64,000 bases of DNA from IMG/VR virus record IMGVR_UViG_3300025467_000013, positions 11,638 through 75,637 of that record; one strand, given 5' to 3'. Each line of letters begins with the position of its first letter. Positions within the stretch are counted from its first letter, which is position 1. The notes below the pieces were generated by a model. The model worked only from the letters and a program-made list of their open reading frames with translations, was not told the DNA's origin and searched no databases. A program made the translations under genes and the position numbers. This document shows, in pieces, positions 1 through 64,000 of this stretch. This DNA comes from a virus.

Positions 1-3000
1 TAGAAGGTTGCATTATAAATTCCATCATTCTCTTCCGGTGAGTAGGTAACTGTATTTTCGTTTCTATAAACATCAATAGTCGACGGATCAATAGGAGTCC
101 CGTCAACTTTAAATATTTCGTAGGTGTAAAACGGATTCGTGATGTCGTCAACTACACAATTGTTCGTTATAAATGTAAGACTTGCAGCCGCAGGGCTCAA
201 AGAAATCACTGAACTGCCTATTGTACTCAGCCCTTCTAACTTAACAAAATCACTACTATTAAAATTACTAGAATTAATCGAACTACGAATCACTCGATAG
301 TAATCACCCTCATATTGAACAATTGTTCCGCCTACAAATTCTATATTAGGTAACCATTGTTTCCATTTATCTTCACCAGTCGACCAATTCTGTGTTGTCC
401 AGAACATGAATTCTTTAGCACTAGTTGTCCAGTTTGTAACTACACTTAATGAATCGCTAAAATTATCAAATCTAAATCCTTGATCTATCAACCATTGTTC
501 ATACCCTAATAGAAAATCAACAACATCTTGTATTGTTCTTAACATGGTTCCATAAGACATAACAACAGGATTAGTTCTATTCCATCCTGTTCTTAACCGA
601 GCTGAACATCCTCCGATAATCGGTAAGGTTGGTAATTTTTCATAGTATGCAGTATCTAGAGGGGTACTAGTATTAGTAACTAACACTCGATAAAAATTTT
701 CATTGTATTTTACAATAGTGCCGGCATAATATTCGTTTCCTGCAACCCATGTTGAAAATGTTTCAGATATCCCGCCTACAGTAACATTAATTCCGGTTAC
801 ATTCCATTGATAATATGTAAAATACGGATCAACTTGACTATATCCTTTAATCTCAAATCCATTTGCTAACTTTGTAATAATTACACCACTATATGTAATC
901 TTTTTAACAGGCGAAGAACTATTTAAAATTAATGTATAGTTTTCGTTAGGAACAAATACTCCACCTGTTGATAACGGAGATCTCGAATCTAATATTAAAT
1001 TAAATTGTTCTTTACTACTAAATGCACCTGCTCGATAAGATAACTGTGCATTAATATTGTTCAAATCATATATGTATTGAGTATATGCAGTTAAATCTAA
1101 TCCCACAATATAATCAGTAAGATAATTGATAATACCCGAAGTCTGAATTTTAGTTGCGCTAGAATAGATACTCGGTATTGCAATGGTAGAAGGGTTAACT
1201 CTCAATCCAGTGTCAGAGTATATTAGTTGTCCGGCTAAATTTCTAATGACCCTCGACCGATCTAATAATGTCCCAAAAGTTTTTGCAGGATGCATTAGCA
1301 TTGCTGTAATTAAAAAACTAAATGGGTAATCTGAGCTTCTTCTCCATGCCCCTTCTACCGGTCCTTGATCACCAAAAACAAAATCATCAGCAATTGAAGC
1401 TGTCACTGGACCAGTTGCCCATCCAGCTGTTAACGGATCTAATAATGTGCCGTCGCTATCAACAGGAATTCGATTGATTAAATCCGGTCTCACAAAGTTA
1501 AGAAGTTTGATCGTTGGAACATTTGGTTGCCTAACAACACCGTCTGTTAAATCTTGCCACATGATTAAATTATCACTAGTATATGGTGCTGAACCATATA
1601 CTTGTTCCCACCAAGTCGGTTTATCATTAAACCCTAACATTTCCCACGGTGTTTGATCAGGACTATCGGTATCTAGAACATAATTGTAAATTCCTCTCCA
1701 ATATCCTGGACAACTTGTGCTGTTTGGAAGATCGAAATCTTTATAATTAAATGTTAAACTTATAGTACGATCAAATTTAATATTCTGCGTGTAGTCAGCC
1801 CCTACGACTTTAACCCATTTATAAAAATTAGGCGCTAATATTTCATTAAATTCAGTTAAGCTATATTCGGTTGTTCTATTATAACCAGGAATAATATCGT
1901 AGATATCAAAAATACTAGAATCATATTTTACCTTTATATTGTTGTAAATTCTTTTTTCTAATTCTAATAAAATTGCATCACGGAAATCTGTAAACACTCC
2001 ATTTACAATTTCACCATACAGCACAGTATGACTGCCGTCGTGCCCTTGAATCATCCATGTTGGATTCAATAATGCAGTATCTAAATATGCTCGAGGGTCG
2101 TATGTTGGCCATATACCTAACTTCGACGGTGTAGGTGGAACAAAACATCCGTTTGTACTGTCATATTCGTTGATGGTTATTATATCGTCGTTATGCAATT
2201 CTGCAGATATTATAACAAATCCTTGATCATCAAAAGAATAATCATGTTCATACAACAATTGTGTTCCATTCAAATATACTAATACCGCCGTTGTCGATAA
2301 TGAATCTAAAGAAAAAACGTTGCTTAATGGATAAGATTTAATTCTATAGTCAATTACCGAAATCTCAGTTTTGATACTTGGGCCAAATGGAACCATATCA
2401 CTAAAATAATAAGGATCAGTGTTTGGTCGGTCTTTGGTCATCTTTTGTAGAATTAAATCAACCATAGTAGTCGGATTTGTATCTACCCCTAATGATTCAG
2501 AAGTTTTTATAAAGTTTCTCTTGAATTTACTATATTCAATTTTTGAATGTTCGATCGCACGAACAATATTATTCTGTTCCGATGTAATATGATAAATTGA
2601 AAGGCTCAAAGGTGCGCTATGCTGGAGGAACTTAGTACCATATAACGTAATGTTTCCTAAATCTCGTAAATTATTTGTACCCGGTGATGTACCAACAAAC
2701 GATATAGTGTTAGGTAAATTATCGACAATCGAATTTACATGATCAATCACTTCTCCTAACGAAAAATTGGTTATCAACTCATTAAAAGGATTATTTTGTA
2801 AATTATACGGAATTTCATAAAACCCGTTGCTATTGATTGCTTGTTTAGAAAACGCTCGCATAGTCAATACATCACTAAGAGCAATATCATTAACTAGTGT
2901 AATTTGTTTGTATAAAGGATTTCTAATTGCAGTTGTATCAGTTGTAAAATTCCAATTAACGGAATCAAGACGAATACCGTTAACATAAATTACTAATTTT

Positions 3001-5075
3001 AAATCATCTAACCCATTAATATTATCAAAAATATCCAGAGGGAAATTGTTAATCCACCCAGAATTTTTATAGATTCTAATTGCTGCTTGTGTTGTTGTAT
3101 TAGCAGAAGTTTGCCAGCCATTAACATAACTCAATACATTATTGTTGTTTGTTTTAACAAGATAACCAACATTGATATTTTTTGTAATAATCTTTGAGGT
3201 GTCTTTGTAACTAAACGAATCAGTTGCTAAATCAAAATTAAATAATATATCGCCAATGTTGTTTATATTACCGTAAGACAGAGGAAATCCTAATACAGTA
3301 TCATCTGATCCTGTTCCTACCTTATATGAAAATAACTTAGTTCCAATAAAGGTCGAACCTGCATAGGTAGATTTATTACCATAACTAACATTATTGTCAT
3401 CAACAATATCGAATAACGGAGTTTGATTTAACTGGTTTTTTTGTTGTGCTATATTCCATGATACTCCGTCGTACCAGTACATATATCCTTGAGCACTTTT
3501 ACCTGATCGAATTAAAACAACATCATTTAGATTAGGTGTTGCATATTCTACTAAATTAATCAATCTAACGTTACTAGTTGAATTATGGACTGTAACAAAG
3601 TTAACTTGATATATTTTGTTTACAACCTGCATATCAGTATCTGCGGTAACTAAAATCAGTTGGCCGTCGATTAGGTCTATACCATCAATGTTATATCCAA
3701 GTTGTCCTTCGATATTTGAAAAAATATCCGTTGTAAATGAATCAACTAAATCAACATCTGTAATTGCATTAGTTCCAAAATTAAACAACTTTAATCCGGT
3801 CTCAAATTCGATAATCGGACGAGTCGCTCTTGCCGTTTGATCCAACGATGCTACAGTTCCGTTTAGTTCTGCACTTTTCTTAATTACGTCAATATGAAAC
3901 CATCTATTATTACGACTCCATGGATTATGATCATTGCTGCTACGATCAATAACAATATAATCAGGAGTTTGAGGATATGATGATGCATTACTAAATGGTA
4001 GCGAATCAAACGGAGTATCATCAAATAACACCGATTCAGTAACAGTATATGGGCCGATAATTTCTAATGTAGATTCATTTATTAATCGAATACCTGTGCC
4101 TACACCTTCAACATAAAAATGTCCAGTAGCATACTCATTCGGAGTTACTGTACCGATAAAGGATACCTTCATTCCATTACTTAAAGATGTACCGTTTTCT
4201 AAAGTAAAAGTCTTCTTTCCTATAATTTCTTTTTCAACATCAATAAACGTATTTTCGTTGATCGAATATATCTCAAAAATACCGCCTACATCCGCATTAC
4301 TTTCACTTACATAATATAAAGTTTTTGGTGCATTATCCGGTACTGTAAAAGTTATTGTGCCGTTTTCTACTGCATAACCGTCGACTCCGACATCGGTATA
4401 CCTATCTAAAAATCCAACAGTTCTTGCAGTTTTAATAGAAAACGGGTTACCTGGACTACTAATATCAAAAATGTATGTTTGACCTTTATATAACTTGATC
4501 GTCGGATTCGGCGTTAATCCAAGCACTCCGTTTGGTGAAAATATATAAACGTTATCGCCTAAATCATTTTGTATCGATACATCATAAGTGCTTATAATCT
4601 TTTGTTGTTGCCCAGAAATCTGAATAGACGATGGGCCATATGGTAACCAATAATAGTGTTGAAAATTTACAAATTTATCCCAATTAATATGCGGATCCCA
4701 ACTATAAAACTCTTCAGAATTTAATCTAGCGTGATTTGTAACATTGCTACCGAATACCCCAAGTTGGTTAATATAGTCTTGGTAATCTTTAAAAAACGTA
4801 TTGTTACCCGACTCATCATTAATAACTAAGCCCGGCTCTAATTGATAATTTTGTCGTGTCAAATCAGCTGCATGAACAAATACATCATTGCCTGTGGTTG
4901 ATTTAGCATATTCACGACCGATATATCCATTAATCTTTTTAACAGTCCCTGGTTGTATTAATTGATCAACTGTAGCGTGTAAGAATTTTTTATTTGCATC
5001 AGTACGATAATACTGTGGTAAAAATTCTGAACTTATATTTGTATTATTTCCGGTTGGGTTACTGTTATCAGCCAT
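1..5075 (-). CDS. Very large baseplate wedge/structural protein (T4 gp7-like position), partial; runs off the left edge
   Basis: ATG at 5075 overlaps the gp6 stop (5068-5070). Reads MADNSNPTGNNTNISSEFLPQYYRTDANKKFLHATVDQLIQPG...EEFYSWDPHINWDKFVNFQHYYWLPYGP. Its absence from the ORF track implies no stop inside the window (>1690 codons). Directly downstream of gp6. Confidence 0.75.
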   Translation of the reverse strand, partial: MADNSNPTGNNTNISSEFLPQYYRTDANKKFLHATVDQLIQPGTVKKINGYIGREYAKSTTGNDVFVHAADLTRQNYQLEPGLVINDESGNNTFFKDYQDYINQLGVFGSNVTNHARLNSEEFYSWDPHINWDKFVNFQHYYWLPYGPSSIQISGQQQKIISTYDVSIQNDLGDNVYIFSPNGVLGLTPNPTIKLYKGQTYIFDISSPGNPFSIKTARTVGFLDRYTDVGVDGYAVENGTITFTVPDNAPKTLYYVSESNADVGGIFEIYSINENTFIDVEKEIIGKKTFTLENGTSLSNGMKVSFIGTVTPNEYATGHFYVEGVGTGIRLINESTLEIIGPYTVTESVLFDDTPFDSLPFSNASSYPQTPDYIVIDRSSNDHNPWSRNNRWFHIDVIKKSAELNGTVASLDQTARATRPIIEFETGLKLFNFGTNAITDVDLVDSFTTDIFSNIEGQLGYNIDGIDLIDGQLILVTADTDMQVVNKIYQVNFVTVHNSTSNVRLINLVEYATPNLNDVVLIRSGKSAQGYMYWYDGVSWNIAQQKNQLNQTPLFDIVDDNNVSYGNKSTYAGSTFIGTKLFSYKVGTGSDDTVLGFPLSYGNINNIGDILFNFDLATDSFSYKDTSKIITKNINVGYLVKTNNNNVLSYVNGWQTSANTTTQAAIRIYKNSGWINNFPLDIFDNINGLDDLKLVIYVNGIRLDSVNWNFTTDTTAIRNPLYKQITLVNDIALSDVLTMRAFSKQAINSNGFYEIPYNLQNNPFNELITNFSLGEVIDHVNSIVDNLPNTISFVGTSPGTNNLRDLGNITLYGTKFLQHSAPLSLSIYHITSEQNNIVRAIEHSKIEYSKFKRNFIKTSESLGVDTNPTTMVDLILQKMTKDRPNTDPYYFSDMVPFGPSIKTEISVIDYRIKSYPLSNVFSLDSLSTTAVLVYLNGTQLLYEHDYSFDDQGFVIISAELHNDDIITINEYDSTNGCFVPPTPSKLGIWPTYDPRAYLDTALLNPTWMIQGHDGSHTVLYGEIVNGVFTDFRDAILLELEKRIYNNIKVKYDSSIFDIYDIIPGYNRTTEYSLTEFNEILAPNFYKWVKVVGADYTQNIKFDRTISLTFNYKDFDLPNSTSCPGYWRGIYNYVLDTDSPDQTPWEMLGFNDKPTWWEQVYGSAPYTSDNLIMWQDLTDGVVRQPNVPTIKLLNFVRPDLINRIPVDSDGTLLDPLTAGWATGPVTASIADDFVFGDQGPVEGAWRRSSDYPFSFLITAMLMHPAKTFGTLLDRSRVIRNLAGQLIYSDTGLRVNPSTIAIPSIYSSATKIQTSGIINYLTDYIVGLDLTAYTQYIYDLNNINAQLSYRAGAFSSKEQFNLILDSRSPLSTGGVFVPNENYTLILNSSSPVKKITYSGVIITKLANGFEIKGYSQVDPYFTYYQWNVTGINVTVGGISETFSTWVAGNEYYAGTIVKYNENFYRVLVTNTSTPLDTAYYEKLPTLPIIGGCSARLRTGWNRTNPVVMSYGTMLRTIQDVVDFLLGYEQWLIDQGFRFDNFSDSLSVVTNWTTSAKEFMFWTTQNWSTGEDKWKQWLPNIEFVGGTIVQYEGDYYRVIRSSINSSNFNSSDFVKLEGLSTIGSSVISLSPAAASLTFITNNCVVDDITNPFYTYEIFKVDGTPIDPSTIDVYRNENTVTYSPEENDGIYNATF

Positions 5076-8000
5076 TAGATGCTCCATAAGGTGCGCTTGT
5101 TACATTTTGTGATGTAGAAGTATTAGTAGTAGTTCCAGTTATTGCTTTAAGTACTGTTGGGGTTAATGAAGAAACGATCTCGATATCATTAACTGTTGCG
5201 CCATTAACAAATAATTGATCACTAGCAGCAGTGATTTCAAATAGATTGCCAAATCCTATACCGCCCTGACGAGGAACCACAACAAAACTTGTAATATTCG
5301 GTGCCAACTGTTGCATGACATATGCAGCCAGTTCTGAAAAATAAAATGTATCGCCAAAGTCCCAATTTTCTAACGCAAAGAACTGATTAATTGCAGCTAA
5401 TACACTTGTTTGTATATAATTATCCGAATTAACTTGAGCTGGATTTTTTACAACTTTAAATGATGCTTGTACATCAGGTGTTGCATATGAGCCAAACAGT
5501 ATTTTGTAAGTTGCCGAATGGTAAACAATCTCGTCAGACATCGACTTAATAAGATTTAACTTTGGTGCTAAAATATCATATAATTCGTCAGAACCTGGAG
5601 GTAATGGTTTTATTATTGTAGACGGAGATGCTAGCCATTTTCTAAATGCAAGGTCATAACTTGTAGTTAATATATACACATCAACGATATTACTCGGACT
5701 TGGATCAATACGCGACTCGTAGTTTGCACTATGTACATACTGGAATTTTAGGTTATCTCGCCCAACATACACTTTATAGTCCAATGTAGGTTCTAATGTT
5801 GCTGTACTTAAATTCAACTTAACTACTGTATCAGTATCGATAAAATAGAAATACTGACTATCGTTGTAATTTATTAACGGACCCATTGAGCTTTGACTGC
5901 TAAGAATCAGTACAATATTCTCCGAATTACTAACGTAGGTATAGTCCTCTTGATCTACATTAACAAGGTATTTCTGTTCAACAATATATTTAGAAGTTGG
6001 ATTTACTGACGGATTAACAATATCAATAAAATACTCTGGGTTGTCAACAACACCATTATTATCAGAATCAGCAAATGAGATTACTAATTTTGACGGATCA
6101 ACATATCCATCAGTACCAATGTATTCAGACACGATGTCCCACTTTAAATCAGTAGTAAATGGCATTGTAGTATCAGGTTGCGTGTTAATACTAAGAAGAG
6201 TAATACTGTCTTTAATTAATTTATTATTAGATACATCGAAAATTCTATGATTGCTATTAAAGTAAAATCTTATCTGAGCATCACTTTCAAAAATATATTG
6301 CTGCTCGCGAGATTTAACCGTATAAACAACATTGTCTGTTGTGAACAGTATTAACCAACTCGAATCTTGTTGTTTATTAGTAGTATCGCCTTGATATGCT
6401 AAACTAAAATCAGTTGTTAAATTTAAATTCGATTCGTAAACAATTTGCCATGCTTGTGTAGTCGCATTATAACTTAATCCAAACGGATTATTAGCAAAAA
6501 TTAAATCAATCATAGTTGTTATAACTGTTGGACTAATAGTAGTAATCCATGCAGGAATAATCTGATCAATAATAGGATAGATTCCATTTAATGTATCAAA
6601 TTTTTGATTTAATACAATTGGTCCAAATCCAGATGATAACATTCCGGTCCCGGTTGCTGTTCCGTCGTCGACTATTGAAACTACCTCTGCCCATACTGAT
6701 ATTTCTGCACCCGGACTCGTTCCATTCCCTAAGACTAATTTATTCGAGTTTAATGTATCAAAATAATAACCTGCAGGAGCAGTAAATTTAATTAATGCAC
6801 CCGGTATAAAGTATTTTAAATCGTTGGTGGTATAATTTCCAACCTTGTATATTGTAGAATTGTTGTTAGCATCAACAATATATCCGCTAGACATACCGAT
6901 ATCAGTCGTAACACTAATCCAGTTAATTGATAAACTAGCAGTAATATAGTTCAAATATTTTGAGTAATAATAATTTCGCAGACTAGCTTTCTTTAACACA
7001 GGATATAATGCATTGTAAATAACCCCTTCGATATCAGTTCTAGTTTGATATGTAAATGTTATTTGAGAAATAGTTGGCTGAGAATATATAACTCCGTCGT
7101 CTGCAAATAACATAGTAGAACTATATGCACCTGTAGGATCTTTTAAATCAAAGTAACGACTAATTCCGCTAGATGTCCTGTTGAGAGATTTAACTTTTAC
7201 TACTTGTGTACTCGCCGATAACGGACTAATATTATAATCTTCACCTGTAATCATACGATTTTGTGTATAATAGGTCTGAGGAGCGTTTGTCTTTATGTTG
7301 GCATTCGACTCGGTAGTATTAGCATTCGATACACTAGTTTGCAGATTTAATGTAATCGATAATTGCTCAAGTTTATTATTACGTGAATAGTAAGGGATAG
7401 TAATATTAACACTACGGATATCCTGTGTATTAATCACATACGATAACCCATTACTTACTCTGTAATAGGTACGAAATGTTCCCAAAGGTAAGTTACCAAA
7501 AGTACCGTCACTAAATTGAAGGCTAACCATATCATTAACACGAGAAATAACTTGATAGATTGTTTGTACATTTTGATTTAAACTATTGTAAATGATATTA
7601 TTACCGATTAAATTAGGTACTTTTGTCCACAATGTCGATTCTTTACCGTTTGAATCTAATTGATATAACCACACATCATTTTCATTAATATTATTTGCAT
7701 TGATGTCAATAGATTCATTGCTACTTGGTTGGCTAATAGTAAAAGTACCTTGATTTAATGTACCTTGTACAAAATTTAAAAAGAAACCTGTCCCGGGGCT
7801 TCCGGCACCCATACCGTCGTAACTATAGATACATGCTAATGGATTTCCGAGCGCCGGTGGTTCTTCGTATATGTAATTTTCACCTTTAAATGTTGTACTT
7901 GTAATTTCAAAATTTGTATTATTACCAGAAACTGCTTTTGTAAACGAAAAAACAGGGAGCCCGGTAATTGCGCTGTTAAATCGATATTGTTCAGTAGGAA

Positions 8001-8544
8001 TCGAATAAATTGTCGCACTATCGGCTGGATTACCAAACTGCTGGGTCGAAGAAAAAGCTGCGTTTAGAACTTTTATAAACTGATCATACCAATTGGTATT
8101 AGTTGAATCATTCCAGTTAATTGCTTGTCCTGAAAGATTAAGACCGTTACTATCGATTACATTTTCTGTAGTAATAATTGTACTAAATTTTAATAATCCT
8201 TGTGCTGCAATGTTACGAGTAGGATTATAACTGATCATTCTAGCTAATCGTAAAACTGCATCGGTGCGATCAGCAAGTTCTAAAAAATTATTTCTTGCAT
8301 TTAAATCAGCACGAAATGCAATGCTTTGGCCCATGTATGCAATAAGGTCGATTAAGGCTAGATATTCCGAGCTTTCAATGTAATCGTTAAAATCTTCGGG
8401 AAAATTTATACGAAGATAGTCTATCATAGTCCTTCTCAAATTTTCAAAATCATAACTTTGAAAATCTGCGTTCTTAAACGATTGATAAATTTTTTGCCAA
8501 TCTTCCGAAACAAGAAGATTATTTAAACGATCTGTAGAGCTCAT
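5068..8544 (-). CDS. gp6: Baseplate wedge subunit (T4 gp6-like)
   Basis: N-terminal DFENLRRTMIDYL...FNDYIESSEYLALIDLIAY...FLELA motif, internal FSDGTFG and QNRMITGEDY motifs typical of gp6/baseplate J; follows gp25. Confidence 0.88.
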   Translation of the reverse strand: MSSTDRLNNLLVSEDWQKIYQSFKNADFQSYDFENLRRTMIDYLRINFPEDFNDYIESSEYLALIDLIAYMGQSIAFRADLNARNNFLELADRTDAVLRLARMISYNPTRNIAAQGLLKFSTIITTENVIDSNGLNLSGQAINWNDSTNTNWYDQFIKVLNAAFSSTQQFGNPADSATIYSIPTEQYRFNSAITGLPVFSFTKAVSGNNTNFEITSTTFKGENYIYEEPPALGNPLACIYSYDGMGAGSPGTGFFLNFVQGTLNQGTFTISQPSSNESIDINANNINENDVWLYQLDSNGKESTLWTKVPNLIGNNIIYNSLNQNVQTIYQVISRVNDMVSLQFSDGTFGNLPLGTFRTYYRVSNGLSYVINTQDIRSVNITIPYYSRNNKLEQLSITLNLQTSVSNANTTESNANIKTNAPQTYYTQNRMITGEDYNISPLSASTQVVKVKSLNRTSSGISRYFDLKDPTGAYSSTMLFADDGVIYSQPTISQITFTYQTRTDIEGVIYNALYPVLKKASLRNYYYSKYLNYITASLSINWISVTTDIGMSSGYIVDANNNSTIYKVGNYTTNDLKYFIPGALIKFTAPAGYYFDTLNSNKLVLGNGTSPGAEISVWAEVVSIVDDGTATGTGMLSSGFGPIVLNQKFDTLNGIYPIIDQIIPAWITTISPTVITTMIDLIFANNPFGLSYNATTQAWQIVYESNLNLTTDFSLAYQGDTTNKQQDSSWLILFTTDNVVYTVKSREQQYIFESDAQIRFYFNSNHRIFDVSNNKLIKDSITLLSINTQPDTTMPFTTDLKWDIVSEYIGTDGYVDPSKLVISFADSDNNGVVDNPEYFIDIVNPSVNPTSKYIVEQKYLVNVDQEDYTYVSNSENIVLILSSQSSMGPLINYNDSQYFYFIDTDTVVKLNLSTATLEPTLDYKVYVGRDNLKFQYVHSANYESRIDPSPSNIVDVYILTTSYDLAFRKWLASPSTIIKPLPPGSDELYDILAPKLNLIKSMSDEIVYHSATYKILFGSYATPDVQASFKVVKNPAQVNSDNYIQTSVLAAINQFFALENWDFGDTFYFSELAAYVMQQLAPNITSFVVVPRQGGIGFGNLFEITAASDQLFVNGATVNDIEIVSSLTPTVLKAITGTTTNTSTSQNVTSAPYGASNG

Positions 8545-8562
8545 ATCTTATCCTAATATCAA

Positions 8563-8570
8563 TATTTATC
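8563..8570 (-). promoter_or_regulatory. T4-type late promoter (GATAAATA) upstream of gp6
   Basis: Matches the TATAAATA late consensus at 7/8 positions, 18 nt upstream of the gp6 ATG. Confidence 0.6.
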
Positions 8571-8591
8571 GAATAAAATTAAGTGGGTATA

Positions 8592-9041
8592 TTATTGCGC
8601 AAAGAATCCATTAGCCTGATCAAATTTCATTTGCAATGTTTGACTAATGTTATATGGCAAATATGTTAATATACATTCAATTTGTATACCTGATTCGTAT
8701 GCAGTTACAATAATGTTCTGGGCACTAATTCGTGGATCATAATTAAGAATTTGATCAACATTTTTTGTAATAATTGCTTTAAGATCGTCTGTCAACGGAT
8801 CAAAAAGCAGATCCCATATTACTGTACCAAATGTTGGATTCATTAATCTTTCACCCTGTCGTATATGAAAATGGTTTAGCAAATCTTGTTGTATAAGTTC
8901 GAAGTCAAATAAACTAAAATTTTCAGTATTAGTACTAACTGTACTAAATCCTCGATACATTTTAGGTGTAATTGCAGTTGTTTGCACATTTGATGCAGGG
9001 TTTAATGTGACTTTATTGTAAAGATTTGATATTGAACTCAT
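8592..9041 (-). CDS. gp25: Baseplate wedge subunit / sheath initiator gp25 (GPW_gp25 family)
   Basis: GERLMNPTFGTVIWDLLFDP...YDPRI signature. Confidence 0.92.
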   Translation of the reverse strand: MSSISNLYNKVTLNPASNVQTTAITPKMYRGFSTVSTNTENFSLFDFELIQQDLLNHFHIRQGERLMNPTFGTVIWDLLFDPLTDDLKAIITKNVDQILNYDPRISAQNIIVTAYESGIQIECILTYLPYNISQTLQMKFDQANGFFAQ

Positions 9042-10477
9042 GTTGTTGACCTCTTAACCCTTGAGAATGGGTCTACTTTGGTTGTAGGCTTATTGTAAAA
9101 TGCTGGCGTTGGCGACGATACCGTACTAGTAGATGCTTGTGTTTTCGATGGTATAAATGATTGTGGATCAAGATTTTCATGTTGCACCCAAGGTTCTGCC
9201 GTTGGAATACGTGCAGGTTTCGGTGCTTCTTCAGCCGGAGTCGGCGACGGTCCGTTCCATCTAATTGCCGGTGCTACACCCAAAATTGCTGCTGCGGCCG
9301 TAAGACCAATTGTACCTTGTACTGTTATTCGTCCATCCACTTCTGCTTTTACTTGGAAGTTTTTAGCAGTAGTCATTTTAATATCTTTTGTTGCATTAAC
9401 ATTAAAATTGCCAGCACAAGTAAAATTAATATCACGACCAGCAGTAACATTAAAATCATTCATTGTATGCAAACTTACGCTGTCTTGTGCATAGATATCA
9501 ATCTTACCATTACTAGTCAATTCGATCCATGTTGTACCTCTAGCATTTCCGATATAAATTAAATCTTCACTATTATGTAATAATATTTGATGGCCGGTTC
9601 TTGTACGTATTCTAACTAATTCATTATGCGGAATTGTAGGTTGGCCTCCAGTTTCACCTTGTGCTACAGATGCATAGTCGGGCGGACCTTTTCCTGCTGG
9701 TGTTTTACGAAGAAACTTATCATCTCCATCATCCATTACAAATGTTGTTCCACCTAATCGACTAACAAATACGTTATTAGCACTACTTTCTTTTTTTCCA
9801 ACAGTTCCTGTTTTTGCACCAGGGCGTTTGTCAACCGGACCGGGCGTTGATATACCAAATACTGCACTCGGCACTTCTCGTCTTGAACTACTAGTTGTAA
9901 TTCCTCTGATATCATCTTTAATTAATCCCTGGCCTGATAATATATCAGTTAGGGGATGTTTTGGTTTGTTAATTTTAGTTTCGTCATTAACAATTTTGTC
10001 GTTAACTTTTTTATTATATTCTGCTACCGGGTATCTACCGCCATCACCACCAGTTGTATATTGCGTTGCTGCAATGCCCGGTACCATAAAGTTCATTGCT
10101 TCATCCGGTACGCATCCGATCCAGTATCCTCGCTTTGGATCTCCGTCGATAAAAATAACCATCACCGTTGACCCAACATCCGGAGGAACAAACCACATAC
10201 CGTAACTCTTTTGAGTATTGTTGTAGTCGTCTTGATTCCCTACATAATCTAAATCTGTACATCCGTAAAACGGAGTCATCATTTTTACTTGATGCAACTG
10301 CCCTCCTGCGCGAGTTTGATTACCTACCGGTCTAAGTAACTCTACTTCAAGTGTTCCCATGTATGTAGGATCAAGATGACTTACAATTGTTGCTAGATAC
10401 GGGCCAGGGCGCGAACCTATACCAGCGGCATCGCTAGGAGAATAATCAATATTTTTATCTACATTTTTATCTATCAT
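9038..10477 (-). CDS. gp5: Baseplate central spike (gp5/VgrG-like; OB-fold plus beta-helix, no lysozyme domain seen)
   Basis: SYGMWFVPPDVGSTVMVIFIDGD OB-fold motif, RIRTRTGHQILLH, beta-helix repeats; adjacent to gp25. Confidence 0.82.
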   Translation of the reverse strand: MIDKNVDKNIDYSPSDAAGIGSRPGPYLATIVSHLDPTYMGTLEVELLRPVGNQTRAGGQLHQVKMMTPFYGCTDLDYVGNQDDYNNTQKSYGMWFVPPDVGSTVMVIFIDGDPKRGYWIGCVPDEAMNFMVPGIAATQYTTGGDGGRYPVAEYNKKVNDKIVNDETKINKPKHPLTDILSGQGLIKDDIRGITTSSSRREVPSAVFGISTPGPVDKRPGAKTGTVGKKESSANNVFVSRLGGTTFVMDDGDDKFLRKTPAGKGPPDYASVAQGETGGQPTIPHNELVRIRTRTGHQILLHNSEDLIYIGNARGTTWIELTSNGKIDIYAQDSVSLHTMNDFNVTAGRDINFTCAGNFNVNATKDIKMTTAKNFQVKAEVDGRITVQGTIGLTAAAAILGVAPAIRWNGPSPTPAEEAPKPARIPTAEPWVQHENLDPQSFIPSKTQASTSTVSSPTPAFYNKPTTKVDPFSRVKRSTT

Positions 10478-10478
10478 A

Positions 10479-12626
10479 TTAACTAAAAAGATTTTTAACG
10501 TTAAACATTACATCTGGTCCACCTTTATTTGGATTTTCTTGTTGGGGTCTTCTCATACCATGTAACTCTTGAGTGAATTTACCATCTTTGAGACGACTCA
10601 CTACTTTTGTAACTTTATAGATCCCACTAAAATGAATTACAGGAGCAACTTTGCTATTGCCTCCGAAATCATATAAACCAGTTGCTTGATTTAAATCTAA
10701 AGGTGAACGAAAATTAACTTCAATATCAACTTCACTGCTTTGATAATTCACAGACATATCAGAATTTAAATCTTTATATTGTGTCGGTGTAGATGTATAA
10801 TTTCCCATTCCGCTGTGAGGTATCCAATACGGATCTCCTAAAATTTTCATATCTAAATTTACCATTTCCATTGGGTTTGTAAGAGCGTCTAAAAAGGTTC
10901 GACCTGCTCTGTTTCCTTGATTTTCTTGACCACCACCACCTTGATGATCAGTAGTAGTTGTAGTATTGGTGTATCTAACTTGAGATGGTAGGACTCCTGG
11001 TTCAGATGACGGTGCTAATCCAGAAAATAACGGCTTAACGAACGAAAATAGAGAACTTAACCAATCAATTGCTTCCATAACCCCGGCTCCAAACTCTGCG
11101 GCAGTTAATACATCCTGCGATCTTGCTAAATTATCTGCGGGCATTAATCGAGCAAATGAGTTACTAAAGTCAATGTTAAATTCCAATACTTCGGTGTTAT
11201 TTCCAGTATAGATATAATCGTATCTTTTAATAATCTCTGATTGAATTTTATCGTATCCCGGTGGACGTACATTCGGCGCAGATAATACGCCGCCGTGTGC
11301 TTTATACGGCATTATTCTATAAACAATCACTTTTGGTGTTGTACCTGTTTTTGCTAAGTTAGCATCGTCTTTAATAAAATATGTTTGTGTATCTAAAACC
11401 CACCATTGACGCATACCTTTTTCGTCTATCGCATCCATGCCGAGTGCAGTTTTAGGATATTCACTTTGCAATATTACATTATTAATAATCTGCTCGATGT
11501 ACTGAGTTGATGCATATGTGTGAGTACTATCAGCTGGATCAAATTGAACATTACCATTATTCCAAATTTTAGCAGTTTCGTCATATACTTTATTTTCATC
11601 ATTAACTGACGCAGATGCTTTTCTATCCGACGAAACCATTTTTGCTTGACCAATAGCATTAGTAGTCACATTTGATCCTGTTGACGAAGTTGCACCCATT
11701 CCTAATACCGAACTTAAATCTCCGCCATTGATTACAGCAGATGGTGATACTGTAGAAGTTAGTGCTGAAGTTATGCTAGAGTTTTGCGACGATGTCTGTG
11801 GCTTATCAGGAAACATAATAACGTATTTCGTTGGCGTAGATTCTATACCGTCGTCGACTAACTGTTTAGCTCTTGCATTTAACACCGCTTGCAAACTTTT
11901 TTCCCCAGTTTGCAATATTTCTTGAACTGTTTTTCCTTTAATTGTTGTATCGCTTTTTGTTTTTGCATGTTCGGTAGAATGTGCCTTGCCGTTAGTAACC
12001 AATGCTTCACAATTATATGTTGTTCCTTTCTCACTTGCTTTAATTCCAAAATGTTTAAAATGTATCGGAATATATCGGGTGGTACTAGGAATATTTACAG
12101 GTGCACCGTTTTGTTGCCATCCTCTAAACTCAATCGTTATTAGATAAGGAGCTTCCATCCAATTTTTCCACCCTGCATCATTTGCTGCTTTTTGAACTGC
12201 TAATACAAACATTCCCATACTGTAAGGTTCGTAAATATCAAAAGTTGCATTTGATGTGTAACTATTGTGATGTTGAAAACCAATAATGCTATCTAATGTT
12301 AAATTATCGATAAAGAAATCAAACTGACCATATTGAGTTTGCACTCTATTTGCAGGATCAGCACTAGCCGATTTACATATTAACTCAATACGCTGTCCTA
12401 TCATGTACGTACTGTCTGGGTTATTAAATTGATCGTGTGTTAAAACACCTAATCCTAAAATATAATCGTGAGTTGCATAATTTGATAATTCATTAGGAAG
12501 TGGTAAATTAAGATTTCCTATAGTATTAATAATGCCGTTAGAAAAAGACGAAACTGCATTAGAAACACTCGAAGTTAGTGAAGAAATATCTGTTATTACT
12601 GCCGATGTTGAATCGAAAATACTCAT
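10479..12626 (-). CDS. Baseplate hub/tail protein (gp27/late control D-like position)
   Basis: C-terminal ILGDPYWI and FSGIYKVTKVVSRLKDGKFTQEL motifs typical of hub proteins; lies between gp53 and gp5. Confidence 0.6.
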   Translation of the reverse strand: MSIFDSTSAVITDISSLTSSVSNAVSSFSNGIINTIGNLNLPLPNELSNYATHDYILGLGVLTHDQFNNPDSTYMIGQRIELICKSASADPANRVQTQYGQFDFFIDNLTLDSIIGFQHHNSYTSNATFDIYEPYSMGMFVLAVQKAANDAGWKNWMEAPYLITIEFRGWQQNGAPVNIPSTTRYIPIHFKHFGIKASEKGTTYNCEALVTNGKAHSTEHAKTKSDTTIKGKTVQEILQTGEKSLQAVLNARAKQLVDDGIESTPTKYVIMFPDKPQTSSQNSSITSALTSTVSPSAVINGGDLSSVLGMGATSSTGSNVTTNAIGQAKMVSSDRKASASVNDENKVYDETAKIWNNGNVQFDPADSTHTYASTQYIEQIINNVILQSEYPKTALGMDAIDEKGMRQWWVLDTQTYFIKDDANLAKTGTTPKVIVYRIMPYKAHGGVLSAPNVRPPGYDKIQSEIIKRYDYIYTGNNTEVLEFNIDFSNSFARLMPADNLARSQDVLTAAEFGAGVMEAIDWLSSLFSFVKPLFSGLAPSSEPGVLPSQVRYTNTTTTTDHQGGGGQENQGNRAGRTFLDALTNPMEMVNLDMKILGDPYWIPHSGMGNYTSTPTQYKDLNSDMSVNYQSSEVDIEVNFRSPLDLNQATGLYDFGGNSKVAPVIHFSGIYKVTKVVSRLKDGKFTQELHGMRRPQQENPNKGGPDVMFNVKNLFS

Positions 12627-12627
12627 T

Positions 12628-12927
12628 TTATATTCCTAAAACTGTTTTTAAACTGCTGCCTTTTGGAATGTATATCGATACTCCTGGAACAAAATCAAAT
12701 ATAGGATCTTGTAACACATTTAAATTTCGTTGAATAAAAACCCACCATAGTTGAGGAGACCCGTATAAATCGTATGCTAACAAGTCTGGCCTATATGTGT
12801 ATTGTGCCTCAATGGTATAAAGGAAATCATCCGGTTCTGCACTAACTGGCCTGATCGATAATATATCAAGATAGTTATTAGTGATAGGTGTTGTATACCA
12901 AGGACTAGTATTACTATAAGTTGCCAT
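12628..12927 (-). CDS. gp53: Baseplate wedge subunit gp53-like (LysM-like)
   Basis: YRPDLLAYDLYGSPQLWWVF...N..DPIFDF motif. Confidence 0.85.
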   Translation of the reverse strand: MATYSNTSPWYTTPITNNYLDILSIRPVSAEPDDFLYTIEAQYTYRPDLLAYDLYGSPQLWWVFIQRNLNVLQDPIFDFVPGVSIYIPKGSSLKTVLGI

Positions 12928-13940
12928 TACATATACCCAAAATAATTATTAATATATCCGCCTGAGACAAATTGATCTAAACTAAATTGTCTAATACTTG
13001 TCCTACTATATACTGCTCGAACACTTATTGTAAATGTGCTTGCAGTTGGGACATATGCTAACCCGCCGCTAACTGTCCCTCCGATATTATATGCACTTAA
13101 CATGCTAGAAACTTGTCCAACTCCTCCAGCAATTCCGTTAACTAATCCGGTGATGCCTGACAGGCCTGGTATAGCTGAGCCGACGGTGTTTGCAACATTA
13201 CCGATTGCATTAGAAATATTAGCAATGTTACCTGCTTCTGTACCAACAACAGGAGTACTAATGTAATCACAATCTTTTGGGAGAGTAACATCAACTGTTT
13301 CAACTACAACCGGGATGTTTTTAAACACATAATTTCCGTACCCATTTAAAAACACAACCGGAGGAGGATTACCAGCAAGCGCATCATATCCCATAAACAT
13401 CTTAGTTATTGATCTAAAATAATGTAAAGATGCTAACCAATATAATGCCTGTGTCGGATCTTCAACATTCATCGGTGCAGTGATTTGAATTTTTTGAGGT
13501 TCGGAAAATTTAAAATAATTAATAGAAAAATTATTATGCATAGTCGGTTCGTGCCCATACGTTGCAACAGATTGCATTGTTATTTCAGGTGTATATGGAA
13601 ATATCATGCCTCCTGCATCACGTAATGGTTTAAGAACTGGGCTATCAATAAAACTAATCCAATTAGGAAGACTTAATCTTACACGAAAATCATTAGGATT
13701 GTCATTGTTAGAAAACATCGATACTGCACTAACTACACTACCGACTGCTTCCCCTGCGGCAGGCAAGTTGATACTTCTAATGGCGCTTGAAATATCGCCC
13801 GACTGTAGTGCTGAACTAATTGCAGATCCTAATCTACCTGCGGTTCCTACTGCATTGGCTACAGAACCGAATACTGCACCCGAAGTTGCAATAGTTGAGG
13901 TACTTGATTGACCAGTATTAAATTGTTGAAGTGTAGTCAT
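12927..13940 (-). CDS. Tail tube initiator / baseplate-tube junction protein (gp48/gp54-like)
   Basis: IFPYTPEI and GNPPPVVFLNGYGNYVFKNIPVVV motifs of tube-fold proteins; first gene of the baseplate operon. Confidence 0.6.
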   Translation of the reverse strand: MTTLQQFNTGQSSTSTIATSGAVFGSVANAVGTAGRLGSAISSALQSGDISSAIRSINLPAAGEAVGSVVSAVSMFSNNDNPNDFRVRLSLPNWISFIDSPVLKPLRDAGGMIFPYTPEITMQSVATYGHEPTMHNNFSINYFKFSEPQKIQITAPMNVEDPTQALYWLASLHYFRSITKMFMGYDALAGNPPPVVFLNGYGNYVFKNIPVVVETVDVTLPKDCDYISTPVVGTEAGNIANISNAIGNVANTVGSAIPGLSGITGLVNGIAGGVGQVSSMLSAYNIGGTVSGGLAYVPTASTFTISVRAVYSRTSIRQFSLDQFVSGGYINNYFGYM

Positions 13941-13960
13941 TTTTCGTCCTTTTGGTATAA

Positions 13961-13967
13961 TATTTAG
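13961..13967 (-). promoter_or_regulatory. Late promoter (CTAAATA) for the baseplate operon
   Basis: TAAATA core 20 nt upstream of the ATG at 13940. Confidence 0.5.
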
Positions 13968-13996
13968 TTGACTTTTTAATGTGCGTATATTATAAT
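13968..13996 (+). promoter_or_regulatory. Sigma70-type promoter TTGACT-N17-TATAAT driving gp55
   Basis: -35 TTGACT at 13968-13973, 17-nt spacer, -10 TATAAT at 13991-13996; GGAG RBS before the ATG at 14020. Confidence 0.75.
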
Positions 13997-14019
13997 TTTA
14001 GTAATGGAGAAACAAATTA

Positions 14020-14847
14020 ATGTTACAAAAAGTAAATTATCTCAATAACAAGGATATGTTATTAGAGATACATAGATCAAAGACATCATATTGTAGTTTT
14101 ATAAAACCAGAATATCACCAATACGATATTATCTTACCTAGTTTAGATAAGATTAATATTAGAACTGTTGCTGATGCAAAACGAAATCAAGCAAAAAGGC
14201 TCGGTGAAGCAGAGTATATTCGTCGCAAAACAGCCGGCGAAAAAGTCAAACAAGCAGAGTGCGAAGTAGATTATAAAAAAATCGCAAAAACTGACTTGAT
14301 CTTTAGAATAATGTCGTTTGACCATATTCCTACCAATTCTATCCGCAAGAAAAATCCAAAAAGTGTTGCAGACAGACACGAAAAAGTTAATTTTCCCCCG
14401 TTTCAACATTGGCGATTTAATGATAACGATGAATTAGAATGTGTAGGCAAGAGTCATTGGCGCGGTGATTTGTTGACTGGCGAATTTGACAAAAATAGAG
14501 GAAAAATCACGGACAATTTAGCTCGCATGATGATTAAATTATGTGAACGATACGCTACTAGAGGCAATGTTCGCGGGTATACTTACAACGACGAAATGCG
14601 CGGGCAAGCAATCTTACAATTAACACAAATCGGTTTACAATTTGATGAAAGTAAATCCGATAATCCATTTGCTTACTTCACAGCAGCCGTTACTAATAGT
14701 TTTGTTCGTGTTATTAATATCGAAAAGCGTAATCAAAATATTCGAGACGATATTTTAGAAATGAACGGGATGAATCCAAGTTATACTCGTACAGGAGATG
14801 CAGAATATGAATATGCACTTAAAAGATACAACGAGGACCAAGAATGA
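14020..14847 (+). CDS. gp55: Late-transcription sigma factor (T4 gp55-like)
   Basis: N-terminal NYLNNKD; RGYTYNDEM...FDESKSDNPFAYFT...F...INIEKR motif; upstream of gp47/gp46 as in T4-like phages. Confidence 0.88.
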   Translation: MLQKVNYLNNKDMLLEIHRSKTSYCSFIKPEYHQYDIILPSLDKINIRTVADAKRNQAKRLGEAEYIRRKTAGEKVKQAECEVDYKKIAKTDLIFRIMSFDHIPTNSIRKKNPKSVADRHEKVNFPPFQHWRFNDNDELECVGKSHWRGDLLTGEFDKNRGKITDNLARMMIKLCERYATRGNVRGYTYNDEMRGQAILQLTQIGLQFDESKSDNPFAYFTAAVTNSFVRVINIEKRNQNIRDDILEMNGMNPSYTRTGDAEYEYALKRYNEDQE

Positions 14848-15071
14848 TAATTGATTTAAAAGATCCAAGAGTTAATAAAGCAATCGAACTGGTACAAGAT
14901 AAGCATAATGTTCCTTTTGGGAGAGAATTTGAAAGAATCTTCGAAGAACAGTATCATTGTAAAATAGTCCCAGAACCGGGTGATTGGTCATGTACTAGAG
15001 GGTCGTTATATATTTCCGAAGACAAATATGCAAATTGGTTTGTATTACAATTTGGGCATGGTGGAAAATGA
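14844..15071 (+). CDS. Small hypothetical protein (C-terminal WFxLxF/W motif)
   Basis: ATGA-coupled to the gp55 stop; 75 aa. Confidence 0.7.
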   Translation: MIIDLKDPRVNKAIELVQDKHNVPFGREFERIFEEQYHCKIVPEPGDWSCTRGSLYISEDKYANWFVLQFGHGGK

Positions 15072-15307
15072 AATTTAAAATCGACGAATTAGAAGAATTA
15101 TATAACAAATACTTATTTGCAACAGCCGATGTTCCAACTATGAATGCTATTATGATGGAACTTAGACAACTTGAAGAAAAGTATAACTATAGGTTTACTA
15201 TCACTGCGGTTCCTAAAGAACACGACAGCGAACTATCATTTCAACTGTCATTCAAAACACCTGCAGATAGAAATTGGTTTGCATTAAAGTGGGGTGTAAG
15301 TGAGTAA
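15068..15307 (+). CDS. Small hypothetical protein (C-terminal WFALKW motif); true start probably 15068, not 15035
   Basis: ATG at 15068 overlaps the previous TGA (ATGA); MKFKIDELEE...NWFALKWGVSE. Confidence 0.7.
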   Translation: MKFKIDELEELYNKYLFATADVPTMNAIMMELRQLEEKYNYRFTITAVPKEHDSELSFQLSFKTPADRNWFALKWGVSE

Positions 15308-16313
15308 CTTATTCAAAAAAGTAGCCTGTTTTACCGATATTCATTTTGGATTAAAGTCAAACAGCGCGGTACATAATCAAGATTGTGAAGATTTTGTTGA
15401 TTGGTATATTAAAAAAGCAAAAGAGGAAGATTGTGATACAGGAATCTTTCTCGGTGACTGGCATCATAATCGTAATAGTTTGAATATTACAACAATGACT
15501 TCTAGTCTACGTGCTTTAGAAAAGTTAGGTCAAGCATTTGATCAATTTTTCTTTTTTCCAGGTAATCACGATTTATACTATAAGGATAAGAGAGATATCC
15601 ACAGCGTAGAGTTCGGCAAACATGTACCGGGAATTACAATTGTAGATAAACCTACTACCATTGGCGATGTAACCCTTTGTCCGTGGTTAGTAGGTGACGA
15701 ATGGAAATCTATAGGCAAAAAGCCTAGCAAATACTTGTTTGGGCATTTTGAATTACCACACTTCTTTATGAACGCTATGGTACAAATGCCCGATCATGGA
15801 GAAATGCAACCGGATCAGTTAACTAGATATGAAAAAGTTTTTAGCGGCCACTTTCACAAAAGACAAAATAATAATAATATTCACTATATTGGCAATGCTT
15901 TCCCACATAATTATTCAGATACTTGGGATGATGCCCGGGGAATGATGGTAATGGAATGGGGCAGTGAACCAGAATTCTTTACTTGGGATAATCAACCCAC
16001 GTTTAGAACTGTTAAACTAAGCCAACTAATCGACGATGCGGATAATTTACTCAAGGCTAAGCAACATTTAAGAGTCAATCTTGATATCGATATTAGTTTC
16101 GAAGAAGCAAGTTTTATTAAAGAAAATTTTATTACCAATTATAATTTAAGAGAATTAACTTTGATCACAGAACGGCGAGCAGTTGAATTAACTGAAGAAT
16201 TTGATGTACAATCATTCGAATCAGTGGATCAAATTGTTACCAATCAGCTTGTAAGTATTCAATCTGACAAGTATAATACTAACACACTACTAGATATCTA
16301 TAATAATTTATGA
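15300..16313 (+). CDS. gp47: Mre11/SbcD-like recombination nuclease
   Basis: Metallophosphoesterase motifs DIHFG, GDWHH, GNHD, GHF, SGHFH. Confidence 0.93.
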   Translation: MSNLFKKVACFTDIHFGLKSNSAVHNQDCEDFVDWYIKKAKEEDCDTGIFLGDWHHNRNSLNITTMTSSLRALEKLGQAFDQFFFFPGNHDLYYKDKRDIHSVEFGKHVPGITIVDKPTTIGDVTLCPWLVGDEWKSIGKKPSKYLFGHFELPHFFMNAMVQMPDHGEMQPDQLTRYEKVFSGHFHKRQNNNNIHYIGNAFPHNYSDTWDDARGMMVMEWGSEPEFFTWDNQPTFRTVKLSQLIDDADNLLKAKQHLRVNLDIDISFEEASFIKENFITNYNLRELTLITERRAVELTEEFDVQSFESVDQIVTNQLVSIQSDKYNTNTLLDIYNNL

Positions 16314-18088
16314 CTCTCCTTAAGACATTAACTGTTAAAAACTTTATGAGCGTGGGTAATCAAACCCAAGCAGTACGACTTGACTCTGAACATCTTACAC
16401 TTGTATTAGGTGAAAACTTAGATATGGGTGGCGATGATTCGGGGTCTCGTAACGGTACAGGTAAAACTACAATTCTTAACGCTTTGAGTTACGCATTATA
16501 CGGTACTGCTCTAACAAACATTAAAAAAGATAACTTGATTAACAAAATTAACAATAAAAATATGTTAGTTACGTTAACTTTTGAAAAAGATGGTAACAAA
16601 TATCGAATCGAACGCGGCAGAAAACCCAATATTCTTAAGTTCTATGTCAATGATGAAGAACAATCTAGTAACGACAATGACGAAGCACAAGGCGATAGCA
16701 GGGAAACACAAAAAGATTTTCATATCTTATTCGGTATGAAGCATCTAATGTTTAAGCATATCGTAGGGCTTAACACATACACCGAACCGTTCTTATCGAT
16801 GCGGGCAAACGATCAAAGAGAAATTATTGAAGAACTGCTCGGGATCACATTGCTTTCTGAAAAGGCTGAAGCACTTAAACTTCTAACCAAAGAAGTTAAA
16901 GACGAGATCATGCGAGAAACTGCTAACATTGAAGCAATTAAAAAGGCAAATGAAAAGATCGACCTTAGTATTAGTAGTTTGAAAACTAAACAGTCTGCAT
17001 GGAATAATCAAAACCAAGATGCAATTAATAAGATCGCACTCGCTATTGCCGACCTACAAGATGTAGATATCGAAAAAGAACTTGAATTACATGCAAAACA
17101 ATCAACATATGACGATGTAAAAAAGCAAATTACCAGTCTTAATAAAGAAAAAGCCACCCTTGAATCGGCATTAGTACAAGCACAACGTAGTGTTGATCGT
17201 TATACAAAGGAATTAGAAACACTTAGTAATCACAAATGCCACGCATGTGAACAAGACTTGCAAGATCATAAGCAAGTTGAATTATTTTCTATTGCAAATA
17301 AGAATTTACTTGAATCATTTAATTATCTTGACGAAGTAAGCGCACAATATGCAACTATTAAGACAGAACTTGATAAAATTGGCGAGATTGGCATGCGACC
17401 CGAGACATATTACGATACTTTAGAGCAAGCTATGTCGCATCAAAATAATTTATCGGTATTAGAGAACCAATTAGAAACAAAACTTAACGAAACTGATCCG
17501 TATCAAGAACAAATTGATGAGTTAACTAATACTGCATTGCAAGATGTTTCGTGGACCGAGGTTAATACCTTAACGGAAATGAAAGATCACCAAGAATTTT
17601 TGTTAAAGCTATTAACTAACAAAGATTCGTTTATCCGTAAGAAGATTATTGATCAAAATCTTGCGTATTTGAATAATCGATTAAGTTATTATCTAGATAG
17701 AATGGGATTACCACACCTTGTTGTATTTCAAAACGACTTAACTGTCGAAATTACCCAGTTAGGACAAGATTTAGACTTTGATAACTTGTCTAGAGGAGAA
17801 AGAAATCGACTTATCCTTGGATTATCATGGGCGTTTCGCGATGTATGGGAAAGTTTGTACCAAGGTATTAATTTAATGTTCGTAGACGAGCTTATTGACA
17901 ATGGATTAGATGCAATTGGCGTTGAAAATGCGTTATCTGTACTCAAGCAAATGGGCAGAGAACGTAACAAGAACATATTTTTGATTAGTCATAAGGATGA
18001 ACTAGTCGGAAGAGTTAATAACGTATTAAAGGTTATTAAAGAAAATGGGTTTACTTCGTACAGTAACGATATTGATGTAATAGAATGA
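16310..18088 (+). CDS. gp46: Rad50/SbcC-like recombination ATPase
   Basis: Walker A NGTGKT, coiled coil with CHAC zinc hook, signature LSRGE, Walker B MFVDE, ISH. Confidence 0.94.
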   Translation: MTLLKTLTVKNFMSVGNQTQAVRLDSEHLTLVLGENLDMGGDDSGSRNGTGKTTILNALSYALYGTALTNIKKDNLINKINNKNMLVTLTFEKDGNKYRIERGRKPNILKFYVNDEEQSSNDNDEAQGDSRETQKDFHILFGMKHLMFKHIVGLNTYTEPFLSMRANDQREIIEELLGITLLSEKAEALKLLTKEVKDEIMRETANIEAIKKANEKIDLSISSLKTKQSAWNNQNQDAINKIALAIADLQDVDIEKELELHAKQSTYDDVKKQITSLNKEKATLESALVQAQRSVDRYTKELETLSNHKCHACEQDLQDHKQVELFSIANKNLLESFNYLDEVSAQYATIKTELDKIGEIGMRPETYYDTLEQAMSHQNNLSVLENQLETKLNETDPYQEQIDELTNTALQDVSWTEVNTLTEMKDHQEFLLKLLTNKDSFIRKKIIDQNLAYLNNRLSYYLDRMGLPHLVVFQNDLTVEITQLGQDLDFDNLSRGERNRLILGLSWAFRDVWESLYQGINLMFVDELIDNGLDAIGVENALSVLKQMGRERNKNIFLISHKDELVGRVNNVLKVIKENGFTSYSNDIDVIE

Positions 18089-18339
18089 AATTAAGCGACG
18101 ACGATGTTCATGATGAGCTAATGGATGCTATTAGAGCTTACTATAAAGCGCATCATGAGTGGGTTAATAAAGGCACAAGACAGGCAGGAAAGCGAACTAG
18201 ATGGTGGCTTTCCGAAATTAGGCGTATAGCAAAGGCACAACGTAAGGTCATCATGGATTGGCGTTACGATATAGACGAGAAAAAGCGAATTAAAAAGGCT
18301 CAAAAACAACAGGCACAGGGAAAGAACGATGATAATTAG
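18085..18339 (+). CDS. Small basic protein, Hc1 (histone H1-like) resemblance
   Basis: KGTRQAGKRTRWWLSEIRRIAKAQRKVI resembles the KGNKAAGxRARK.L..I....K..RK.I pattern; K/R-rich; ATGA-coupled to gp46. Confidence 0.55.
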   Translation: MKLSDDDVHDELMDAIRAYYKAHHEWVNKGTRQAGKRTRWWLSEIRRIAKAQRKVIMDWRYDIDEKKRIKKAQKQQAQGKNDDN

Positions 18340-18342
18340 TTC

Positions 18343-18768
18343 GTGTCATGGTATTATAAGAAAAAACTTGTCAAAGAACTACCGCAAGATTGCGTAGGCT
18401 TTGTCTATCTCATCACGAATAATATCACTGGTCGGAAGTATATCGGAAAAAAATTAGCGCAATTCTCTAAAACAACTTATAAAACAGTGACACTTAAAAA
18501 CGGCACAAAAAAGAAAAAGAGAATTAAAACTAAGATAGAATCCGACTGGAGAGATTATTACGGTTCAAATGACCAACTAAACAAAGACGTTCAACAGTTA
18601 GGCGCAGACAAATTCACAAGAGAAATACTTTTTTATTGCAAATCTAAGGCAGAATGTAGTTATGTAGAGGCTCGAGAACAATTTAGTAGACGAGTACTGG
18701 AATCAAACGACTATTATAATGGTCATATCCAGGTTCGGGTCCACGGTTCTCATATTTTAAAATCATAA
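18343..18768 (+). CDS. GIY-YIG endonuclease (T4 endonuclease II/DenA-like, stand-alone catalytic domain)
   Basis: GFVYLITN...KYIGKK, YYGS, F.REIL, E...Q, YYN motifs; GTG start. Confidence 0.85.
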   Translation: MSWYYKKKLVKELPQDCVGFVYLITNNITGRKYIGKKLAQFSKTTYKTVTLKNGTKKKKRIKTKIESDWRDYYGSNDQLNKDVQQLGADKFTREILFYCKSKAECSYVEAREQFSRRVLESNDYYNGHIQVRVHGSHILKS

Positions 18769-18779
18769 CAGGCATTAAC

Positions 18780-19285
18780 TCTACCAATTAAGCTCGCACT
18801 GGCGTCAATAAAGTGCCCTTTAAGTTGGACCTCGGGTCTCAATGACGGAATTCCTTGTTTGGTAGCGGGGTTATAAGTCAGTATCCTTAACAGGACCACG
18901 ATCGGATGCGCCTTTAACCGGTTTGACTTATAAGAAAAAGTTTTACACAGGCTAAAAGAGAGGCTAGCAGCCTCACGACTGCACTGATGTTAGTGTATTT
19001 TTGCAGTCCGCCGTCATTATGAAAACAGAATGAGTAGGTACCGGATGACCGCCTACGGAATGTATTATAAAGATGACAAAAATTAAATTTATTGTTATTT
19101 TTATAGTGCATTGTAGTTCTAACACTAAGTGATATTGTTCAACTCGGATAATGTCTTGTAGTTTCGCTCGGCAACGGGCGAAATGTGATTGAACAATCTG
19201 GATAATATCTAAAAGTGCTTCGCACAATCATTATAAAAATAATAGTTCGAGCGATAGCGAAGAACAGATGAACGTAGTTCATCTT
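18780..19285 (+). ncRNA. Putative large, ornate structured non-coding RNA (unassigned family)
   Basis: At least 12 helices found by eye, with strand-specific G-U wobbles, a GNRA loop and 3 candidate pseudoknots, in a ~550-nt gap with no credible ORF (see findings). Confidence 0.75.
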
Positions 19286-19293
19286 AACACTGT

Positions 19294-19301
19294 TATAAAT
19301 A
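19294..19301 (+). promoter_or_regulatory. Late promoter TATAAATA
   Basis: Perfect T4 late consensus 20 nt upstream of the ATG at 19322, followed by an AGGA RBS. Confidence 0.75.
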
Positions 19302-19321
19302 ATTAATGTTAGGAAATACGT

Positions 19322-20050
19322 ATGCATCTTAGAGAAATAACAAACATTAATGCCCCGAATAAAGATCTCGAAGAAGGAATATTCTCGTTATTTGGCTTCA
19401 TGAGAGGAATAATAATGACTCTTGGTGTAGGACAACCATTATACGATGCATATAAAAATATTCAATCTGCAAAACAACAATACCCCGAAGGTAATGAGCA
19501 GAATAGAATAATCGATCATGAACTAACTGCATGTGCTTTAAAGATCGCAGGCATCTTAGCAGCAAGTAAATTGTTTGCGTCGATAGCTGATTTCGTAAAA
19601 ATATCAAAATTATTTCCTAGACGATCGGTTATTGCAGGATTCATTGACTTTGTGTTGTCACTTCCGATCGGCGCAGCACAAACAACTGCATTAGGATTGC
19701 TTTATAGGTTATTAAACACCCAATCAGGACAAACTTTCCTTGGACAATACATTACAGGGTTAGCGTTGAGCAGCCAAATTCCTGAAAATACACCGATGTA
19801 CGAGAAGTTTATCGGTGGATCAATACGACAAGCAGCTGAGTTTATTAATAAATCACTTAAAAACTCCACTGGAGTTGATTTAGGTGCATCATCTGGTATA
19901 AGCAAATCCGAACCTCAAGGAGGACAACCAGCTCCAGAACCCGAAGTTACTCCGAAGCCAAGAGTCGCTAATCCAAATGAACCAGTACCGACTACGACCG
20001 GTAATGTGTTTACACGGGATCCTGCAACTGGTGAATTGATGTTTAAGTAA
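19322..20050 (+). CDS. Late hypothetical protein, possible internal head/ejection protein with hydrophobic helices
   Basis: Own late promoter; N-terminal MHLREI...LEEG resembles prohead-protease (L-x-E) propeptides; hydrophobic segments and a Pro-rich tail. Confidence 0.55.
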   Translation: MHLREITNINAPNKDLEEGIFSLFGFMRGIIMTLGVGQPLYDAYKNIQSAKQQYPEGNEQNRIIDHELTACALKIAGILAASKLFASIADFVKISKLFPRRSVIAGFIDFVLSLPIGAAQTTALGLLYRLLNTQSGQTFLGQYITGLALSSQIPENTPMYEKFIGGSIRQAAEFINKSLKNSTGVDLGASSGISKSEPQGGQPAPEPEVTPKPRVANPNEPVPTTTGNVFTRDPATGELMFK

Positions 20051-20056
20051 TGTTGA

Positions 20057-20290
20057 TTACAGTAATGGTAGTTGACTTTTAACAGTTGTATCAATATTTT
20101 CCTTAACAACTTCGTACATTGCTTCGCGATCATCGGGGCCATATACATGAAGAAGCTCGTAAAAAGTAACACCGCCTCTCATATACCAGCTTAATCTAGC
20201 TAATTCTTCTTTGAATTCTTTTAATTCTGTATCTAACCTAACTAGATAGCCGTTAATTTCCGACGATGCTAATCTAATTAGGTGCGAACG
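20057..20290 (-). CDS. Tail assembly chaperone C-terminal extension (gp51-like), probably reached by -1 frameshift from the upstream gene
   Basis: Open -1 frame RSHLIRLASSEINGYLVRLDTELKEFKEELARLSWYMRGGVTFYELLHVYGPDDREAMYEVVKENIDTTVKSQLPLL*, with no ATG/RBS at its 5' end; T-TTT-TTC slippery heptamer at 20296-20290. Confidence 0.7.
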   Translation of the reverse strand, partial: RSHLIRLASSEINGYLVRLDTELKEFKEELARLSWYMRGGVTFYELLHVYGPDDREAMYEVVKENIDTTVKSQLPLL

Positions 20291-21105
20291 AAAAAATTCG
20301 ATTGGTCCATTTCGATAATAATAGTATTTGTTGATTCACATTCTACGCATACTACGGATTTTTGAGGTGCGCTCCATAAAGATTGATTACTTTGCAAATG
20401 AGTTTTAAGTGTAAGTATTGTTTCGGAGTCGATATTTTCTAACCATTCTTTAATATAAGCCTGTTCTACTACGGTAGTTGTACTAGTCTTAACAGATTCG
20501 ATTGAAAAAGCGTAGATTTCGTTTTGTAAATCTGATAATTCTGAGAAAATTCTAGTTAATTCTTTACCTCTTTCGACTTCGTCGGCGATATCAGGTACTT
20601 GTTTTAACTGTTGTTGTATTTGAAAGTTAGAAACTGAAATATTTGTTGACTGTCTATAGTTTAACGGGCGGGTATTAATAACTAAATCTTTTATAATTAA
20701 TCGATTATTATATGATTTTGCCTTATAATCGTCGATTAATGATGGTAACTCGATGTCATATTCATTTTCTGCTTTGCATGAAGGACATACATGTGATACT
20801 GGGTAAGTAGTACCAAACGATGCAATCTTAATAGCAATTAGTAAAGTATTAAGATCTAACATGTTCACATCCCAAGCATCCTTAATTGTTGGGCAGCAAC
20901 TCTCGATAACTTTCACTACCGACTCGCCTATTAACAATGCATCGGGCGTCTTTAGTAGCATTTCATCCATTCCGGTCATGCTATACACTGGCATATTTTC
21001 GATAGCTCCGTGAATAGTATCTTTATTGTAATAAAGACCATGTGAAGGCAAATCAATAAAAATTTTTGGCTGTCTAAAATACTGTTGTAATGGATTTTGG
21101 CTCAT
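20278..21105 (-). CDS. Baseplate hub/tail assembly chaperone (T4 gp26-like)
   Basis: NPLQQYFRQPKIFIDLPS, MTGMDE, IAIKIASFG, two CxxC motifs (CPSC, CVEC), C-terminal NFF; adjacent to the tape measure gene. Confidence 0.8.
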   Translation of the reverse strand: MSQNPLQQYFRQPKIFIDLPSHGLYYNKDTIHGAIENMPVYSMTGMDEMLLKTPDALLIGESVVKVIESCCPTIKDAWDVNMLDLNTLLIAIKIASFGTTYPVSHVCPSCKAENEYDIELPSLIDDYKAKSYNNRLIIKDLVINTRPLNYRQSTNISVSNFQIQQQLKQVPDIADEVERGKELTRIFSELSDLQNEIYAFSIESVKTSTTTVVEQAYIKEWLENIDSETILTLKTHLQSNQSLWSAPQKSVVCVECESTNTIIIEMDQSNFFVRT

Positions 21106-21116
21106 TCTATCTCCAG

Positions 21117-21142
21117 CTAAATATACAATATTCGTATTTATA
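21117..21142. promoter_or_regulatory. Pair of opposed late promoters: CTAAATA (+, 21117-21123) and TATAAATA (-, 21142-21135)
   Basis: Both lie in the 62-nt gap between the divergent chaperone and tape-measure genes. Confidence 0.6.
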
Positions 21143-21167
21143 TGCGCATTTTTAGGATTTTTTACTT

Positions 21168-23441
21168 ATGGCAAATGAATTAACTCCAGAAAGTTTACGT
21201 AACGTACTGTTAGATGTAATAGGTATGTCGGGAACAAGTGGTAGAACCGCCCCTGATGTGAAAGGAGACTTAGACTGGACTAATCTACAAGATGGCATTG
21301 GAAAAACTGCTGGAGCAGCAGGAGTATTGGGTGCAGGCCTGATTAGCGGTAGTAACGCACTTGGAAAGATTGTACAAGGCTCGTATAGTGCAGGCGATGC
21401 GTTAGGTGACATGAATGGAATTGTTGGTGCAGTTGGTGGTAGACTTGGCGAATTTGGTACAGGATTAGCAAATGGGCTGAAGAACATTAGTACCACCGCA
21501 GTAGAAGTAAACAACAACCTTAAAAAACTTTCTAACAATGGTGTTTATTTTGCAAATGACTTAGGGAAGTACAGCCAATTAGTTACTGGTGCTAGAACAA
21601 GCATGGATCATTTTAATGATCTAGTTACAAAGAACGGTTCTAGTCTAGGGTCGTTTGGCGGTAACATGGATCAAGCTGCTGAAAATTATTTAAAATTAGC
21701 GCGAGATTTACAACAAAATCCTATAGCAAGTCAACTTGAAAAGACCGGGATGGATATTGACGAACTAGGTGATACGTTATTAGCAATCACTGTTCGCTCG
21801 AGGAATCTTAATTTGCAAGATGATGCTGCTAAAAGACGGGCAATCGAAGCCTCGTTGAGTCTCTCGGTCGAAATGGATAATATGTCTCGACTAACAGGTA
21901 TCAGTCGTCGTGAAATGGAAGACAAGATGCAAAAAGATCGAGAGTCAGCCGCGGCAAAGATTGCAGAAGCAAGGATGACGCCTGAACAACGTGCAGCGTA
22001 CGAAAAAGTAAAAGCAGATGCTCTCGCAGCCGGCGGCGATAAAGCTATGACAGTAGCAGCAGAAGCATTTAGGAATCAAATTTTTGGATTCGGAGGTACA
22101 ATCGCATCGAAAGCAGGTACAGAAGCAATGCAAGCAGCACCTGAACAGATGGCAATGTATCAAAACATTGGTATTATGCAAGCCCAAGGGCAAGATACTA
22201 ACAGACAATTAGCTAAAGTAATAACATCGCAAGAAAACTTATTACAAAGTCAAGATGCTGCGGTTGCCGCAGCAGGTATGAGTGATTCAGAAAGAACTGC
22301 ATACTTAGGAGACATTGCATCGCGAGGCGCACTTGCTGAAAAAGTAAAAGAAGCACAAGGTGATCCTCAAAGACTAGCTGAATTAATTGCAGCAGAAACT
22401 AAAAAAGCATCTGATCAGCGAAAAGAAAATGTTCCGGGACAAAAACCCGAAGATGCATCTGCACTGAGCAATGCTATTAATATGGCTGATCGAAGTGTTA
22501 GAGACTTTGGTGCAGCAATTGGCACTATGATGCCGGACCTTAATAAATCAGTTGGACAATCTGTAAATGAGTTTAATTTGCTTACTAAAGCGATACAATT
22601 AGCAAGATCGAGTCCCGAAGAAGTTAAGAAGACTGCGGGACTGGGCAACGTTGAAAATATTTTTAAGGGTGAAACCGAAGGAAGGGCTAATGGATCTTTA
22701 GGATCTACTGGTAACTGGATTGAAGACTTTGGTGCAGGCACATTAATGGAACTGCATGGTAAAGAAGGTGTTGTAACTGAAGGACAATTTAATAATCTAA
22801 AAGAACAAATTGAAAGTATTATGACTAGTAACGGAGTAGTACCAACCGTTAGTAATTTTAGTACTGACGATTTTCTTTCGCAGATTAAAACTGCAACTAA
22901 TCCATTACCTATAAACGATAGCGGAATATTTAACGATTTCCTCTCTCAAGTTAAAACTACAAATAATGAATCACCTAAGGAAGAAAACGGGTTCTTTAAT
23001 GATATTACTAACATGTTTTATGATGTTGGTAATATTGCAGGTAAAATGTTCGACGAAGTTACTACTACAACAAAAACTCTAGGAGACAATGTTAAGTACC
23101 AACCAACAAAAAACGAGTTAACTCCTGCTGAACAAGAAGCAAAACTTCGCGCATTAAACACTCCGGAAAAAATTGCAGAAAAACGAGCTGCTCTAGAAAA
23201 AGAACAAGCAAATAAAAAAATCGAAGAACAAAAAGCAAAAGCGCAGAAAAATCGCGAAAATGCCAACCCGGAAGAATCTAAAAAAGAACCAGTGCCGGCA
23301 AATGTATCCCTAAACGATCTTCGAGATCAATTGATTGAATTAAATAAAAATGTAAAAGACCTAATTACTCATACTGATCGTGTTGCAGACCATACTGGAA
23401 GGCAACTTACTGAGACGCGGAAAGGCGGCAGTAGAATATAA
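21168..23441 (+). CDS. Tape measure protein (putative)
   Basis: Ala/Gly/Leu-rich helical 757-aa protein; LSRLTG.SR-like motif; C-terminal FGAGTLMELHGKEGVVTE; next to a frameshifting chaperone. Confidence 0.7.
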   Translation: MANELTPESLRNVLLDVIGMSGTSGRTAPDVKGDLDWTNLQDGIGKTAGAAGVLGAGLISGSNALGKIVQGSYSAGDALGDMNGIVGAVGGRLGEFGTGLANGLKNISTTAVEVNNNLKKLSNNGVYFANDLGKYSQLVTGARTSMDHFNDLVTKNGSSLGSFGGNMDQAAENYLKLARDLQQNPIASQLEKTGMDIDELGDTLLAITVRSRNLNLQDDAAKRRAIEASLSLSVEMDNMSRLTGISRREMEDKMQKDRESAAAKIAEARMTPEQRAAYEKVKADALAAGGDKAMTVAAEAFRNQIFGFGGTIASKAGTEAMQAAPEQMAMYQNIGIMQAQGQDTNRQLAKVITSQENLLQSQDAAVAAAGMSDSERTAYLGDIASRGALAEKVKEAQGDPQRLAELIAAETKKASDQRKENVPGQKPEDASALSNAINMADRSVRDFGAAIGTMMPDLNKSVGQSVNEFNLLTKAIQLARSSPEEVKKTAGLGNVENIFKGETEGRANGSLGSTGNWIEDFGAGTLMELHGKEGVVTEGQFNNLKEQIESIMTSNGVVPTVSNFSTDDFLSQIKTATNPLPINDSGIFNDFLSQVKTTNNESPKEENGFFNDITNMFYDVGNIAGKMFDEVTTTTKTLGDNVKYQPTKNELTPAEQEAKLRALNTPEKIAEKRAALEKEQANKKIEEQKAKAQKNRENANPEESKKEPVPANVSLNDLRDQLIELNKNVKDLITHTDRVADHTGRQLTETRKGGSRI

Positions 23442-23461
23442 ATTAGGATAAGGAATAATAA

Positions 23462-25216
23462 ATGTCTTGGAAAAAATACTTCTCACCGGTGTCTACTAGC
23501 GAATATCTGAGCCCAATTGCTGGCAATTCAACAGCAAAAAGTGGTCCCGCAAAAACGAATTTTTCGAGCTATCTGCCAGATGTGTACACGGGTAGCCCTA
23601 ACCGTATTGAAAGATATCAGCAATACGAAGTTATGGACAGTGACCCAGAAGTAAATGCAGCATTAGATATTCTTGCTGAATTCTGTACACAAAAATTAAA
23701 AGATGGTAAAACTCCGTTTAGTGTTCAATGGCGACATAAAGCAACTAATAGTGAAGTTAGAATACTATCTGAATATCTACAGCAGTGGACAAAATTACAA
23801 AAATTCGATGTTCGTATCTTTAGAATTATGCGTAACGTCTTTAAGTACGGTGATGTATTCTTTATTCGAGATCCAGAGAATCAAAAATGGAGTTACGTTG
23901 ATCCTACTAAAGTTACAAAAATTATTGTAAATGAAAGCGATGGAAAGAAGCCGGAGCAGTATATTATCAAAGACCTTGCTCCTAATTTTGTCGATTTAGT
24001 TGCAACACAAATTACACCGAATATTACTACAAATCAGTCAAATGGCGCAGTAATTACTGCTAGTGCATACATTGGTGCAGGTGGCCAAAGCAGAGGCGGT
24101 TCCGGTGCGTATCCTCAATCTAATTCAGGATCTAGATTTGGCTTAGGCGATACAGAAAATGCAATCGATTCTGAACATGTTGTACATTTAAGTCTATCAG
24201 AAGGATTAGATAATAACTACCCGTTTGGTAATAGTTTACTGGAAAACATCTTTAAAGTCTACAAACAAAAAGAATTATTAGAAGATGCAATCTTAATTTA
24301 TCGTATTCAACGTGCTCCGGAACGTAGAGTATTCCATATCGACGTTGGGAATATGCCAGGGCACATGGCAATGGCATTTGTTGAACGAGTTAAAAACGAA
24401 ATTCACCAACGCCGTATTCCAAGTCAAACAGGAGGCGGCGCAAATGTTATTGATAGCGCATACAATCCATTATCGATCAATGAAGATTACTTCTTCCCGC
24501 AAACCGCTGAAGGACGCGGATCTAAAGTAGAAACATTACCGGGCGGTACTAACCTAGGCGAAATCGACGACTTGAAGTATTTTACAAATAAATTATTCCG
24601 TGGATTAAGAATTCCTAGTTCTTATTTGCCTACTGGTGCAGACGACAGTCAAACAAATTATAATGATGGCCGTGTAGGAACAGCATACATTCAAGAATTA
24701 CGTTTTAACAAGTATTGCGAACGCCTACAAGCCCTTGTAACAGCAGTTTTTGACGAAGAGTTCAAAATGTATATGTATACAAGAGGTGTAAACATTGATG
24801 CTAATCTATTCGAATTAAAATTTAATCCACCATTGAATTTTGCAAGTACAAGACAAAGTCAACTTGATAGTGAACGAATTAATACATTTAATACTATTCA
24901 AGCAATTCCGTTTATGAGTAAGAGATTTGCATTAAAACGATTCTTAGGCATGACTGACGAAGAAGTTGCGGAAAACGAACGTTATTGGGCAGAAGAAAAC
25001 GGTAAAGGCGCGCCGACATATACTGATGCAGCAGGAGAAATGCGTAGCGCAGGATTATCGGCTGCTGGAATCGAAGGTGATATGGGAGAAGCAAGTGATT
25101 TAGAACCACCTGAAGACATGGAAGGTATGGAAGGAGCCGGAGAGCAAGGTGGGGCACCTGGTGGCGCATCACCGTTGGGCGGAGCAGGGGCACCGCCAGT
25201 TGCGCCAGGAGCATAA
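23462..25216 (+). CDS. gp20: Portal vertex protein
   Basis: LLEDAILIYRIQRAPERRVFHIDVGNMP, EDYFFP, GSKVETLPGG.NLGEIDD..YF..KL motifs. Confidence 0.96.
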   Translation: MSWKKYFSPVSTSEYLSPIAGNSTAKSGPAKTNFSSYLPDVYTGSPNRIERYQQYEVMDSDPEVNAALDILAEFCTQKLKDGKTPFSVQWRHKATNSEVRILSEYLQQWTKLQKFDVRIFRIMRNVFKYGDVFFIRDPENQKWSYVDPTKVTKIIVNESDGKKPEQYIIKDLAPNFVDLVATQITPNITTNQSNGAVITASAYIGAGGQSRGGSGAYPQSNSGSRFGLGDTENAIDSEHVVHLSLSEGLDNNYPFGNSLLENIFKVYKQKELLEDAILIYRIQRAPERRVFHIDVGNMPGHMAMAFVERVKNEIHQRRIPSQTGGGANVIDSAYNPLSINEDYFFPQTAEGRGSKVETLPGGTNLGEIDDLKYFTNKLFRGLRIPSSYLPTGADDSQTNYNDGRVGTAYIQELRFNKYCERLQALVTAVFDEEFKMYMYTRGVNIDANLFELKFNPPLNFASTRQSQLDSERINTFNTIQAIPFMSKRFALKRFLGMTDEEVAENERYWAEENGKGAPTYTDAAGEMRSAGLSAAGIEGDMGEASDLEPPEDMEGMEGAGEQGGAPGGASPLGGAGAPPVAPGA

Positions 25217-25219
25217 ATA
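25212..25219 (+). promoter_or_regulatory. Late promoter CATAAATA overlapping the portal stop codon
   Basis: 7/8 match to the late consensus, ending 5 nt before the ATG at 25225. Confidence 0.5.
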
Positions 25220-25224
25220 AAACT

Positions 25225-25464
25225 ATGATACTTCGAGAGTTATTTTATATCGATCCGGATACACGCAGAACTGCAAACGACCTTCGTTATGATGCAGGTC
25301 GAGATCTCACCACTATGCGCCGCAAAGATACACGTAAGACCCGATTAACTTTGCGTCAGCTAAACGAGTTACGTAAATCCAATGAAGCACACATTCTTGA
25401 ACAGGAAGCAGAATTAGAATTTATTCATAGCATGTACGGTATGCCACCTGCCCCTGCGGCATAA
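25225..25464 (+). CDS. Small head-assembly region protein
   Basis: 79 aa between portal and core genes; RKTRLTLRQLNELRK...MYG. Confidence 0.7.
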   Translation: MILRELFYIDPDTRRTANDLRYDAGRDLTTMRRKDTRKTRLTLRQLNELRKSNEAHILEQEAELEFIHSMYGMPPAPAA

Positions 25465-25571
25465 ATAATCCATATTTTTGATAAAACGACATCGTTTTAG
25501 GCTATATTGTCTACATTTTTTAAATTAAATGTAAATAATATTACAGCCTTGTAACTAACAGGAGAATTATT

Positions 25572-26492
25572 ATGACTGATCGTGCTCAATTTGAAGCAAT
25601 GCTTAATGCGCTCATCAACGAGGATGAGGCCGCAGCAAAAGAAATTTTCCACAACATTGTGGTAGCAAAATCTCGTGAGATTTATGAAGAACTTCTAGAA
25701 TCAGACTTCGGCCGTGAAGAGGAAGAAGAAGGGGAAGAAGAGGAAGAAGAAGAGGAAGGTGGTGAAGAGGAAGAAGAAGGATCTGATGATATCGGCGGTG
25801 ATGCAACTGACGACTTCGTTGGCGATGTTTCTGACGATGAAACCGATTCTGATGCAGGCGAAGGTGAAGGCGATTTAGAAGATCGTGTTTTAGACCTTGA
25901 AGACGCTTTAGAAGAATTAAAAGCTGAATTTGATTCATTAATGGCTGACGAAGCTAACGAACCAGAACACAATGATGGTGTTGATGATCCAGACTTCGGT
26001 GGCGAAGATGACTTTGGTGGCGAAGAAGAACCTGCGTTCGGTGACGAAGAAGGTTCAGATGAGTTCGGCGGCGAAGAAGAAGAAATGGAAGGTGCAAAAG
26101 AAATTCACCACTATCATCACGACGGTGACAAAATGCCACAAGACGAATTCCAAGCATTTATGGAATACGTTCATAAAGTAGCATTACCGAAACACGGTGA
26201 CAATGGTGTAAACACTAAGAGTGTTGTTGACAACATGAAGAATGATATGGGCGGTACTAACGCTAATATCTTAAACGGTGGTACAAGCACTTCGGGCGGT
26301 ACTAAAGGCGGATTGTTAACTCCATCGACAGATGATTTAACAAAAGGTTTAGGTACAATTCAAAATCGTCCAGACTCAAAAGCTGGTAAGACTGCGTTCA
26401 CTAAGAGAGAACCAGGACACGGACCAGAAAAGAAAGGTTCGGGTGAAAAGGCTGATAATACTAAGAGTATGATCGGCAAGAGAGTAAGATAA
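25572..26492 (+). CDS. Highly acidic prohead core/scaffold-like protein
   Basis: GGAG RBS; poly-Glu/Asp tracts; lies between portal and protease like T4 gp67/gp68. Confidence 0.7.
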   Translation: MTDRAQFEAMLNALINEDEAAAKEIFHNIVVAKSREIYEELLESDFGREEEEEGEEEEEEEEGGEEEEEGSDDIGGDATDDFVGDVSDDETDSDAGEGEGDLEDRVLDLEDALEELKAEFDSLMADEANEPEHNDGVDDPDFGGEDDFGGEEEPAFGDEEGSDEFGGEEEEMEGAKEIHHYHHDGDKMPQDEFQAFMEYVHKVALPKHGDNGVNTKSVVDNMKNDMGGTNANILNGGTSTSGGTKGGLLTPSTDDLTKGLGTIQNRPDSKAGKTAFTKREPGHGPEKKGSGEKADNTKSMIGKRVR

Positions 26493-26496
26493 TATA

Positions 26497-27123
26497 ATGT
26501 TACATCTCCGAGAAAATCTAAGTTTCAACGAAGCAAAAATGGTCGTTGAATCTGATGAAAAGGAAGGCAAAAACTTGTATATGAGCGGTATTTGTATACA
26601 AGGGGGCATACGTAATGCAAATCAACGTGTGTATCCTGTTAGCGAGATCGGAAAGGCTGTAAAGACTCTTAACGATCAGATTCAAAACGGCTACTCAGTA
26701 CTCGGAGAAGTAGATCATCCAGACGATTTAAAAATTAATTTAGATCGTGTGAGCCATATGATAGTAAACATGTGGATGGATGGTCCAAACGGTTATGGTA
26801 AGTTGAAAATCTTACCTACACCAATGGGACAATTAATTAAAACTATGCTGGAAAGCGGAGTTAAATTAGGCGTATCAAGTCGCGGATCCGGAAACGTCAA
26901 AGAAGACGGTTCTGGTGAAGTGTCAGATTTTGAGATTATCACAGTAGATATGGTAGCTCAACCTAGTGCCCCAGGGGCGTACCCTACACCAATCTATGAA
27001 CATCTTATGAATAATAAAGGTGGGTATAGTGCCTTACGCATAGCGCAAGAGGTTAAAGGTGACCCAAAAGCACAAAAATATCTCAAAGAGAGCTTATTAG
27101 GAATAATAAGCAAACTCCAATAA
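26497..27123 (+). CDS. gp21: Prohead protease
   Basis: NANQRVYP, GEVDHP, RVSH, GVSSRGSG (catalytic Ser), DMVAQPSAPGA. Confidence 0.95.
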   Translation: MLHLRENLSFNEAKMVVESDEKEGKNLYMSGICIQGGIRNANQRVYPVSEIGKAVKTLNDQIQNGYSVLGEVDHPDDLKINLDRVSHMIVNMWMDGPNGYGKLKILPTPMGQLIKTMLESGVKLGVSSRGSGNVKEDGSGEVSDFEIITVDMVAQPSAPGAYPTPIYEHLMNNKGGYSALRIAQEVKGDPKAQKYLKESLLGIISKLQ

Positions 27124-27136
27124 TAAGGAGAATCAC

Positions 27137-28231
27137 ATGTTGGATGCATTAAAATCATTATTTGAGAACAATGTGATTTCTGAAGATATTCAAGAGTCAA
27201 TTCAAAAGGCTTGGGATGCGAAGATCAATGAAAATCGCGAACAAGTTGCACAACAATTGCGTGAAGAATTTGCGCAAAAATACGACCACGACAAGAACGT
27301 CATGATCGAAGCAGTTGATCGCATGATCACTGACGGCATCACTGGCGAAATTGCCGAATTCATCGATGATCGTCATCAATTAGCAGAAATGAAAGTTAAG
27401 TATGCTAAGAAAATGTCAACTGATTCAAAGATGATGAAGGAATTTATTACACGCCAACTAGCATCTGAAGTTCGTGAATTACACGAAGATCAAGTTGTTA
27501 TGGCTAATAAATTTGGTAAATTAGAACAATTTGTTGTTGAAGCTCTTGCTCAAGAAATTACTGAGTTTTATAAAGATAAGCAGGATCTTGCTGAAACTAA
27601 GGTCCGTTTAGTACGCGAAGGACGCGAACAACTTAAAAAGGTTAAGGAACAATTTGTACAACGTGCAGCAAAGATGGTTGATTCAGTAGTAAGTGAAAGT
27701 TTACACAATGAATTAACAAGTTTAAAAGAAGACATTGATGCAGCTCGTCGTAACGACTTTGGTCGTAAGTTATTCGAAGCATTTGCTTCTGAATATACAA
27801 CAAGTTACTTAAACGAAAAATCAGAAACTGCAAAATTACTCAAAGTTATAGACTTGAAAAATCTTGAATTAGCAGAAGCACAACAATTTGCTTCAAAAGC
27901 TAAGTCGATTTTAGAAAGTAAACAAGCAGAGATTAACATGCTTAAAGAAGCACAAGATCGCAAAGCAATCATGAGTGAATTACTTGCTCCATTAAACACA
28001 GAGCAACGTGAGATTATGAGTGAATTAATGGAGAGTGTGAAAACATCTAAACTCAATGAAAGTTTTGATAAGTATCTCCCAGCGGTCGTTGCTGGCAAAG
28101 CTCCGCAGAAGAAACAGGCACTATTAGAGGCAAAAGAAATTACAGGAAACAAAGTTTCCAACAGCAATCGTAGCAGCGAGGAAGACAATAATATTGTTGA
28201 TATCCGTCGCCTTGCTGGACTTAAAATTTAA
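27137..28231 (+). CDS. gp22: Prohead core scaffolding protein
   Basis: Coiled-coil, E/K-rich; GRKLFEAFASE motif; between protease and major capsid. Confidence 0.85.
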   Translation: MLDALKSLFENNVISEDIQESIQKAWDAKINENREQVAQQLREEFAQKYDHDKNVMIEAVDRMITDGITGEIAEFIDDRHQLAEMKVKYAKKMSTDSKMMKEFITRQLASEVRELHEDQVVMANKFGKLEQFVVEALAQEITEFYKDKQDLAETKVRLVREGREQLKKVKEQFVQRAAKMVDSVVSESLHNELTSLKEDIDAARRNDFGRKLFEAFASEYTTSYLNEKSETAKLLKVIDLKNLELAEAQQFASKAKSILESKQAEINMLKEAQDRKAIMSELLAPLNTEQREIMSELMESVKTSKLNESFDKYLPAVVAGKAPQKKQALLEAKEITGNKVSNSNRSSEEDNNIVDIRRLAGLKI

Positions 28232-28243
28232 GGAGAAATTTAA

Positions 28244-29407
28244 ATGTCAGAACTACTTAACGGCCGTTGGGCAGAAACTAAAGAAGCTCTTTTAGAAGGC
28301 CTACAAGGCACAAAGAGATCAGTAATGGGCGTGACACTTGAAAATACACGTAAGTATCTTTCAGAATCCGCTACTGCTGGAGGAACTACTGCCGGCAACG
28401 TTGCCACATTAAATCGCGTTATTTTACCAGTTATCCGTCGTGTAATGCCGACTGTTATCGCTAATGAATTAGTTGGCGTTCAACCAATGACTGGCCCAGT
28501 TGGACAAATTCATACATTACGTGTTCGCTATGCAGACAACGGTAATGGTGTTGTAGCAGGTGAAGAAGCACTTAGCCCATTCAAGATCGCAGCAGGTTAT
28601 TCTGGTAACGATCAAGATCCAGGTTCAAAAGCAACTTCTACAGCAACACTTGAAGGTGCAGCTGGCAAGAGAATGTCAATCCAAATCTTAAAGCAAACTG
28701 TTGAAGCAAAGACTCGTAAGTTATCAGCTCGCTGGACTTTCGAAGCTGCACAAGATGCTCAAGCACAACAAGGTATTGACATCGAAGCAGAAGTAATGGC
28801 TGCTCTTGCACAAGAAATTACTGCTGAAATCGACCAGGAAATCCTTGGTTCATTATTATCATTAGCAGGTTCTGCTACTGAACAATTCGACCAATCTGCT
28901 GTATCTGGTACAGCTACATTCGTCGGTGACGAACATGCTGCATTAGCAGTTCAAATGAATCGTGTTTCTAACTTAATTGCACAACGTACACGTCGTGGTG
29001 CAGGTAACTGGGCAGTTGTTAGCCCATTTGCGTTAACAATCCTTCAATCAGCAACTACTTCAGCATTCGCTCGTACAACTGAAGGTACTTTTGAAGCTCC
29101 AACTAACACTAAGTTTGTCGGTACTTTAAACAGCGCAATGAAAGTTTATGTTAACACATATGCTAACGATTCAACAGACATTCTTATCGGATATAAGGGT
29201 GCTAGCGAATCAGACGCAGCAGCATTCTATTGCCCATATATTCCATTAATGAGCAGTGGTGTTGTTCTTGATCCGTCTACCTTCGAACCAGTAGTTAGCT
29301 TCATGACACGTTATGGTTATGTTGAGCTTTCTAACACAGCGTCATCTTTAGGTAACGCTGCTGACTACTTAGGTCGCGTATCTTTAGCGAACGTTTCTTT
29401 CAAGTAA
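28244..29407 (+). CDS. gp23: Major capsid protein
   Basis: GVQPMTGPVGQI, TRKLSARWTFEAAQD, EITAEIDQEI, FYCPYIPL, FMTRYG. Confidence 0.97.
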   Translation: MSELLNGRWAETKEALLEGLQGTKRSVMGVTLENTRKYLSESATAGGTTAGNVATLNRVILPVIRRVMPTVIANELVGVQPMTGPVGQIHTLRVRYADNGNGVVAGEEALSPFKIAAGYSGNDQDPGSKATSTATLEGAAGKRMSIQILKQTVEAKTRKLSARWTFEAAQDAQAQQGIDIEAEVMAALAQEITAEIDQEILGSLLSLAGSATEQFDQSAVSGTATFVGDEHAALAVQMNRVSNLIAQRTRRGAGNWAVVSPFALTILQSATTSAFARTTEGTFEAPTNTKFVGTLNSAMKVYVNTYANDSTDILIGYKGASESDAAAFYCPYIPLMSSGVVLDPSTFEPVVSFMTRYGYVELSNTASSLGNAADYLGRVSLANVSFK

Positions 29408-29429
29408 GAAATTACTTTTTGAAGCATTT

Positions 29430-29458
29430 AAGAAAGGCTCTTCGGAGCCTTTCTTTTT
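29430..29458 (+). terminator. Intrinsic terminator after the major capsid gene
   Basis: AAGAAAGGCTC-TTCG-GAGCCTTTCTT plus T run. Confidence 0.9.
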
Positions 29459-29463
29459 GATCG

Positions 29464-29557
29464 AATAAATACATTATCATAAAGTGAGCTGTCTCTTAAT
29501 GAACAGTTTATGCGGTACCCACCGCGTATGATTTAAAAAATCTTAAGGAGAAAACAA
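29464..29557 (+). promoter_or_regulatory. Late promoter (AATAAATA) followed by a structured 5' leader
   Basis: Promoter at 29464-29471; three-helix junction at 29476-29532 whose loop is complementary to the RBS. Confidence 0.55.
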
Positions 29558-31267
29558 ATGGGACGTCCATTAAATAAGAAATATTTCGGTAACCGTAACT
29601 TAGGTGCCGACGGAAATGACGGTAAATTAAATACCGCAGGTGACGCAGGATTAGGCGGCGAAGGTATTGCTAGCGTAACAGTTAGTACCGCAGGTAGCTT
29701 TACTTCTGCTCCTACTATTACAGTTCCAAAACCAGTATTAAGTGGTGACGGTGCAGTTACAGCAACCGTTACACCAACATATAAAGCAGTTAGTGCGACT
29801 ATCGGCGGAACACAAGCAACTGCATATGCAGCAGGCACCGGAACAATTACATCATACGGTGCAACTTGGACACCAACATTAACAACTTATAGTGGTTTCA
29901 GTATTGCTAGTATTACATCAGGTGGTGTAATGACATTAACTGGTGGTACAATTACTGCGGTTGCTGGTACAAGCGTTACATTCAATGCAGGATTAACTGG
30001 TTCAACTGGATTAACAGCTGGCGCAACTTACTATGTAGTAGCAAGTGTAACATCTAGTACAACTGTAACATTGAGTTCAACTTATGGTGGTAATGCAATT
30101 GCAATTACTGGCGGTACACCAACTGGTACATTAACATTAACAATTGGTACAACTTTTGCTTCAGTAGCAAGTGTTGCTGTTGCTAACGGCGGATCTTACA
30201 CAACATTACCGAGCGGTGCTCAAGCTACTACAGCAACTTCGGGTTCTGGTTTAACATTAACAATTACATCAGGTATTGCTTCTATCGCAGTTAATAATAA
30301 AGGTACTGGTTACTTTGCAGCATCGACTGGTTCAACAACTATTACTGCTACCACTGCAACTAGCACAGCAACAAGTATTACTTCTACTATTGCTAACAAT
30401 GTTTTGACAGTTACAGCAGTTACTGGTACAATTACTAATGGTATGGTATTAACAGGCGGTACAGTTACAGCTGGCGCTTACATTGTTAACCAAGTTACTC
30501 CATTAACATCAGGCGAAGCAACTGGCGGTATTGGTCGTTATTACATTGAAAAGTTCGGTGGTGGTGCAATTACAGGAACTCCAACAACTAGTACATTAAA
30601 CCCTATTACTGTTTCTTCAACAGTTGATATCGTTCCAGGTATGACATTTACTGTTGCATCGAACGTCGGCGGATTAACAACTAGCGGTAACCCTTATTAT
30701 GTAATGACAGTATCAGGACCAAACACTATCCAAGTGTCGTCAACTTACGGCGGTACTTCTGCTGTTTCAACTAGCACAACAACAAGTCAAAGTGTTGCAG
30801 CAACTTTTGGCCAAAACTTAGTGTTAGCGTTCTCAGCAGGCGGTTCGGCAGCTACTTTAGTTCCGGCAACAACTGCAAGCGCAAGCGGCAAAGTTGGTCT
30901 TACAAGTGTTAACTTATTCAAAGCTATTCAAGTTACTGCATTTATTCCTGCTGCAAACGGCGGAAAGGCAGCACGACAAGATAGTGATATTGTTGCACAA
31001 AAAGGTAGTCACCGTTACAAAGTTGAAAATCAAGACGGCACCGGTGTTATCAAGTTAGTTGCAGGTGCAATTACTGCTGGTACTGGCATTATCACAGCAA
31101 CTGATTATAATGGAAGTACCTATTATGTAACAAAACTTACAGCTCATAAAGCATTGTTAACACAAAAAACAGTTAGCGGTAGCTTCCAATTTGCATCTGG
31201 TAAGCAAGTTCCATGGACATTTGGTTCAGCAGTTACTGGCTATTCAGTTCAAATTGACAGCAAGTAA
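29558..31267 (+). CDS. Virion structural/decoration protein, Thr/Gly-rich, with inserted beta-repeat domains
   Basis: MGRPLNKKYFG N-terminus; C-terminal QKGSHRYKV...YYVTKLT; directly after the major capsid gene; two GLT.G..YYV...SSTYGG modules. Confidence 0.7.
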   Translation: MGRPLNKKYFGNRNLGADGNDGKLNTAGDAGLGGEGIASVTVSTAGSFTSAPTITVPKPVLSGDGAVTATVTPTYKAVSATIGGTQATAYAAGTGTITSYGATWTPTLTTYSGFSIASITSGGVMTLTGGTITAVAGTSVTFNAGLTGSTGLTAGATYYVVASVTSSTTVTLSSTYGGNAIAITGGTPTGTLTLTIGTTFASVASVAVANGGSYTTLPSGAQATTATSGSGLTLTITSGIASIAVNNKGTGYFAASTGSTTITATTATSTATSITSTIANNVLTVTAVTGTITNGMVLTGGTVTAGAYIVNQVTPLTSGEATGGIGRYYIEKFGGGAITGTPTTSTLNPITVSSTVDIVPGMTFTVASNVGGLTTSGNPYYVMTVSGPNTIQVSSTYGGTSAVSTSTTTSQSVAATFGQNLVLAFSAGGSAATLVPATTASASGKVGLTSVNLFKAIQVTAFIPAANGGKAARQDSDIVAQKGSHRYKVENQDGTGVIKLVAGAITAGTGIITATDYNGSTYYVTKLTAHKALLTQKTVSGSFQFASGKQVPWTFGSAVTGYSVQIDSK

Positions 31268-31278
31268 TTTGCTATTAT

Positions 31279-31303
31279 GGAGGGCAGAAATGCCCTCCTT
31301 TTT
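31279..31303 (+). terminator. Intrinsic terminator
   Basis: GGAGGGCA-GAAA-TGCCCTCC-TTTTT. Confidence 0.88.
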
Positions 31304-31314
31304 AAGGATTAAAC

Positions 31315-32346
31315 ATGTCTAGAATAGTAAAAGTTAGTGAAGATAACTATAGATTAAAAGTTCAAGTAGGCGGTACAATAACATTGGATACTGGTGATTC
31401 TTATGGAAATCCTACCGGAACTATTGTTGTTATCGGAAATCTTGATGTAAAAGGCACAACAACAACTGTGGAATCTTCAAATACTACTGTTAAAGACAAT
31501 ATCCTACAATTGAATTACGGGCAAACTGGAAATGGTATTTCCAGTACGCTAAACTACGAGGCTGGATTACAATTTGGCCGAGGTAATTATTCTGATGCGA
31601 TGTTTGTTTTTGATGATAGTGTATCACATTATGATCCGTATGCTCCGAACAATGCGTTAACCGGCACGTTTGTCATGAAAACAGCGAACGGCAACTTGAG
31701 CGGACTACAATTAACAACTATCACTTCGGATGGTACACATAACTTACAAATCGATTTACATAATTCTACATCGAATGTAGTTGAACTAGTGAATGTAGAT
31801 CCGACTGTTTATTCAAATTTAATTTTCGGTACTGATCCGATGCCTAGCTCATATCCTGATGAAACTAGCACAGATAATGTATTAGTTAATAAACGATATG
31901 TACAAGCATATATTAGTTCGGGTTTAGTTACTCCAGGAATGGCCGACGTTGATAAAATCCATTTAGGAACAAACAAAGCACAGGTTTTAGCCTCGAGTAT
32001 TAATTTCTATATCAATAATGCTCAACGTGCAATCATTACTTCTGCCGGTGTAACTGTTGATAACATTAACGCATATCAAAATACAATTACTAATATCTCA
32101 ACAAACAATCTAGTACTGTCATCGTTTAATAATATAGTTGAAATGAGTGCAGTAATGGAATTAGATGACCAAGTTTCGGCACAATCAGCACCGCTAGGAA
32201 ATGCAACAAAATTGTACTCGATGCAGAATCTAACACCAAAGTTGAGTCAATATCCAGGAAAAACTGGTATTTTCTTTGCAAATAGTGTTAATTCGGATGA
32301 ATTAGTTTCTAAAAACAGAGCAGTATTATTCAGTATATTATTTTAA
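31315..32346 (+). CDS. Virion structural protein (fibre-associated)
   Basis: GNLDVKGTTTTVES..TVKDNIL.LN motif common in phage fibre proteins. Confidence 0.6.
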   Translation: MSRIVKVSEDNYRLKVQVGGTITLDTGDSYGNPTGTIVVIGNLDVKGTTTTVESSNTTVKDNILQLNYGQTGNGISSTLNYEAGLQFGRGNYSDAMFVFDDSVSHYDPYAPNNALTGTFVMKTANGNLSGLQLTTITSDGTHNLQIDLHNSTSNVVELVNVDPTVYSNLIFGTDPMPSSYPDETSTDNVLVNKRYVQAYISSGLVTPGMADVDKIHLGTNKAQVLASSINFYINNAQRAIITSAGVTVDNINAYQNTITNISTNNLVLSSFNNIVEMSAVMELDDQVSAQSAPLGNATKLYSMQNLTPKLSQYPGKTGIFFANSVNSDELVSKNRAVLFSILF

Positions 32347-32355
32347 GGACATAAC

Positions 32356-32697
32356 ATGGCAATTACAAATGCAACTATAGGATCATCGACTGCTGCAATT
32401 TACACAAGCAGCGGTAATAATGCAATTACAACTGTTATTGTTTGTAATACCACTGCATTTGATCCAAATAATCCTACAACAGGGCAAACAAATTTATATA
32501 TGTATGCCGTGCCAAGTGGCGGAAATCCTAGTTCACCGGCAACAAATACTATTATTGTTAACGGATTACCAATTCCAGCAGGTGAAACAGTTTCATTCGA
32601 TCAAGAAAAGATGGTATTAGCAAATGGTGACATGTTGGTTGCTAAAAGCGATAGTCCTACAAATTTAGTAGTAACCATTAGTACATTGGCAGTATAA
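32356..32697 (+). CDS. Small beta-sandwich virion protein
   Basis: 113 aa; VIVCN...IPAGETVSFDQEKMVLANGD pattern; similar to 37391-37720. Confidence 0.6.
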   Translation: MAITNATIGSSTAAIYTSSGNNAITTVIVCNTTAFDPNNPTTGQTNLYMYAVPSGGNPSSPATNTIIVNGLPIPAGETVSFDQEKMVLANGDMLVAKSDSPTNLVVTISTLAV

Positions 32698-32698
32698 T

Positions 32699-33730
32699 AT
32701 GAGATACTTAAGAAAACAAGTTATTAATCGAAGAGTTCCGAACGATGCTCGTCTTGATGTAGATATTAATAACAATATCCTTATGACAAGCCCGGCAGCG
32801 GTACAAGTTCCGGCCGGTTCTACTGCTCAACGTCCTATTGTTGCTAACAGATACGGAACTAGCACACCTGGTGATTTGTCAGGAATGATTCGATACAACA
32901 CTTCTACAAATCAGTTAGAAGGTTACCAAGCAGGTACTTGGAGAGCATTTAGGTTTAAAGAATCTACACAGATTACACAACAAAATTTAGGTGCGGGTGA
33001 TAGTAGTACTGTTTATTTTGGACCGTTAAATCCTATTCCACCGTCAGTTGTTCAGAGCGGTGCAACGTGGGGAGGACAAAATTTATTAGTATTAGTAGAA
33101 AATGTACTTCAAATTTCTAATACAAATTATACAATTGTTCAAAATCCGACTATTACTGGTGAAATATATTCAGGACTAACTAGTTCAGTGACATTAGTTG
33201 GCGCATCAATAATTAATTTTTCAACGAGTTTAGTAGTTTCCAATGCAGCAGGCAACGGATCAACGGTAACATTAACATTTGCTACTCAATCATCAAATCC
33301 ATTTGCAATTGGACAATCTATTACAGTTACTGGATTAAGCAATATAGGATATAACGGAGTGTATACTGTTACCGGAGTTACTACTAGCACAGTATCTTAT
33401 GCAAATAGCACAACCGGTAGCATTATCGGAGACGGTATGGTTATAAGTAACAGCGCAATTTATCCGGCAATTTCTCTTGTTGGTGCAATAGTTACCGGCC
33501 ATTCTAGTATTCCGTCAAATACTGCAATTTTATCTTATGTTACAGATCCGATAACAGATGCATTAGTAAGTATTACTGTTAATAAAACAATTACAACTGC
33601 ATTAATTCCAGTATCTACTTCATTAACGATAACAGAATCGACCACAACAGGTAGCGGATACTACATTCAGTTTAGCAGCCCTCCTCCATATGGTAAACCT
33701 GTAACAGTATTATCGGGGTTTGATCAGTAA
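32699..33730 (+). CDS. Virion structural protein
   Basis: VPAGSTAQRP...GMIRYNT...LEGY..GTW fibre-junction motif; inserted IGQSITVTG...YNGVYTVT beta-domain. Confidence 0.6.
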   Translation: MRYLRKQVINRRVPNDARLDVDINNNILMTSPAAVQVPAGSTAQRPIVANRYGTSTPGDLSGMIRYNTSTNQLEGYQAGTWRAFRFKESTQITQQNLGAGDSSTVYFGPLNPIPPSVVQSGATWGGQNLLVLVENVLQISNTNYTIVQNPTITGEIYSGLTSSVTLVGASIINFSTSLVVSNAAGNGSTVTLTFATQSSNPFAIGQSITVTGLSNIGYNGVYTVTGVTTSTVSYANSTTGSIIGDGMVISNSAIYPAISLVGAIVTGHSSIPSNTAILSYVTDPITDALVSITVNKTITTALIPVSTSLTITESTTTGSGYYIQFSSPPPYGKPVTVLSGFDQ

Positions 33731-35499
33731 TGTCAATCGGGTCAATTTCTGGTAATCTGTTATCACAAAACTTACTTAGAAATGGCGAAAATCTAGCATT
33801 TGAAACAAAGTTACTATATCTTGATGTAGTAAATGGTCGTGTAGGGTTTAATAATTCTGCTCCAGTTAGGGAATTAACAACTAACTGGCTTACAACTGAT
33901 TATCTAATTACCGATAATTTTACGGTTGGGAATATCTCGTTCTCACCGGATACGATTCAAGATTTTGTAAGTCCGGTATATATTACACCTGATCAAACAT
34001 CTAATCCTCAAATTATTGCTACTGGATTCGGAGTTTCTGGCTTTTCGATTAATAATACTTCTATTCTCGGTAATCTTAATCACGATATAATATTTCAAGC
34101 AGATGCGTTAGGTAACGTACAACTTAATACAACACAATTATTGGTAAATGCCAACTTACATGCAACCGGAATTATAACTGCTGATGGTAGTATACAGCTT
34201 GGTAATAATAGCAGTGATACAATTGCGTTCGTAGCAGATGTTAATAGTGATATAACTCCTAACCAGAACAAATATTACAACTTAGGTACTAGCTTACTTA
34301 GATGGAAGAATATATACGGACAAAATATTGATGTTAATGGTGTTACGCAAATTACCGGTAATACCATCTCGACTAGCCCAAATTTAGTTCTTACTTCAAA
34401 CGGTGGAGTTGTTAGAGCAGCATCTAATGTCGTTATTAATAGTACTTTAACAGCACCAACATTAGTATTAAACAGTACGCAAGTTAATGGATTACTAACA
34501 GTTAATAACAATATTTCAAGAACCGGCACAACGCAGTTAACGGGTAATATTATTCAAACTGGTAATACATCTGTTACTGGTTCAATGAATATTTCTAACT
34601 TAGTAACAAACCAAAGTAGTCTTATTCAAACCGGCGACTATCAAATATCTAACAATACTCTCAGCACGATTAACACTAATGAAAATGTTGTTTTAAATTC
34701 AACCGGTAATGTTTCGATTTTTAATACAATACAATTTAATAATAACCAAATTATCAATACCTTAACTGGATCACATACTGATAACGAAAAGAGTATTATT
34801 TTTAATCCGTCTGGTACTGGAAATGTTGTTATCAATACTACAAAACCATTACAAATACCTTACAATAATGATTCAACATACTTGTTGTCGCACACCGGCC
34901 AGATAAGACAAAACAGTACAACAAATTTTTATGAAGGGTGGGCACCGTCTGGTACTGTTAGTTTTTATCAGTTATATTCAAGTGACCGAAAATCATACAT
35001 TATTCCCGAACTCACACCGTATTCGGGCGACAATATTCTTCGATTTGCTGTTAATAATGTTGTTACAACTACAATAGATACTTCGAAAATTTATAATACT
35101 GCGGCCACTTTTGGTAATGTTAGTATTAATCAAAATAGTATTTCTAATGTAACTCCATCGATTGATATAACTATTAATCCTGTAAGTAGTAGTAATTCAA
35201 TTTATGTTAATGGATTGCCGTTTAACCAAAATACAATACTTAATCCAACTAATGGTGTGCTAACATTAGCTACAACTGGCACAGGTTACGTTAAATTTGG
35301 GGGCACATTTGGTGTTGTACTTCCTAACGGTACCACAAGTCAACAACCGTCAAGTCCGGATGTAGGAACCATGCGATTTAACACAAATTCTCAAGTTGAG
35401 GAAGTGTGGAATGGCACAGCATGGGTAGGAAGTTCGGCTCATATCACACTTGACCAAGTTACTGATATCATGGATATTTGGTCCATCATCCTTGGATAA
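33730..35499 (+). CDS. Tail fibre-like protein (paralog of 35621-37387)
   Basis: MSIGSISGNLLSQNLLRNGENLAFET N-terminus; Asn/Thr-rich beta repeats; GTMRFNT..EVWNG C-terminus. Confidence 0.65.
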   Translation: MSIGSISGNLLSQNLLRNGENLAFETKLLYLDVVNGRVGFNNSAPVRELTTNWLTTDYLITDNFTVGNISFSPDTIQDFVSPVYITPDQTSNPQIIATGFGVSGFSINNTSILGNLNHDIIFQADALGNVQLNTTQLLVNANLHATGIITADGSIQLGNNSSDTIAFVADVNSDITPNQNKYYNLGTSLLRWKNIYGQNIDVNGVTQITGNTISTSPNLVLTSNGGVVRAASNVVINSTLTAPTLVLNSTQVNGLLTVNNNISRTGTTQLTGNIIQTGNTSVTGSMNISNLVTNQSSLIQTGDYQISNNTLSTINTNENVVLNSTGNVSIFNTIQFNNNQIINTLTGSHTDNEKSIIFNPSGTGNVVINTTKPLQIPYNNDSTYLLSHTGQIRQNSTTNFYEGWAPSGTVSFYQLYSSDRKSYIIPELTPYSGDNILRFAVNNVVTTTIDTSKIYNTAATFGNVSINQNSISNVTPSIDITINPVSSSNSIYVNGLPFNQNTILNPTNGVLTLATTGTGYVKFGGTFGVVLPNGTTSQQPSSPDVGTMRFNTNSQVEEVWNGTAWVGSSAHITLDQVTDIMDIWSIILG

Positions 35500-35510
35500 T
35501 TTCAATATTA

Positions 35511-35620
35511 GATAAATAATTTTAACTGCAAGATAAGACCATTTTTGCAGGGACAAACAGTGGTAAACCCGCTATGCAAGGTGGTTATCCGTGAAACACG
35601 GTGGCGAATAAGGAGCAAAA
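35511..35620 (+). promoter_or_regulatory. Late promoter (GATAAATA) plus a structured, pseudoknotted 5' leader
   Basis: Promoter at 35511-35518; hairpins 35526-35550, 35559-35573, 35589-35601; loop GACCAT pairs with GTGGTT at 35581-35586. Confidence 0.55.
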
Positions 35621-37387
35621 ATGGCTGTCGGTCGTATATCCGGTCCGCTCTTAAAGTCGAATTTACTTCGCAACGGTGTAAATTTAGCTTTCGAGACGAA
35701 CCTTCTCTATCTTGATGTAGTAAATGGCCGAGTTGGTATTAAAACAACTACTCCATCGCACGAATTACAAGTTGTTGGTACTACCCGAACAACTACTCTT
35801 GAAATTTCTAGTAACACGATTACTATCGGCAATATTACTATTGCTGGCAATTCTCTATCTAGTAATAACTCTATAATTAACATAAATCCTACTGGCACTA
35901 ACGCAGTAGTTTATCAAGGTACACTTGTTACCGGAAATTTAACACTTTCTAATAACACTATCCAAGCAACTAATTTTGGCGGTAATATTAACATTACTAC
36001 CCAAGGAACTGGGCAAGTTGTTTCTAATTCTGATGTTTTAATTAACGGTAACTTACATGCAACGGGCAACATTACCGCTGATGGAAATATACAACTTGGT
36101 AATCAGTCTAGTGATACTGTAACATTCACAGCAGAAGTTAACAGCGATATCGCCCCTAGCCAAAATAATTATTACAATTTAGGTACTAGTTCTCTTAGAT
36201 GGAATACTGTATTCACTAACAGTATTGATACTAATGGCGTAGTAATTAACAATAACAATATTACAACGTCGAACAATACTGATTTAATATTATCAGCAAA
36301 TGGTACCGGTGTTGTTTCTATACCTTCTAATAATGTTAATTTAGGACAACAGTTAACAGTTGTTGGATTAGCTACATTTGGTGCAACAACAATTAACGGA
36401 ACTGTTACACAAAATAGTAACACTATTCAAACTGGTAATATTACACAGACTGGTAATATTACACAGACTGGTACATATAATCTTACTGGAACACTTACAG
36501 TATCAAATACTATTAATATATCTGGATATTTGCAATTACCGGGTATAACTTTTAATAACAATATTATCACATCTACGGTTTCAGGGACTGACTTAGTATT
36601 AAGCGCAAACGGTTCTGGCAATGTAGTAATGCAAGGATTTACAATCCATAACAACGTTATTCAACCAACGGCTACAAACACTAACATTGTTTTAACACCG
36701 TCTGGAACTGGAAGCGTGGTTATTAATAATGGATTAATCATCCCTGTCGGCAATACTGCTAGTCGACCAAGCCCTGCATCCAATGGAATGATTCGATATA
36801 ACACCGATCTTTCAAGATATGAAGGATATAGTAATCCAAATTGGTTACCATTAGGCGGCATTTCCGATGCTGCTGGCTATACATACATTACACCAGAATC
36901 GAGTCCGGGCGCTGGCGATAACGTGCTTCGTTTTTATGTCAATAGCACTTTAATGTCGTACATAGATGCTACTAAGTGGTGGTCATCAAGATTTGAAACT
37001 AATCAACTTGCAATATACGGTAACACAATCACAACTGTTTCTTCTGGTACTGATATTAATTTTACTACCAGTGGATCAGGTGGCATTACACTAGGCTATC
37101 TTAAAATCAACAACAGTAGTATTACAAATACTGTAGCAAACTCTGTGACTACATTTAATGAATCAGGAACTGGATATGTTAAATTTAATGGAACAAATGG
37201 TGTTGTAATTCCATCAGGCAACGGAAGCAGCGATCGCCCATCGGTTAAGGAAGTTGGTATGATGAGATTTAATACCGACGATTCGCTTATCGAGGTATGG
37301 AACGGTTCGGTATGGTCTAGTGGTACAGGTGTGTCAGCATATGATGCTATAGATATCGGTATACAAATGGTATTAACATTAGGATAA
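35621..37387 (+). CDS. Tail fibre-like protein
   Basis: MAVGRISGPLLKSNLLRNGVNLAFET; repeated NI.L.P.GTG.V units; two GM.R.NT motifs. Confidence 0.65.
   Translation: MAVGRISGPLLKSNLLRNGVNLAFETNLLYLDVVNGRVGIKTTTPSHELQVVGTTRTTTLEISSNTITIGNITIAGNSLSSNNSIININPTGTNAVVYQGTLVTGNLTLSNNTIQATNFGGNINITTQGTGQVVSNSDVLINGNLHATGNITADGNIQLGNQSSDTVTFTAEVNSDIAPSQNNYYNLGTSSLRWNTVFTNSIDTNGVVINNNNITTSNNTDLILSANGTGVVSIPSNNVNLGQQLTVVGLATFGATTINGTVTQNSNTIQTGNITQTGNITQTGTYNLTGTLTVSNTINISGYLQLPGITFNNNIITSTVSGTDLVLSANGSGNVVMQGFTIHNNVIQPTATNTNIVLTPSGTGSVVINNGLIIPVGNTASRPSPASNGMIRYNTDLSRYEGYSNPNWLPLGGISDAAGYTYITPESSPGAGDNVLRFYVNSTLMSYIDATKWWSSRFETNQLAIYGNTITTVSSGTDINFTTSGSGGITLGYLKINNSSITNTVANSVTTFNESGTGYVKFNGTNGVVIPSGNGSSDRPSVKEVGMMRFNTDDSLIEVWNGSVWSSGTGVSAYDAIDIGIQMVLTLG
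36431..36473 (+). repeat. 18-bp tandem repeat (TGNITQ)x2.4
   Basis: ACTGGTAATATTACACAG twice exactly, then ACTGGTA. Confidence 0.85.
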
Positions 37388-37390
37388 TAA

Positions 37391-37720
37391 ATGTCTACAC
37401 TTTTTCAAACAAAAATTATTAATAATGTAGGAACAGCACCTACTACTGCGGTAACTGCACCGTCAAATGGTACCGTAACGGTCTTAGGATTAAGTCTTGC
37501 AAATTTAACAAACGATAACATTTATGCAAGCGTAAAAGTTGCTGATAATTTGAGTAATTCAGCATACTACGCATATAATTTGTTAGTACCGCCAAATTCG
37601 AGTTTAAGAGTTTTAAATGGCGGCGAAAGACTTACATTAGCATCGCAGTATTCATTAACCGTGTCGGCTAGCGAAGATAACGGGTTTGATGCAGTGATAA
37701 GTTACGTAGTAATACAATAA
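37391..37720 (+). CDS. Small beta-sandwich virion protein
   Basis: 109 aa; GLSLAN...VPPNSSLRVLNGGERLTL pattern. Confidence 0.6.
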   Translation: MSTLFQTKIINNVGTAPTTAVTAPSNGTVTVLGLSLANLTNDNIYASVKVADNLSNSAYYAYNLLVPPNSSLRVLNGGERLTLASQYSLTVSASEDNGFDAVISYVVIQ

Positions 37721-37730
37721 GGAAACGGCC

Positions 37731-38090
37731 ATGTCATACAATTATGTTGGACAATCATACGATAATATTGCAGGACAATATCAACCGAGGTATTTCTATG
37801 CATTAAGAAGAACCGATGCTGGTGATTTATATTTTGCAAGAGTAGATCAATTACAAAATACTGACAGTATTACACTCAATAATCCCGGTAATACGTCTGA
37901 TAATTATGATAACTTTGAACTCGGTTCGGATTTTTTTGAAGGGCGGGATGTAACTCATAACTTAGTTTATCCTAACTTAAATTATGAACAGTGGCGATGG
38001 GACGAACGGTCAGTTTACTATTATATTGATAGTAATGGTAATTTAGTTGCAAGAATTGGACAAGGATATAGTTACCCGTCAGGTTTATAA
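37731..38090 (+). CDS. Hypothetical virion-associated protein
   Basis: 119 aa; FYALRR...YEQWRWD...YYYIDSNGNLVARI. Confidence 0.6.
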   Translation: MSYNYVGQSYDNIAGQYQPRYFYALRRTDAGDLYFARVDQLQNTDSITLNNPGNTSDNYDNFELGSDFFEGRDVTHNLVYPNLNYEQWRWDERSVYYYIDSNGNLVARIGQGYSYPSGL

Positions 38091-38100
38091 TAATTGGTAG

Positions 38101-38108
38101 GATAAATA
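38101..38108 (+). promoter_or_regulatory. Late promoter GATAAATA
   Basis: 27 nt upstream of the ATG at 38136, AAGGA RBS. Confidence 0.6.
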
Positions 38109-38135
38109 ATAAAAACTTAAATTTAAGGAATTACG

Positions 38136-41100
38136 ATGGCAGAATTTAAACTAGGACGATTAAAATTTGTATGGCAAGGTGCATGGGTTACTGGTACCGC
38201 TTACGTTAAAGACGATGTTGTAAGATATGGCGGTAAAACGTATGTGTGTGTAACCGGCCATACTGCAAATGCAAACTTCTATACCGATCTCGGAACTTCT
38301 TATTGGAGTTTAATGGGAGATGGTATTGCATGGGTAGGTACATGGACTGGATCAACATTTTATAAAGTTGGCGACATTGTTAAGAATGGTGGACAATCAT
38401 ATATTTGTACCACTGGCCATACTTCGGTATCAACATTTGCTAGCGATTCATCAAACTGGACTTTAATTTCAGGCGGTTTTGCATGGAGAGGATCGTGGCA
38501 ACAAAGCACATTATATAATGTTAACGATGTTGTAATGTTTGGTGCAGTTACATACATTTGTACTACTGCAAATACCAGTTCGTCGGATTTTGCAACTGAT
38601 CAAAGCAGCAAATGGCAAGTTTTTGTTCAAGGTACACAGTTTATTAATACTTGGAATAATTCCACTGAATATTCTGCAGGTTCTATTGTAACATATGGTG
38701 GTTATTCATATGTTTCAACACAAACCAATACCGGGCAAGTTCCATCGTCTAGCCCATCTTACTGGAACGTATACACAACCGGTTATAGCAATCAAGGAAC
38801 ATTTAGCTACGGCACAACATATAAAGTTGGTAGTGTAGTTCAATATGGCGGTAACACATATGTTGCTATTCTTGATAATACTAACCAATATCCGTCAAAC
38901 GCAACGTATTGGTCAATTGTTGCATATGGTATTAAAGTAAATGGTCCATATGTCGGTGGTACAACTTACAATCTTAATGATGTTGTAACTTATGGCGGTT
39001 CTGCATATAGAGCATTACAAACAAACACTAGCATTGCTCCGTCGGCGCTTTCGCCTAATTGGCAAGTTTTATCTGTAGGTTTAGTAAATCAAGGCGTTTG
39101 GTCAGGTTCAACAAACTATAAATTAAATGACTTAGTACAATACGGTGCAAATATCTATATTGCAATCCAAGACAATGTAGCGCAAACTCCAAGTACTGCT
39201 GCATCTTACTGGTCGGTATTTAATTATGGTTACAATTATCAAGGTACATGGTCTAGTGCAACTAACTACACTATTGGCCAAGTTGTAACATACGGTGGAT
39301 CATTATTCCAAGCAAAATCCGACAACAATAATGTAAACCCAACTACAACTGCAACATGGAATAAATTATCATACGGTGTTAAAAATCGCGGCACATGGAC
39401 AACTTCGACTGCATATAATATTGACGAATTAGTAACACATGGTGCAAACACATATATTTCATTAATTCCACATACTTCGGGTACTTTCTCTTCAGATTTA
39501 TCGACAGCAAAATGGCAATTAATGTCGAGCGGATTGCAATATAGAGGTGTATGGGCAGGATCTACAAGTTATTATGTTAACGATATTGTTCAAGGCCCAA
39601 CAGGATCTGTATATGTTGCATTACTAGATCATACATCGGGTGGTGATTTTCCAACTGATTTAGCAGCAAGCAAATGGACATTATTCATTGCATATAGCTC
39701 TACAACACTTCCTTCATTACCAAGTCCGGCTGTAGGCAAGTCTTTAACTGTTTCAAGTAACGGTTCTACACTTTCTTGGTTAAACACTACAGGATCTGCT
39801 AACGTTCTTTATGTTGGACCAGGCGGCTCCGACGCATCAAATCAAGGAACAAGTTTAGCAACACCGTTTGCTACAATTAAGTACGCATGTTCGGTAGCAA
39901 CATCGGGTAATGTAATTTATGTTAAAAGTGGTACATACTCAGAACAGCTTCCGATCACAGTTCCTGCAGGGGTGTCGATTGTAGGCGATAGTTATAGAAC
40001 AGTTACAGTTCAACCAACAAGTGGACTTAGTGATGATGCTGTGACTCCGAACAACCAAGCAACTATGTGGAAATTAAGCGATGGTACTAATCTTTCAGAA
40101 ATGACCTTTGCAAATATGACCGGTTGGGTTCCAGGAAGTACTACTTCGGATATTTCAACATCTACACCAAAAGGCGTGTATGTTGCATTTAATTCGGCAT
40201 CAGTTATTACTAGACCTCCGAGTGTTTCAAACTGCACTACGAGTTCATCATCTGGTGCAATTGGTGCATACTTAGACGGCTCGTTACATGGGTCGGGGCA
40301 AAAAACAATGGCATTCCGCTATTACAATATTACTTCAGATACTGGTGTAGGGTTCTGGGCTACGAATAATGCAAAATTAGATCTTACAACTTGTACATCT
40401 TCATATTGCTATTTTGGGTTTGCAACATCAGCAGGTGGAACTATTCGATCTGATAACGGTACTGCAAAATGGGGTACTTATGGCGGAACTTCGGTTGGTT
40501 ATTCATCATTAGAAACTGCTGCAACTGGAAATATTGTCGGTCAACAGTTAAACTTTTCTTATAATACCGGTACAATTGCAGTAGGTGATACTGTAACTTC
40601 GATCACTAGCGGCGGTACTGCTACTGTTATTGGGGTCCAAACTGCATATAACAAAGTATTTGTGTCAAGTGTTACTGGATCGTTCTTAACAGGTGATGCG
40701 TTATCATTTACTAGTGGTGGATCTGGTATAGTAACTACAGGTGTTACTAATCAAACAGGTGCAGTATTAGCATTAAACACACTAGCAGCATTACCAACAG
40801 CAGGCGGTGTTGTTACTATCGGAAGTGATAGTTATATTATTCAATCTGTAAGTGGTGCGTATGTTAACTCAGCTAGTGTTATTACTGTATTTTTAACAAG
40901 TGCAGCAACTAACTTATACGCAAATGCAGCAGCAGTAACTATTCGTTATCAAACATCACAGACTCGTTTATCAGGTCATGATTTCTATAATGTTGGCACC
41001 GGCGGTGTAACTAATACAAATTATCCAGGTACGCCATTATCTGGACCGTTCTCTGCACAAGAAATACAACAAATTCTACCCGGTAGAGTATATTATAGTG

Positions 41101-42527
41101 CATCTAGCCAAGACGGTCGTTTTGCAGTTGGTAATTACTTAACAATCAACCAATCAACTGGTACTGCTACACTTAATCCAGCTGCATTTACTGTAACTGG
41201 TAATTCAGCATTAACACTTGGTGCAATTGGTACGTTGACCGGTGCTACAATTAATAAGTTCTCAACAGACGGAACATTAATTAATAACAGTAATACTAGT
41301 GTACCGACAGAAAATGCCGTTAAGACTTATGTTGATAATGCACGTACACAAGCATTAGAACCAACCGGCTTTAATCTTAACAACCTTAACAGCATCGGTA
41401 TTATTGAAATTTCTAACGACGGTGTTAACATTGTTAAAATCGATCAAAATGGCGCAGTAACTACTAGAGCTGATAGTACATTTGGTACAGGAACTGTTTA
41501 TTCGAGAGCAGCAAGTGCTAGAACTATTGCAATATATCCAGTAAGCGGACAAACATCAGTTAGTGTATGGATAAGTGGAATTCAATACACCTACACAAAG
41601 ATGCAAACTACAACATATTCAAGTTTAAGCAATCTTAACTATGCATTCTTCAACGCTAGCGGTATTGTTGTGTATACATCGGGAACAGTAACTGATACTA
41701 TTTTCCAAACATTTGCACAATTATTAACATTTACAGGTACTGATAGTACTAATACATTTGCTATAACTTCTGCTAAGAGATGTGGTATTAACATGCCGGG
41801 ACAAGTACAAAATTACTTGTCAAATAGTGTTGGCGCCGCGTATAAAACAGGATTAGGTGTTACTGGTGTTGTTGCAAGTGCTACAGCATATACTAATACT
41901 GTGGCAGGTACTACACAAGTTCAAGATTTAACACACACATTTGCATCATTATCGACAAACTATTGGTTATATAACGTCGGCGGTGTGTGGACAGTATCAG
42001 GAAGTGCAGATAATAATTTCAGTTATTTGTCTACCGGTACTGCACAATATAACGGTTCTGGTGCATTAACTACACTTTCATCAGGACAATATACAGTTAC
42101 ATACTTCATTGCTACTAGTGATAAGGTACGCGGTGGTGTTATGAAACTTGTAGGACAAAGAGTGTTCACAACATTAGCGGCTGCAAGACAGTCTGCACAA
42201 TCTGAACCGAGAGATACAAGTCTTGTTGGTCTACCATTCCAAGATTTTGTATGGATCGGTGCAGTAGTTGTTAACTCAACAGGCGCTGTACAAACATTAG
42301 ATAACGGATTAACTTATATTGATTTACGTTACCAAATTATTAGTGCAGGAACTAACGCATTAGGTAACTATCTAGTTAATGCATCGGCAGCAGATTTATA
42401 TTATAACAACTCAGCATTTCCAAGTGCAGGCACAAATGTACAGTCTGCAATTGATACTGCCGCAGCAAGTTTATCAAGAGCTAGAACAATTTTATCACTA
42501 AATACATTATGGACAAATGCCTGGTAA
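38136..42527 (+). CDS. Tail fibre/spike with 10 N-terminal Trp/Tyr carbohydrate-binding-like repeats and a pectin-lyase-like beta-helix
   Basis: Ten G.W...T.Y...D.V.YGG..Y repeats (CBM5/12-like), then VLYVGPGGSD...PFATIKYA...IYVKSGTYSE, typical of the start of a beta-helix. Confidence 0.7.
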   Translation: MAEFKLGRLKFVWQGAWVTGTAYVKDDVVRYGGKTYVCVTGHTANANFYTDLGTSYWSLMGDGIAWVGTWTGSTFYKVGDIVKNGGQSYICTTGHTSVSTFASDSSNWTLISGGFAWRGSWQQSTLYNVNDVVMFGAVTYICTTANTSSSDFATDQSSKWQVFVQGTQFINTWNNSTEYSAGSIVTYGGYSYVSTQTNTGQVPSSSPSYWNVYTTGYSNQGTFSYGTTYKVGSVVQYGGNTYVAILDNTNQYPSNATYWSIVAYGIKVNGPYVGGTTYNLNDVVTYGGSAYRALQTNTSIAPSALSPNWQVLSVGLVNQGVWSGSTNYKLNDLVQYGANIYIAIQDNVAQTPSTAASYWSVFNYGYNYQGTWSSATNYTIGQVVTYGGSLFQAKSDNNNVNPTTTATWNKLSYGVKNRGTWTTSTAYNIDELVTHGANTYISLIPHTSGTFSSDLSTAKWQLMSSGLQYRGVWAGSTSYYVNDIVQGPTGSVYVALLDHTSGGDFPTDLAASKWTLFIAYSSTTLPSLPSPAVGKSLTVSSNGSTLSWLNTTGSANVLYVGPGGSDASNQGTSLATPFATIKYACSVATSGNVIYVKSGTYSEQLPITVPAGVSIVGDSYRTVTVQPTSGLSDDAVTPNNQATMWKLSDGTNLSEMTFANMTGWVPGSTTSDISTSTPKGVYVAFNSASVITRPPSVSNCTTSSSSGAIGAYLDGSLHGSGQKTMAFRYYNITSDTGVGFWATNNAKLDLTTCTSSYCYFGFATSAGGTIRSDNGTAKWGTYGGTSVGYSSLETAATGNIVGQQLNFSYNTGTIAVGDTVTSITSGGTATVIGVQTAYNKVFVSSVTGSFLTGDALSFTSGGSGIVTTGVTNQTGAVLALNTLAALPTAGGVVTIGSDSYIIQSVSGAYVNSASVITVFLTSAATNLYANAAAVTIRYQTSQTRLSGHDFYNVGTGGVTNTNYPGTPLSGPFSAQEIQQILPGRVYYSASSQDGRFAVGNYLTINQSTGTATLNPAAFTVTGNSALTLGAIGTLTGATINKFSTDGTLINNSNTSVPTENAVKTYVDNARTQALEPTGFNLNNLNSIGIIEISNDGVNIVKIDQNGAVTTRADSTFGTGTVYSRAASARTIAIYPVSGQTSVSVWISGIQYTYTKMQTTTYSSLSNLNYAFFNASGIVVYTSGTVTDTIFQTFAQLLTFTGTDSTNTFAITSAKRCGINMPGQVQNYLSNSVGAAYKTGLGVTGVVASATAYTNTVAGTTQVQDLTHTFASLSTNYWLYNVGGVWTVSGSADNNFSYLSTGTAQYNGSGALTTLSSGQYTVTYFIATSDKVRGGVMKLVGQRVFTTLAAARQSAQSEPRDTSLVGLPFQDFVWIGAVVVNSTGAVQTLDNGLTYIDLRYQIISAGTNALGNYLVNASAADLYYNNSAFPSAGTNVQSAIDTAAASLSRARTILSLNTLWTNAW

Positions 42528-42558
42528 TAAGGCGAAAAGGATATTAGGAGTACAATAA

Positions 42559-45500
42559 ATGACAACCGCAGCAAAATACGGCGCACAAGACTTAAATGGT
42601 AATCCGTTCAATTACCAACAGTTAGTTCCGCTACCAAGTACTAATCCAGGTACTACAAACACCGTAGTTAATACTACTTTTACTAACAGAGCAGCATATG
42701 ACGCAAGGGTAAGAATGGCATTGACCAACACCCCAATCGGCTCACAAGTAGTTTCAAACGTTCACGGGACACAGTCGTTTACAGCACAACAAAGTGCAGC
42801 ATCGACATTAGTTGAAACACAGCAGGTATTAACAATTGATACTGCATCAGCAACAACAAATGCGTTTACAACCGCATCATATATTGTTACTGCAACCACT
42901 GAAAACACAAACCTTATTACTGTTTCAAGCACAACTACTTTTGCAGTCGGACAGCCGGTTGTATTCAGTGCATCAGCAGGTAACTTAACAGCTGGTACAG
43001 TTTATTATATCCTAACTATTAACAGTTCAACAACATTTACAGTTTCACCAATCTGGAACGGACCTGTACAATTGTTAACAACTAGTGCATTCCCAATGAT
43101 TGTACAACAAACTGTTAGTAACCTTTCAGTCGGTATACCAATTAACTTCCACGGTGCAACATTTGGTTATGCATTCTACAACATGAACTTTTATGTTGCA
43201 AGTTTACCGGGCGGTGCAAGCGGTACTACATTTACTATTAGTGCATATCCAGGCGGTCCAACTATTCCGCTAGCTTCTGCAATTGGTACAATGTCAGCTG
43301 TTCCTGTAGTTACTCCTGTTGCTAATCCTGCTACTGCACAGTATCCAACAGCAATGGCATCGGCACTTGCACTTGGTACAACAGCACAAGCAGGGTACTA
43401 CAACACATTACAAGGTGTTACTGTTACTGCATCAACTGCAACTACTAATATCTTAACTACTGCATCATTTGCAATTACTGCAACTACTGCAACCACTGGA
43501 TTATCAGGTTTTGCATATGTTACTACTTCAGGTTCTACTAACTTATTAACCGTTGGTCAGCCAGTTGTATTCAACGCAGCAATTTCAGGTTCTGCGGTTT
43601 ATGCTGGTATTACATACTATATTCATTCGATTATTTCGTCTACAACATTTAGTATTTCAACCTCATTTAATGGTACACCAATTTCATTAGGTACAAACGG
43701 TTCTGTATCTGGCGTTACTATGTACCTAGCAACAACTTACTTGCAAACAAACCAACAGGTAATTTTCACCGGTACAACTTTCGGTAATATCATTCCTAAT
43801 ATTCCGTATTACATCGCAACTGTACCGTCAACAAATACATTTACTGTTTCAACAGCACCAAGTGGCCCGATTGCAACATTAGCTACTACTACAGGTACTA
43901 TGGTTGTATCGGCATTTGTACCTCCAACTGTTCCACAATTAGTTGTAGGTAGTTCACAAGCAGGTGTAACAATCAGTGTAACTGGATCAACAACCAGCGT
44001 AATCAACTGCGTAAGCACAACTGGATTGGCTGCTAACCAACCGATTGTATTCAGTGCTAGCTTCGGTGGACTTACTTTAGGTACAACTTATTATGTTGTT
44101 TCGGGGTTTACTTCGAATACATTCCAAGTAAGTTCAACGGTAGGCGGTTCTGCGATCACGTTAATTGCAAGCACAGGTACATTAAATGCTCAAGCATTAC
44201 CGTACTTTAATACATATGCGACTACTGTAACTGCAACAACAGTAAGCACTAACTTAATTACTGTTACAAATACTTCGAACTTTGTTCCAGGACAACCAGT
44301 TGTATTCAGTGGTGCAATTGGCGGACTTTCTGCTAACACCGTTTACTATGTTTTAAACGTTTATAGCACTACCCAGATAGTTGTTTCTGCAACACAAGGT
44401 GGCGTTGCGTTCCCATTAATTACTGCAACTGGTTCTGTAACTATGTCGCAAGCAACTACAGGATTAGCAGTTAACCAACCATTCCAGATCAGCAGCGTAA
44501 TTATTCAGGTAACTGCAACATCAACATCAGGAAACCTTGTAACTTGTAATAATACAGTTAACCTTGTTGCTAACCAACCGATTATATTCAGCGGTGCAAT
44601 GGGTAACATTGTTGCAAATACTGTTTATTATGTTTCAACAATTGCAAGTAACACAACATTTACAATCAGCCAAACACAAGGCGGCGGTGTATTTGGACAA
44701 GCAAATGGTTCGGGTTCAATCGTTGGACAGCAAGCACCATTTGGCGGTGTTGTTCCTGGACAGGTTTACTACGTTTACAATGTAACATCACTTACATCGT
44801 TTGCAATTTCAAGCATTCATGGTGCACCAAGTGCATTAGCACTAACAACTGTTGCAGCAGGTGCACAACTTGCAGGATTCCAGTCAATTGTTCCTACAGT
44901 TTCATTAGGTACTTCAACAGCAACTGGTTCAATTTATGCTCTAAACAATACGTATACTACATCGACTGTTACTGCATCAAGCAACACAACTACAGATATT
45001 ACACTTAGCTCTGTTGCAACTTTTGCAGTCGGACAACCGATTACATTCTTGTTTAACAGCGGTGCAAATGCAACTACAAACAACATTTTCAGTTTTGTTA
45101 GCGTAACTGGTACTACAACTGGTACTAATACTATTAGTATTTCAGGTAACACAACCGGACTTGCTATTGGACAAGCGATTGTTTTTAACGGCACATTAGG
45201 TGGACTTACATACGGTACTGTTTATTATATTGCAAGTATTCCAAGTACTTCAACATTTACAGTTTCATTAGTTCCATACGGTACAGCAGTTTCTTTAAAT
45301 ACTGCAAGCGGTACTATTACTGGTTACTTAACATATTATATCACTTATGTTAATGTCGGTGCAACAACAATCCAGATTTCACCAACATTTAACGGTCCAA
45401 CTTATGCATTATCAGCAGGTTCGATTGTTTCAAATAGCACAGTACAACATGCAACCACTAACTTAAATCCAGGACAACCGATTCTCGTAACTGGTACAGC

Positions 45501-48500
45501 GTTCGGTGGTACTACAACTAACACAACTTACTATGTAAGAACTGTTCCAACTCAATCGCAGTTTACTATTTCAACTTCGCCGTTTGGACAGATCTTTACT
45601 TTAAGTAGCACATCCGGTGCAATGCCAACCTTAATTGGCCCAAGACCAGTGTTAACAATCTTGCAGTCTACTAGTTCAAACCAAATGCAGACACAGACTT
45701 ATGCGGTTACAGCAACTACTGCTACAACCAACTTAATTACTGTTAATAATACATTTGGATTCACAGTTGGTATGCCGGTTGTATTCAGTGGTGCATTAGG
45801 TAACTTAGTTTCAGGTATGATTTACTATGTTTCATCTATTCCGACTGCAACAGTATTCGCAGTTTCTCCAACATTAGGCGGACAGAACTATGCACTTGCT
45901 ACAGCAACTGGATCAGTGAACGCACAGCAAGCAACTGCAAACTTGTATCTAAACCAACCGATCCAGTTCCAAGGTTCAACAAGCATTGGTTCACCTTATA
46001 CCGGTGTTACTTCTGGTACAACATACTACATTAGAAGTATTGATTCGGCTGTATTGTTTACTATTTCGTCAGCATTAAGCGTTCCGGGTACTACATCAAC
46101 CGCTGCTACATTAACTGGTGGTGGTCAGATTATTGCTAACCCGATCGTTAATAACATTGTTGACGCATTTGCTTATTACACACCGTTGATTACTGTAAGT
46201 GCTACATCTGCAACTAGCCCAACATACTATTTGACTGTATCTAGCACAGCAAACTTAGCAGTAGGACAACCGATTGTATTCACTGGTATTTCATTACTTG
46301 GTGGCGTTAGTGCAAATACTGTTTACTATGTTAATGCAATTGCAAGTACCACACAGTTTAATATTTCAACAACATATGGCGGACCGATTGTTGCATTAAC
46401 TTCTGGTTCAGGTACAATGTATGTTCAACAATCAACATCAGCATACTCGCTCAACCAAACAGTTATTTTAAACTCGCCAACTGTTATCGTAACTAGCACA
46501 GCAGCTACTTCTAACATTATTACTTGCAACAGCACAACAAACTTAATTGCTGGACAGCCGATTGTATTTGGTAACATGACTTATCCGACAAGTAACATTG
46601 GTAACATTGTTGCTGGTACAGTTTACTATGTACTAACCGTGTTAAGTACGACTACATTTACAATTTCTGCAACACCAGGCGGTAGCCAGTTTGCATTAAC
46701 TAGCACAACTACACAGTTTGCAGCACAGCAAGGTATCTTTGGACAGCAATACGGTGTTAACGGACAGAACTATGTTGTTCAAAACACACCAAATGCTACT
46801 TCATTAGTTCTTGCAAGAGCAGGTGCAAGCATTAGTCCAGCTGGTTTAGGATTGTTCCCAATGCCAACAGTTGCACCGATTCAGGTAACTGCTACAGCAG
46901 GTTCTGGTTCTTATGCAATTACTGTTCCAAGTACTGCACAATTAACTGTTAACCAACCAGTTATCTTTATTGGTACAGCAATTGGTGGTCTTACTGCTAC
47001 TGTTAACCAACTTATTAACCCGACTGTTTACTATGTAAGTTCGATCTTAACTAGTACAACATTTAACGTTTCTAGTTCATTAGGCGGCGGTGTTCAGGTC
47101 TTATCAGGCGCAACAGCAAACACAATGGCTGTACTTCCATTAAGTGCAACAGGTATTGCAACTGCATATTCGTTCAACTCAACACCGGCACTTACAATCG
47201 GTGCAACTACTACAAGTACTAACGTAATAACTACACTTGGTTACAGCGTAAGTGGTAATAGTGCAACTACTGCTAACTTGTTAACTGCAAGCTCAACTGT
47301 AATATTTGTAGTTGGTCAAGCAGTAACATTTAGTGCTGCGTTCTGCGGACTTAACACAGGTGTTACTTACTACGTTGCATCAGTACAGTCAAGTACAACA
47401 TTTACAGTATCAGCATTTTGGGGCGGTCCAGACGTTATCTTAAGTGGTAGCGGTAGTGCAACAATGAGTGAAACAACAACATTCTTACAGCTCAATCAAC
47501 CTGTAACATTTGTTGCTGCATCATATATTGGTGGGTTAACTGCTGGTTCAAACTACGGTGTAACTTATTATGTTACTAATATTGGTAGTTCGACTACATT
47601 TATTGTTAGTACAGTACCGGGTGCATCAGGTAACCAATTAGCATTAACAACTACATCGGGCCAGATGACTGCACAGGTTGGTTGCTACAGAGCATTAAGT
47701 TTCAACTCAACAAATAACGGTACCTCGGTTCTTCAAACACAAACATTTGCTGTATCTGCTACTGCTGCGGTTAACGGTACTATGTTAGTTACTGCAACTA
47801 ATACGTTCGCTATGTATCCAGGTATGGCAATAGCATTTAGTGGTTCACTAGGCTTCTTAGCTGCGAACACTATCTACTATGTGTTATTTGTTTACGATGA
47901 AAAGAGATTTGCAGTTACTACAGCACCGGTTAACTCATTAGGTATTGCAACTAACGGCACAACTGTTCTACAGACTCTTAATGGTGCATTGTTAACACAT
48001 CAAACAACTACTGGTTCGATTACAGTTACACAAAGTCCGGCAAGATTACAGCAGAACCAAGCAGTTGTGTTCTATAGCACAATCGGTGGTGCTGTACTCG
48101 GTGGTGTTACACAAGGTACAATTTACTATGTACAGGCTGTTAACCCAGTATCTGGTACAATTGCTATTTCAACTACACCAGGTGGTTCGGCATTTACATT
48201 ATCGGCAGTTAACAATACTGGTACAACACAGTCGATGATGATGGTTCCGTTAACAACATGGGCTCCTGTAACTAACGTATTGATTACACAACCAATGCCA
48301 ATTTACAGCGGTACTAACTCATCGAATGTATTAACTACTGGAAATATTGCACTTGTAACTAACACATCATATGGTACTAACTATATTACATGTCTTACTA
48401 CATCAGCATTAGCAGTAGGTATGCCGATTGTATTCGGTAGTGCAATTGGTTCGTTAGCATCGGGTGTTACTTATTATGTTGCACAGATTATTAATGCAAC

Positions 48501-50022
48501 ACAGTTTACAGTATCATTAGTATGGGGCGGCCAGGTTGCAATCCTAACACAAGGTACTGGTGCTATTACTGTTCAGCAATCAACTGCATTGATGTCAATT
48601 GGTCAACCAGTGTTTATTTCAGGTACTGCGTTTGTTCCAACATCAGCAAACAGTGTTGGATCATACACCACATACTATGTTGCTACAATTCCGAGCGTAA
48701 CAACATTTACATTAGCAACATCTTTAGCGAACGCAATTGCAGGTACAGCGATTACACTTGGTACAACAACATACGGTTATATGACATTAACTGCGTCAAA
48801 CGCAAATGCATTAACTAATATGTCGAACGTAATTGGTCCTTCATTACCATTTGCATTCACAGGTGCGCAGATTAACATCACCGCAATTACTGGTAGCAAC
48901 TTATATACTCCAAACGGTACAGCATTGCTAAGTGCTAACCAAGCAGTAGTATTCACAGGTTACGGATATACTAACCAAACAAGCGGTACTATCCAACCTG
49001 GTACAACATACTACATTAAGGCAGTATTAGATAATAACACATTCACTTTAAGTTCAACTCCAAGTGGTGCTACATTATCGTGGGTTACTGAAACTAACGT
49101 GTTAACTATGCAGTTAGTAAGTTCATTAGGTTCATCATTAACACCTTACTCGACTTACTTTGTATTAGCAACACCTACACCAAACACCTTCCAGATTGCA
49201 ACAACGACTGCAACTGTAAGTGGTTTAACATTAACAGTGCCGACTCCAGTTACACAAGCAGCTGGTAATACACTTGTTAAGATTGATAGTAACATTATTA
49301 CACTTGCACAAGCACAGGGTGCTACTAATACATTCTTTGTTCCAAATACTCCTGTAACATTCACAGCAGTAAGCGGTACAACATTTGGTGTTAGTGCAAC
49401 AGCAGCGGCAGGTACATACAACGGTGCTCCAACATATGGTACTCCGTTCATTGTAACAGCAGTTGCTACAAACGGTAACATTACAATCAACACTAGTGCA
49501 ACAAACTTACTAGTAGTAGGTCAACCGATTATGTTTACTAACCCATTATCACCATTGACTACTACAAGTGGTTTAGTACCATTCCAGACATATTATGTGT
49601 TAACTGTTTCTAGTACAACTATTACAGTGGCGTCAAGTTGGCCAAGTGCTACCGCAGTGACATTTGCTGCTGCATGGTCATCACAAACAACAGTTGGTGG
49701 TTTCTACGCTGTACCAATGTACTATGTTAAGGCAGTACTCGATAGCAGAAGACTTATGCTTTCGGCTACATTAAACGGTGCTACATGGCCTATTACAAAT
49801 GCATCAGGTACTGTTCCAGGTAACTATACCGCTGGTACAAACATTATGGTAATTAACTCACAACCATCGTTCACTGACTTCATTGAACATGATGTTACAT
49901 TATCACCAAATGGTACATTTGAAAGAACTGGTATATTAGTTCCGCCAAACACTTACTTGTATGTTTCTAGTAACCAATCACAAGTTAGTGCAGTAGCAAC
50001 AGGTATTCAAGAAGCAGTATAA
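42559..50022 (+). CDS. Giant (2487 aa) Thr/Ser/Ala-rich virion protein with ~27 repeated beta-domains
   Basis: Repeated L.VGQP.VF.G..GGL...T.YYV......TF.VS.T.GG motif (27 YY[VI]-type cores counted by eye). Confidence 0.75.
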   Translation: MTTAAKYGAQDLNGNPFNYQQLVPLPSTNPGTTNTVVNTTFTNRAAYDARVRMALTNTPIGSQVVSNVHGTQSFTAQQSAASTLVETQQVLTIDTASATTNAFTTASYIVTATTENTNLITVSSTTTFAVGQPVVFSASAGNLTAGTVYYILTINSSTTFTVSPIWNGPVQLLTTSAFPMIVQQTVSNLSVGIPINFHGATFGYAFYNMNFYVASLPGGASGTTFTISAYPGGPTIPLASAIGTMSAVPVVTPVANPATAQYPTAMASALALGTTAQAGYYNTLQGVTVTASTATTNILTTASFAITATTATTGLSGFAYVTTSGSTNLLTVGQPVVFNAAISGSAVYAGITYYIHSIISSTTFSISTSFNGTPISLGTNGSVSGVTMYLATTYLQTNQQVIFTGTTFGNIIPNIPYYIATVPSTNTFTVSTAPSGPIATLATTTGTMVVSAFVPPTVPQLVVGSSQAGVTISVTGSTTSVINCVSTTGLAANQPIVFSASFGGLTLGTTYYVVSGFTSNTFQVSSTVGGSAITLIASTGTLNAQALPYFNTYATTVTATTVSTNLITVTNTSNFVPGQPVVFSGAIGGLSANTVYYVLNVYSTTQIVVSATQGGVAFPLITATGSVTMSQATTGLAVNQPFQISSVIIQVTATSTSGNLVTCNNTVNLVANQPIIFSGAMGNIVANTVYYVSTIASNTTFTISQTQGGGVFGQANGSGSIVGQQAPFGGVVPGQVYYVYNVTSLTSFAISSIHGAPSALALTTVAAGAQLAGFQSIVPTVSLGTSTATGSIYALNNTYTTSTVTASSNTTTDITLSSVATFAVGQPITFLFNSGANATTNNIFSFVSVTGTTTGTNTISISGNTTGLAIGQAIVFNGTLGGLTYGTVYYIASIPSTSTFTVSLVPYGTAVSLNTASGTITGYLTYYITYVNVGATTIQISPTFNGPTYALSAGSIVSNSTVQHATTNLNPGQPILVTGTAFGGTTTNTTYYVRTVPTQSQFTISTSPFGQIFTLSSTSGAMPTLIGPRPVLTILQSTSSNQMQTQTYAVTATTATTNLITVNNTFGFTVGMPVVFSGALGNLVSGMIYYVSSIPTATVFAVSPTLGGQNYALATATGSVNAQQATANLYLNQPIQFQGSTSIGSPYTGVTSGTTYYIRSIDSAVLFTISSALSVPGTTSTAATLTGGGQIIANPIVNNIVDAFAYYTPLITVSATSATSPTYYLTVSSTANLAVGQPIVFTGISLLGGVSANTVYYVNAIASTTQFNISTTYGGPIVALTSGSGTMYVQQSTSAYSLNQTVILNSPTVIVTSTAATSNIITCNSTTNLIAGQPIVFGNMTYPTSNIGNIVAGTVYYVLTVLSTTTFTISATPGGSQFALTSTTTQFAAQQGIFGQQYGVNGQNYVVQNTPNATSLVLARAGASISPAGLGLFPMPTVAPIQVTATAGSGSYAITVPSTAQLTVNQPVIFIGTAIGGLTATVNQLINPTVYYVSSILTSTTFNVSSSLGGGVQVLSGATANTMAVLPLSATGIATAYSFNSTPALTIGATTTSTNVITTLGYSVSGNSATTANLLTASSTVIFVVGQAVTFSAAFCGLNTGVTYYVASVQSSTTFTVSAFWGGPDVILSGSGSATMSETTTFLQLNQPVTFVAASYIGGLTAGSNYGVTYYVTNIGSSTTFIVSTVPGASGNQLALTTTSGQMTAQVGCYRALSFNSTNNGTSVLQTQTFAVSATAAVNGTMLVTATNTFAMYPGMAIAFSGSLGFLAANTIYYVLFVYDEKRFAVTTAPVNSLGIATNGTTVLQTLNGALLTHQTTTGSITVTQSPARLQQNQAVVFYSTIGGAVLGGVTQGTIYYVQAVNPVSGTIAISTTPGGSAFTLSAVNNTGTTQSMMMVPLTTWAPVTNVLITQPMPIYSGTNSSNVLTTGNIALVTNTSYGTNYITCLTTSALAVGMPIVFGSAIGSLASGVTYYVAQIINATQFTVSLVWGGQVAILTQGTGAITVQQSTALMSIGQPVFISGTAFVPTSANSVGSYTTYYVATIPSVTTFTLATSLANAIAGTAITLGTTTYGYMTLTASNANALTNMSNVIGPSLPFAFTGAQINITAITGSNLYTPNGTALLSANQAVVFTGYGYTNQTSGTIQPGTTYYIKAVLDNNTFTLSSTPSGATLSWVTETNVLTMQLVSSLGSSLTPYSTYFVLATPTPNTFQIATTTATVSGLTLTVPTPVTQAAGNTLVKIDSNIITLAQAQGATNTFFVPNTPVTFTAVSGTTFGVSATAAAGTYNGAPTYGTPFIVTAVATNGNITINTSATNLLVVGQPIMFTNPLSPLTTTSGLVPFQTYYVLTVSSTTITVASSWPSATAVTFAAAWSSQTTVGGFYAVPMYYVKAVLDSRRLMLSATLNGATWPITNASGTVPGNYTAGTNIMVINSQPSFTDFIEHDVTLSPNGTFERTGILVPPNTYLYVSSNQSQVSAVATGIQEAV

Positions 50023-50031
50023 TAAATTAGA

Positions 50032-50056
50032 TTGTGGGGGACTAGTTCCCCCACAA
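50032..50056. terminator. Strong GC-rich hairpin after the giant gene (terminator or mRNA-stabilising stem)
   Basis: TTGTGGGGG...CCCCCACAA inverted repeat, without a clear U tract. Confidence 0.55.
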
Positions 50057-50078
50057 CACTAATTGAATAGGAGACACA

Positions 50079-50486
50079 ATGAGAAAACAACCTAGAATTA
50101 GTTCGGCATCGATTATACAGCTACCAGCAATTCAACAAGGATACTATTATTATCCACTAGCAGCGCCAGGTAACGGTACATATGCGACTATTCCTATTAA
50201 TACTGTAGGAACGTTAATCCAAATGGCTAACGCCCCAACTGCAAATACTTGGTACTTAGATTTTACTGGTGTAATTTTGTCAGTTAACTACACATTAACT
50301 ATTACTATTTTAATACCACAAGGTGCGTCAGCATATAACCCATCGGTATTAGTAAATGGTATCGCTCCTACATTAATCGGAGCAGGTAATGGTGGTGCAA
50401 CATCTAGAACTAATGCTTACTATTACACAATTATCTGTACTGCACCAAATCAGTATTCTTATACTGTGTGGGTAGCAGCAATTTAA
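50079..50486 (+). CDS. Small virion protein (paralog of 50499-51152)
   Basis: MRKQPRISSA..QLPAIQQ...LSVNY.L.IT.LIP.G..AYNP.VLVNGI...TIICTAPNQYSY. Confidence 0.7.
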   Translation: MRKQPRISSASIIQLPAIQQGYYYYPLAAPGNGTYATIPINTVGTLIQMANAPTANTWYLDFTGVILSVNYTLTITILIPQGASAYNPSVLVNGIAPTLIGAGNGGATSRTNAYYYTIICTAPNQYSYTVWVAAI

Positions 50487-50498
50487 TAGGCGATTATA

Positions 50499-51152
50499 AT
50501 GAGAAGATTACCTAGAATTAGTTCAGCACCAAACTTACAGTTACCAGCAATACAACAGGCTGTATTTACTGAAAATTTATCGATCGGTGGTAACTTTGTT
50601 ACTGTTCCAGTTAATAGTTTGGGCACATTTATTAATTTAGCCAGTTATTATGTAAGTTATACTGGCACAGTTGGTAGTATTAGTGGAACAGGTCCGTGGA
50701 CTGCAACAATTACTGGTATGACTTCAACTTCGGGTCTAGTAGCAAATCAGGTAATACTTGCTGTAGCAGGTTCTGGATCAATAGGTACTGGTACAATTAC
50801 CGTAACAAGTATAGTAAGTTCAACTTCTATTACAATTACAGCAACTGGCGGTACAACTCCGGTCGCAGGAACTGTAACGAACATAATAACCGCCGGAAGT
50901 GTTGTTAGTTCAGCTTGGACATTAGATCTTACTGGTATTTCACTATCAGTTAATTATGCATTACCGATAACTGTATTAATTCCAGTAGGTGGCACAGCAT
51001 ACAACCCGACCGTATTAGTTAACGGTATTACAGCAACACTTATCGGAGCCGGACCTTCACCGACTACTAGCAGAACAAATCAATATTTTTATACAATTGT
51101 TTGTACTGCACCAAATCAGTATTCGTACTTCGCATACGCAAACGCAGTTTAG
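50499..51152 (+). CDS. Small virion protein; paralog of the previous gene with a ~80-aa insertion
   Basis: Shares N- and C-termini with 50079-50486. Confidence 0.7.
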   Translation: MRRLPRISSAPNLQLPAIQQAVFTENLSIGGNFVTVPVNSLGTFINLASYYVSYTGTVGSISGTGPWTATITGMTSTSGLVANQVILAVAGSGSIGTGTITVTSIVSSTSITITATGGTTPVAGTVTNIITAGSVVSSAWTLDLTGISLSVNYALPITVLIPVGGTAYNPTVLVNGITATLIGAGPSPTTSRTNQYFYTIVCTAPNQYSYFAYANAV

Positions 51153-51155
51153 TAT

Positions 51156-51186
51156 TAAAGCGTATAGAGATATACGCTTTATTTTT
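51156..51186 (+). terminator. Intrinsic terminator
   Basis: TAAAGCGTATA-GAGA-TATACGCTTTA-TTTTT. Confidence 0.85.
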
Positions 51187-51220
51187 ATCCAAAACACCGT
51201 CTTTTTAAACTTCTTTTCTC

Positions 51221-51228
51221 GATAAATA
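51221..51228 (+). promoter_or_regulatory. Late promoter GATAAATA
   Basis: 17 nt upstream of the ATG at 51246, GAGG RBS. Confidence 0.6.
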
Positions 51229-51245
51229 TATTAGAGGAATGAATC

Positions 51246-52799
51246 ATGCTTAATATAACTAATTACATCACGCAGGGACAACGTAACACGATTAAACTGC
51301 AAAAAGATTTATCATTCAAAAACCCTTGGATTCAAGTTCACAACAATACAACTATAGACCAATGGCATGTAGGTGATTTTTCGAGCGCATCATATTTTGT
51401 TACTGTTGAGTACGATTCAAATTCAAAAGAAACTATGCAGATTTTGGTAGTTGCTAGACCTGGACAAGCAACGTTATCGATATTTGGTAGAACGACTATC
51501 CAAGATCCTCTAGTCACGTTAACTGCAACTGTAACAAACAGTATATTAACAATGGCTGCGACAGCAAACACAGGCTATACGGGTGCCAAATTAACCTATG
51601 TTGCTTCTTATATTGAGACAATTCAACCATTAACTACTCCAACCATTGTACCGTCAGTTCCTTCGGGTACAGCAGTTATTTCACCACTTGTACCAACCCC
51701 TACTTCATTTGGTATAGTTAATTCTGCAGGACAGCCGACTCTTACAGCAGGTGCAGCAGGCGATACGCTTACTTTTATTGCAGGTTCAGGAATCGGATTA
51801 ACAACTAATGCTAGTTCAAATTCTTTAACAATTAGTTCATCATTTCCGTTTTATAGTAATATACAAGTTACAGGGCAAACTACGTTAGTACCAACAAGTC
51901 CGACTAGCAATTTAACTTTTACACCGGCAAATGGTATTACTTTAACAACTAACGGAACAACAAATACTATTACTGTTGGAATCGGCACAGTACCGGGATT
52001 AACATCATCGAGTACTATTACTGCACCGCTTTTTTCAGGATCAGGAGCAAGTTTAACTTCATTAAATGCTTCTAATTTAGTAACTGGCACAGTATCTTCA
52101 AGTTTATTACCAATAGCAACTACAAATAACTTAGGTGCTATAAAGGTCGACGGTTCTAGTATCACTATCAATAATAGTGTTATTAGTGCAACACAATATA
52201 CATTACCGTCTGCAAGTACAAGTTCATTAGGCGGTGTAATTATTCCAACGGTTACTACAAGCGGTATTACTAATTCAAGTGGCACTATTGGATTAGCTAC
52301 TGCAAGCACAACACAATTAGGCGGTGTATTAGTTGACGGAACTAGTATTTCTATTAATAACGGAGTAATTAGCAACAACGGTACAGCATTGACATCAACT
52401 ACTGCAAATTCTACTTACTTCTTAGGACTACAACCTAATAGTTCCGGATATACAAATACTACAACTGTATCGCCATCGAACTTATACTTCAATCCTTACA
52501 TTGGTACATTGTATACAACATTATTCCAATCATTGTCCGACGAAACACAAAAAACTAATATCACTCCGATTGTCAATGCAACTGAAATAATTAAACAGTT
52601 GGGCGGATTTGAATTTAACTGGAAAGACAACGGAATTAAGTCTGCTGGTACAATTGCTCAAATAGTTGAAAAGATTTTACCGTGGTTAGTGAGTGAAAGT
52701 AACGGTCTTAAAAGCGTTAACTATGATGGTATAATTGGATACTTGATTGAATCAAACAAAGAATTAGCAGCAAGATTAGATGCATTAGAGAATAAGTAA
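51246..52799 (+). CDS. Tail fibre protein with C-terminal intramolecular chaperone (peptidase S74-like) domain
   Basis: C-terminal SDETQKTNI...FNWK...G.IAQ.VE.ILP.LV...SVNYDGII..LIE..KEL; LP.A....LGGV repeats. Confidence 0.8.
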   Translation: MLNITNYITQGQRNTIKLQKDLSFKNPWIQVHNNTTIDQWHVGDFSSASYFVTVEYDSNSKETMQILVVARPGQATLSIFGRTTIQDPLVTLTATVTNSILTMAATANTGYTGAKLTYVASYIETIQPLTTPTIVPSVPSGTAVISPLVPTPTSFGIVNSAGQPTLTAGAAGDTLTFIAGSGIGLTTNASSNSLTISSSFPFYSNIQVTGQTTLVPTSPTSNLTFTPANGITLTTNGTTNTITVGIGTVPGLTSSSTITAPLFSGSGASLTSLNASNLVTGTVSSSLLPIATTNNLGAIKVDGSSITINNSVISATQYTLPSASTSSLGGVIIPTVTTSGITNSSGTIGLATASTTQLGGVLVDGTSISINNGVISNNGTALTSTTANSTYFLGLQPNSSGYTNTTTVSPSNLYFNPYIGTLYTTLFQSLSDETQKTNITPIVNATEIIKQLGGFEFNWKDNGIKSAGTIAQIVEKILPWLVSESNGLKSVNYDGIIGYLIESNKELAARLDALENK

Positions 52800-54010
52800 T
52801 GGCAACTGGTAACCCTAGTAATTTTCAAAAGAGCGATTCGGCATTCGGTGCAATAGACCTCGATGACGAATACATCACTGATGCTTGGTTGGTAGATCAG
52901 TTTGTTGGGAATAGTTTGTTTGGATGGGGATATAATAATTTTGGTCAACTAGGTAATGGAACAAAAACTAATTATTCTTCGCCAATCCAAATAGGAACAT
53001 TAACCAATTGGAAACAGGTTGCATGTGGATATCTATACACAGTAGCAATTAAAACTGATGGTACTTTATGGACATGGGGATATAATAGGTATGGCCAATT
53101 AGGCAATGGAACAGGAGTATATTATTCCTCTCCAATTCAAGTAGGATCATTAACCAATTGGAAACAAGTTGCTGGTGGAAACTTTCATACAGCAGCAATT
53201 AAAACAGATGGTACTTTATGGACATGGGGAAATAATTCTGCTGGCCAATTAGGCAATGGAACAGGAGTATATTATTCCTCTCCAATTCAAGTAGGATCAT
53301 TAACCAATTGGAAACAAGTTGCTGGTGGAAACTCTCATACGGCAGCAATCAAAACAGATGGTACTTTATGGACTTGTGGATATAATCAATATGGACAGCT
53401 AGGTAATGGAACAAACACTAATTATTCTTCGCCAATCCAAGTAGGAGCATTAACTAATTGGAAACAAGTTGCTGGTGGAGACTCTCATACAGCAGCAATT
53501 AAAACTGATGGAACTTTATGGGCATGGGGATATAATAATTATGGACAATTAGGTAATGGAACAACAATATATTATTCATCACCAATTCAAGTAGGATCAT
53601 TAACGAATTGGAAACAAGTTGCTTGTGGATCGTACCACACCGCAGCTATTAAAACAGATGGTACTTTATGGACATGTGGTTATAATATTGATGATGGATA
53701 TGGTAATGGCGGACAATTAGGTAATGGAACAAACACTAATTATTCTTCGCCAATCCAAATAGGAGCATTAACTAATTGGAAACAAGTGGTGGGTGGATAT
53801 AGACATACAGCAGCAATTAAAACAGATGGTACTTTATGGACATGGGGAAGTAATTTGTACTTTTATTATGGACTAGGTGCTGGCCAATTAGGCAATGGAA
53901 CAACAACATCCTATTCTTCACCAATTCAAGTAGGAACATTAACCAATTGGAAACAAGTTGCTGGTGGGATCATCCATACAGCAGCAATCACATTCGCAGA
54001 TATAACATAA
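52799..54010 (+). CDS. RCC1/BLIP-II-like 7-bladed beta-propeller protein
   Basis: Seven ~50-aa repeats WGYNxxGQLGNGT..YSSPIQVG.LTNWKQVA.G..HTAAIKTDGTLW. Confidence 0.9.
   Translation: MATGNPSNFQKSDSAFGAIDLDDEYITDAWLVDQFVGNSLFGWGYNNFGQLGNGTKTNYSSPIQIGTLTNWKQVACGYLYTVAIKTDGTLWTWGYNRYGQLGNGTGVYYSSPIQVGSLTNWKQVAGGNFHTAAIKTDGTLWTWGNNSAGQLGNGTGVYYSSPIQVGSLTNWKQVAGGNSHTAAIKTDGTLWTCGYNQYGQLGNGTNTNYSSPIQVGALTNWKQVAGGDSHTAAIKTDGTLWAWGYNNYGQLGNGTTIYYSSPIQVGSLTNWKQVACGSYHTAAIKTDGTLWTCGYNIDDGYGNGGQLGNGTNTNYSSPIQIGALTNWKQVVGGYRHTAAIKTDGTLWTWGSNLYFYYGLGAGQLGNGTTTSYSSPIQVGTLTNWKQVAGGIIHTAAITFADIT
53092..53373 (+). repeat. Near-identical 150-bp tandem repeat units in the RCC1 gene
   Basis: 53092-53183 is identical to 53242-53333; near-identity continues to 53223/53373. 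Confidence 0.9.
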
Positions 54011-54019
54011 GGAAAAACA

Positions 54020-54706
54020 ATGGCACAGTATCTTTTAGTACAAAATAAACAAATAGTACACCTTGGACCATTTGATTGGAAACAACGTTATATCCAATCA
54101 GAATTTGACGACTTACACGACCAAGGAGAAATCTCATTCCAATACCAAGTACCTCCGATTGAACCAGGTTATGTTGATGTTGGGGAAGGATTTGAAATAT
54201 TCCCAATTGTTGGTACTGAAATGCCTGATATGGATCTAACATTTGAAGAACCAGTTGGACCATTTTACACATATGAAGATAATCAAGCATTTGCAACTTA
54301 TCATAAACAAGATAGATCATTAGGGCATATTCAAGGATCATTAATTGAAGTTGCGGTAAGATTAAGAAATACAAAAGAAAATGCAGGAACTACTGTAAAG
54401 GTTACTTCTGGAGAAATTAATGTACCGACAGATAAAGATTCGAGAATACATTTTTCGACGTTATTATCATCAATGGGTACAAACTCTATTAATTACAAAC
54501 TAGGATCAGATTTTGTTCCATTAACGTCGACTGATATGCAGACTATAGTGAATACTGTACACGATTATGTTCAAGCACAATTTGACTGGGAATTAACTAT
54601 TGCTACAGAAATCAATAATACTCCCGACATCGATAAATTAAAAGAAATTTATACTAGTCTAGTACCTGTTCTACAACCAAGAGTCGGAGTACCGAATGCC
54701 AGCTAA
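54020..54706 (+). CDS. Fibre-assembly/DUF4376-like accessory protein
   Basis: R..KE..G......TD..SR........NYK....F..L........V..YVQ..FDWE pattern; between RCC1 genes. Confidence 0.55.
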   Translation: MAQYLLVQNKQIVHLGPFDWKQRYIQSEFDDLHDQGEISFQYQVPPIEPGYVDVGEGFEIFPIVGTEMPDMDLTFEEPVGPFYTYEDNQAFATYHKQDRSLGHIQGSLIEVAVRLRNTKENAGTTVKVTSGEINVPTDKDSRIHFSTLLSSMGTNSINYKLGSDFVPLTSTDMQTIVNTVHDYVQAQFDWELTIATEINNTPDIDKLKEIYTSLVPVLQPRVGVPNAS

Positions 54707-57700
54707 TTTTGGACCATACCAGCCGTTTACAGGGTTTAGCATAGTAGATCCTAATACCAATGTTGCTCAAGATTTAGGGCAGAGGTATATTACTAAATCT
54801 TACTTACTAGATACATATCCTAACATAGCATCAGCAACTGGATCAAGAACAAGTCCGGGATTATGGGCTTGGGGAACTGACGGATATGGGGCGGGATCTT
54901 TAGGAAATGGGGTATTTAATGTTTATTATTCATCTCCGATACAGATAGGTTCGTTACCTAATTGGAAACAGGTCATTAACTGTGATTCTCATACTACGGC
55001 TGCGGTTAAAACCGACGGAACATTATGGACTTGGGGGTATAACGGTTACGGACAGTTAGGTAATGGCACAGTTACAATATATAATTCGCCAATACAGGTA
55101 GGAACAGGTACTAATTGGAAACAAGTTGCCGGCGGCCAGTATTACACAATGGCCATTAAAACCGACGGAACATTATGGGCGTGGGGTGTCAACGGTAATG
55201 GACAGTTAGGAAACGGAACAATCATGAATTATTCGTCACCTATACAAATTACATCAACCATTCCGTGGAAACAAGTAGTATGTGGTGCTAATTATACCGC
55301 AGCAGTTAAAACTGATGGGACACTATGGGCGTGGGGAAACAACTTCTCTGGACAATTAGGTAATAGTACTACAATTAATTATTCATCCCCTGTTCAAATA
55401 GGAGTAGGAACTAACTGGAAACAAATTGCATGTGGATACCATGTGTACAATACCGTTGCGATAAAACAAGATGGTACTATGTGGTCATGGGGGGATAATT
55501 CAAGCGGGCAACTAGGTATTAATATTCCGGCTGTTAGTTATTCGTCACCGGTGCAAGTAGGAACACAGACTACCTGGAAACAAGTCGATGTGGATACCGC
55601 TTTCATGGCTGTAAAAACTGACGGAACATTATGGGCTTGCGGAGCCAATGGTGGATGGTTTGGGGCTAAATTCAGTTCATTTGCATTTACGACTGTTCCT
55701 CAATCCCCTAATCCGTCTCAGTTTTGTGGGTATACTTCTGCAATTTGGTCAGTTGTAGACCCAGATACAACATTATTAACAATCAACGGAGGTACTAGCT
55801 ATAGTTCGGCAACGGCTGTGATTAGTAAAGATAACTCATTATGGACTTGCGGATACAATAATAATGGCCAACTAGGTAATAGCACACCTGGATTTAGTTA
55901 TTCATCTCCAGTACAAGTAGGAACTTTAACTAACTGGAAACAAGCATCGGCAGGAGCATTCCATACTGCATCGGTTAAATTAGACGGGTCATTGTGGATC
56001 TGGGGCGACAACTATTATGGCCAACTAGGCGGCGTTACAACCTACGGATTAATCACTGCATCTTCGCCAATTCAAGTAGGATCGTCAACAACTTGGAGTA
56101 CCGTTTCGTCGTCCGGCCTCGGAGCAAGTCATTCTGCAATCATAAAGCAAGATGGAACATTATGGACTTGGGGCTATAATTCCCAAGGTCAATTAGGTAA
56201 TAATACAACCATAAGTTATTCATCTCCGATACAAGTAGGATCAGGTACTAATTGGAACCAAGTTGCTTGCGCATACGGCCACACGGTGGCAATTAGAACC
56301 AATGGTACTTTATGGGCTTGGGGCAGTAATACCGTCGGACAATTAGGTAATAACACTAACAGCACCTGGTATTCGTCACCAATCCAGATAGGGGTAAGCA
56401 CTAACTGGAAACAAGTAGCATGTAGTAGCCTATCTGGTAATCGTAACCCATTTACCGCAGCAGTTAAAACCGATGGGACACTATGGGCATGGGGGAACAA
56501 TCTCACTGGACAATTAGGTAATAATACTACAATTAATTATTCATCCCCGGTTCAAATAGGATCATTAACTAATTGGAAACAAGTTGCTTGTGGATATGCA
56601 CATACAGCAGCTATTAAAACTGATGGTACTTTATGGACATGGGGAAGTAATAGTGGTCAATTAGGTAACGGAACAACTGTATCTTATTCCTCACCGATTC
56701 AAATAGGAACATTAACTAATTGGAAGCAAGTTTCTGGTGGAACCAATCATACAACAGCAATTAAAACCGATGGAACCTTGTGGTCATGGGGGGATAACGG
56801 TTACGGACAGTTAGGTAATGGAACGCTCATTAATTATTCCTCACCAATTCAGATTAGTTCTTTAACCCCGTGGGCACAAGTTATTGCAGGAGACTGTCGT
56901 ACTATAGCTATTCAAACCGACGGATCAGCATGGGCCTGGGGCGCTAACGACTATTTTAGCGGAAACCCACTCCAATCAGTGCCAATACAAATCGATGCGT
57001 CAACTAACTGGAGCCAGTTGTCTTTAGGTGTTGCTCATGCAATAGCTGTTAAGGCAGATAACTCTCTCTGGGCATGGGGAAATGACGTATATGGACAATT
57101 AGGTACATTAGTGTTAGGAAATCCTAGTCAAACCTCGTCCCCAATTCAAGTCGGTTCACTAGCAACATGGAAACAAGTGTGTTGCGGTAGAAGTGTTACC
57201 GCAGCTATTGGTATAAATGGATCGTTATGGATGTGGGGTGATAACTATTACGGGCAATTAGGAAATAACATCCAGAGAATTCGATATTCATCACCAATTC
57301 AAGTAGGATCGGGTACTAATTGGAAACAAGTTGCGTGTGGGTACGGTCATACAGTAGCCATTAAAACTGACGGTACATTATGGGCTTGGGGAGATAACTA
57401 TGCTGAAACAGGCGGAACCGGACAGTTAGGCAACGGAACAGCACTAAATTATTCATCTCCGGTACAAGTAGGATCGGGTACTAATTGGAAACAAGTATCT
57501 GCAGGATCGTGGCACACCGCAGCAGTTAAAACTGACGGAACGCTATGGACTTGGGGATATAATTCAAACGGGCAATTAGGAAATAATGATTTGTATAATA
57601 ATCCTCAGTCATCACCGGTGCAAGTAGGGACGGGCACTAATTGGAAACAAGTAGCAGCTTGTGGTTATCATACATTAGCAGTTAAAACCGATGGCACATT

Positions 57701-58163
57701 ATGGTCGTGGGGAGCAAACCACTACGGACAATTAGGAAACGGGACATTTATAGATTCCCCATCCCCTATACAAGTAGGATCATCCACTTACTGGACGCAA
57801 GTATTTGGCGGATTTGTTAATTCATTTGGATATACTATTAATAATGTTGTATGGGCATGGGGAAATAACAATGGCGGGCAGTTAGGAACACAAACATCAA
57901 CTCCGCAAGTTTACTCGTCACCGATACAAATAGGATCGCTAACTAATTGGAAGACTATTTCCATAAAAGGAGCAAATAGTGCAGCAGCAATTAAAACCGA
58001 CGGTACATTATGGACTTGGGGCAGTAATAACGTTGGACAATTGGGGTATAGTCCGGTAGGTATATATGTCTCATCTCCGACACAGGTAGGTACATTAACT
58101 ACATGGCGACAAATATCAAATGGACCTAACAATATTTTTGGTATTTCAGACGGATATATTTAA
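54696..58163 (+). CDS. Large RCC1-repeat protein (~21 repeats, about three propellers)
   Basis: Same repeat consensus as the flanking genes; one divergent repeat around 55620-55830. Confidence 0.9.
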   Translation: MPANFGPYQPFTGFSIVDPNTNVAQDLGQRYITKSYLLDTYPNIASATGSRTSPGLWAWGTDGYGAGSLGNGVFNVYYSSPIQIGSLPNWKQVINCDSHTTAAVKTDGTLWTWGYNGYGQLGNGTVTIYNSPIQVGTGTNWKQVAGGQYYTMAIKTDGTLWAWGVNGNGQLGNGTIMNYSSPIQITSTIPWKQVVCGANYTAAVKTDGTLWAWGNNFSGQLGNSTTINYSSPVQIGVGTNWKQIACGYHVYNTVAIKQDGTMWSWGDNSSGQLGINIPAVSYSSPVQVGTQTTWKQVDVDTAFMAVKTDGTLWACGANGGWFGAKFSSFAFTTVPQSPNPSQFCGYTSAIWSVVDPDTTLLTINGGTSYSSATAVISKDNSLWTCGYNNNGQLGNSTPGFSYSSPVQVGTLTNWKQASAGAFHTASVKLDGSLWIWGDNYYGQLGGVTTYGLITASSPIQVGSSTTWSTVSSSGLGASHSAIIKQDGTLWTWGYNSQGQLGNNTTISYSSPIQVGSGTNWNQVACAYGHTVAIRTNGTLWAWGSNTVGQLGNNTNSTWYSSPIQIGVSTNWKQVACSSLSGNRNPFTAAVKTDGTLWAWGNNLTGQLGNNTTINYSSPVQIGSLTNWKQVACGYAHTAAIKTDGTLWTWGSNSGQLGNGTTVSYSSPIQIGTLTNWKQVSGGTNHTTAIKTDGTLWSWGDNGYGQLGNGTLINYSSPIQISSLTPWAQVIAGDCRTIAIQTDGSAWAWGANDYFSGNPLQSVPIQIDASTNWSQLSLGVAHAIAVKADNSLWAWGNDVYGQLGTLVLGNPSQTSSPIQVGSLATWKQVCCGRSVTAAIGINGSLWMWGDNYYGQLGNNIQRIRYSSPIQVGSGTNWKQVACGYGHTVAIKTDGTLWAWGDNYAETGGTGQLGNGTALNYSSPVQVGSGTNWKQVSAGSWHTAAVKTDGTLWTWGYNSNGQLGNNDLYNNPQSSPVQVGTGTNWKQVAACGYHTLAVKTDGTLWSWGANHYGQLGNGTFIDSPSPIQVGSSTYWTQVFGGFVNSFGYTINNVVWAWGNNNGGQLGTQTSTPQVYSSPIQIGSLTNWKTISIKGANSAAAIKTDGTLWTWGSNNVGQLGYSPVGIYVSSPTQVGTLTTWRQISNGPNNIFGISDGYI

Positions 58164-58172
58164 GGAACAACA

Positions 58173-59372
58173 ATGGCAAATACTCCTTCAGGTTTTAAAT
58201 TTCCTATTTTAACTTCAAATCAAACATATTCAAATACCGTTGTTGATATGGCCGATATATTTGTTCGTAAGGAATTATTCTTAAACGCAGGGTTGTGGGC
58301 GTGGGGATATAATAATTTCGGTGAATTAGGTAACGGAACAGTAACATTATATTCCTCGCCGATTCAAGTAGGTATATTGACTAATTGGAAGCAAGTTAGT
58401 TGCGGACAACAACATACAGCAGCAGTTAAAACTAATGGTACCTTGTGGACATGGGGGTATAATTTTTACGGACAATTAGGTAATAACACCACCACTATTC
58501 ATTATTCTTCACCGATTCAAATAGGTTCGGGAACTAATTGGAAACAAGTTGCTTGTTGCGGAGGAGGCAACTATACAGCAGCTATTAAAACCGATGGTAC
58601 TTTATGGGCTTGGGGAGATAATAGATTCGGCCAATTAGGTAATAATGATCCTGCATTAGTTAATCAAAATTCGCCAGTTCAAGTAGGCACATTAACTAAT
58701 TGGAAACAAGTTGCTTGCGGTTATTATCACATAGAAGCTATTAAAACTGATGGTACTTTATGGGCTTGGGGATATAATGCCTATGGTCAATTAGGTAATG
58801 GAACGACTGGTATATTTTATTCCTCACCGATTCAAGTAGGTACGGATACTAACTGGAAACAAGTATCATGTGGTAATTATATGACTGCTGCAATTAAAAC
58901 TAATGGAACATTATGGACTTGGGGTGTTAATGGGTTCGGCCAATTAGGTAATAATGATCCTGCATTAGTCAATCAAAATTCGCCAGTTCAAGTAGGCACA
59001 TTAACTAATTGGAAACAAGTTGCTTGCGGACAACAGCATATAGCAGTAATCAAAACCGATAGTTCTTTATGGACGTGGGGATTTGGTAGTAATGGAGCAT
59101 TAGGTAATAGCACATCTGGAATTAATTATTCATCACCGATTCAAATTGGATCACTAACTAACTGGAAACAGGTCGCTTGTGGATATCAATATACAGCAGT
59201 AATACAATCTAATGGTACGGTATGGACTTGGGGTTGGAACAGTCTTGGTAATTTAGGTAATGGAACAATAGGTATACTTTATTCCTCGCCGATTCAAATT
59301 GGATCACTAACTAATTGGAAACAGGTCGCTTGTGGTAATTATTATGTATTAGCGATTCAGACAGATCAATAA
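58173..59372 (+). CDS. RCC1/BLIP-II-like 7-bladed beta-propeller protein
   Basis: Seven repeats; a 95-bp segment is duplicated at 58626-58720 and 58935-59029. Confidence 0.9.
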   Translation: MANTPSGFKFPILTSNQTYSNTVVDMADIFVRKELFLNAGLWAWGYNNFGELGNGTVTLYSSPIQVGILTNWKQVSCGQQHTAAVKTNGTLWTWGYNFYGQLGNNTTTIHYSSPIQIGSGTNWKQVACCGGGNYTAAIKTDGTLWAWGDNRFGQLGNNDPALVNQNSPVQVGTLTNWKQVACGYYHIEAIKTDGTLWAWGYNAYGQLGNGTTGIFYSSPIQVGTDTNWKQVSCGNYMTAAIKTNGTLWTWGVNGFGQLGNNDPALVNQNSPVQVGTLTNWKQVACGQQHIAVIKTDSSLWTWGFGSNGALGNSTSGINYSSPIQIGSLTNWKQVACGYQYTAVIQSNGTVWTWGWNSLGNLGNGTIGILYSSPIQIGSLTNWKQVACGNYYVLAIQTDQ

Positions 59373-59471
59373 CACACTTGCATAGCATAAACTAATACTA
59401 TCCTAATTCAACACCAGACTTACTATAATAAACTAACTCCTGCAATATATAAGTATTATTAGGAGTTTACC

Positions 59472-60245
59472 TTGAAAAAGTTTCATTTCATCTCAGGACT
59501 TCCTCGTTCTGGTACTACACTATTATCAACTATACTTAAACAAAATCCAAGATTCGAAGCAAGTATCTCTGGCCCATTAGCAAGATTTACAAGAGCAGTT
59601 ATTCAAGAATCATCGAGTCAAGGTGGATATCGGTTTGAATGTCCTCCGGAAAAACGTAAGAAATTAATTAACGGATTATTTGAAAATTATTATGATGATC
59701 CTACAAAAGATGTAGCATTTAATACTAATCGAGGATGGGGATTATTACTTCCGACTGTTAAAGATCTTTACCCCGATTCTAAATTAATTCTGTGTGTTAG
59801 GGATATCGGGTGGGTTTTAGACTCATTTGAAACACTACAACGAAAAAATCCTTATGGTTTTTCTTCTATCTTTTCCCCAGAAGAAAATGTTAATGTATAC
59901 ACCCGATGCGAAACACTAATGAATCCAGGGAGAACTATAGGATTTGCTTATAATGCGGTTAAACAAGCGATTACATCAGAATACAAAAGTTCTATTATGA
60001 TTGTAGAATATGATAAACTTGCTAAAAATCCAGAATTTATGATAAAAACTCTATACAACTTTATCGATGAACCATATTTTGACCATGATTTTAATAACGT
60101 CGAAGCAAGTTATGATGAATTTGATGAGGACGTACAATTACCAGGTTTACATACTACTAGGAAAAAGGTTCAATTTATAGAACGGGAAACTATTATTCCT
60201 CCTGATATTTGGAATATGGTTAAGGGCATGGAAGTTTGGAAATAA
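59472..60245 (+). CDS. Sulfotransferase (PAPS-dependent family)
   Basis: 5'-PSB loop SGLPRSGTTLL; 3'-PB motif VRD...VLDS; YD.L...PE; TTG start with AGGAG RBS; TATAAGTA late-like element at 59448-59455. Confidence 0.85.
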   Translation: MKKFHFISGLPRSGTTLLSTILKQNPRFEASISGPLARFTRAVIQESSSQGGYRFECPPEKRKKLINGLFENYYDDPTKDVAFNTNRGWGLLLPTVKDLYPDSKLILCVRDIGWVLDSFETLQRKNPYGFSSIFSPEENVNVYTRCETLMNPGRTIGFAYNAVKQAITSEYKSSIMIVEYDKLAKNPEFMIKTLYNFIDEPYFDHDFNNVEASYDEFDEDVQLPGLHTTRKKVQFIERETIIPPDIWNMVKGMEVWK

Positions 60246-60271
60246 TCAATATATTGCTAGTCTAGATAAAA

Positions 60272-60279
60272 CATAAATA
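60272..60279 (+). promoter_or_regulatory. Late promoter CATAAATA
   Basis: 21 nt upstream of the ATG at 60301. Confidence 0.55.
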
Positions 60280-60300
60280 TAGTATCATCTAGAGAAAACA

Positions 60301-61215
60301 ATGTCAGTAAACCAATTAGCACTCAGATCTGAATATGGATTTATTTCGCCGGGATTCACGGTCGATGCTAACGGAAACGTTAACATCGCAGGTCAGTTCC
60401 AAGTTAACGGCGTTCCTATTAGCGCATCTACTACTTCGTTACCGAGTAATATTGTTAGTAGCGGGTTAACCCAGTTAGGTACACTTTTATCATTAACTGT
60501 ACAAGGAAATATATCAGCAAGTACCGGTACTATTCAGTTAAATGCAACTAATACACTTGGATTAACATCAACCGGCTCGCTTACAATAACTTCGGGGGCA
60601 AACGGGACTGTAAGTATTGGAACAGGTACAAACGGTTCGATAACAATTGCATCAAACGCAACTGGATATATGGACAATGTTGCAATTGGTTTAACTACCG
60701 CCCAATCTGCTAAGTTTACGAATGTTACTATTTCAGGAACATTAACGGACAGTTCGAGTATTCCCTATGTAAAAAATAATCCAAGCAGCACAGGTACGTT
60801 AGATAATACAAATATCGGAACTGTATCTCCAAAAGCCGGAACATTTACTGCATTAACTGCAACTACTAATGTTGCTCTTTCGCCGTCGACTACTGGAGCA
60901 ATTAATAACATAAATATTGGTGCTACAACAGCAGGTACTGGTAGATTTAGCACATTAGCTAGCACAGGCGTATTTTCATTAACAGCTACATCAGCAACCC
61001 ACACAATTAGTTCAACCACAGCATCGACTTCAGCATTAACAGGCGCATTAGTCGTGACGGGTGGAATTGGAGTAAGCGATTCAGTAAATATAACAGGAAA
61101 TCTAACGATCGGTGGAATAGCAACACAATCGACATTACCAACATCTTCTAGTCATCTTACAAACAAACGGTATGTTGACACAAAATCAATAGCAATTGCA
61201 ATAGCAATGTCATAA
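60301..61215 (+). CDS. Fibre-like structural protein
   Basis: IDN..IG.T.P..G.FT repeats, TGALVVTGGIGV, LTNKRYVD..SIAIAIAMS. Confidence 0.65.
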   Translation: MSVNQLALRSEYGFISPGFTVDANGNVNIAGQFQVNGVPISASTTSLPSNIVSSGLTQLGTLLSLTVQGNISASTGTIQLNATNTLGLTSTGSLTITSGANGTVSIGTGTNGSITIASNATGYMDNVAIGLTTAQSAKFTNVTISGTLTDSSSIPYVKNNPSSTGTLDNTNIGTVSPKAGTFTALTATTNVALSPSTTGAINNINIGATTAGTGRFSTLASTGVFSLTATSATHTISSTTASTSALTGALVVTGGIGVSDSVNITGNLTIGGIATQSTLPTSSSHLTNKRYVDTKSIAIAIAMS

Positions 61216-61226
61216 AGGAATTAATA

Positions 61227-64000
61227 ATGGCAAAACAACTTATAAAAACTTATGTTTTTACACCCGGGGTAGCAGGCATAGGAAATATTCAAGTCCCAGG
61301 GAGATGGGATCTAAGTAGATTTCTAGTTATAACAAATGTAACGAGAAATCAAATTCTTTATAATTTTGCTGACCCTAGTTCAAGCGGAACAGCAGTTTTT
61401 ACAGCAGGTAACAACACTTACTTCCCGTTCCAAACACAGGACAGTGATGGCTATACTACATTTACATTTACCGGTGTTAATACTGCTACCTATTTAAGCA
61501 CAGATATTATTCAAATTTTCGTAGATGTTGCCGAGCAAACTATTCGTCCATGGCCTTTTGGTACAGACGCTATTGAACGTATGCGTGTCGCTAGTCCACA
61601 GTCGATGCTTGATGCAGACTTTGAATATGGACTACAGCCGACAAAATGGTTAACAATTAGTCAGCTACGAGGATATCCTTCGACTTACGAAATTCCCGGG
61701 TCTGATACTCCAGTAACATCAATCACAACAGACGCTTCTGCACCATATGGATATGCTGGAGCATCATTAATTACAGTAACAACAGCATCTGCACACGGAT
61801 TCTCAGTTCTTACTCCAGTTAATATTAAAGGACTTTTAAACACAGTTCCGTTTTTTAGCAGAGCTGAAGGATCATTTATAATTTATAGTGTTCCGACACC
61901 TACCTCTTTTACTTACTACGCTAAAAACAAAGTAGGTATTAATAACGGTGATAGCTTGATGACCGGTGTTGTACAATTAAGAAAAGAAGCATATTATACC
62001 GGAGCATCAATCGGCTCAGCTGGACCAACCGTTACATATCAAAATGGCGCAGGGCTTAACGGATATGCATTAATAACGCTAACATTGTCATATCCTCACG
62101 GATTTGTACCAGGGGATACTATTCTTGTTACTATTTCGTCAGACAACGGGACAAATAATCATATATTAGCAAATGGTTCATTCTGGGTAGAACAGATCAA
62201 TAGTAACAACAGTATATCATATACTGCTCGTGATACAGGAACAATTACAGGTACTATTATAGCATCAAATGTTTATGCAAGACCTGACTCATATTATGTC
62301 CATAGACCACTTGACGGCGGGGTTGCACTTGGTACCGGCGGCCCGGCTCACGGGGCACATGCAATTCGTCAAAGTAAAAAATACATTAGATATCAATCAG
62401 GTAAAGGCATCATGTATAATACAGGTGCATTATTTGCTCCTAACTACGATATTAGATCTATTTCAGCATCGGGTACTGCTATAGGAAGCACTATCACTGT
62501 TGTTACTGATAATTTAGATCACGGTTTACAAGCAGGATGTACTGTAAATATTACCGGAATACTTACTAGTGGATATAATGGTCAATATGTAGTGACAAGT
62601 ATTGTTGACGAAAGAACGTTTACTGTTACTGCTTATCAAACATTAGCACTTACTACAGGAACACTTGGAACTCCGTGTGTTGTTAATAGTGTAAGTTGGA
62701 GTGGTTCAACTGTTCGTGCAGGAACTTTTGACGATCAAAATGGTATGTATTGGATGTTCGATGGCCTATACATGTACGTCGGACGAAGAACAGCAACTTT
62801 CCAAGTTGCAGGAACAATGGCAGTAACTCCGGATTCAAACAGTATTGTAGGAACTGGTACAAGATTCCAAGACCAATTAAAAGCAGGCGATCGACTTGTA
62901 ATTAAAGGAATGACACATATTGTTTCATATATTCAATCGCAAACACAGCTATATGTAACACCTGATTATCGCGGTGCAACTGCATATACTGGAATAATCG
63001 GTGCTGCTGTTAAAGATATTATCGTGCCTCAGTTCCAATGGAATGTTGATCGTTGCGACGGTAGCGGTAGCTCATTTAACCCGAGCGGATATAACCTAAT
63101 TCCATATAAAATGCAAATGATCGGTATGCAGTGGTCGTGGTACGGTGCGGGATTTATCGAATTCTTTATTAGAGGCCCAGAATCGAAGTTTATTTTAGTT
63201 CATAGAATGAAACAAAGCAACGTTAATAACGAAGCGTATATGAGATCAGGAAACCAACCGGTACGTTATGAAGTTATTAACGAAGGTGTAAGGACGTCAT
63301 TAGTGAACCCAATTGGGCCAACTGATTCATCATTTACAGTTCCGATTACCGATGCATATAGATTCCCACCATCTGGTACAGTATATATCGATAACGAATT
63401 GATTTCCTATACCTCAGTTAATTCCTCAACAGGTGTTATTAGTGGATTAACTAGAGCATCAACTTTGACAAACTTCTCCGGCGGTGCTACTCGATCATAT
63501 ACTGCAATGCCTGCTGCTTCGCACAATGCAGGCGTTGGCGTTATTTTAGCAAGCATCACTGCAACTCCGCAAATCAGTCACTGGGGATCTGCGTTTATGA
63601 CAGACGGTAACTTTGATGCAGATCGCGGATATATTTTCAACTTTCAACAAACAAACGTTTCTGCAACACCAAATCGTTCTGCGGCATTTGCAATTCGTTT
63701 AGCACCTAGCGTTTCAAATGGCCAGGTTGGTGATTTAGGCGATAGAGAATTGATCAATAGAGCTCAGTTACTTCTGCAAACTATTGAAATTACTGCGGGT
63801 ACTGCGGGTACTAACTCTGCGTTTGTCGTCGAAGGAGTTCTTAATCCACAGAATTACAATTCTGCAACATGGATATCGTTATATTCGTCAGTTAACACAC
63901 TTAGTACACCGGGCGGACAACCAAGTTTTGCACAAGTTGCTACTGGTAACTCTATAACATGGAATAATTCTCTTAACTCAACCTTTGCAGCATCGGCAAC
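61227..64000 (+). CDS. Large virion structural protein, partial; runs off the right edge
   Basis: AAGGA RBS and ATG at 61227: MAKQLIKTYVFTPGVAGIG...GTDAIERMRVASPQSMLDADFEYGLQPTKW...RQSKKYIRYQSGKG. Its absence from the ORF track implies no stop in the window. Confidence 0.75.
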   Translation, partial: MAKQLIKTYVFTPGVAGIGNIQVPGRWDLSRFLVITNVTRNQILYNFADPSSSGTAVFTAGNNTYFPFQTQDSDGYTTFTFTGVNTATYLSTDIIQIFVDVAEQTIRPWPFGTDAIERMRVASPQSMLDADFEYGLQPTKWLTISQLRGYPSTYEIPGSDTPVTSITTDASAPYGYAGASLITVTTASAHGFSVLTPVNIKGLLNTVPFFSRAEGSFIIYSVPTPTSFTYYAKNKVGINNGDSLMTGVVQLRKEAYYTGASIGSAGPTVTYQNGAGLNGYALITLTLSYPHGFVPGDTILVTISSDNGTNNHILANGSFWVEQINSNNSISYTARDTGTITGTIIASNVYARPDSYYVHRPLDGGVALGTGGPAHGAHAIRQSKKYIRYQSGKGIMYNTGALFAPNYDIRSISASGTAIGSTITVVTDNLDHGLQAGCTVNITGILTSGYNGQYVVTSIVDERTFTVTAYQTLALTTGTLGTPCVVNSVSWSGSTVRAGTFDDQNGMYWMFDGLYMYVGRRTATFQVAGTMAVTPDSNSIVGTGTRFQDQLKAGDRLVIKGMTHIVSYIQSQTQLYVTPDYRGATAYTGIIGAAVKDIIVPQFQWNVDRCDGSGSSFNPSGYNLIPYKMQMIGMQWSWYGAGFIEFFIRGPESKFILVHRMKQSNVNNEAYMRSGNQPVRYEVINEGVRTSLVNPIGPTDSSFTVPITDAYRFPPSGTVYIDNELISYTSVNSSTGVISGLTRASTLTNFSGGATRSYTAMPAASHNAGVGVILASITATPQISHWGSAFMTDGNFDADRGYIFNFQQTNVSATPNRSAAFAIRLAPSVSNGQVGDLGDRELINRAQLLLQTIEITAGTAGTNSAFVVEGVLNPQNYNSATWISLYSSVNTLSTPGGQPSFAQVATGNSITWNNSLNSTFAASA

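Follow-up and report, generated by a model that had tools for sequence, protein, structure and literature searches.

A large structured RNA with twin co-varying words lies behind a GIY-YIG nuclease gene in freshwater T4-like phages

The DNA analyzed here (the window) is a stretch of 64,000 nucleotides, positions 11,638 to 75,637 of the IMG/VR virus record IMGVR_UViG_3300025467_000013, and represents a fragment of a freshwater T4-like phage. The recombination nuclease genes gp47 and gp46 (15300..18088, plus strand) head an operon and are followed, all on the same strand, by three elements: a gene for a small basic protein (orf84), a gene for a stand-alone GIY-YIG nuclease and a large structured RNA (Table 1). 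SbcC-like genes of cultured jumbo phages were matched by blastn from the gp47/gp46 region. The gene behind the RNA (19322-20050) is preceded by TATAAATA, which, from established T4 biology, we take to be a T4 late promoter; ATAAATA is kept at this position in most rows of our alignment of relatives (alignment A1). The early/middle unit to which the RNA belongs ends at this promoter. A baseplate hub gene lies downstream in most untruncated relatives and likewise in the cultured phages Ettore and Atu_ph07, where the gene order gp55-gp47-gp46-small nuclease-baseplate hub is also present. The gaps between the genes hold no convincing terminator or sigma-70 promoter (match counts did not exceed those in shuffles), and the sole plus-strand terminator-like match between genes is the RNA's own first hairpin. 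The initial annotation, which placed the three elements on one strand with no terminator between them, was right in this respect.

Table 1. Positions of genes, RNA domains and signals in the window.
Feature	Position	Strand	Basis
gp47 (SbcD/Mre11-like)	15300-16313	+	Pfam Metallophos
gp46 (SbcC/Rad50-like)	16310-18088	+	Pfam AAA_23/SMC_N
orf84, basic 84-aa protein, distantly Hc1-like	18085..18339	+	Pfam Hc1, sub-threshold
Stand-alone GIY-YIG nuclease, 141 aa, catalytic domain only	18343..18768	+	PF19835, phrog_447, AlphaFold2 model
RNA 5' domain, RF01718 (Polynucleobacter-1), first 143 nt	18791..18933	+	cmscan, 85.3 bits
RNA central domain, uncatalogued	18949..19127	+	helix finder, alignment A1, covariation
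Twin box 1, GGATAAT, after conserved ACTC	19146..19152	+	co-variation with box 2
Inter-box hairpin, GCAA loop	19162..19183	+	read from sequence
Twin box 2, GGATAAT, after conserved ATCT	19200..19206	+	co-variation with box 1
RNA 3' hairpins	19215..19285	+	compensated pairs: helix 12, 3/4; helices 13-14, 4/4; helix 15, 8/8
T4-type late promoter of next gene (19322-20050)	19294..19301	+	read from sequence
Baseplate hub gene, convergent with the RNA	20278..21105	-	phrog_150, E 3.7e-15

The K/R-rich protein noted at first is real: counted on the translation of orf84, K and R make up 25% of the residues. Its likeness to Pfam Hc1 (PF07432) is distant, with a score of 17.9 bits that falls under the gathering cut-off of 23.5, and Hc1 was matched by 5 of 26 members of the orf84 family (best E 5.3e-6). 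A PDB profile search with the family returned nothing below E 0.2, and no homologues were found in cultured phages. The gene adjoins the nuclease gene in 81 of 134 loci, and in 13 there is no room for it as gp46 abuts the nuclease. orf84 is an optional member of the gene block, absent from many relatives, and its proposed place in a module with the other two elements is not supported by our data.

The nuclease matches Pfam PF19835 (SegE_GIY-YIG) over the full profile (E 3.4e-33; 114.9 bits where 25 is the cut-off; profile positions 1-123 of 123, residues 3-129) and phrog_447 with an E of 2.9e-37. Its AlphaFold2 model (pLDDT 90.5) consists of one domain with no second domain, confirming the initial description of a 141-aa GIY-YIG domain with a basic insertion and no separate DNA-binding domain. 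A sequence search against PDB chains gave no match; the top four structural matches to the model are all GIY-YIG domains. The best is the I-TevI catalytic domain (1ln0, VIA-align Z 8.4, rmsd 2.7, 82 aligned residues); the weaker ones are a 5hmC-specific GIY-YIG restriction enzyme (9u75, Z 7.1), UvrC-N (Z 5.7) and T4 EndoII (2wsh, Z 5.3), where a Z under 8 may reflect a common arrangement. The I-TevI catalytic domain, T4 EndoII/DenA and 9u75 share fold and motif order with the nuclease. EndoII is also close to it in size (134-residue chain in 2wsh) and likewise lacks a DNA-binding domain, whereas I-TevI and the Seg proteins carry one at the C-terminus. Unlike the solved GIY-YIG enzymes compared, the nuclease has a long basic beta-hairpin insert (residues 40-66 of the model), formed by the stretch KTVTLKNGTKKKKRIKTK. 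In two relatives (L122 and L130) the enzyme linked to the RNA has a short form of this hairpin, so that the longer form does not depend on the presence of the RNA, and no RNA-specific feature was found among the RNA-linked enzymes compared. G19-F20-V21-Y22, Y33-I34-G35, R93-E94 and N126 are invariant in 16 relatives as well as in Melnitz and P-SSM2, and from their motif positions would be the catalytic residues. The nuclease is 70-82% identical among relatives, against 48-74% for gp46. GIY-YIG homologues occur in 461 cultured-phage records; the label 'NAD synthetase', given to this family in records of cultured phages, is wrong. A Seg-type free-standing homing endonuclease does not fit: the 141 aa form a single domain with no C-terminal DNA-binding domain, and the presence of the gene is not sporadic (a GIY-YIG gene precedes the RNA in 70 of about 75 evaluable loci reached via the 3' core and 90 of about 100 via the 5' domain).

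The gap of 553 nt behind the nuclease (18769-19321) contains a structured RNA of about 495 nt (18791-19285, plus strand). For annotation, this makes the gap an RNA gene where an empty spacer might have been assumed. An ornate RNA had been predicted here; its presence is confirmed, and its start lies 22-27 nt past the stop codon, not 12. The 5' domain (18791-18933) matches Rfam RF01718 over model positions 1-141 of 141, scoring 85.3 bits where the cut-off is 37 (E 5e-18), with the same result when the whole record was scanned, and the conserved fold runs beyond this part to about 19285. With shuffles and slid partners as controls, paired cells reached 93.1% versus 76% and about 39%, respectively, and the covariation score was 0.498 versus 0.186 and 0.065, a value reached by none of 500 shuffles. 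Compensatory changes were found in 61 of 77 pairs, and the fold includes two pseudoknots. G-U pairs fix the strand of the RNA as plus. An Rfam scan with E up to 1 gave no match of the RNA to GOLLD, ROOL, OLE or raiA.

Three helices form the 5' domain (18796-18800/18812-18816, 18875-18880/18924-18929 and about 18900-18904/18919-18923), paired at 97.6-100% and changed on both sides in 13 of 16 pairs. The central domain contains a hairpin (18960-18963/18971-18974), a 13-bp hairpin (18977-18989/18996-19008) and a closing helix (19028-19031/19116-19119). The loop of the 13-bp hairpin (18991-18996) pairs with 19122-19127 in the first pseudoknot, and 19013-19017 pairs with 19045-19049, within the near-invariant GGTACCGGATGACCGCC, in the second. 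Compensated pairs number 12/12 in helix 5, 6/6 in helix 6, 3/5 in helix 7 and 4/4 in helices 8-9. An AT-rich insert in this domain (about 19060-19115) is common to two loci only (L005 and L013). The hairpin between the twin boxes covaries weakly (80.6% paired, 2 of 9 pairs compensated). The 3' part comprises 19215-19218/19222-19225, a GNRA-capped hairpin with a G-A internal loop (about 19247-19262) and an 8-bp hairpin (19266-19273/19277-19284) that is probably the 3' end of the RNA. Together, this is the full-length form of the orphan Polynucleobacter-1 motif, beyond the part covered by RF01718.

The RNA carries the 7-nt word GGAUAAU twice. The two boxes co-vary perfectly and identically at 19146/19200 (G/G in 19, A/A in 23), 19147/19201 and 19150/19204; they are identical to each other in all 211 non-redundant relatives, although the word has changed at least 70 times on a tree of 200 leaves. 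Their flanks, ACUC and AUCU, stay constant even where the word is AGCGAAA. A variable segment between conserved structure, which the initial annotation had suggested looking for, is present in the form of these twin words behind fixed flanks. No column in the RNA is complementary to them, and no third co-varying or att-like copy was found within 3 kb. Two loci without a GIY-YIG gene upstream (L126 and L132) use words also seen in GIY-linked RNAs.

Within this phage clade the RNA lies directly 3' of the nuclease gene in 70 of 72 evaluable loci found via the nuclease (97%); starting from the RNA, it lies directly behind the nuclease in 65 of 80 loci (via the 3' core) and 90 of 106 (via the 5' domain). 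Divergent GIY-YIG proteins of 36-50% identity also keep the adjacency. The RNA starts at most 1 nt from the nuclease stop codon in 11 of 42 aligned relatives, which suggests that it begins on the nuclease mRNA. The anatomy and linkage of the proposed module stand (70/72 loci); of the three tests set for its functional reading, two go against it. The RNA is not confined to the neighbourhood of this nuclease. A non-homologous PD-(D/E)XK nuclease takes the place of GIY-YIG in three loci (L121, L126, L143), an ORF of 228-356 aa lies between nuclease and RNA in at least 12, and one (L100) has the RNA without a nuclease upstream. Nor is the nuclease tied to the RNA: the complete genomes of Melnitz-3 and P-SSM2 contain GIY-YIG homologues and no RF01718 match anywhere, and in phiM7 and BUCT608 the homologues sit in unrelated contexts with little or no downstream room for such an RNA. 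Ettore and Atu_ph07 encode a PD-(D/E)XK enzyme within their gp55-gp47-gp46...hub block, in which the RNA was detected by neither Rfam nor nhmmer, and blastn of the RNA against cultured phages gave no match.

Also, 60 of 65 evaluable metagenome loci with the AGCGAAA word have no GIY-YIG, PD-(D/E)XK or gp46 gene. The RNA in these nuclease-free loci is full-length, with RF01718 scores of 83-93 bits in six of six loci tested. Their small integrase shares 84-86% identity with annotated Polynucleobacter proteins whose contigs measure 1.7-2.0 Mb and is encoded by cultured Polynucleobacter strains; these loci are probably Polynucleobacter chromosomal islands. Of 50 evaluable island loci, 33 encode a 190-aa tyrosine recombinase downstream of the RNA and on its strand, often with other ORFs in between; the phage loci lack this enzyme. 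The commonest neighbour upstream of the RNA in the islands (48 loci) lies on the opposite strand.

We consider it probable, by a modest degree, that the RNA is an independent one, co-transcribed at the end of the recombination operon, with its twin words read by an outside partner and with a nuclease that works without it. The region would be the tail of a T4-type gp55-gp47-gp46 early/middle operon, the optional Hc1-like protein included. A GIY-YIG DNA nuclease fills the slot on the gp46/47 side, which a PD-(D/E)XK 'resolvase-like' nuclease occupies in other phages. The RNA would at first form the 3' end of the nuclease mRNA, ending at the 19266-19284 hairpin before the late promoter, and would then act as a separate RNA. 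Its rigid, knotted scaffold would show two unpaired, identical GGAUAAU words to an external partner that is most probably a nucleic acid recognized by base pairing, and the nuclease would act on DNA with the recombination genes, without need of the RNA. Co-transcription, functional independence of the RNA and base-pair reading of the words are what we infer from these comparisons.

Three observations sit uneasily with an independent gene. The 97% adjacency, which holds even for GIY-YIG proteins at 36-50% identity, might owe something to function as well as to inherited order. No partner that would read the twin words was found. Also, the GIY-YIG and PD-(D/E)XK nucleases and the 190-aa tyrosine recombinase are all small DNA enzymes without a separate DNA-binding domain, which independence of the RNA does not explain.

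It is unlikely that the RNA is a cis-acting 3' UTR element without any role in trans, stabilising or regulating the gp47-gp46-nuclease transcript or controlling late-gene read-through. An RNA that abuts the nuclease stop codon, with a conserved end hairpin just ahead of the late promoter, would suit such a role, and the Polynucleobacter-1 motif has been tabulated as possibly cis-regulatory (Weinberg et al., PMC2864571). However, a fold of some 495 nt that includes two pseudoknots and a pair of co-varying words far exceeds the needs of a stabiliser, the gene in front of the RNA can be exchanged or lie apart from it, and in the islands the commonest upstream neighbour faces the other way.

Distinctly unlikely, in our judgement, is the nuclease-RNA particle envisaged at first, in which the RNA binds the upstream nuclease and gives it specificity or controls it, the twin words being two short guides. 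One-strand adjacency in 70/72, 65/80 and 90/106 loci, a nuclease without DNA-binding domain, the exchange of non-homologous small nucleases in one slot and guide-like words, free in sequence between conserved flanks, all point this way, and the HEARO RNA, a guide RNA of IscB, offers a precedent. In contrast, the nuclease family is widely found where the RNA is not (two complete genomes, searched from end to end, among them), the RNA occurs without such a nuclease in the probable Polynucleobacter islands and in L100, large ORFs can part the two, and the PD-(D/E)XK slot beside gp46/47 exists in phages without detected RNA. The same words stand behind GIY-YIG genes and in loci with none upstream, the RNA-linked enzymes show no RNA-specific feature, and 7 nt are very short for a guide.

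A homing hot spot, with selfish free-standing endonucleases settled beside a conserved RNA gene that they cut in phages lacking them, we regard as very unlikely. In cultured phages, GIY-YIG homologues do turn up in many unrelated contexts, and relatives in PHROGs bear the label of homing endonucleases; the nuclease/RNA junction is just where unrelated nucleases and extra ORFs come in, and invariant RNA stretches would make good targets. But the nuclease is near-universal in the clade (70/72) instead of sporadic, better conserved than gp46 and without a DNA-binding domain, and PD-(D/E)XK enzymes sit in the gp46/47 block of phages without detected RNA.

Very doubtful, too, is a role of the RNA as a portable specificity module that aims DNA enzymes consisting of a catalytic domain only, the words pairing with the same short site in two DNA partners or in both strands of a dyad. 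The word might then be anything provided both copies agree, much as site-specific recombination requires of its crossover region. In favour, every kind of enzyme encoded beside the RNA is a small DNA enzyme that lacks a DNA-binding domain, and the words vary as free guides do; against this, RNA and enzymes are separable and no target of the words was found. If true, such a module would aim a GIY-YIG or PD-(D/E)XK nuclease in phages and the 190-aa tyrosine recombinase in Polynucleobacter islands.

Least probable of all are self-referential words, where a nascent copy or recombining strand shifts from box to box (compare telomerase RNA re-alignment and rolling-circle reverse transcription) or the words match a recombinase crossover sequence identical in two DNA partners: any word seems allowed if the copies agree (at least 70 switches, 211/211 identical), an outside sequence-specific partner would have had to track every switch, and the islands have their small tyrosine recombinase, but the neighbourhood encodes neither a polymerase nor a reverse transcriptase, the recombinase is missing from phage loci and often split from the RNA, and the att-like third copy was not found within 3 kb.

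Large RNAs (several hundred nucleotides) whose function is unsolved are rare in bacteria and phages, and those solved so far revealed new biology; ROOL and GOLLD are reported to form RNA cages. Freshwater T4-like phages carry the present RNA in abundance (over 120 IMG/VR contigs for each pattern, a lower bound) and have it in common with the probable Polynucleobacter chromosomal islands; only its first third is in databases. Twin words that switched together at least 70 times provide a sharp experimental handle for an independent RNA read from outside, the reading we prefer.

Among known RNAs, the closest is Polynucleobacter-1 (RF01718), whose model the first 143 nt match end to end. Less than one third of the RNA is spanned by the model; catalogues lack its central domain, its 3' domain, the two pseudoknots as mapped here and the twin boxes. 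A pseudoknot-bearing subfamily with a 3' 'tail' is defined in the alignment file that supplements the original survey (Weinberg et al. 2010, Genome Biol 11:R31, PMC2864571). Most examples of the motif were placed downstream of the GOS11034 family, with possible homology to PSSM2_218 of cyanophage P-SSM2 (PMC2864571 supplement), which is a homologue of the GIY-YIG nuclease (36% identity). Weinberg et al. found no example in a sequenced purified phage (PMC2864571), whereas here the RNA lies in IMG/VR contigs with T4-type genes. The PD-(D/E)XK enzyme (PF24608, 'phage putative endonuclease'), which cultured-phage annotations call RusA-like or a Holliday junction resolvase, fills the same slot (gp46, small ORF, nuclease, RNA) in L121, L126 and L143; its fold is unrelated to GIY-YIG, and its cultured-phage copies have no detectable RNA beside them.

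GOLLD, ROOL, OLE and raiA also measure several hundred nucleotides, with many covarying helices and pseudoknots, and occur in phages or mobile elements; none of them is known to have two identically co-varying words. A type III toxin-antitoxin system (ToxIN type) was rejected, the RNA being downstream and of a single complex fold instead of tandem repeats, and the enzyme having a DNA-nuclease fold. An IscB/TnpB-type RNA-guided nuclease fits poorly: the enzyme is GIY-YIG, not RuvC or HNH, and obligate co-occurrence fails in both directions, nuclease without RNA and RNA without nuclease. The HEARO RNA was reportedly described in the same 2010 survey as Polynucleobacter-1 and is said to have later proved to be the IscB guide RNA. 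HEARO/omega RNA with IscB and reRNA with TnpB resemble our locus in that a large structured RNA and a small nuclease gene lie side by side on one strand, and in that conserved parts of the RNA enclose a short variable segment. IscB and TnpB are RuvC/HNH enzymes that need their RNA, with the guide at one RNA end, beside the transposon end. The enzyme here is GIY-YIG or PD-(D/E)XK and separable from the RNA, and the variable word is 7 nt long, present twice and internal.

Our analysis leads us to read the structured RNA behind the nuclease gene as an independent gene at the 3' end of a recombination operon, co-made with the nuclease and showing twin words to an outside partner, a reading we hold with somewhat more belief than doubt. 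In this view transcription would first yield the RNA together with the nuclease message, and the knotted scaffold of the RNA would then display two identical unpaired words to a partner outside it. The coordinates of all features are compiled in the table.

Coordinates and assignments of features in and around the recombination operon and its RNA (window positions)
Feature	Position	Strand	Remarks
Candidate gp55 gene	14020-14847		resembles the T4 gp55 late sigma factor; Pfam match absent
gp47 gene			near the RNA; Metallophos (Pfam)
GGATAAT copies within gp47	15986-15992, 16040-16046		
gp46 gene			near the RNA; AAA_23/SMC_N (Pfam)
ORF of small basic protein	18085-18339	+	84 aa
GIY-YIG nuclease ORF	18343-18768	+	full-length PF19835 SegE_GIY-YIG match, E 3.4e-33
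Structured RNA	from ~18791 to the terminal hairpin	+	
Rfam RF01718 match	18791-18933		Polynucleobacter-1; 85.3 bits
AT-rich insert	19060-19115		~55 nt, central domain of the RNA
Box 1, GGATAAT	19146-19152	+	preceded by conserved ACTC
Box 2, GGATAAT	19200-19206	+	preceded by conserved ATCT
Terminal hairpin of the RNA	19266-19284		8 bp
Putative T4-type late promoter	19294-19301		TATAAATA; after the RNA 3' end, serves the next gene
Gene after the RNA	19322-20050		Pfam and PHROGs matches absent, also for equivalents
Baseplate hub gene			convergent with the RNA; phrog_150
ORF wedged between GIY-YIG stop and RNA start in relatives			L083, L104, L105, L114, L145, L146, L026, L031, L048, L190, L223, L229, L235, L238

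The 553-nt gap 3' of the nuclease gene, which holds the RF01718 match, is conserved in its entirety at the nucleotide level in relatives. In an alignment of 42 sequences RNAalifold placed 57 pairs and found compensatory changes in 43. In a structure of 15 helices, written by hand and taking in two pseudoknots from a covariation scan, 93.1% of cells are paired, compared with 76.2% in shuffled alignments and about 39% when partners are slid. Of its 77 pairs, 61 change on both sides. Its covariation score of 0.498 (shuffled 0.186, slid 0.065) was reached by none of 500 shuffles. Invariant G-U pairs fix the + strand as that of the RNA. A larger alignment of 121 sequences (MAFFT E-INS-i) held too many gaps to be of use. 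The AT-rich insert, which among the 42 aligned relatives only L005 and L013 have, looks like a lineage-specific expansion hairpin.

The most unusual feature of the RNA is its pair of boxes. Their variable positions change together and identically between the copies, not complementarily, and no columns covarying with them were detected elsewhere in the RNA. Identical twins are found in all 211 non-redundant relatives, and a 200-RNA tree, computed after masking the boxes, requires at least 70 switches of the word. The Polynucleobacter and ocean-survey (GOS) RNAs printed in the supplement of Weinberg et al. 2010 (PMC2864571) have the same architecture with the word AGCGAAA. From these comparisons the boxes behave as a word that is free to vary between fixed flanks and is read by something outside the RNA. 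A search within 3 kb of 129 RNAs found no third copy of the word, in either orientation, at any recurrent position. The loci show no enrichment of the word, and neither does the window, where 12 copies compare with 10.6 expected. The two copies in gp47 have exactly the 54-nt spacing of the boxes; this is coincidence, since they fall in codons for WDN and ADN, and some 80 relatives neither keep them nor match them to their own word.

Several other identities of the boxes were discarded. A symmetric helix with two identical 3' tails pairs in the window (19133-19141/19189-19197) and is lost in several subgroups; a search for short-helix partners of the box flanks was noisy owing to G-U tolerance. 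A coding role would call for a period of 3, which the spacing of 47-59 nt does not show, and a stop-codon reading is at odds with the island word AGCGAAA, which holds no stop codon. By eye, CsrA GGA sites, RegB GGAG/GGAU sites, DnaA boxes, anticodon-loop mimicry and -10 promoter elements are all broken by the natural variants AGAUAAU, GCAUAAU and AGCGAAA.

All three parts of the module proposed in the initial annotation, namely a basic protein, a GIY-YIG nuclease and the structured RNA, are indeed present on the + strand. The AlphaFold2 model of the nuclease (pLDDT 90.5) bears out the description of an enzyme without a second, DNA-binding domain, and its basic stretch forms a long beta-hairpin. 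The closest structures by VIA-align are all GIY-YIG domains (I-TevI catalytic domain, Z 8.4; 5hmC-specific GIY-YIG restriction enzyme, 7.1; UvrC-N, 5.7; T4 EndoII, 5.3); Foldseek against the PDB, unlike VIA-align, gave no significant matches. The longer hairpin of the window enzyme does not reflect adaptation to the RNA, since the RNA-linked enzymes of two related loci (L122, L130) have the short form. The PF19835/phrog_447 family is often annotated "NAD synthetase" in cultured phages, e.g. phiM7 gp310 (L309), PSSM2_218 of cyanophage P-SSM2 (L002), which is a homologue of the window protein, and many others. Because profile and fold evidence point to a GIY-YIG nuclease, this label appears to be a propagated error. 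The small basic protein of the window, proposed to be like Hc1, scores 17.9 bits against a Pfam cut-off of 23.5, and 5 of 26 family members match Hc1 (best E 5e-6), so that on these profile scores "distantly Hc1-like" is a fair but unproven label. No more than 81 of 134 loci have its gene next to the nuclease, and in 13 loci gp46 abuts the nuclease and leaves no space for it.

Within the phage clade nuclease and RNA are tightly linked: the RNA core is present in 70 of 72 evaluable loci found via the nuclease, and a GIY-YIG gene lies directly upstream in 65 of 80 loci found via the RNA 3' core (5 more have an intervening ORF) and upstream in 90 of 106 found via the 5' domain, all counts being inflated within each clade by gene order inherited through descent. 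The RNA starts at most 1 nt from the stop codon in 11 of the 42 aligned relatives, and between gene and RNA neither promoter nor terminator signals rise above chance, in line with the originally claimed lack of a terminator; from this arrangement co-transcription is very likely. The source record is a 75.6 kb IMG/VR virus record, about 21% complete, that derives from a distant T4-like phage, and the window stretch is present in freshwater DNA metagenomes only. Its gene order agrees with the annotated order in related cultured phages. The late gene after the RNA ranges from 242 to 546 aa across relatives, and its start region, just 3' of the putative late promoter, is kept among the aligned sequences.

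Outside this linkage both partners are found apart. In three loci (L121, L126, L143) the place of the GIY-YIG gene is taken precisely by a gene for a PD-(D/E)XK protein (PF24608, E 1e-24 to 1e-29), and the RNAs of L126 and L132, which have no GIY-YIG gene upstream, use words also used by GIY-linked RNAs. One further locus (L100) has the RNA 3' part with no recognizable nuclease upstream, and ORFs of 228-356 aa, without a Pfam match or a known family, are wedged exactly between GIY-YIG stop and RNA start in at least 12 loci. The PD-(D/E)XK protein also has homologues in cultured phages, in 154 records, and many of these are labelled Holliday-junction resolvase. Pseudomonas phage Ettore and Agrobacterium phage Atu_ph07 carry it inside the same gp55-gp47-gp46...hub block, and neither Rfam nor nhmmer detects the RNA in them. 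The slot for a small nuclease therefore belongs with the recombination genes and exists in phages without the RNA. Rfam and nhmmer give no RNA in Melnitz-3, P-SSM2, L060 and L081 either; for Melnitz-3 and P-SSM2 the RF01718 search covered the complete genomes without a match, and blastn of the RNA against cultured phages gave no match. In Ettore about 1.5 kb (L307:2480-3990) between the PD-(D/E)XK gene and the baseplate hub, the place where the clade of the window has the RNA, carry annotated tiny ORFs of 31-52 aa only; Rfam and nhmmer matches are absent, and an unrelated non-coding element is possible there.

A metagenome scan for the AGCGAAA version of the RNA listed more than 120 contigs, which is a lower bound. 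Among 65 with enough upstream sequence, 60 lack GIY-YIG, PD-(D/E)XK and gp46 altogether; the full RF01718 5' domain is present in all six loci tested. The neighbors are a divergent DUF6641 gene, an AAA ATPase and a 420-aa integrase, and 33 of 50 evaluable loci have a 190-204-aa tyrosine recombinase on the strand of the RNA. Since annotated integrases encoded on Polynucleobacter contigs of 1.7-2.0 Mb, with annotations in P. paneuropaeus and in strain 86C-FISCH, share 84-86% identity with this small recombinase, the loci are probably bacterial chromosomal islands. The 2010 hit of the motif in Polynucleobacter sp. QLW-P1DMWA-1 (PMC2864571) agrees with this. IMG/VR yielded no relatives of the island integrase. 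Within a few kb of the RNA, SAM-I/IV riboswitches are matched at 60-66 bits, at L325:2468-2565(-) and L360:3835-3933(-), which fits a bacterial rather than a viral origin. The three matches from a pattern scan of genome contigs for a Polynucleobacter chromosome copy come from unrelated taxa, and nhmmer finds no RNA there. In island RNAs (L311-L430) AGCGAAA recurs about +95 to +104 from box 1, in two loci at about +160, and sometimes also at about -51; by chance or otherwise, these extra sites correspond to the G-A/GNRA hairpin, which is conserved, and to the pseudoknot strand ACCGCC.

The nuclease has homologues in 461 cultured-phage records in unrelated contexts. Two of the three patterns that the initial annotation had named as speaking against a private nuclease-RNA particle are thus found, the RNA beside unrelated genes and the nuclease widespread without the RNA, and such a particle is not accepted here. 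The enzymes found beside the RNA are all small, act on DNA and lack a DNA-binding domain of their own, a pattern that an independent RNA leaves unexplained. On account of this pattern and of the rule "any word, both same", we grant a slim chance to the RNA being a portable specificity module for small DNA enzymes, in which case the word might match a crossover sequence shared by two recombining DNAs.

The independent RNA that we favor has been described before in part. The 2010 supplement places most examples downstream of the gene family GOS11034 and considers a relation of that family to PSSM2_218 of P-SSM2 possible (PMC2864571), so the adjacency of nuclease and RNA is already recorded there in other words. 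The alignment file of that supplement also has a 3' "tail" with a pseudoknot (PMC2864571). Rfam RF01718, in contrast, is limited to the first 141 positions, and the RNA of the window is far longer.

What the first reader, a model, noticed from the sequence alone, without database searches (positions are those of the whole stretch)
18780..19285. Unannotated ~510-nt ornate, multi-pseudoknot RNA downstream of a GIY-YIG nuclease
Seen in sequence: in an otherwise gene-dense genome, this ~550-nt gap has no credible ORF but is almost fully pairable. Helices: AATGACGG 18841-48/CCGTCATT 19011-18 (long range); TTATAAGTCA 18871-80/TGACTTATAA 18924-33; GCACT 18796-800/AGTGC 18812-16; GACC-TCG-GGTC 18828-38; TCCT-TAAC-AGGA 18884-95; ATCGG 18901-05/CCGGT 18918-22; GAGGCT 18960-65/AGCCTC 18969-74; GACTGCA 18977-83/TGCAGTC 19002-08; GTAGGT 19034-39/GCCTAC 19051-56; a 21-bp stem 19059-79/19092-112; ATTGTTCAA 19134-42/TTGAACAAT 19189-97; TTTCGCTCG-GCAA-CGGGCGAAA 19162-83 (GNRA loop); AGATGAAC-GTA-GTTCATCT 19266-84. 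Candidate pseudoknots: CTACCAA 18781-87 with loop TTGGTAG 18859-65; loop GGCGT 18801-05 with loop GCGCC 18908-12; loop TTAGTGT 18990-96 with ACACTAA 19122-28. The non-Watson-Crick pairs in these stems are G-U on the + strand (four in the 21-bp stem alone), which points to selection on + strand RNA rather than DNA cruciforms. Established: phages carry large ornate RNAs (GOLLD, ROOL) and self-splicing introns, but I could not see group I, group II, RNase P or tmRNA signatures. Inference: a possibly new class of large phage ncRNA (ribozyme, RNP scaffold or RNA cage).
Basis: partly seen in the sequence, partly recalled or inferred. Interest (0 to 1): 0.95.

Follow-up and report, generated by a model that had tools for sequence, protein, structure and literature searches.

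The report
Full-length Polynucleobacter-1 twin-box phage RNA
The gene-free 550 bases behind a small nuclease gene of this uncultured freshwater T4-like phage encode a real, knotted non-coding RNA of about 500 bases; its first third is an orphan motif catalogued in 2010, and the uncatalogued rest carries one short word twice for a reader that is still unknown.

Summary
The observation largely holds. Window 18781-19284 (+) encodes a large structured RNA. On 86 relatives under 88% identical, an 18-helix model is 93.6% paired (76.6% shuffled, about 40% slid), and 73 of 90 pairs change on both sides. G.U outnumbers A.C 7:1, which fixes the + strand.

It is not a wholly new class. Bases 18791-18933 are Rfam RF01718, Polynucleobacter-1 (85.3 bits, cut-off 37; function unknown). 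The other 360 nt match no Rfam family.

- The 8-bp long-range helix and ATTGTTCAA/TTGAACAAT are not conserved.
- GGCGT/GCGCC is inconclusive.
- The 21-bp stem is a lineage-specific insertion.

The boxes match in 119/119 phage copies through six variants.

The same RNA sits in Polynucleobacter chromosomes beside a 188-aa tyrosine recombinase. The GIY-YIG family occurs in 460 cultured-phage records; four of those genomes, read whole, lack the RNA, so the nuclease does not need it.

Function is unknown. My best reading is a stand-alone scaffold RNA that shows two identical recognition units. This scan has found the family many times on other DNA.

The parts
18343..18768 (+). Neighbouring gene: 141-aa GIY-YIG nuclease with the catalytic domain only (SegE-type; phrog_447)
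   Evidence: Pfam PF19835 at 3e-33 over residues 3-129. Full-length match to phrog_447. Syntenic after Mre11/Rad50 in most of the 80 loci.
18781..19284 (+). The whole RNA, about 504 nt here (about 450 nt in most relatives, which lack the inserted hairpin)
   Evidence: nhmmer profile match at 18780-19341. Covariation model. The 5' limit is set by PK1 and the 3' limit by hairpin P14.
18791..18933 (+). 5' domain, equal to Rfam RF01718 Polynucleobacter-1. P1 18796-800/18812-16; P2 18825-31/18835-42; P3 18853-56/18867-70; P4 18875-80/18924-29; P5 18885-86/18893-94; P6 18900-05/18918-23
   Evidence: 85.3 bits, model positions 1-141 of 141. Helices 1-7.
18781..18865 (+). Pseudoknot PK1: 5' leader 18781-87 pairs with the P3 loop 18859-65
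   Evidence: Compensated variants include GCGGU/GCCGC, AACGGU/GCCGUU, UCACCAA/UUGGUGA and CGCCAA/UUGGCG. Mean helix 5.87 bp against 5.06 +/- 0.06 with permuted partners.
18960..19008 (+). P7 (18960-63/18971-74) and P8 (18977-88/18997-19008)
   Evidence: helices 8 and 9. All 12 pairs of P8 change on both sides.
18990..19128 (+). Pseudoknot PK-A: P8 loop 18990-96 pairs with 19122-28
   Evidence: helix 10: 97.8% paired, 7/7 pairs with changes on both sides.
19013..19054 (+). Pseudoknot PK-B: 19013-17 pairs with 19045-49, inside the loop of P9 (19036-39/19051-54). Holds the near-invariant GGUACCGG..ACCGCC
   Evidence: helices 11 and 13. Invariant columns listed.
19028..19119 (+). P10 (19028-29/19118-19), which encloses P9 and the insertion site
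   Evidence: helix 12: 98.8% paired, five pair types at each position.
19059..19112 (+).
   Evidence: Present in only 3-4 of 86 sequences, where it keeps pairing (helix 5).
19140..19155 (+). Twin unit 1: CA-A-CUC-GGAUAAU-G-UC (box at 19146-52)
19162..19183 (+). P11 hairpin between the twin units
   Evidence: helix 14.
19194..19209 (+). Twin unit 2: CA-A-UCU-GGAUAAU-A-UC (box at 19200-06)
   Evidence: Box identical to box 1 in 119/119 unique phage copies. Mutual information between 19146 and 19200 is 1.00 bit.
19215..19284 (+). 3' end: P12 19215-18/19222-25; A-rich linker; P13 19245-48/19262-65 with inner 19251-52/19257-58 (GA/GAA internal loop, GNNA loop); terminal hairpin P14 19266-73/19277-84
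   Evidence: helices 15-18.
19294..19301 (+). TATAAATA, like a T4 late promoter, lying between the RNA and the next gene (ATG at 19322). Not part of the RNA
   Evidence: Read. ATAAATA is conserved in the alignment. The consensus itself is from my own knowledge of T4.

Best explanation
This is a gene for a stand-alone, trans-acting structured RNA of about 500 nt. It is the full-length form of the Rfam motif Polynucleobacter-1.

Shown:
- It is read as + strand RNA.
- It folds into about 18 conserved helices with three pseudoknots.
- It ends in a hairpin (P14) that lies before the next gene's own late-type promoter.
- It carries two 16-nt units that no conserved helix pairs, of the form nnA-CUC-N7-G-nn and nnA-UCU-N7-A-nn. 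Their variable letters stay identical to each other while they change between lineages.

Inferred:
- It is made by read-through from the Mre11-Rad50-GIY-YIG operon, because only 13 nt separate the stop codon from PK1.
- The knotted body is a scaffold. It presents the two units to two copies of one partner, or to two equivalent sites of it.
- The partner is most likely read by base pairing, because the word itself is free to change as long as both copies match.
- The four fixed differences between the units are all transitions. One RNA partner could therefore pair with both units through G.U wobble.

My odds: real full-length Polynucleobacter-1 RNA, 0.9. Works in trans rather than as a cis regulator, 0.7. 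The twin units are base-pairing recognition elements, 0.35.
For: Rfam: RF01718 at 18791-18933, 85.3 bits, full model. The same family is hit in 14 of 20 relatives and in a Polynucleobacter MAG contig, L301 (91.9 bits).

Structure: 93.6% of cells paired against 76.6% shuffled and 36-42% slid. 73 of 90 pairs change on both sides. Covariation score 0.484 against 0.174, reached by 0 of 500 shuffles. PK1 is supported without an alignment.

Strand: G.U 7.4% against A.C 1.1%. Fold z-score -4.5 on + and -2.0 on -.

Twin boxes:
- Identical in 119/119 phage copies through six variants.
- The same flanks, ACUC and AUCU, occur in 15 bacterial copies with quite different words (AGCGAAA, GGAGAAA, AGAGAAA, AUCAAAA). 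13 of 15 are identical.
- Further in-step positions lie at offsets -2, -1, +12 and +13.
- The box type changes at least 28 times on the RNA tree.
- No column inside the RNA co-varies with the boxes.

Independence from neighbours:
- The RNA occurs beside unrelated genes in L115 and L157.
- In bacteria it lies beside DUF6641 and a 188-aa tyrosine recombinase.
- A late-promoter-like TATAAATA lies between the RNA and the next ATG, so the RNA is not that gene's late leader.
Against: No partner was found in the RNA, in 840 kb of flanks, in the window, or as symmetric sites in five host genomes. The boxes are only 54 nt apart, so recombination could carry both as one block. The count of 28 changes may therefore overstate independent double changes. 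A coevolving dimeric protein, or a DNA-level role for the repeat, would also keep the boxes equal. Neither transcript ends nor a promoter were seen. The 3' hairpin lacks a clear U tract, and the terminator scan did not call it.
Confidence: 0.5

Rival explanations
1. RNP scaffold or protein sponge. The two units are pseudo-symmetric binding sites for a homodimeric protein of the phage or the host, and the RNA sequesters or assembles it.
For: There are two equal units, each with a constant core (A-YYY). The fold is large with many invariant unpaired bases. P13 has a GA/GAA internal loop of the kind proteins often bind; that last point is my own reading.
Against: A protein reader would have to change specificity each time the word changes, which is at least 28 times on the tree. 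No GIY-YIG residue tracks the box type: maximum mutual information is 0.24 of 0.99 bits. The words differ completely between phage and bacterial copies.
Confidence: 0.15
2. Ribozyme. The knotted core is catalytic, and the twin units are substrate-binding or processing sites.
For: Size, three pseudoknots and near-invariant stretches such as GGUACCGG..ACCGCC fit the pattern of large ribozymes. That comparison is from general knowledge.
Against: There is no match to any ribozyme family in Rfam, even at E up to 10. The hammerhead-like look of P13 fails, because UGAU lies inside the helix. No chemistry can be tested here.
Confidence: 0.1
3. Replication primer or origin RNA, of the ColE1 RNA II or T4 R-loop origin type. 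The structured transcript forms a hybrid with its own DNA and primes synthesis in the phage and in the excised bacterial island.
For: Its own template DNA is the one partner that always stays complementary. The RNA is shared by a phage and a mobile island, both of which must replicate.
Against: There is no GC-skew inflection at the site. Cross-pairing of unit 1 RNA with unit 2 DNA would give C.A mismatches, by my own reasoning. Nothing in the model explains why the boxes must be equal. There is no AT-rich unwinding element except the lineage-specific hairpin.
Confidence: 0.08
4. Guide or bridge RNA for the neighbouring minimal DNA enzymes. The twin units pair with two symmetric half-sites or two homologous duplexes. 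They aim the GIY-YIG nuclease in phages and the 188-aa tyrosine recombinase in islands, both of which lack DNA-binding domains.
For: GIY-YIG lies directly upstream in 92 of 95 loci found by the RNA alone. In bacteria a catalytic-domain-only recombinase follows the RNA. The units are programmable-looking, and a variable gene slot lies downstream.
Against: The GIY-YIG family is in 460 cultured-phage records. Melnitz, phiM12, ACP17 and P-HM1 carry it with no gap and no RNA anywhere in their genomes. The RNA occurs without either enzyme in L115 and L157. No complementary or palindromic target was found. Linkage within one phage clade can be plain synteny. FimB/FimE-size recombinases work without a guide (my knowledge).
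Confidence: 0.05
5. A DNA-level element (cruciform, origin, recombination site), or a cis-acting 3' UTR or terminator with no function of its own.
For: It lies at the end of an operon and beside a variable region. The direct 7-bp repeat has the length of a tyrosine-recombinase crossover region (my knowledge).
Against: The strand asymmetry of wobble pairs is 7:1. Pseudoknots with compensatory changes have no meaning in duplex DNA. 500 nt with three knots is far more than a terminator needs. In bacteria the RNA stands apart from, and divergent to, the upstream gene. The phages have no recombinase here.
Confidence: 0.04

Closest known systems
Polynucleobacter-1 RNA motif (Rfam RF01718; Weinberg et al. 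2010, Genome Biol 11:R31, PMC2864571)
   Same: Bases 18791-18933 match the whole 141-position model at 85.3 bits. The habitat is the same (fresh water, Burkholderiales). The place is the same, downstream of a phage-like gene family, which the authors noted. Function is unknown in both.
   Different: The catalogued motif is only the first third. Here it continues for about 360 nt more, with two further pseudoknots, a 5' leader knot, the twin units and a terminal hairpin. The 2010 paper found it in no purified phage. Here it sits in hundreds of T4-like phage contigs.
Large orphan structured RNAs (GOLLD, ROOL, HEARO, OLE, raiA)
   Same: Size class, many helices and pseudoknots, association with phages or mobile elements, unknown biochemical role.
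   Different: There is no covariance-model match to any of them. None is known to me to carry two co-varying identical words.
Guide RNAs of mobile-element enzymes (IscB/TnpB omega RNA, IS110 bridge RNA)
   Same: A structured RNA gene abuts a small DNA-cutting or DNA-joining enzyme gene and has short variable segments in a conserved scaffold.
   Different: The enzyme families are different. The nuclease family is common without the RNA, and the RNA occurs without the enzymes. No target complementarity was found. The two variable segments are identical to each other rather than specifying two different sites.
ColE1 RNA II / T4 R-loop origin transcripts
   Same: A structured transcript of some hundreds of nt in a replicon that could prime on its own template.
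   Different: No origin signature was seen here. Those RNAs have no twin boxes, and the T4 origin transcripts are not known for a conserved fold (my knowledge).

Membership tests
Rfam RF01718 Polynucleobacter-1 | Covariance-model score at or above the curated gathering score, over the whole model | tested here: met
   85.3 bits against 37, model positions 1-141 of 141, E 1e-16.
Rfam RF01718 Polynucleobacter-1 | Consensus helices kept by compensatory changes in relatives | tested here: met
   Helices 1-7. P1, P4 and P6 are 98-100% paired with 4-5 covarying pairs each. P2 is weaker (77-82%) in a MAFFT alignment.
Rfam RF01718 Polynucleobacter-1 | Lies downstream of the GOS11034 / PSSM2_218-like gene family (Weinberg 2010 supplement) | not tested
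   It lies downstream of a GIY-YIG gene that is common in T4-like cyanophages. I did not check that PSSM2_218 is that gene.
GOLLD, ROOL, HEARO, group I/II introns, RNase P RNA, tmRNA | Match to the family covariance model, or an ARAGORN call for tmRNA | tested here: not met
   There was no hit at gathering scores over 64 kb. No hit to any of them appeared at E up to 10 over 18600-19500. ARAGORN found no tRNA or tmRNA.
Guide-RNA systems (omega RNA / bridge RNA type) | RNA gene directly adjoins the effector gene | tested here: met
   92 of 95 RNA-found loci have GIY-YIG directly upstream, and 66 of 80 GIY-found loci have the RNA within 60 nt. In bacteria the recombinase lies roughly 0.3-0.8 kb downstream of the RNA.
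Guide-RNA systems (omega RNA / bridge RNA type) | The effector family depends on the RNA (co-occurs with it wherever it is found) | tested here: not met
   460 cultured-phage records carry the GIY-YIG family. Four genomes read whole have no RF01718, no profile hit and no credible twin-box pattern.
Guide-RNA systems (omega RNA / bridge RNA type) | The variable segment is complementary to a target or to the ends of the element | tested here: inconclusive
   No consistent complement was found in the loci, the window or five host genomes. Seven nucleotides give little power, and targets in other genomes were not searchable.
T4 Seg-type homing endonuclease (the neighbouring gene) | GIY-YIG catalytic domain | tested here: met
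   PF19835 at 3e-33. The VY, YIG, R, E and N motifs are visible.
T4 Seg-type homing endonuclease (the neighbouring gene) | C-terminal DNA-binding domain (about 200-220 aa in all) and sporadic, mobile distribution | tested here: not met
   The protein is 141 aa, almost all of it catalytic domain (residues 3-129). It is syntenic after Mre11/Rad50 in most of the 80 loci at 70-82% identity, which exceeds its neighbours. The lengths of Seg proteins are from my own knowledge.
ColE1 RNA II-type primer RNA | Persistent RNA-DNA hybrid at an origin, processed to a primer | not testable with these tools
   Only an indirect check was possible: there is no GC-skew inflection.

The most novel reading that the evidence does not exclude
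The twin-box RNA is a programmable guide for minimal DNA enzymes that lack DNA-binding domains. These are the 141-aa GIY-YIG nuclease in T4-like phages and the 188-aa tyrosine recombinase in Polynucleobacter islands. Its two identical units pair with the two symmetric half-sites of a DNA site, or with two homologous duplexes, and so direct cutting or cassette exchange in the variable gene slot next to the RNA.
Probability: 0.05. Interest if true: 0.95.

Novelty: new variant of a known kind. Interest (0 to 1): 0.66.

Why it matters
Large RNAs with intricate, conserved folds are rare, and most known ones are ribozymes or the cores of major machines. This one is widespread in freshwater T4-like phages and in the chromosomes of cultured Polynucleobacter strains. 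Even so, only a 141-nt piece is catalogued, and nothing is known of its role.

Two words that are free to change but must stay equal are an unusual and directly testable constraint: mutate one box, then both. Because cultured Polynucleobacter isolates carry the RNA, the question can be taken to the bench now.

For annotation, the Rfam model should be extended. The GIY-YIG neighbour is also widely mislabelled 'NAD synthetase'.

Tried and rejected
- Permissive Rfam search of 18600-19500: nothing credible beyond RF01718. The same held for a bacterial copy.
- ARAGORN: no tRNA or tmRNA.
- blastn of 18343-19400 against 50,697 cultured-phage records: no match.
- Public sequencing runs: no RNA holder listed. 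The holders are freshwater metagenome DNA runs, two of which may be the source sample.
- Internal partner for the boxes: no co-varying column, no exact complement, no consistent wobble-tolerant complement.
- Partner in flanks: only the trivial antisense, plus a G/U-rich stretch antisense to rad50 that does not co-vary.
- Word or complement enrichment in the window: none (8 and 4 occurrences against about 7 and 6 expected).
- Palindromic box sites in five host genomes: at control level.
- GIY-YIG residues tracking the box type: none.
- DUF6641 as a hidden GIY-YIG: no similarity. No DUF6641 in the phage fragment and no paper on it.
- Reading the boxes as -10 promoter hexamers: fits GATAAT, but the bacterial words (AGCGAAA and others) do not fit.
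- Reading the units as a small ORF: position 1 would be a synonymous third codon position in both units, which would not explain the perfect coupling.
- Hammerhead-like reading of P13: rejected, because UGAU lies inside the helix.
- Twin-box pattern in cultured phages: one strict hit in Melnitz lies antisense inside a 650-aa CDS with no other RNA feature. About 0.1 such hits are expected by chance in four genomes.
- PDB sequence search with the nuclease: no hit.
- GC-skew inflection at the RNA: none.

Full report
**Where it lies.** The window is part of a 75.6-kb IMG/VR virus record. The genes around the finding are Mre11-like (15300-16313), Rad50-like (16310-18088), an 84-aa basic protein, and a 141-aa SegE-type GIY-YIG protein (18343-18768). 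The gap follows, then a 242-aa ORF (19322-20050) and a T4 baseplate protein on the other strand. This is an uncultured T4-like phage. Its DNA turns up in freshwater metagenomes.

I collected relatives in two independent ways:
- by the nuclease protein: more than 577 IMG/VR contigs, of which 80 were kept;
- by an exact 17-nt word of the RNA: at least 119 loci.

A profile search gave 150 full-length copies. Of these, 119 are unique and 86 are less than 88% identical. The whole gap is conserved, except for 19059-19112.

**The fold.** On the 86-sequence MAFFT alignment A1, an 18-helix model is 93.6% paired. Shuffled columns give 76.6%, and partners slid by 1-3 columns give 36-42%. 73 of 90 pairs change on both sides. 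The covariation score is 0.484 against 0.174, and 0 of 500 shuffles reach it.

Highlights:
- P8 has 12 bp, and all 12 covary.
- The P8 loop forms a 7-bp pseudoknot with 19122-28.
An alignment-free test shows many compensated variants, and 114 of 119 copies have a helix of 5 bp or more.

Not conserved are the 8-bp long-range helix, whose 3' strand is used by the new knot, and ATTGTTCAA/TTGAACAAT. GGCGT/GCGCC is inconclusive. The 21-bp stem exists in only 3-4 of 86 copies, so it is a lineage-specific expansion hairpin in the loop closed by P10.

G.U cells make up 7.4% of all cells. A.C cells, which would be G.U on the other strand, make up 1.1%. The selected molecule is therefore + strand RNA.

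**What it is.** Rfam places 18791-18933 in RF01718, Polynucleobacter-1, at 85.3 bits (cut-off 37) over the full model. Nothing else in Rfam matches the remaining 360 nt, even permissively, and there is no tRNA or tmRNA.

The only paper in the library that names the motif is Weinberg et al. 2010. Its supplement says three things:
- most examples lie downstream of a gene family with possible homology to a cyanophage P-SSM2 gene;
- no example was found in a purified phage.

So the finding is the full-length form of a known orphan motif. The model hits 14 of 20 relatives. In some others the 3' domain is recognisable but the 5' domain is not.

**The twin units.** Two 7-nt boxes, 19146-52 and 19200-06 (GGAUAAU here), are identical in all 119 unique phage copies. 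They run through six variants: AGAUAAU 54, GGAUAAU 33, GCAUAAU 23, GGAUGAA 4, GGAUGAU 3 and AGAUGAU 2. Mutual information between the first box positions is the full 1.00 bit, and no other column comes near.

Anchoring on the constant flanks shows a 16-nt unit, nnA-CUC-N7-G-nn against nnA-UCU-N7-A-nn. Further in-step positions lie at -2, -1, +12 and +13. The four fixed differences between the units are all transitions.

On a tree of the RNA built without the boxes, the box type changes at least 28 times. Because the boxes are 54 nt apart, recombination could move both as one block, so this number is an upper view of independent events.

I found no partner:
- not inside the RNA;
- not in 840 kb of flanks;
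- not enriched in the window;
- not as symmetric sites in five host genomes.

**Beyond phages.** A pattern scan of species-representative genomes, followed by a profile search, found the RNA in Polynucleobacter and other Burkholderiales. Some copies lie on megabase-size contigs of cultured isolates. RF01718 scores 91.9 bits on one copy.

The usual layout there is a divergent DUF6641 gene, then the RNA, then a 188-aa tyrosine recombinase that is catalytic domain only; the recombinase is absent from some loci, such as L278. The bacterial RNAs keep the ACUC and AUCU flanks but carry quite different words, equal in 13 of 15 copies.

**Is the nuclease a partner?**
- Within this phage clade the linkage is tight. 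92 of 95 loci found by the RNA alone have the nuclease directly upstream. But the whole neighbourhood is syntenic.
- The RNA also occurs beside unrelated genes.
- The nuclease family (phrog_447, often labelled 'NAD synthetase') is in 460 cultured-phage records.
- In Melnitz, phiM12, ACP17 and P-HM1 it is followed at once by other genes. Read whole, those genomes have no RF01718 hit, no profile hit and no credible twin-box pattern.
- No nuclease residue tracks the box type.

The enzyme looks like a regular neighbour, not an obligate partner. It is also not a typical homing endonuclease. It is 141 aa, better conserved than its neighbours, and fixed in place.

**How it most likely works.** The following is shown: a + strand RNA with a conserved knotted body, two equal units that no conserved helix pairs, a terminal hairpin, and a late-promoter-like TATAAATA between the RNA and the next gene. 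The RNA is therefore not that gene's late leader.

The following is inferred:
- It is made by read-through from the upstream operon, because the leader knot begins 13 nt after the stop codon.
- It acts in trans.
- The body holds the two units so that each binds one copy or one equivalent site of a single partner.
- Base pairing is the simplest reader. The word may change freely if both copies match, and the fixed differences between the units are wobble-compatible.

I give 0.9 to the identity, 0.7 to action in trans and 0.35 to the pairing mechanism. The rivals are a dimeric protein reader (0.15), a ribozyme (0.10), a replication primer (0.08), a guide for the neighbouring enzymes (0.05) and a DNA-level or passive element (0.04).

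**Novelty and earlier notes.** This scan has reported the same family many times on other DNA, under the name twin-box RNA. I re-derived the fold, the boxes, the bacterial layout and the weak case for a nuclease partnership on this window's own relatives. Those notes are leads, not support.

In the published record that I could search, only the 141-nt motif exists. I class the finding as a new variant of a known kind, of fairly high interest. It is a rare large RNA with a clean, testable constraint, and it is present in cultured bacteria.

Noticed in passing
window 19285-20277, and the matching stretch in 90 related loci: The stretch between the RNA's 3' end and the conserved baseplate gene is a variable slot. 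It is 140 to 3563 nt long (median 1.2 kb), and its + strand ORFs fall into 49 clusters, most of them singletons. The 242-aa ORF here has no Pfam or PHROG match.
   Followed up: partly
L301:3626-5640, and L230, L290, L294, L303, L315, L264, L213: In Polynucleobacter and other Burkholderiales the RNA is flanked by a divergent DUF6641 gene (145-170 aa; phrog_31551) and a 188-aa tyrosine recombinase that is catalytic domain only, with R, HxxR, H and Y present. No paper in the library mentions DUF6641.
   Followed up: partly
window 18343-18768: The GIY-YIG gene belongs to a family (phrog_447; 'T4-LIKE GC: 213' in P-HM1) that many phage records label 'NAD synthetase', which looks like a carried-over misannotation. 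It is found in 460 cultured-phage records, mostly cyanophages.
   Followed up: partly
window 19294-19301: TATAAATA, the T4 late-promoter consensus, lies 20 nt before the ATG of the next gene. It is conserved in most relatives directly after hairpin P14.
   Followed up: no
window 18085-18339: The 84-aa lysine/arginine-rich ORF between Rad50 and the nuclease gives a weak, sub-threshold match to the histone-like Hc1 family (E 0.003, 17.9 bits against a cut-off of 23.5). It is kept in most relatives at only 33-53% identity.
   Followed up: no
L014, L016, L047, L048, L056, L063 (about 210-230 nt after the nuclease stop): In these relatives the 3' twin-box domain is recognisable, but neither Rfam (checked in L014, L047 and L056) nor my profile recognises the roughly 210 nt before it. 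The 5' domain seems to have been replaced or is highly divergent.
   Followed up: no
L115:1576-2011 (-) and L157:282-617 (-): These RNA copies lie in other contexts with no GIY-YIG gene. In L115 the neighbours are an aminotransferase and a metallophosphoesterase. In L157 a DUF5591-like protein lies upstream.
   Followed up: partly
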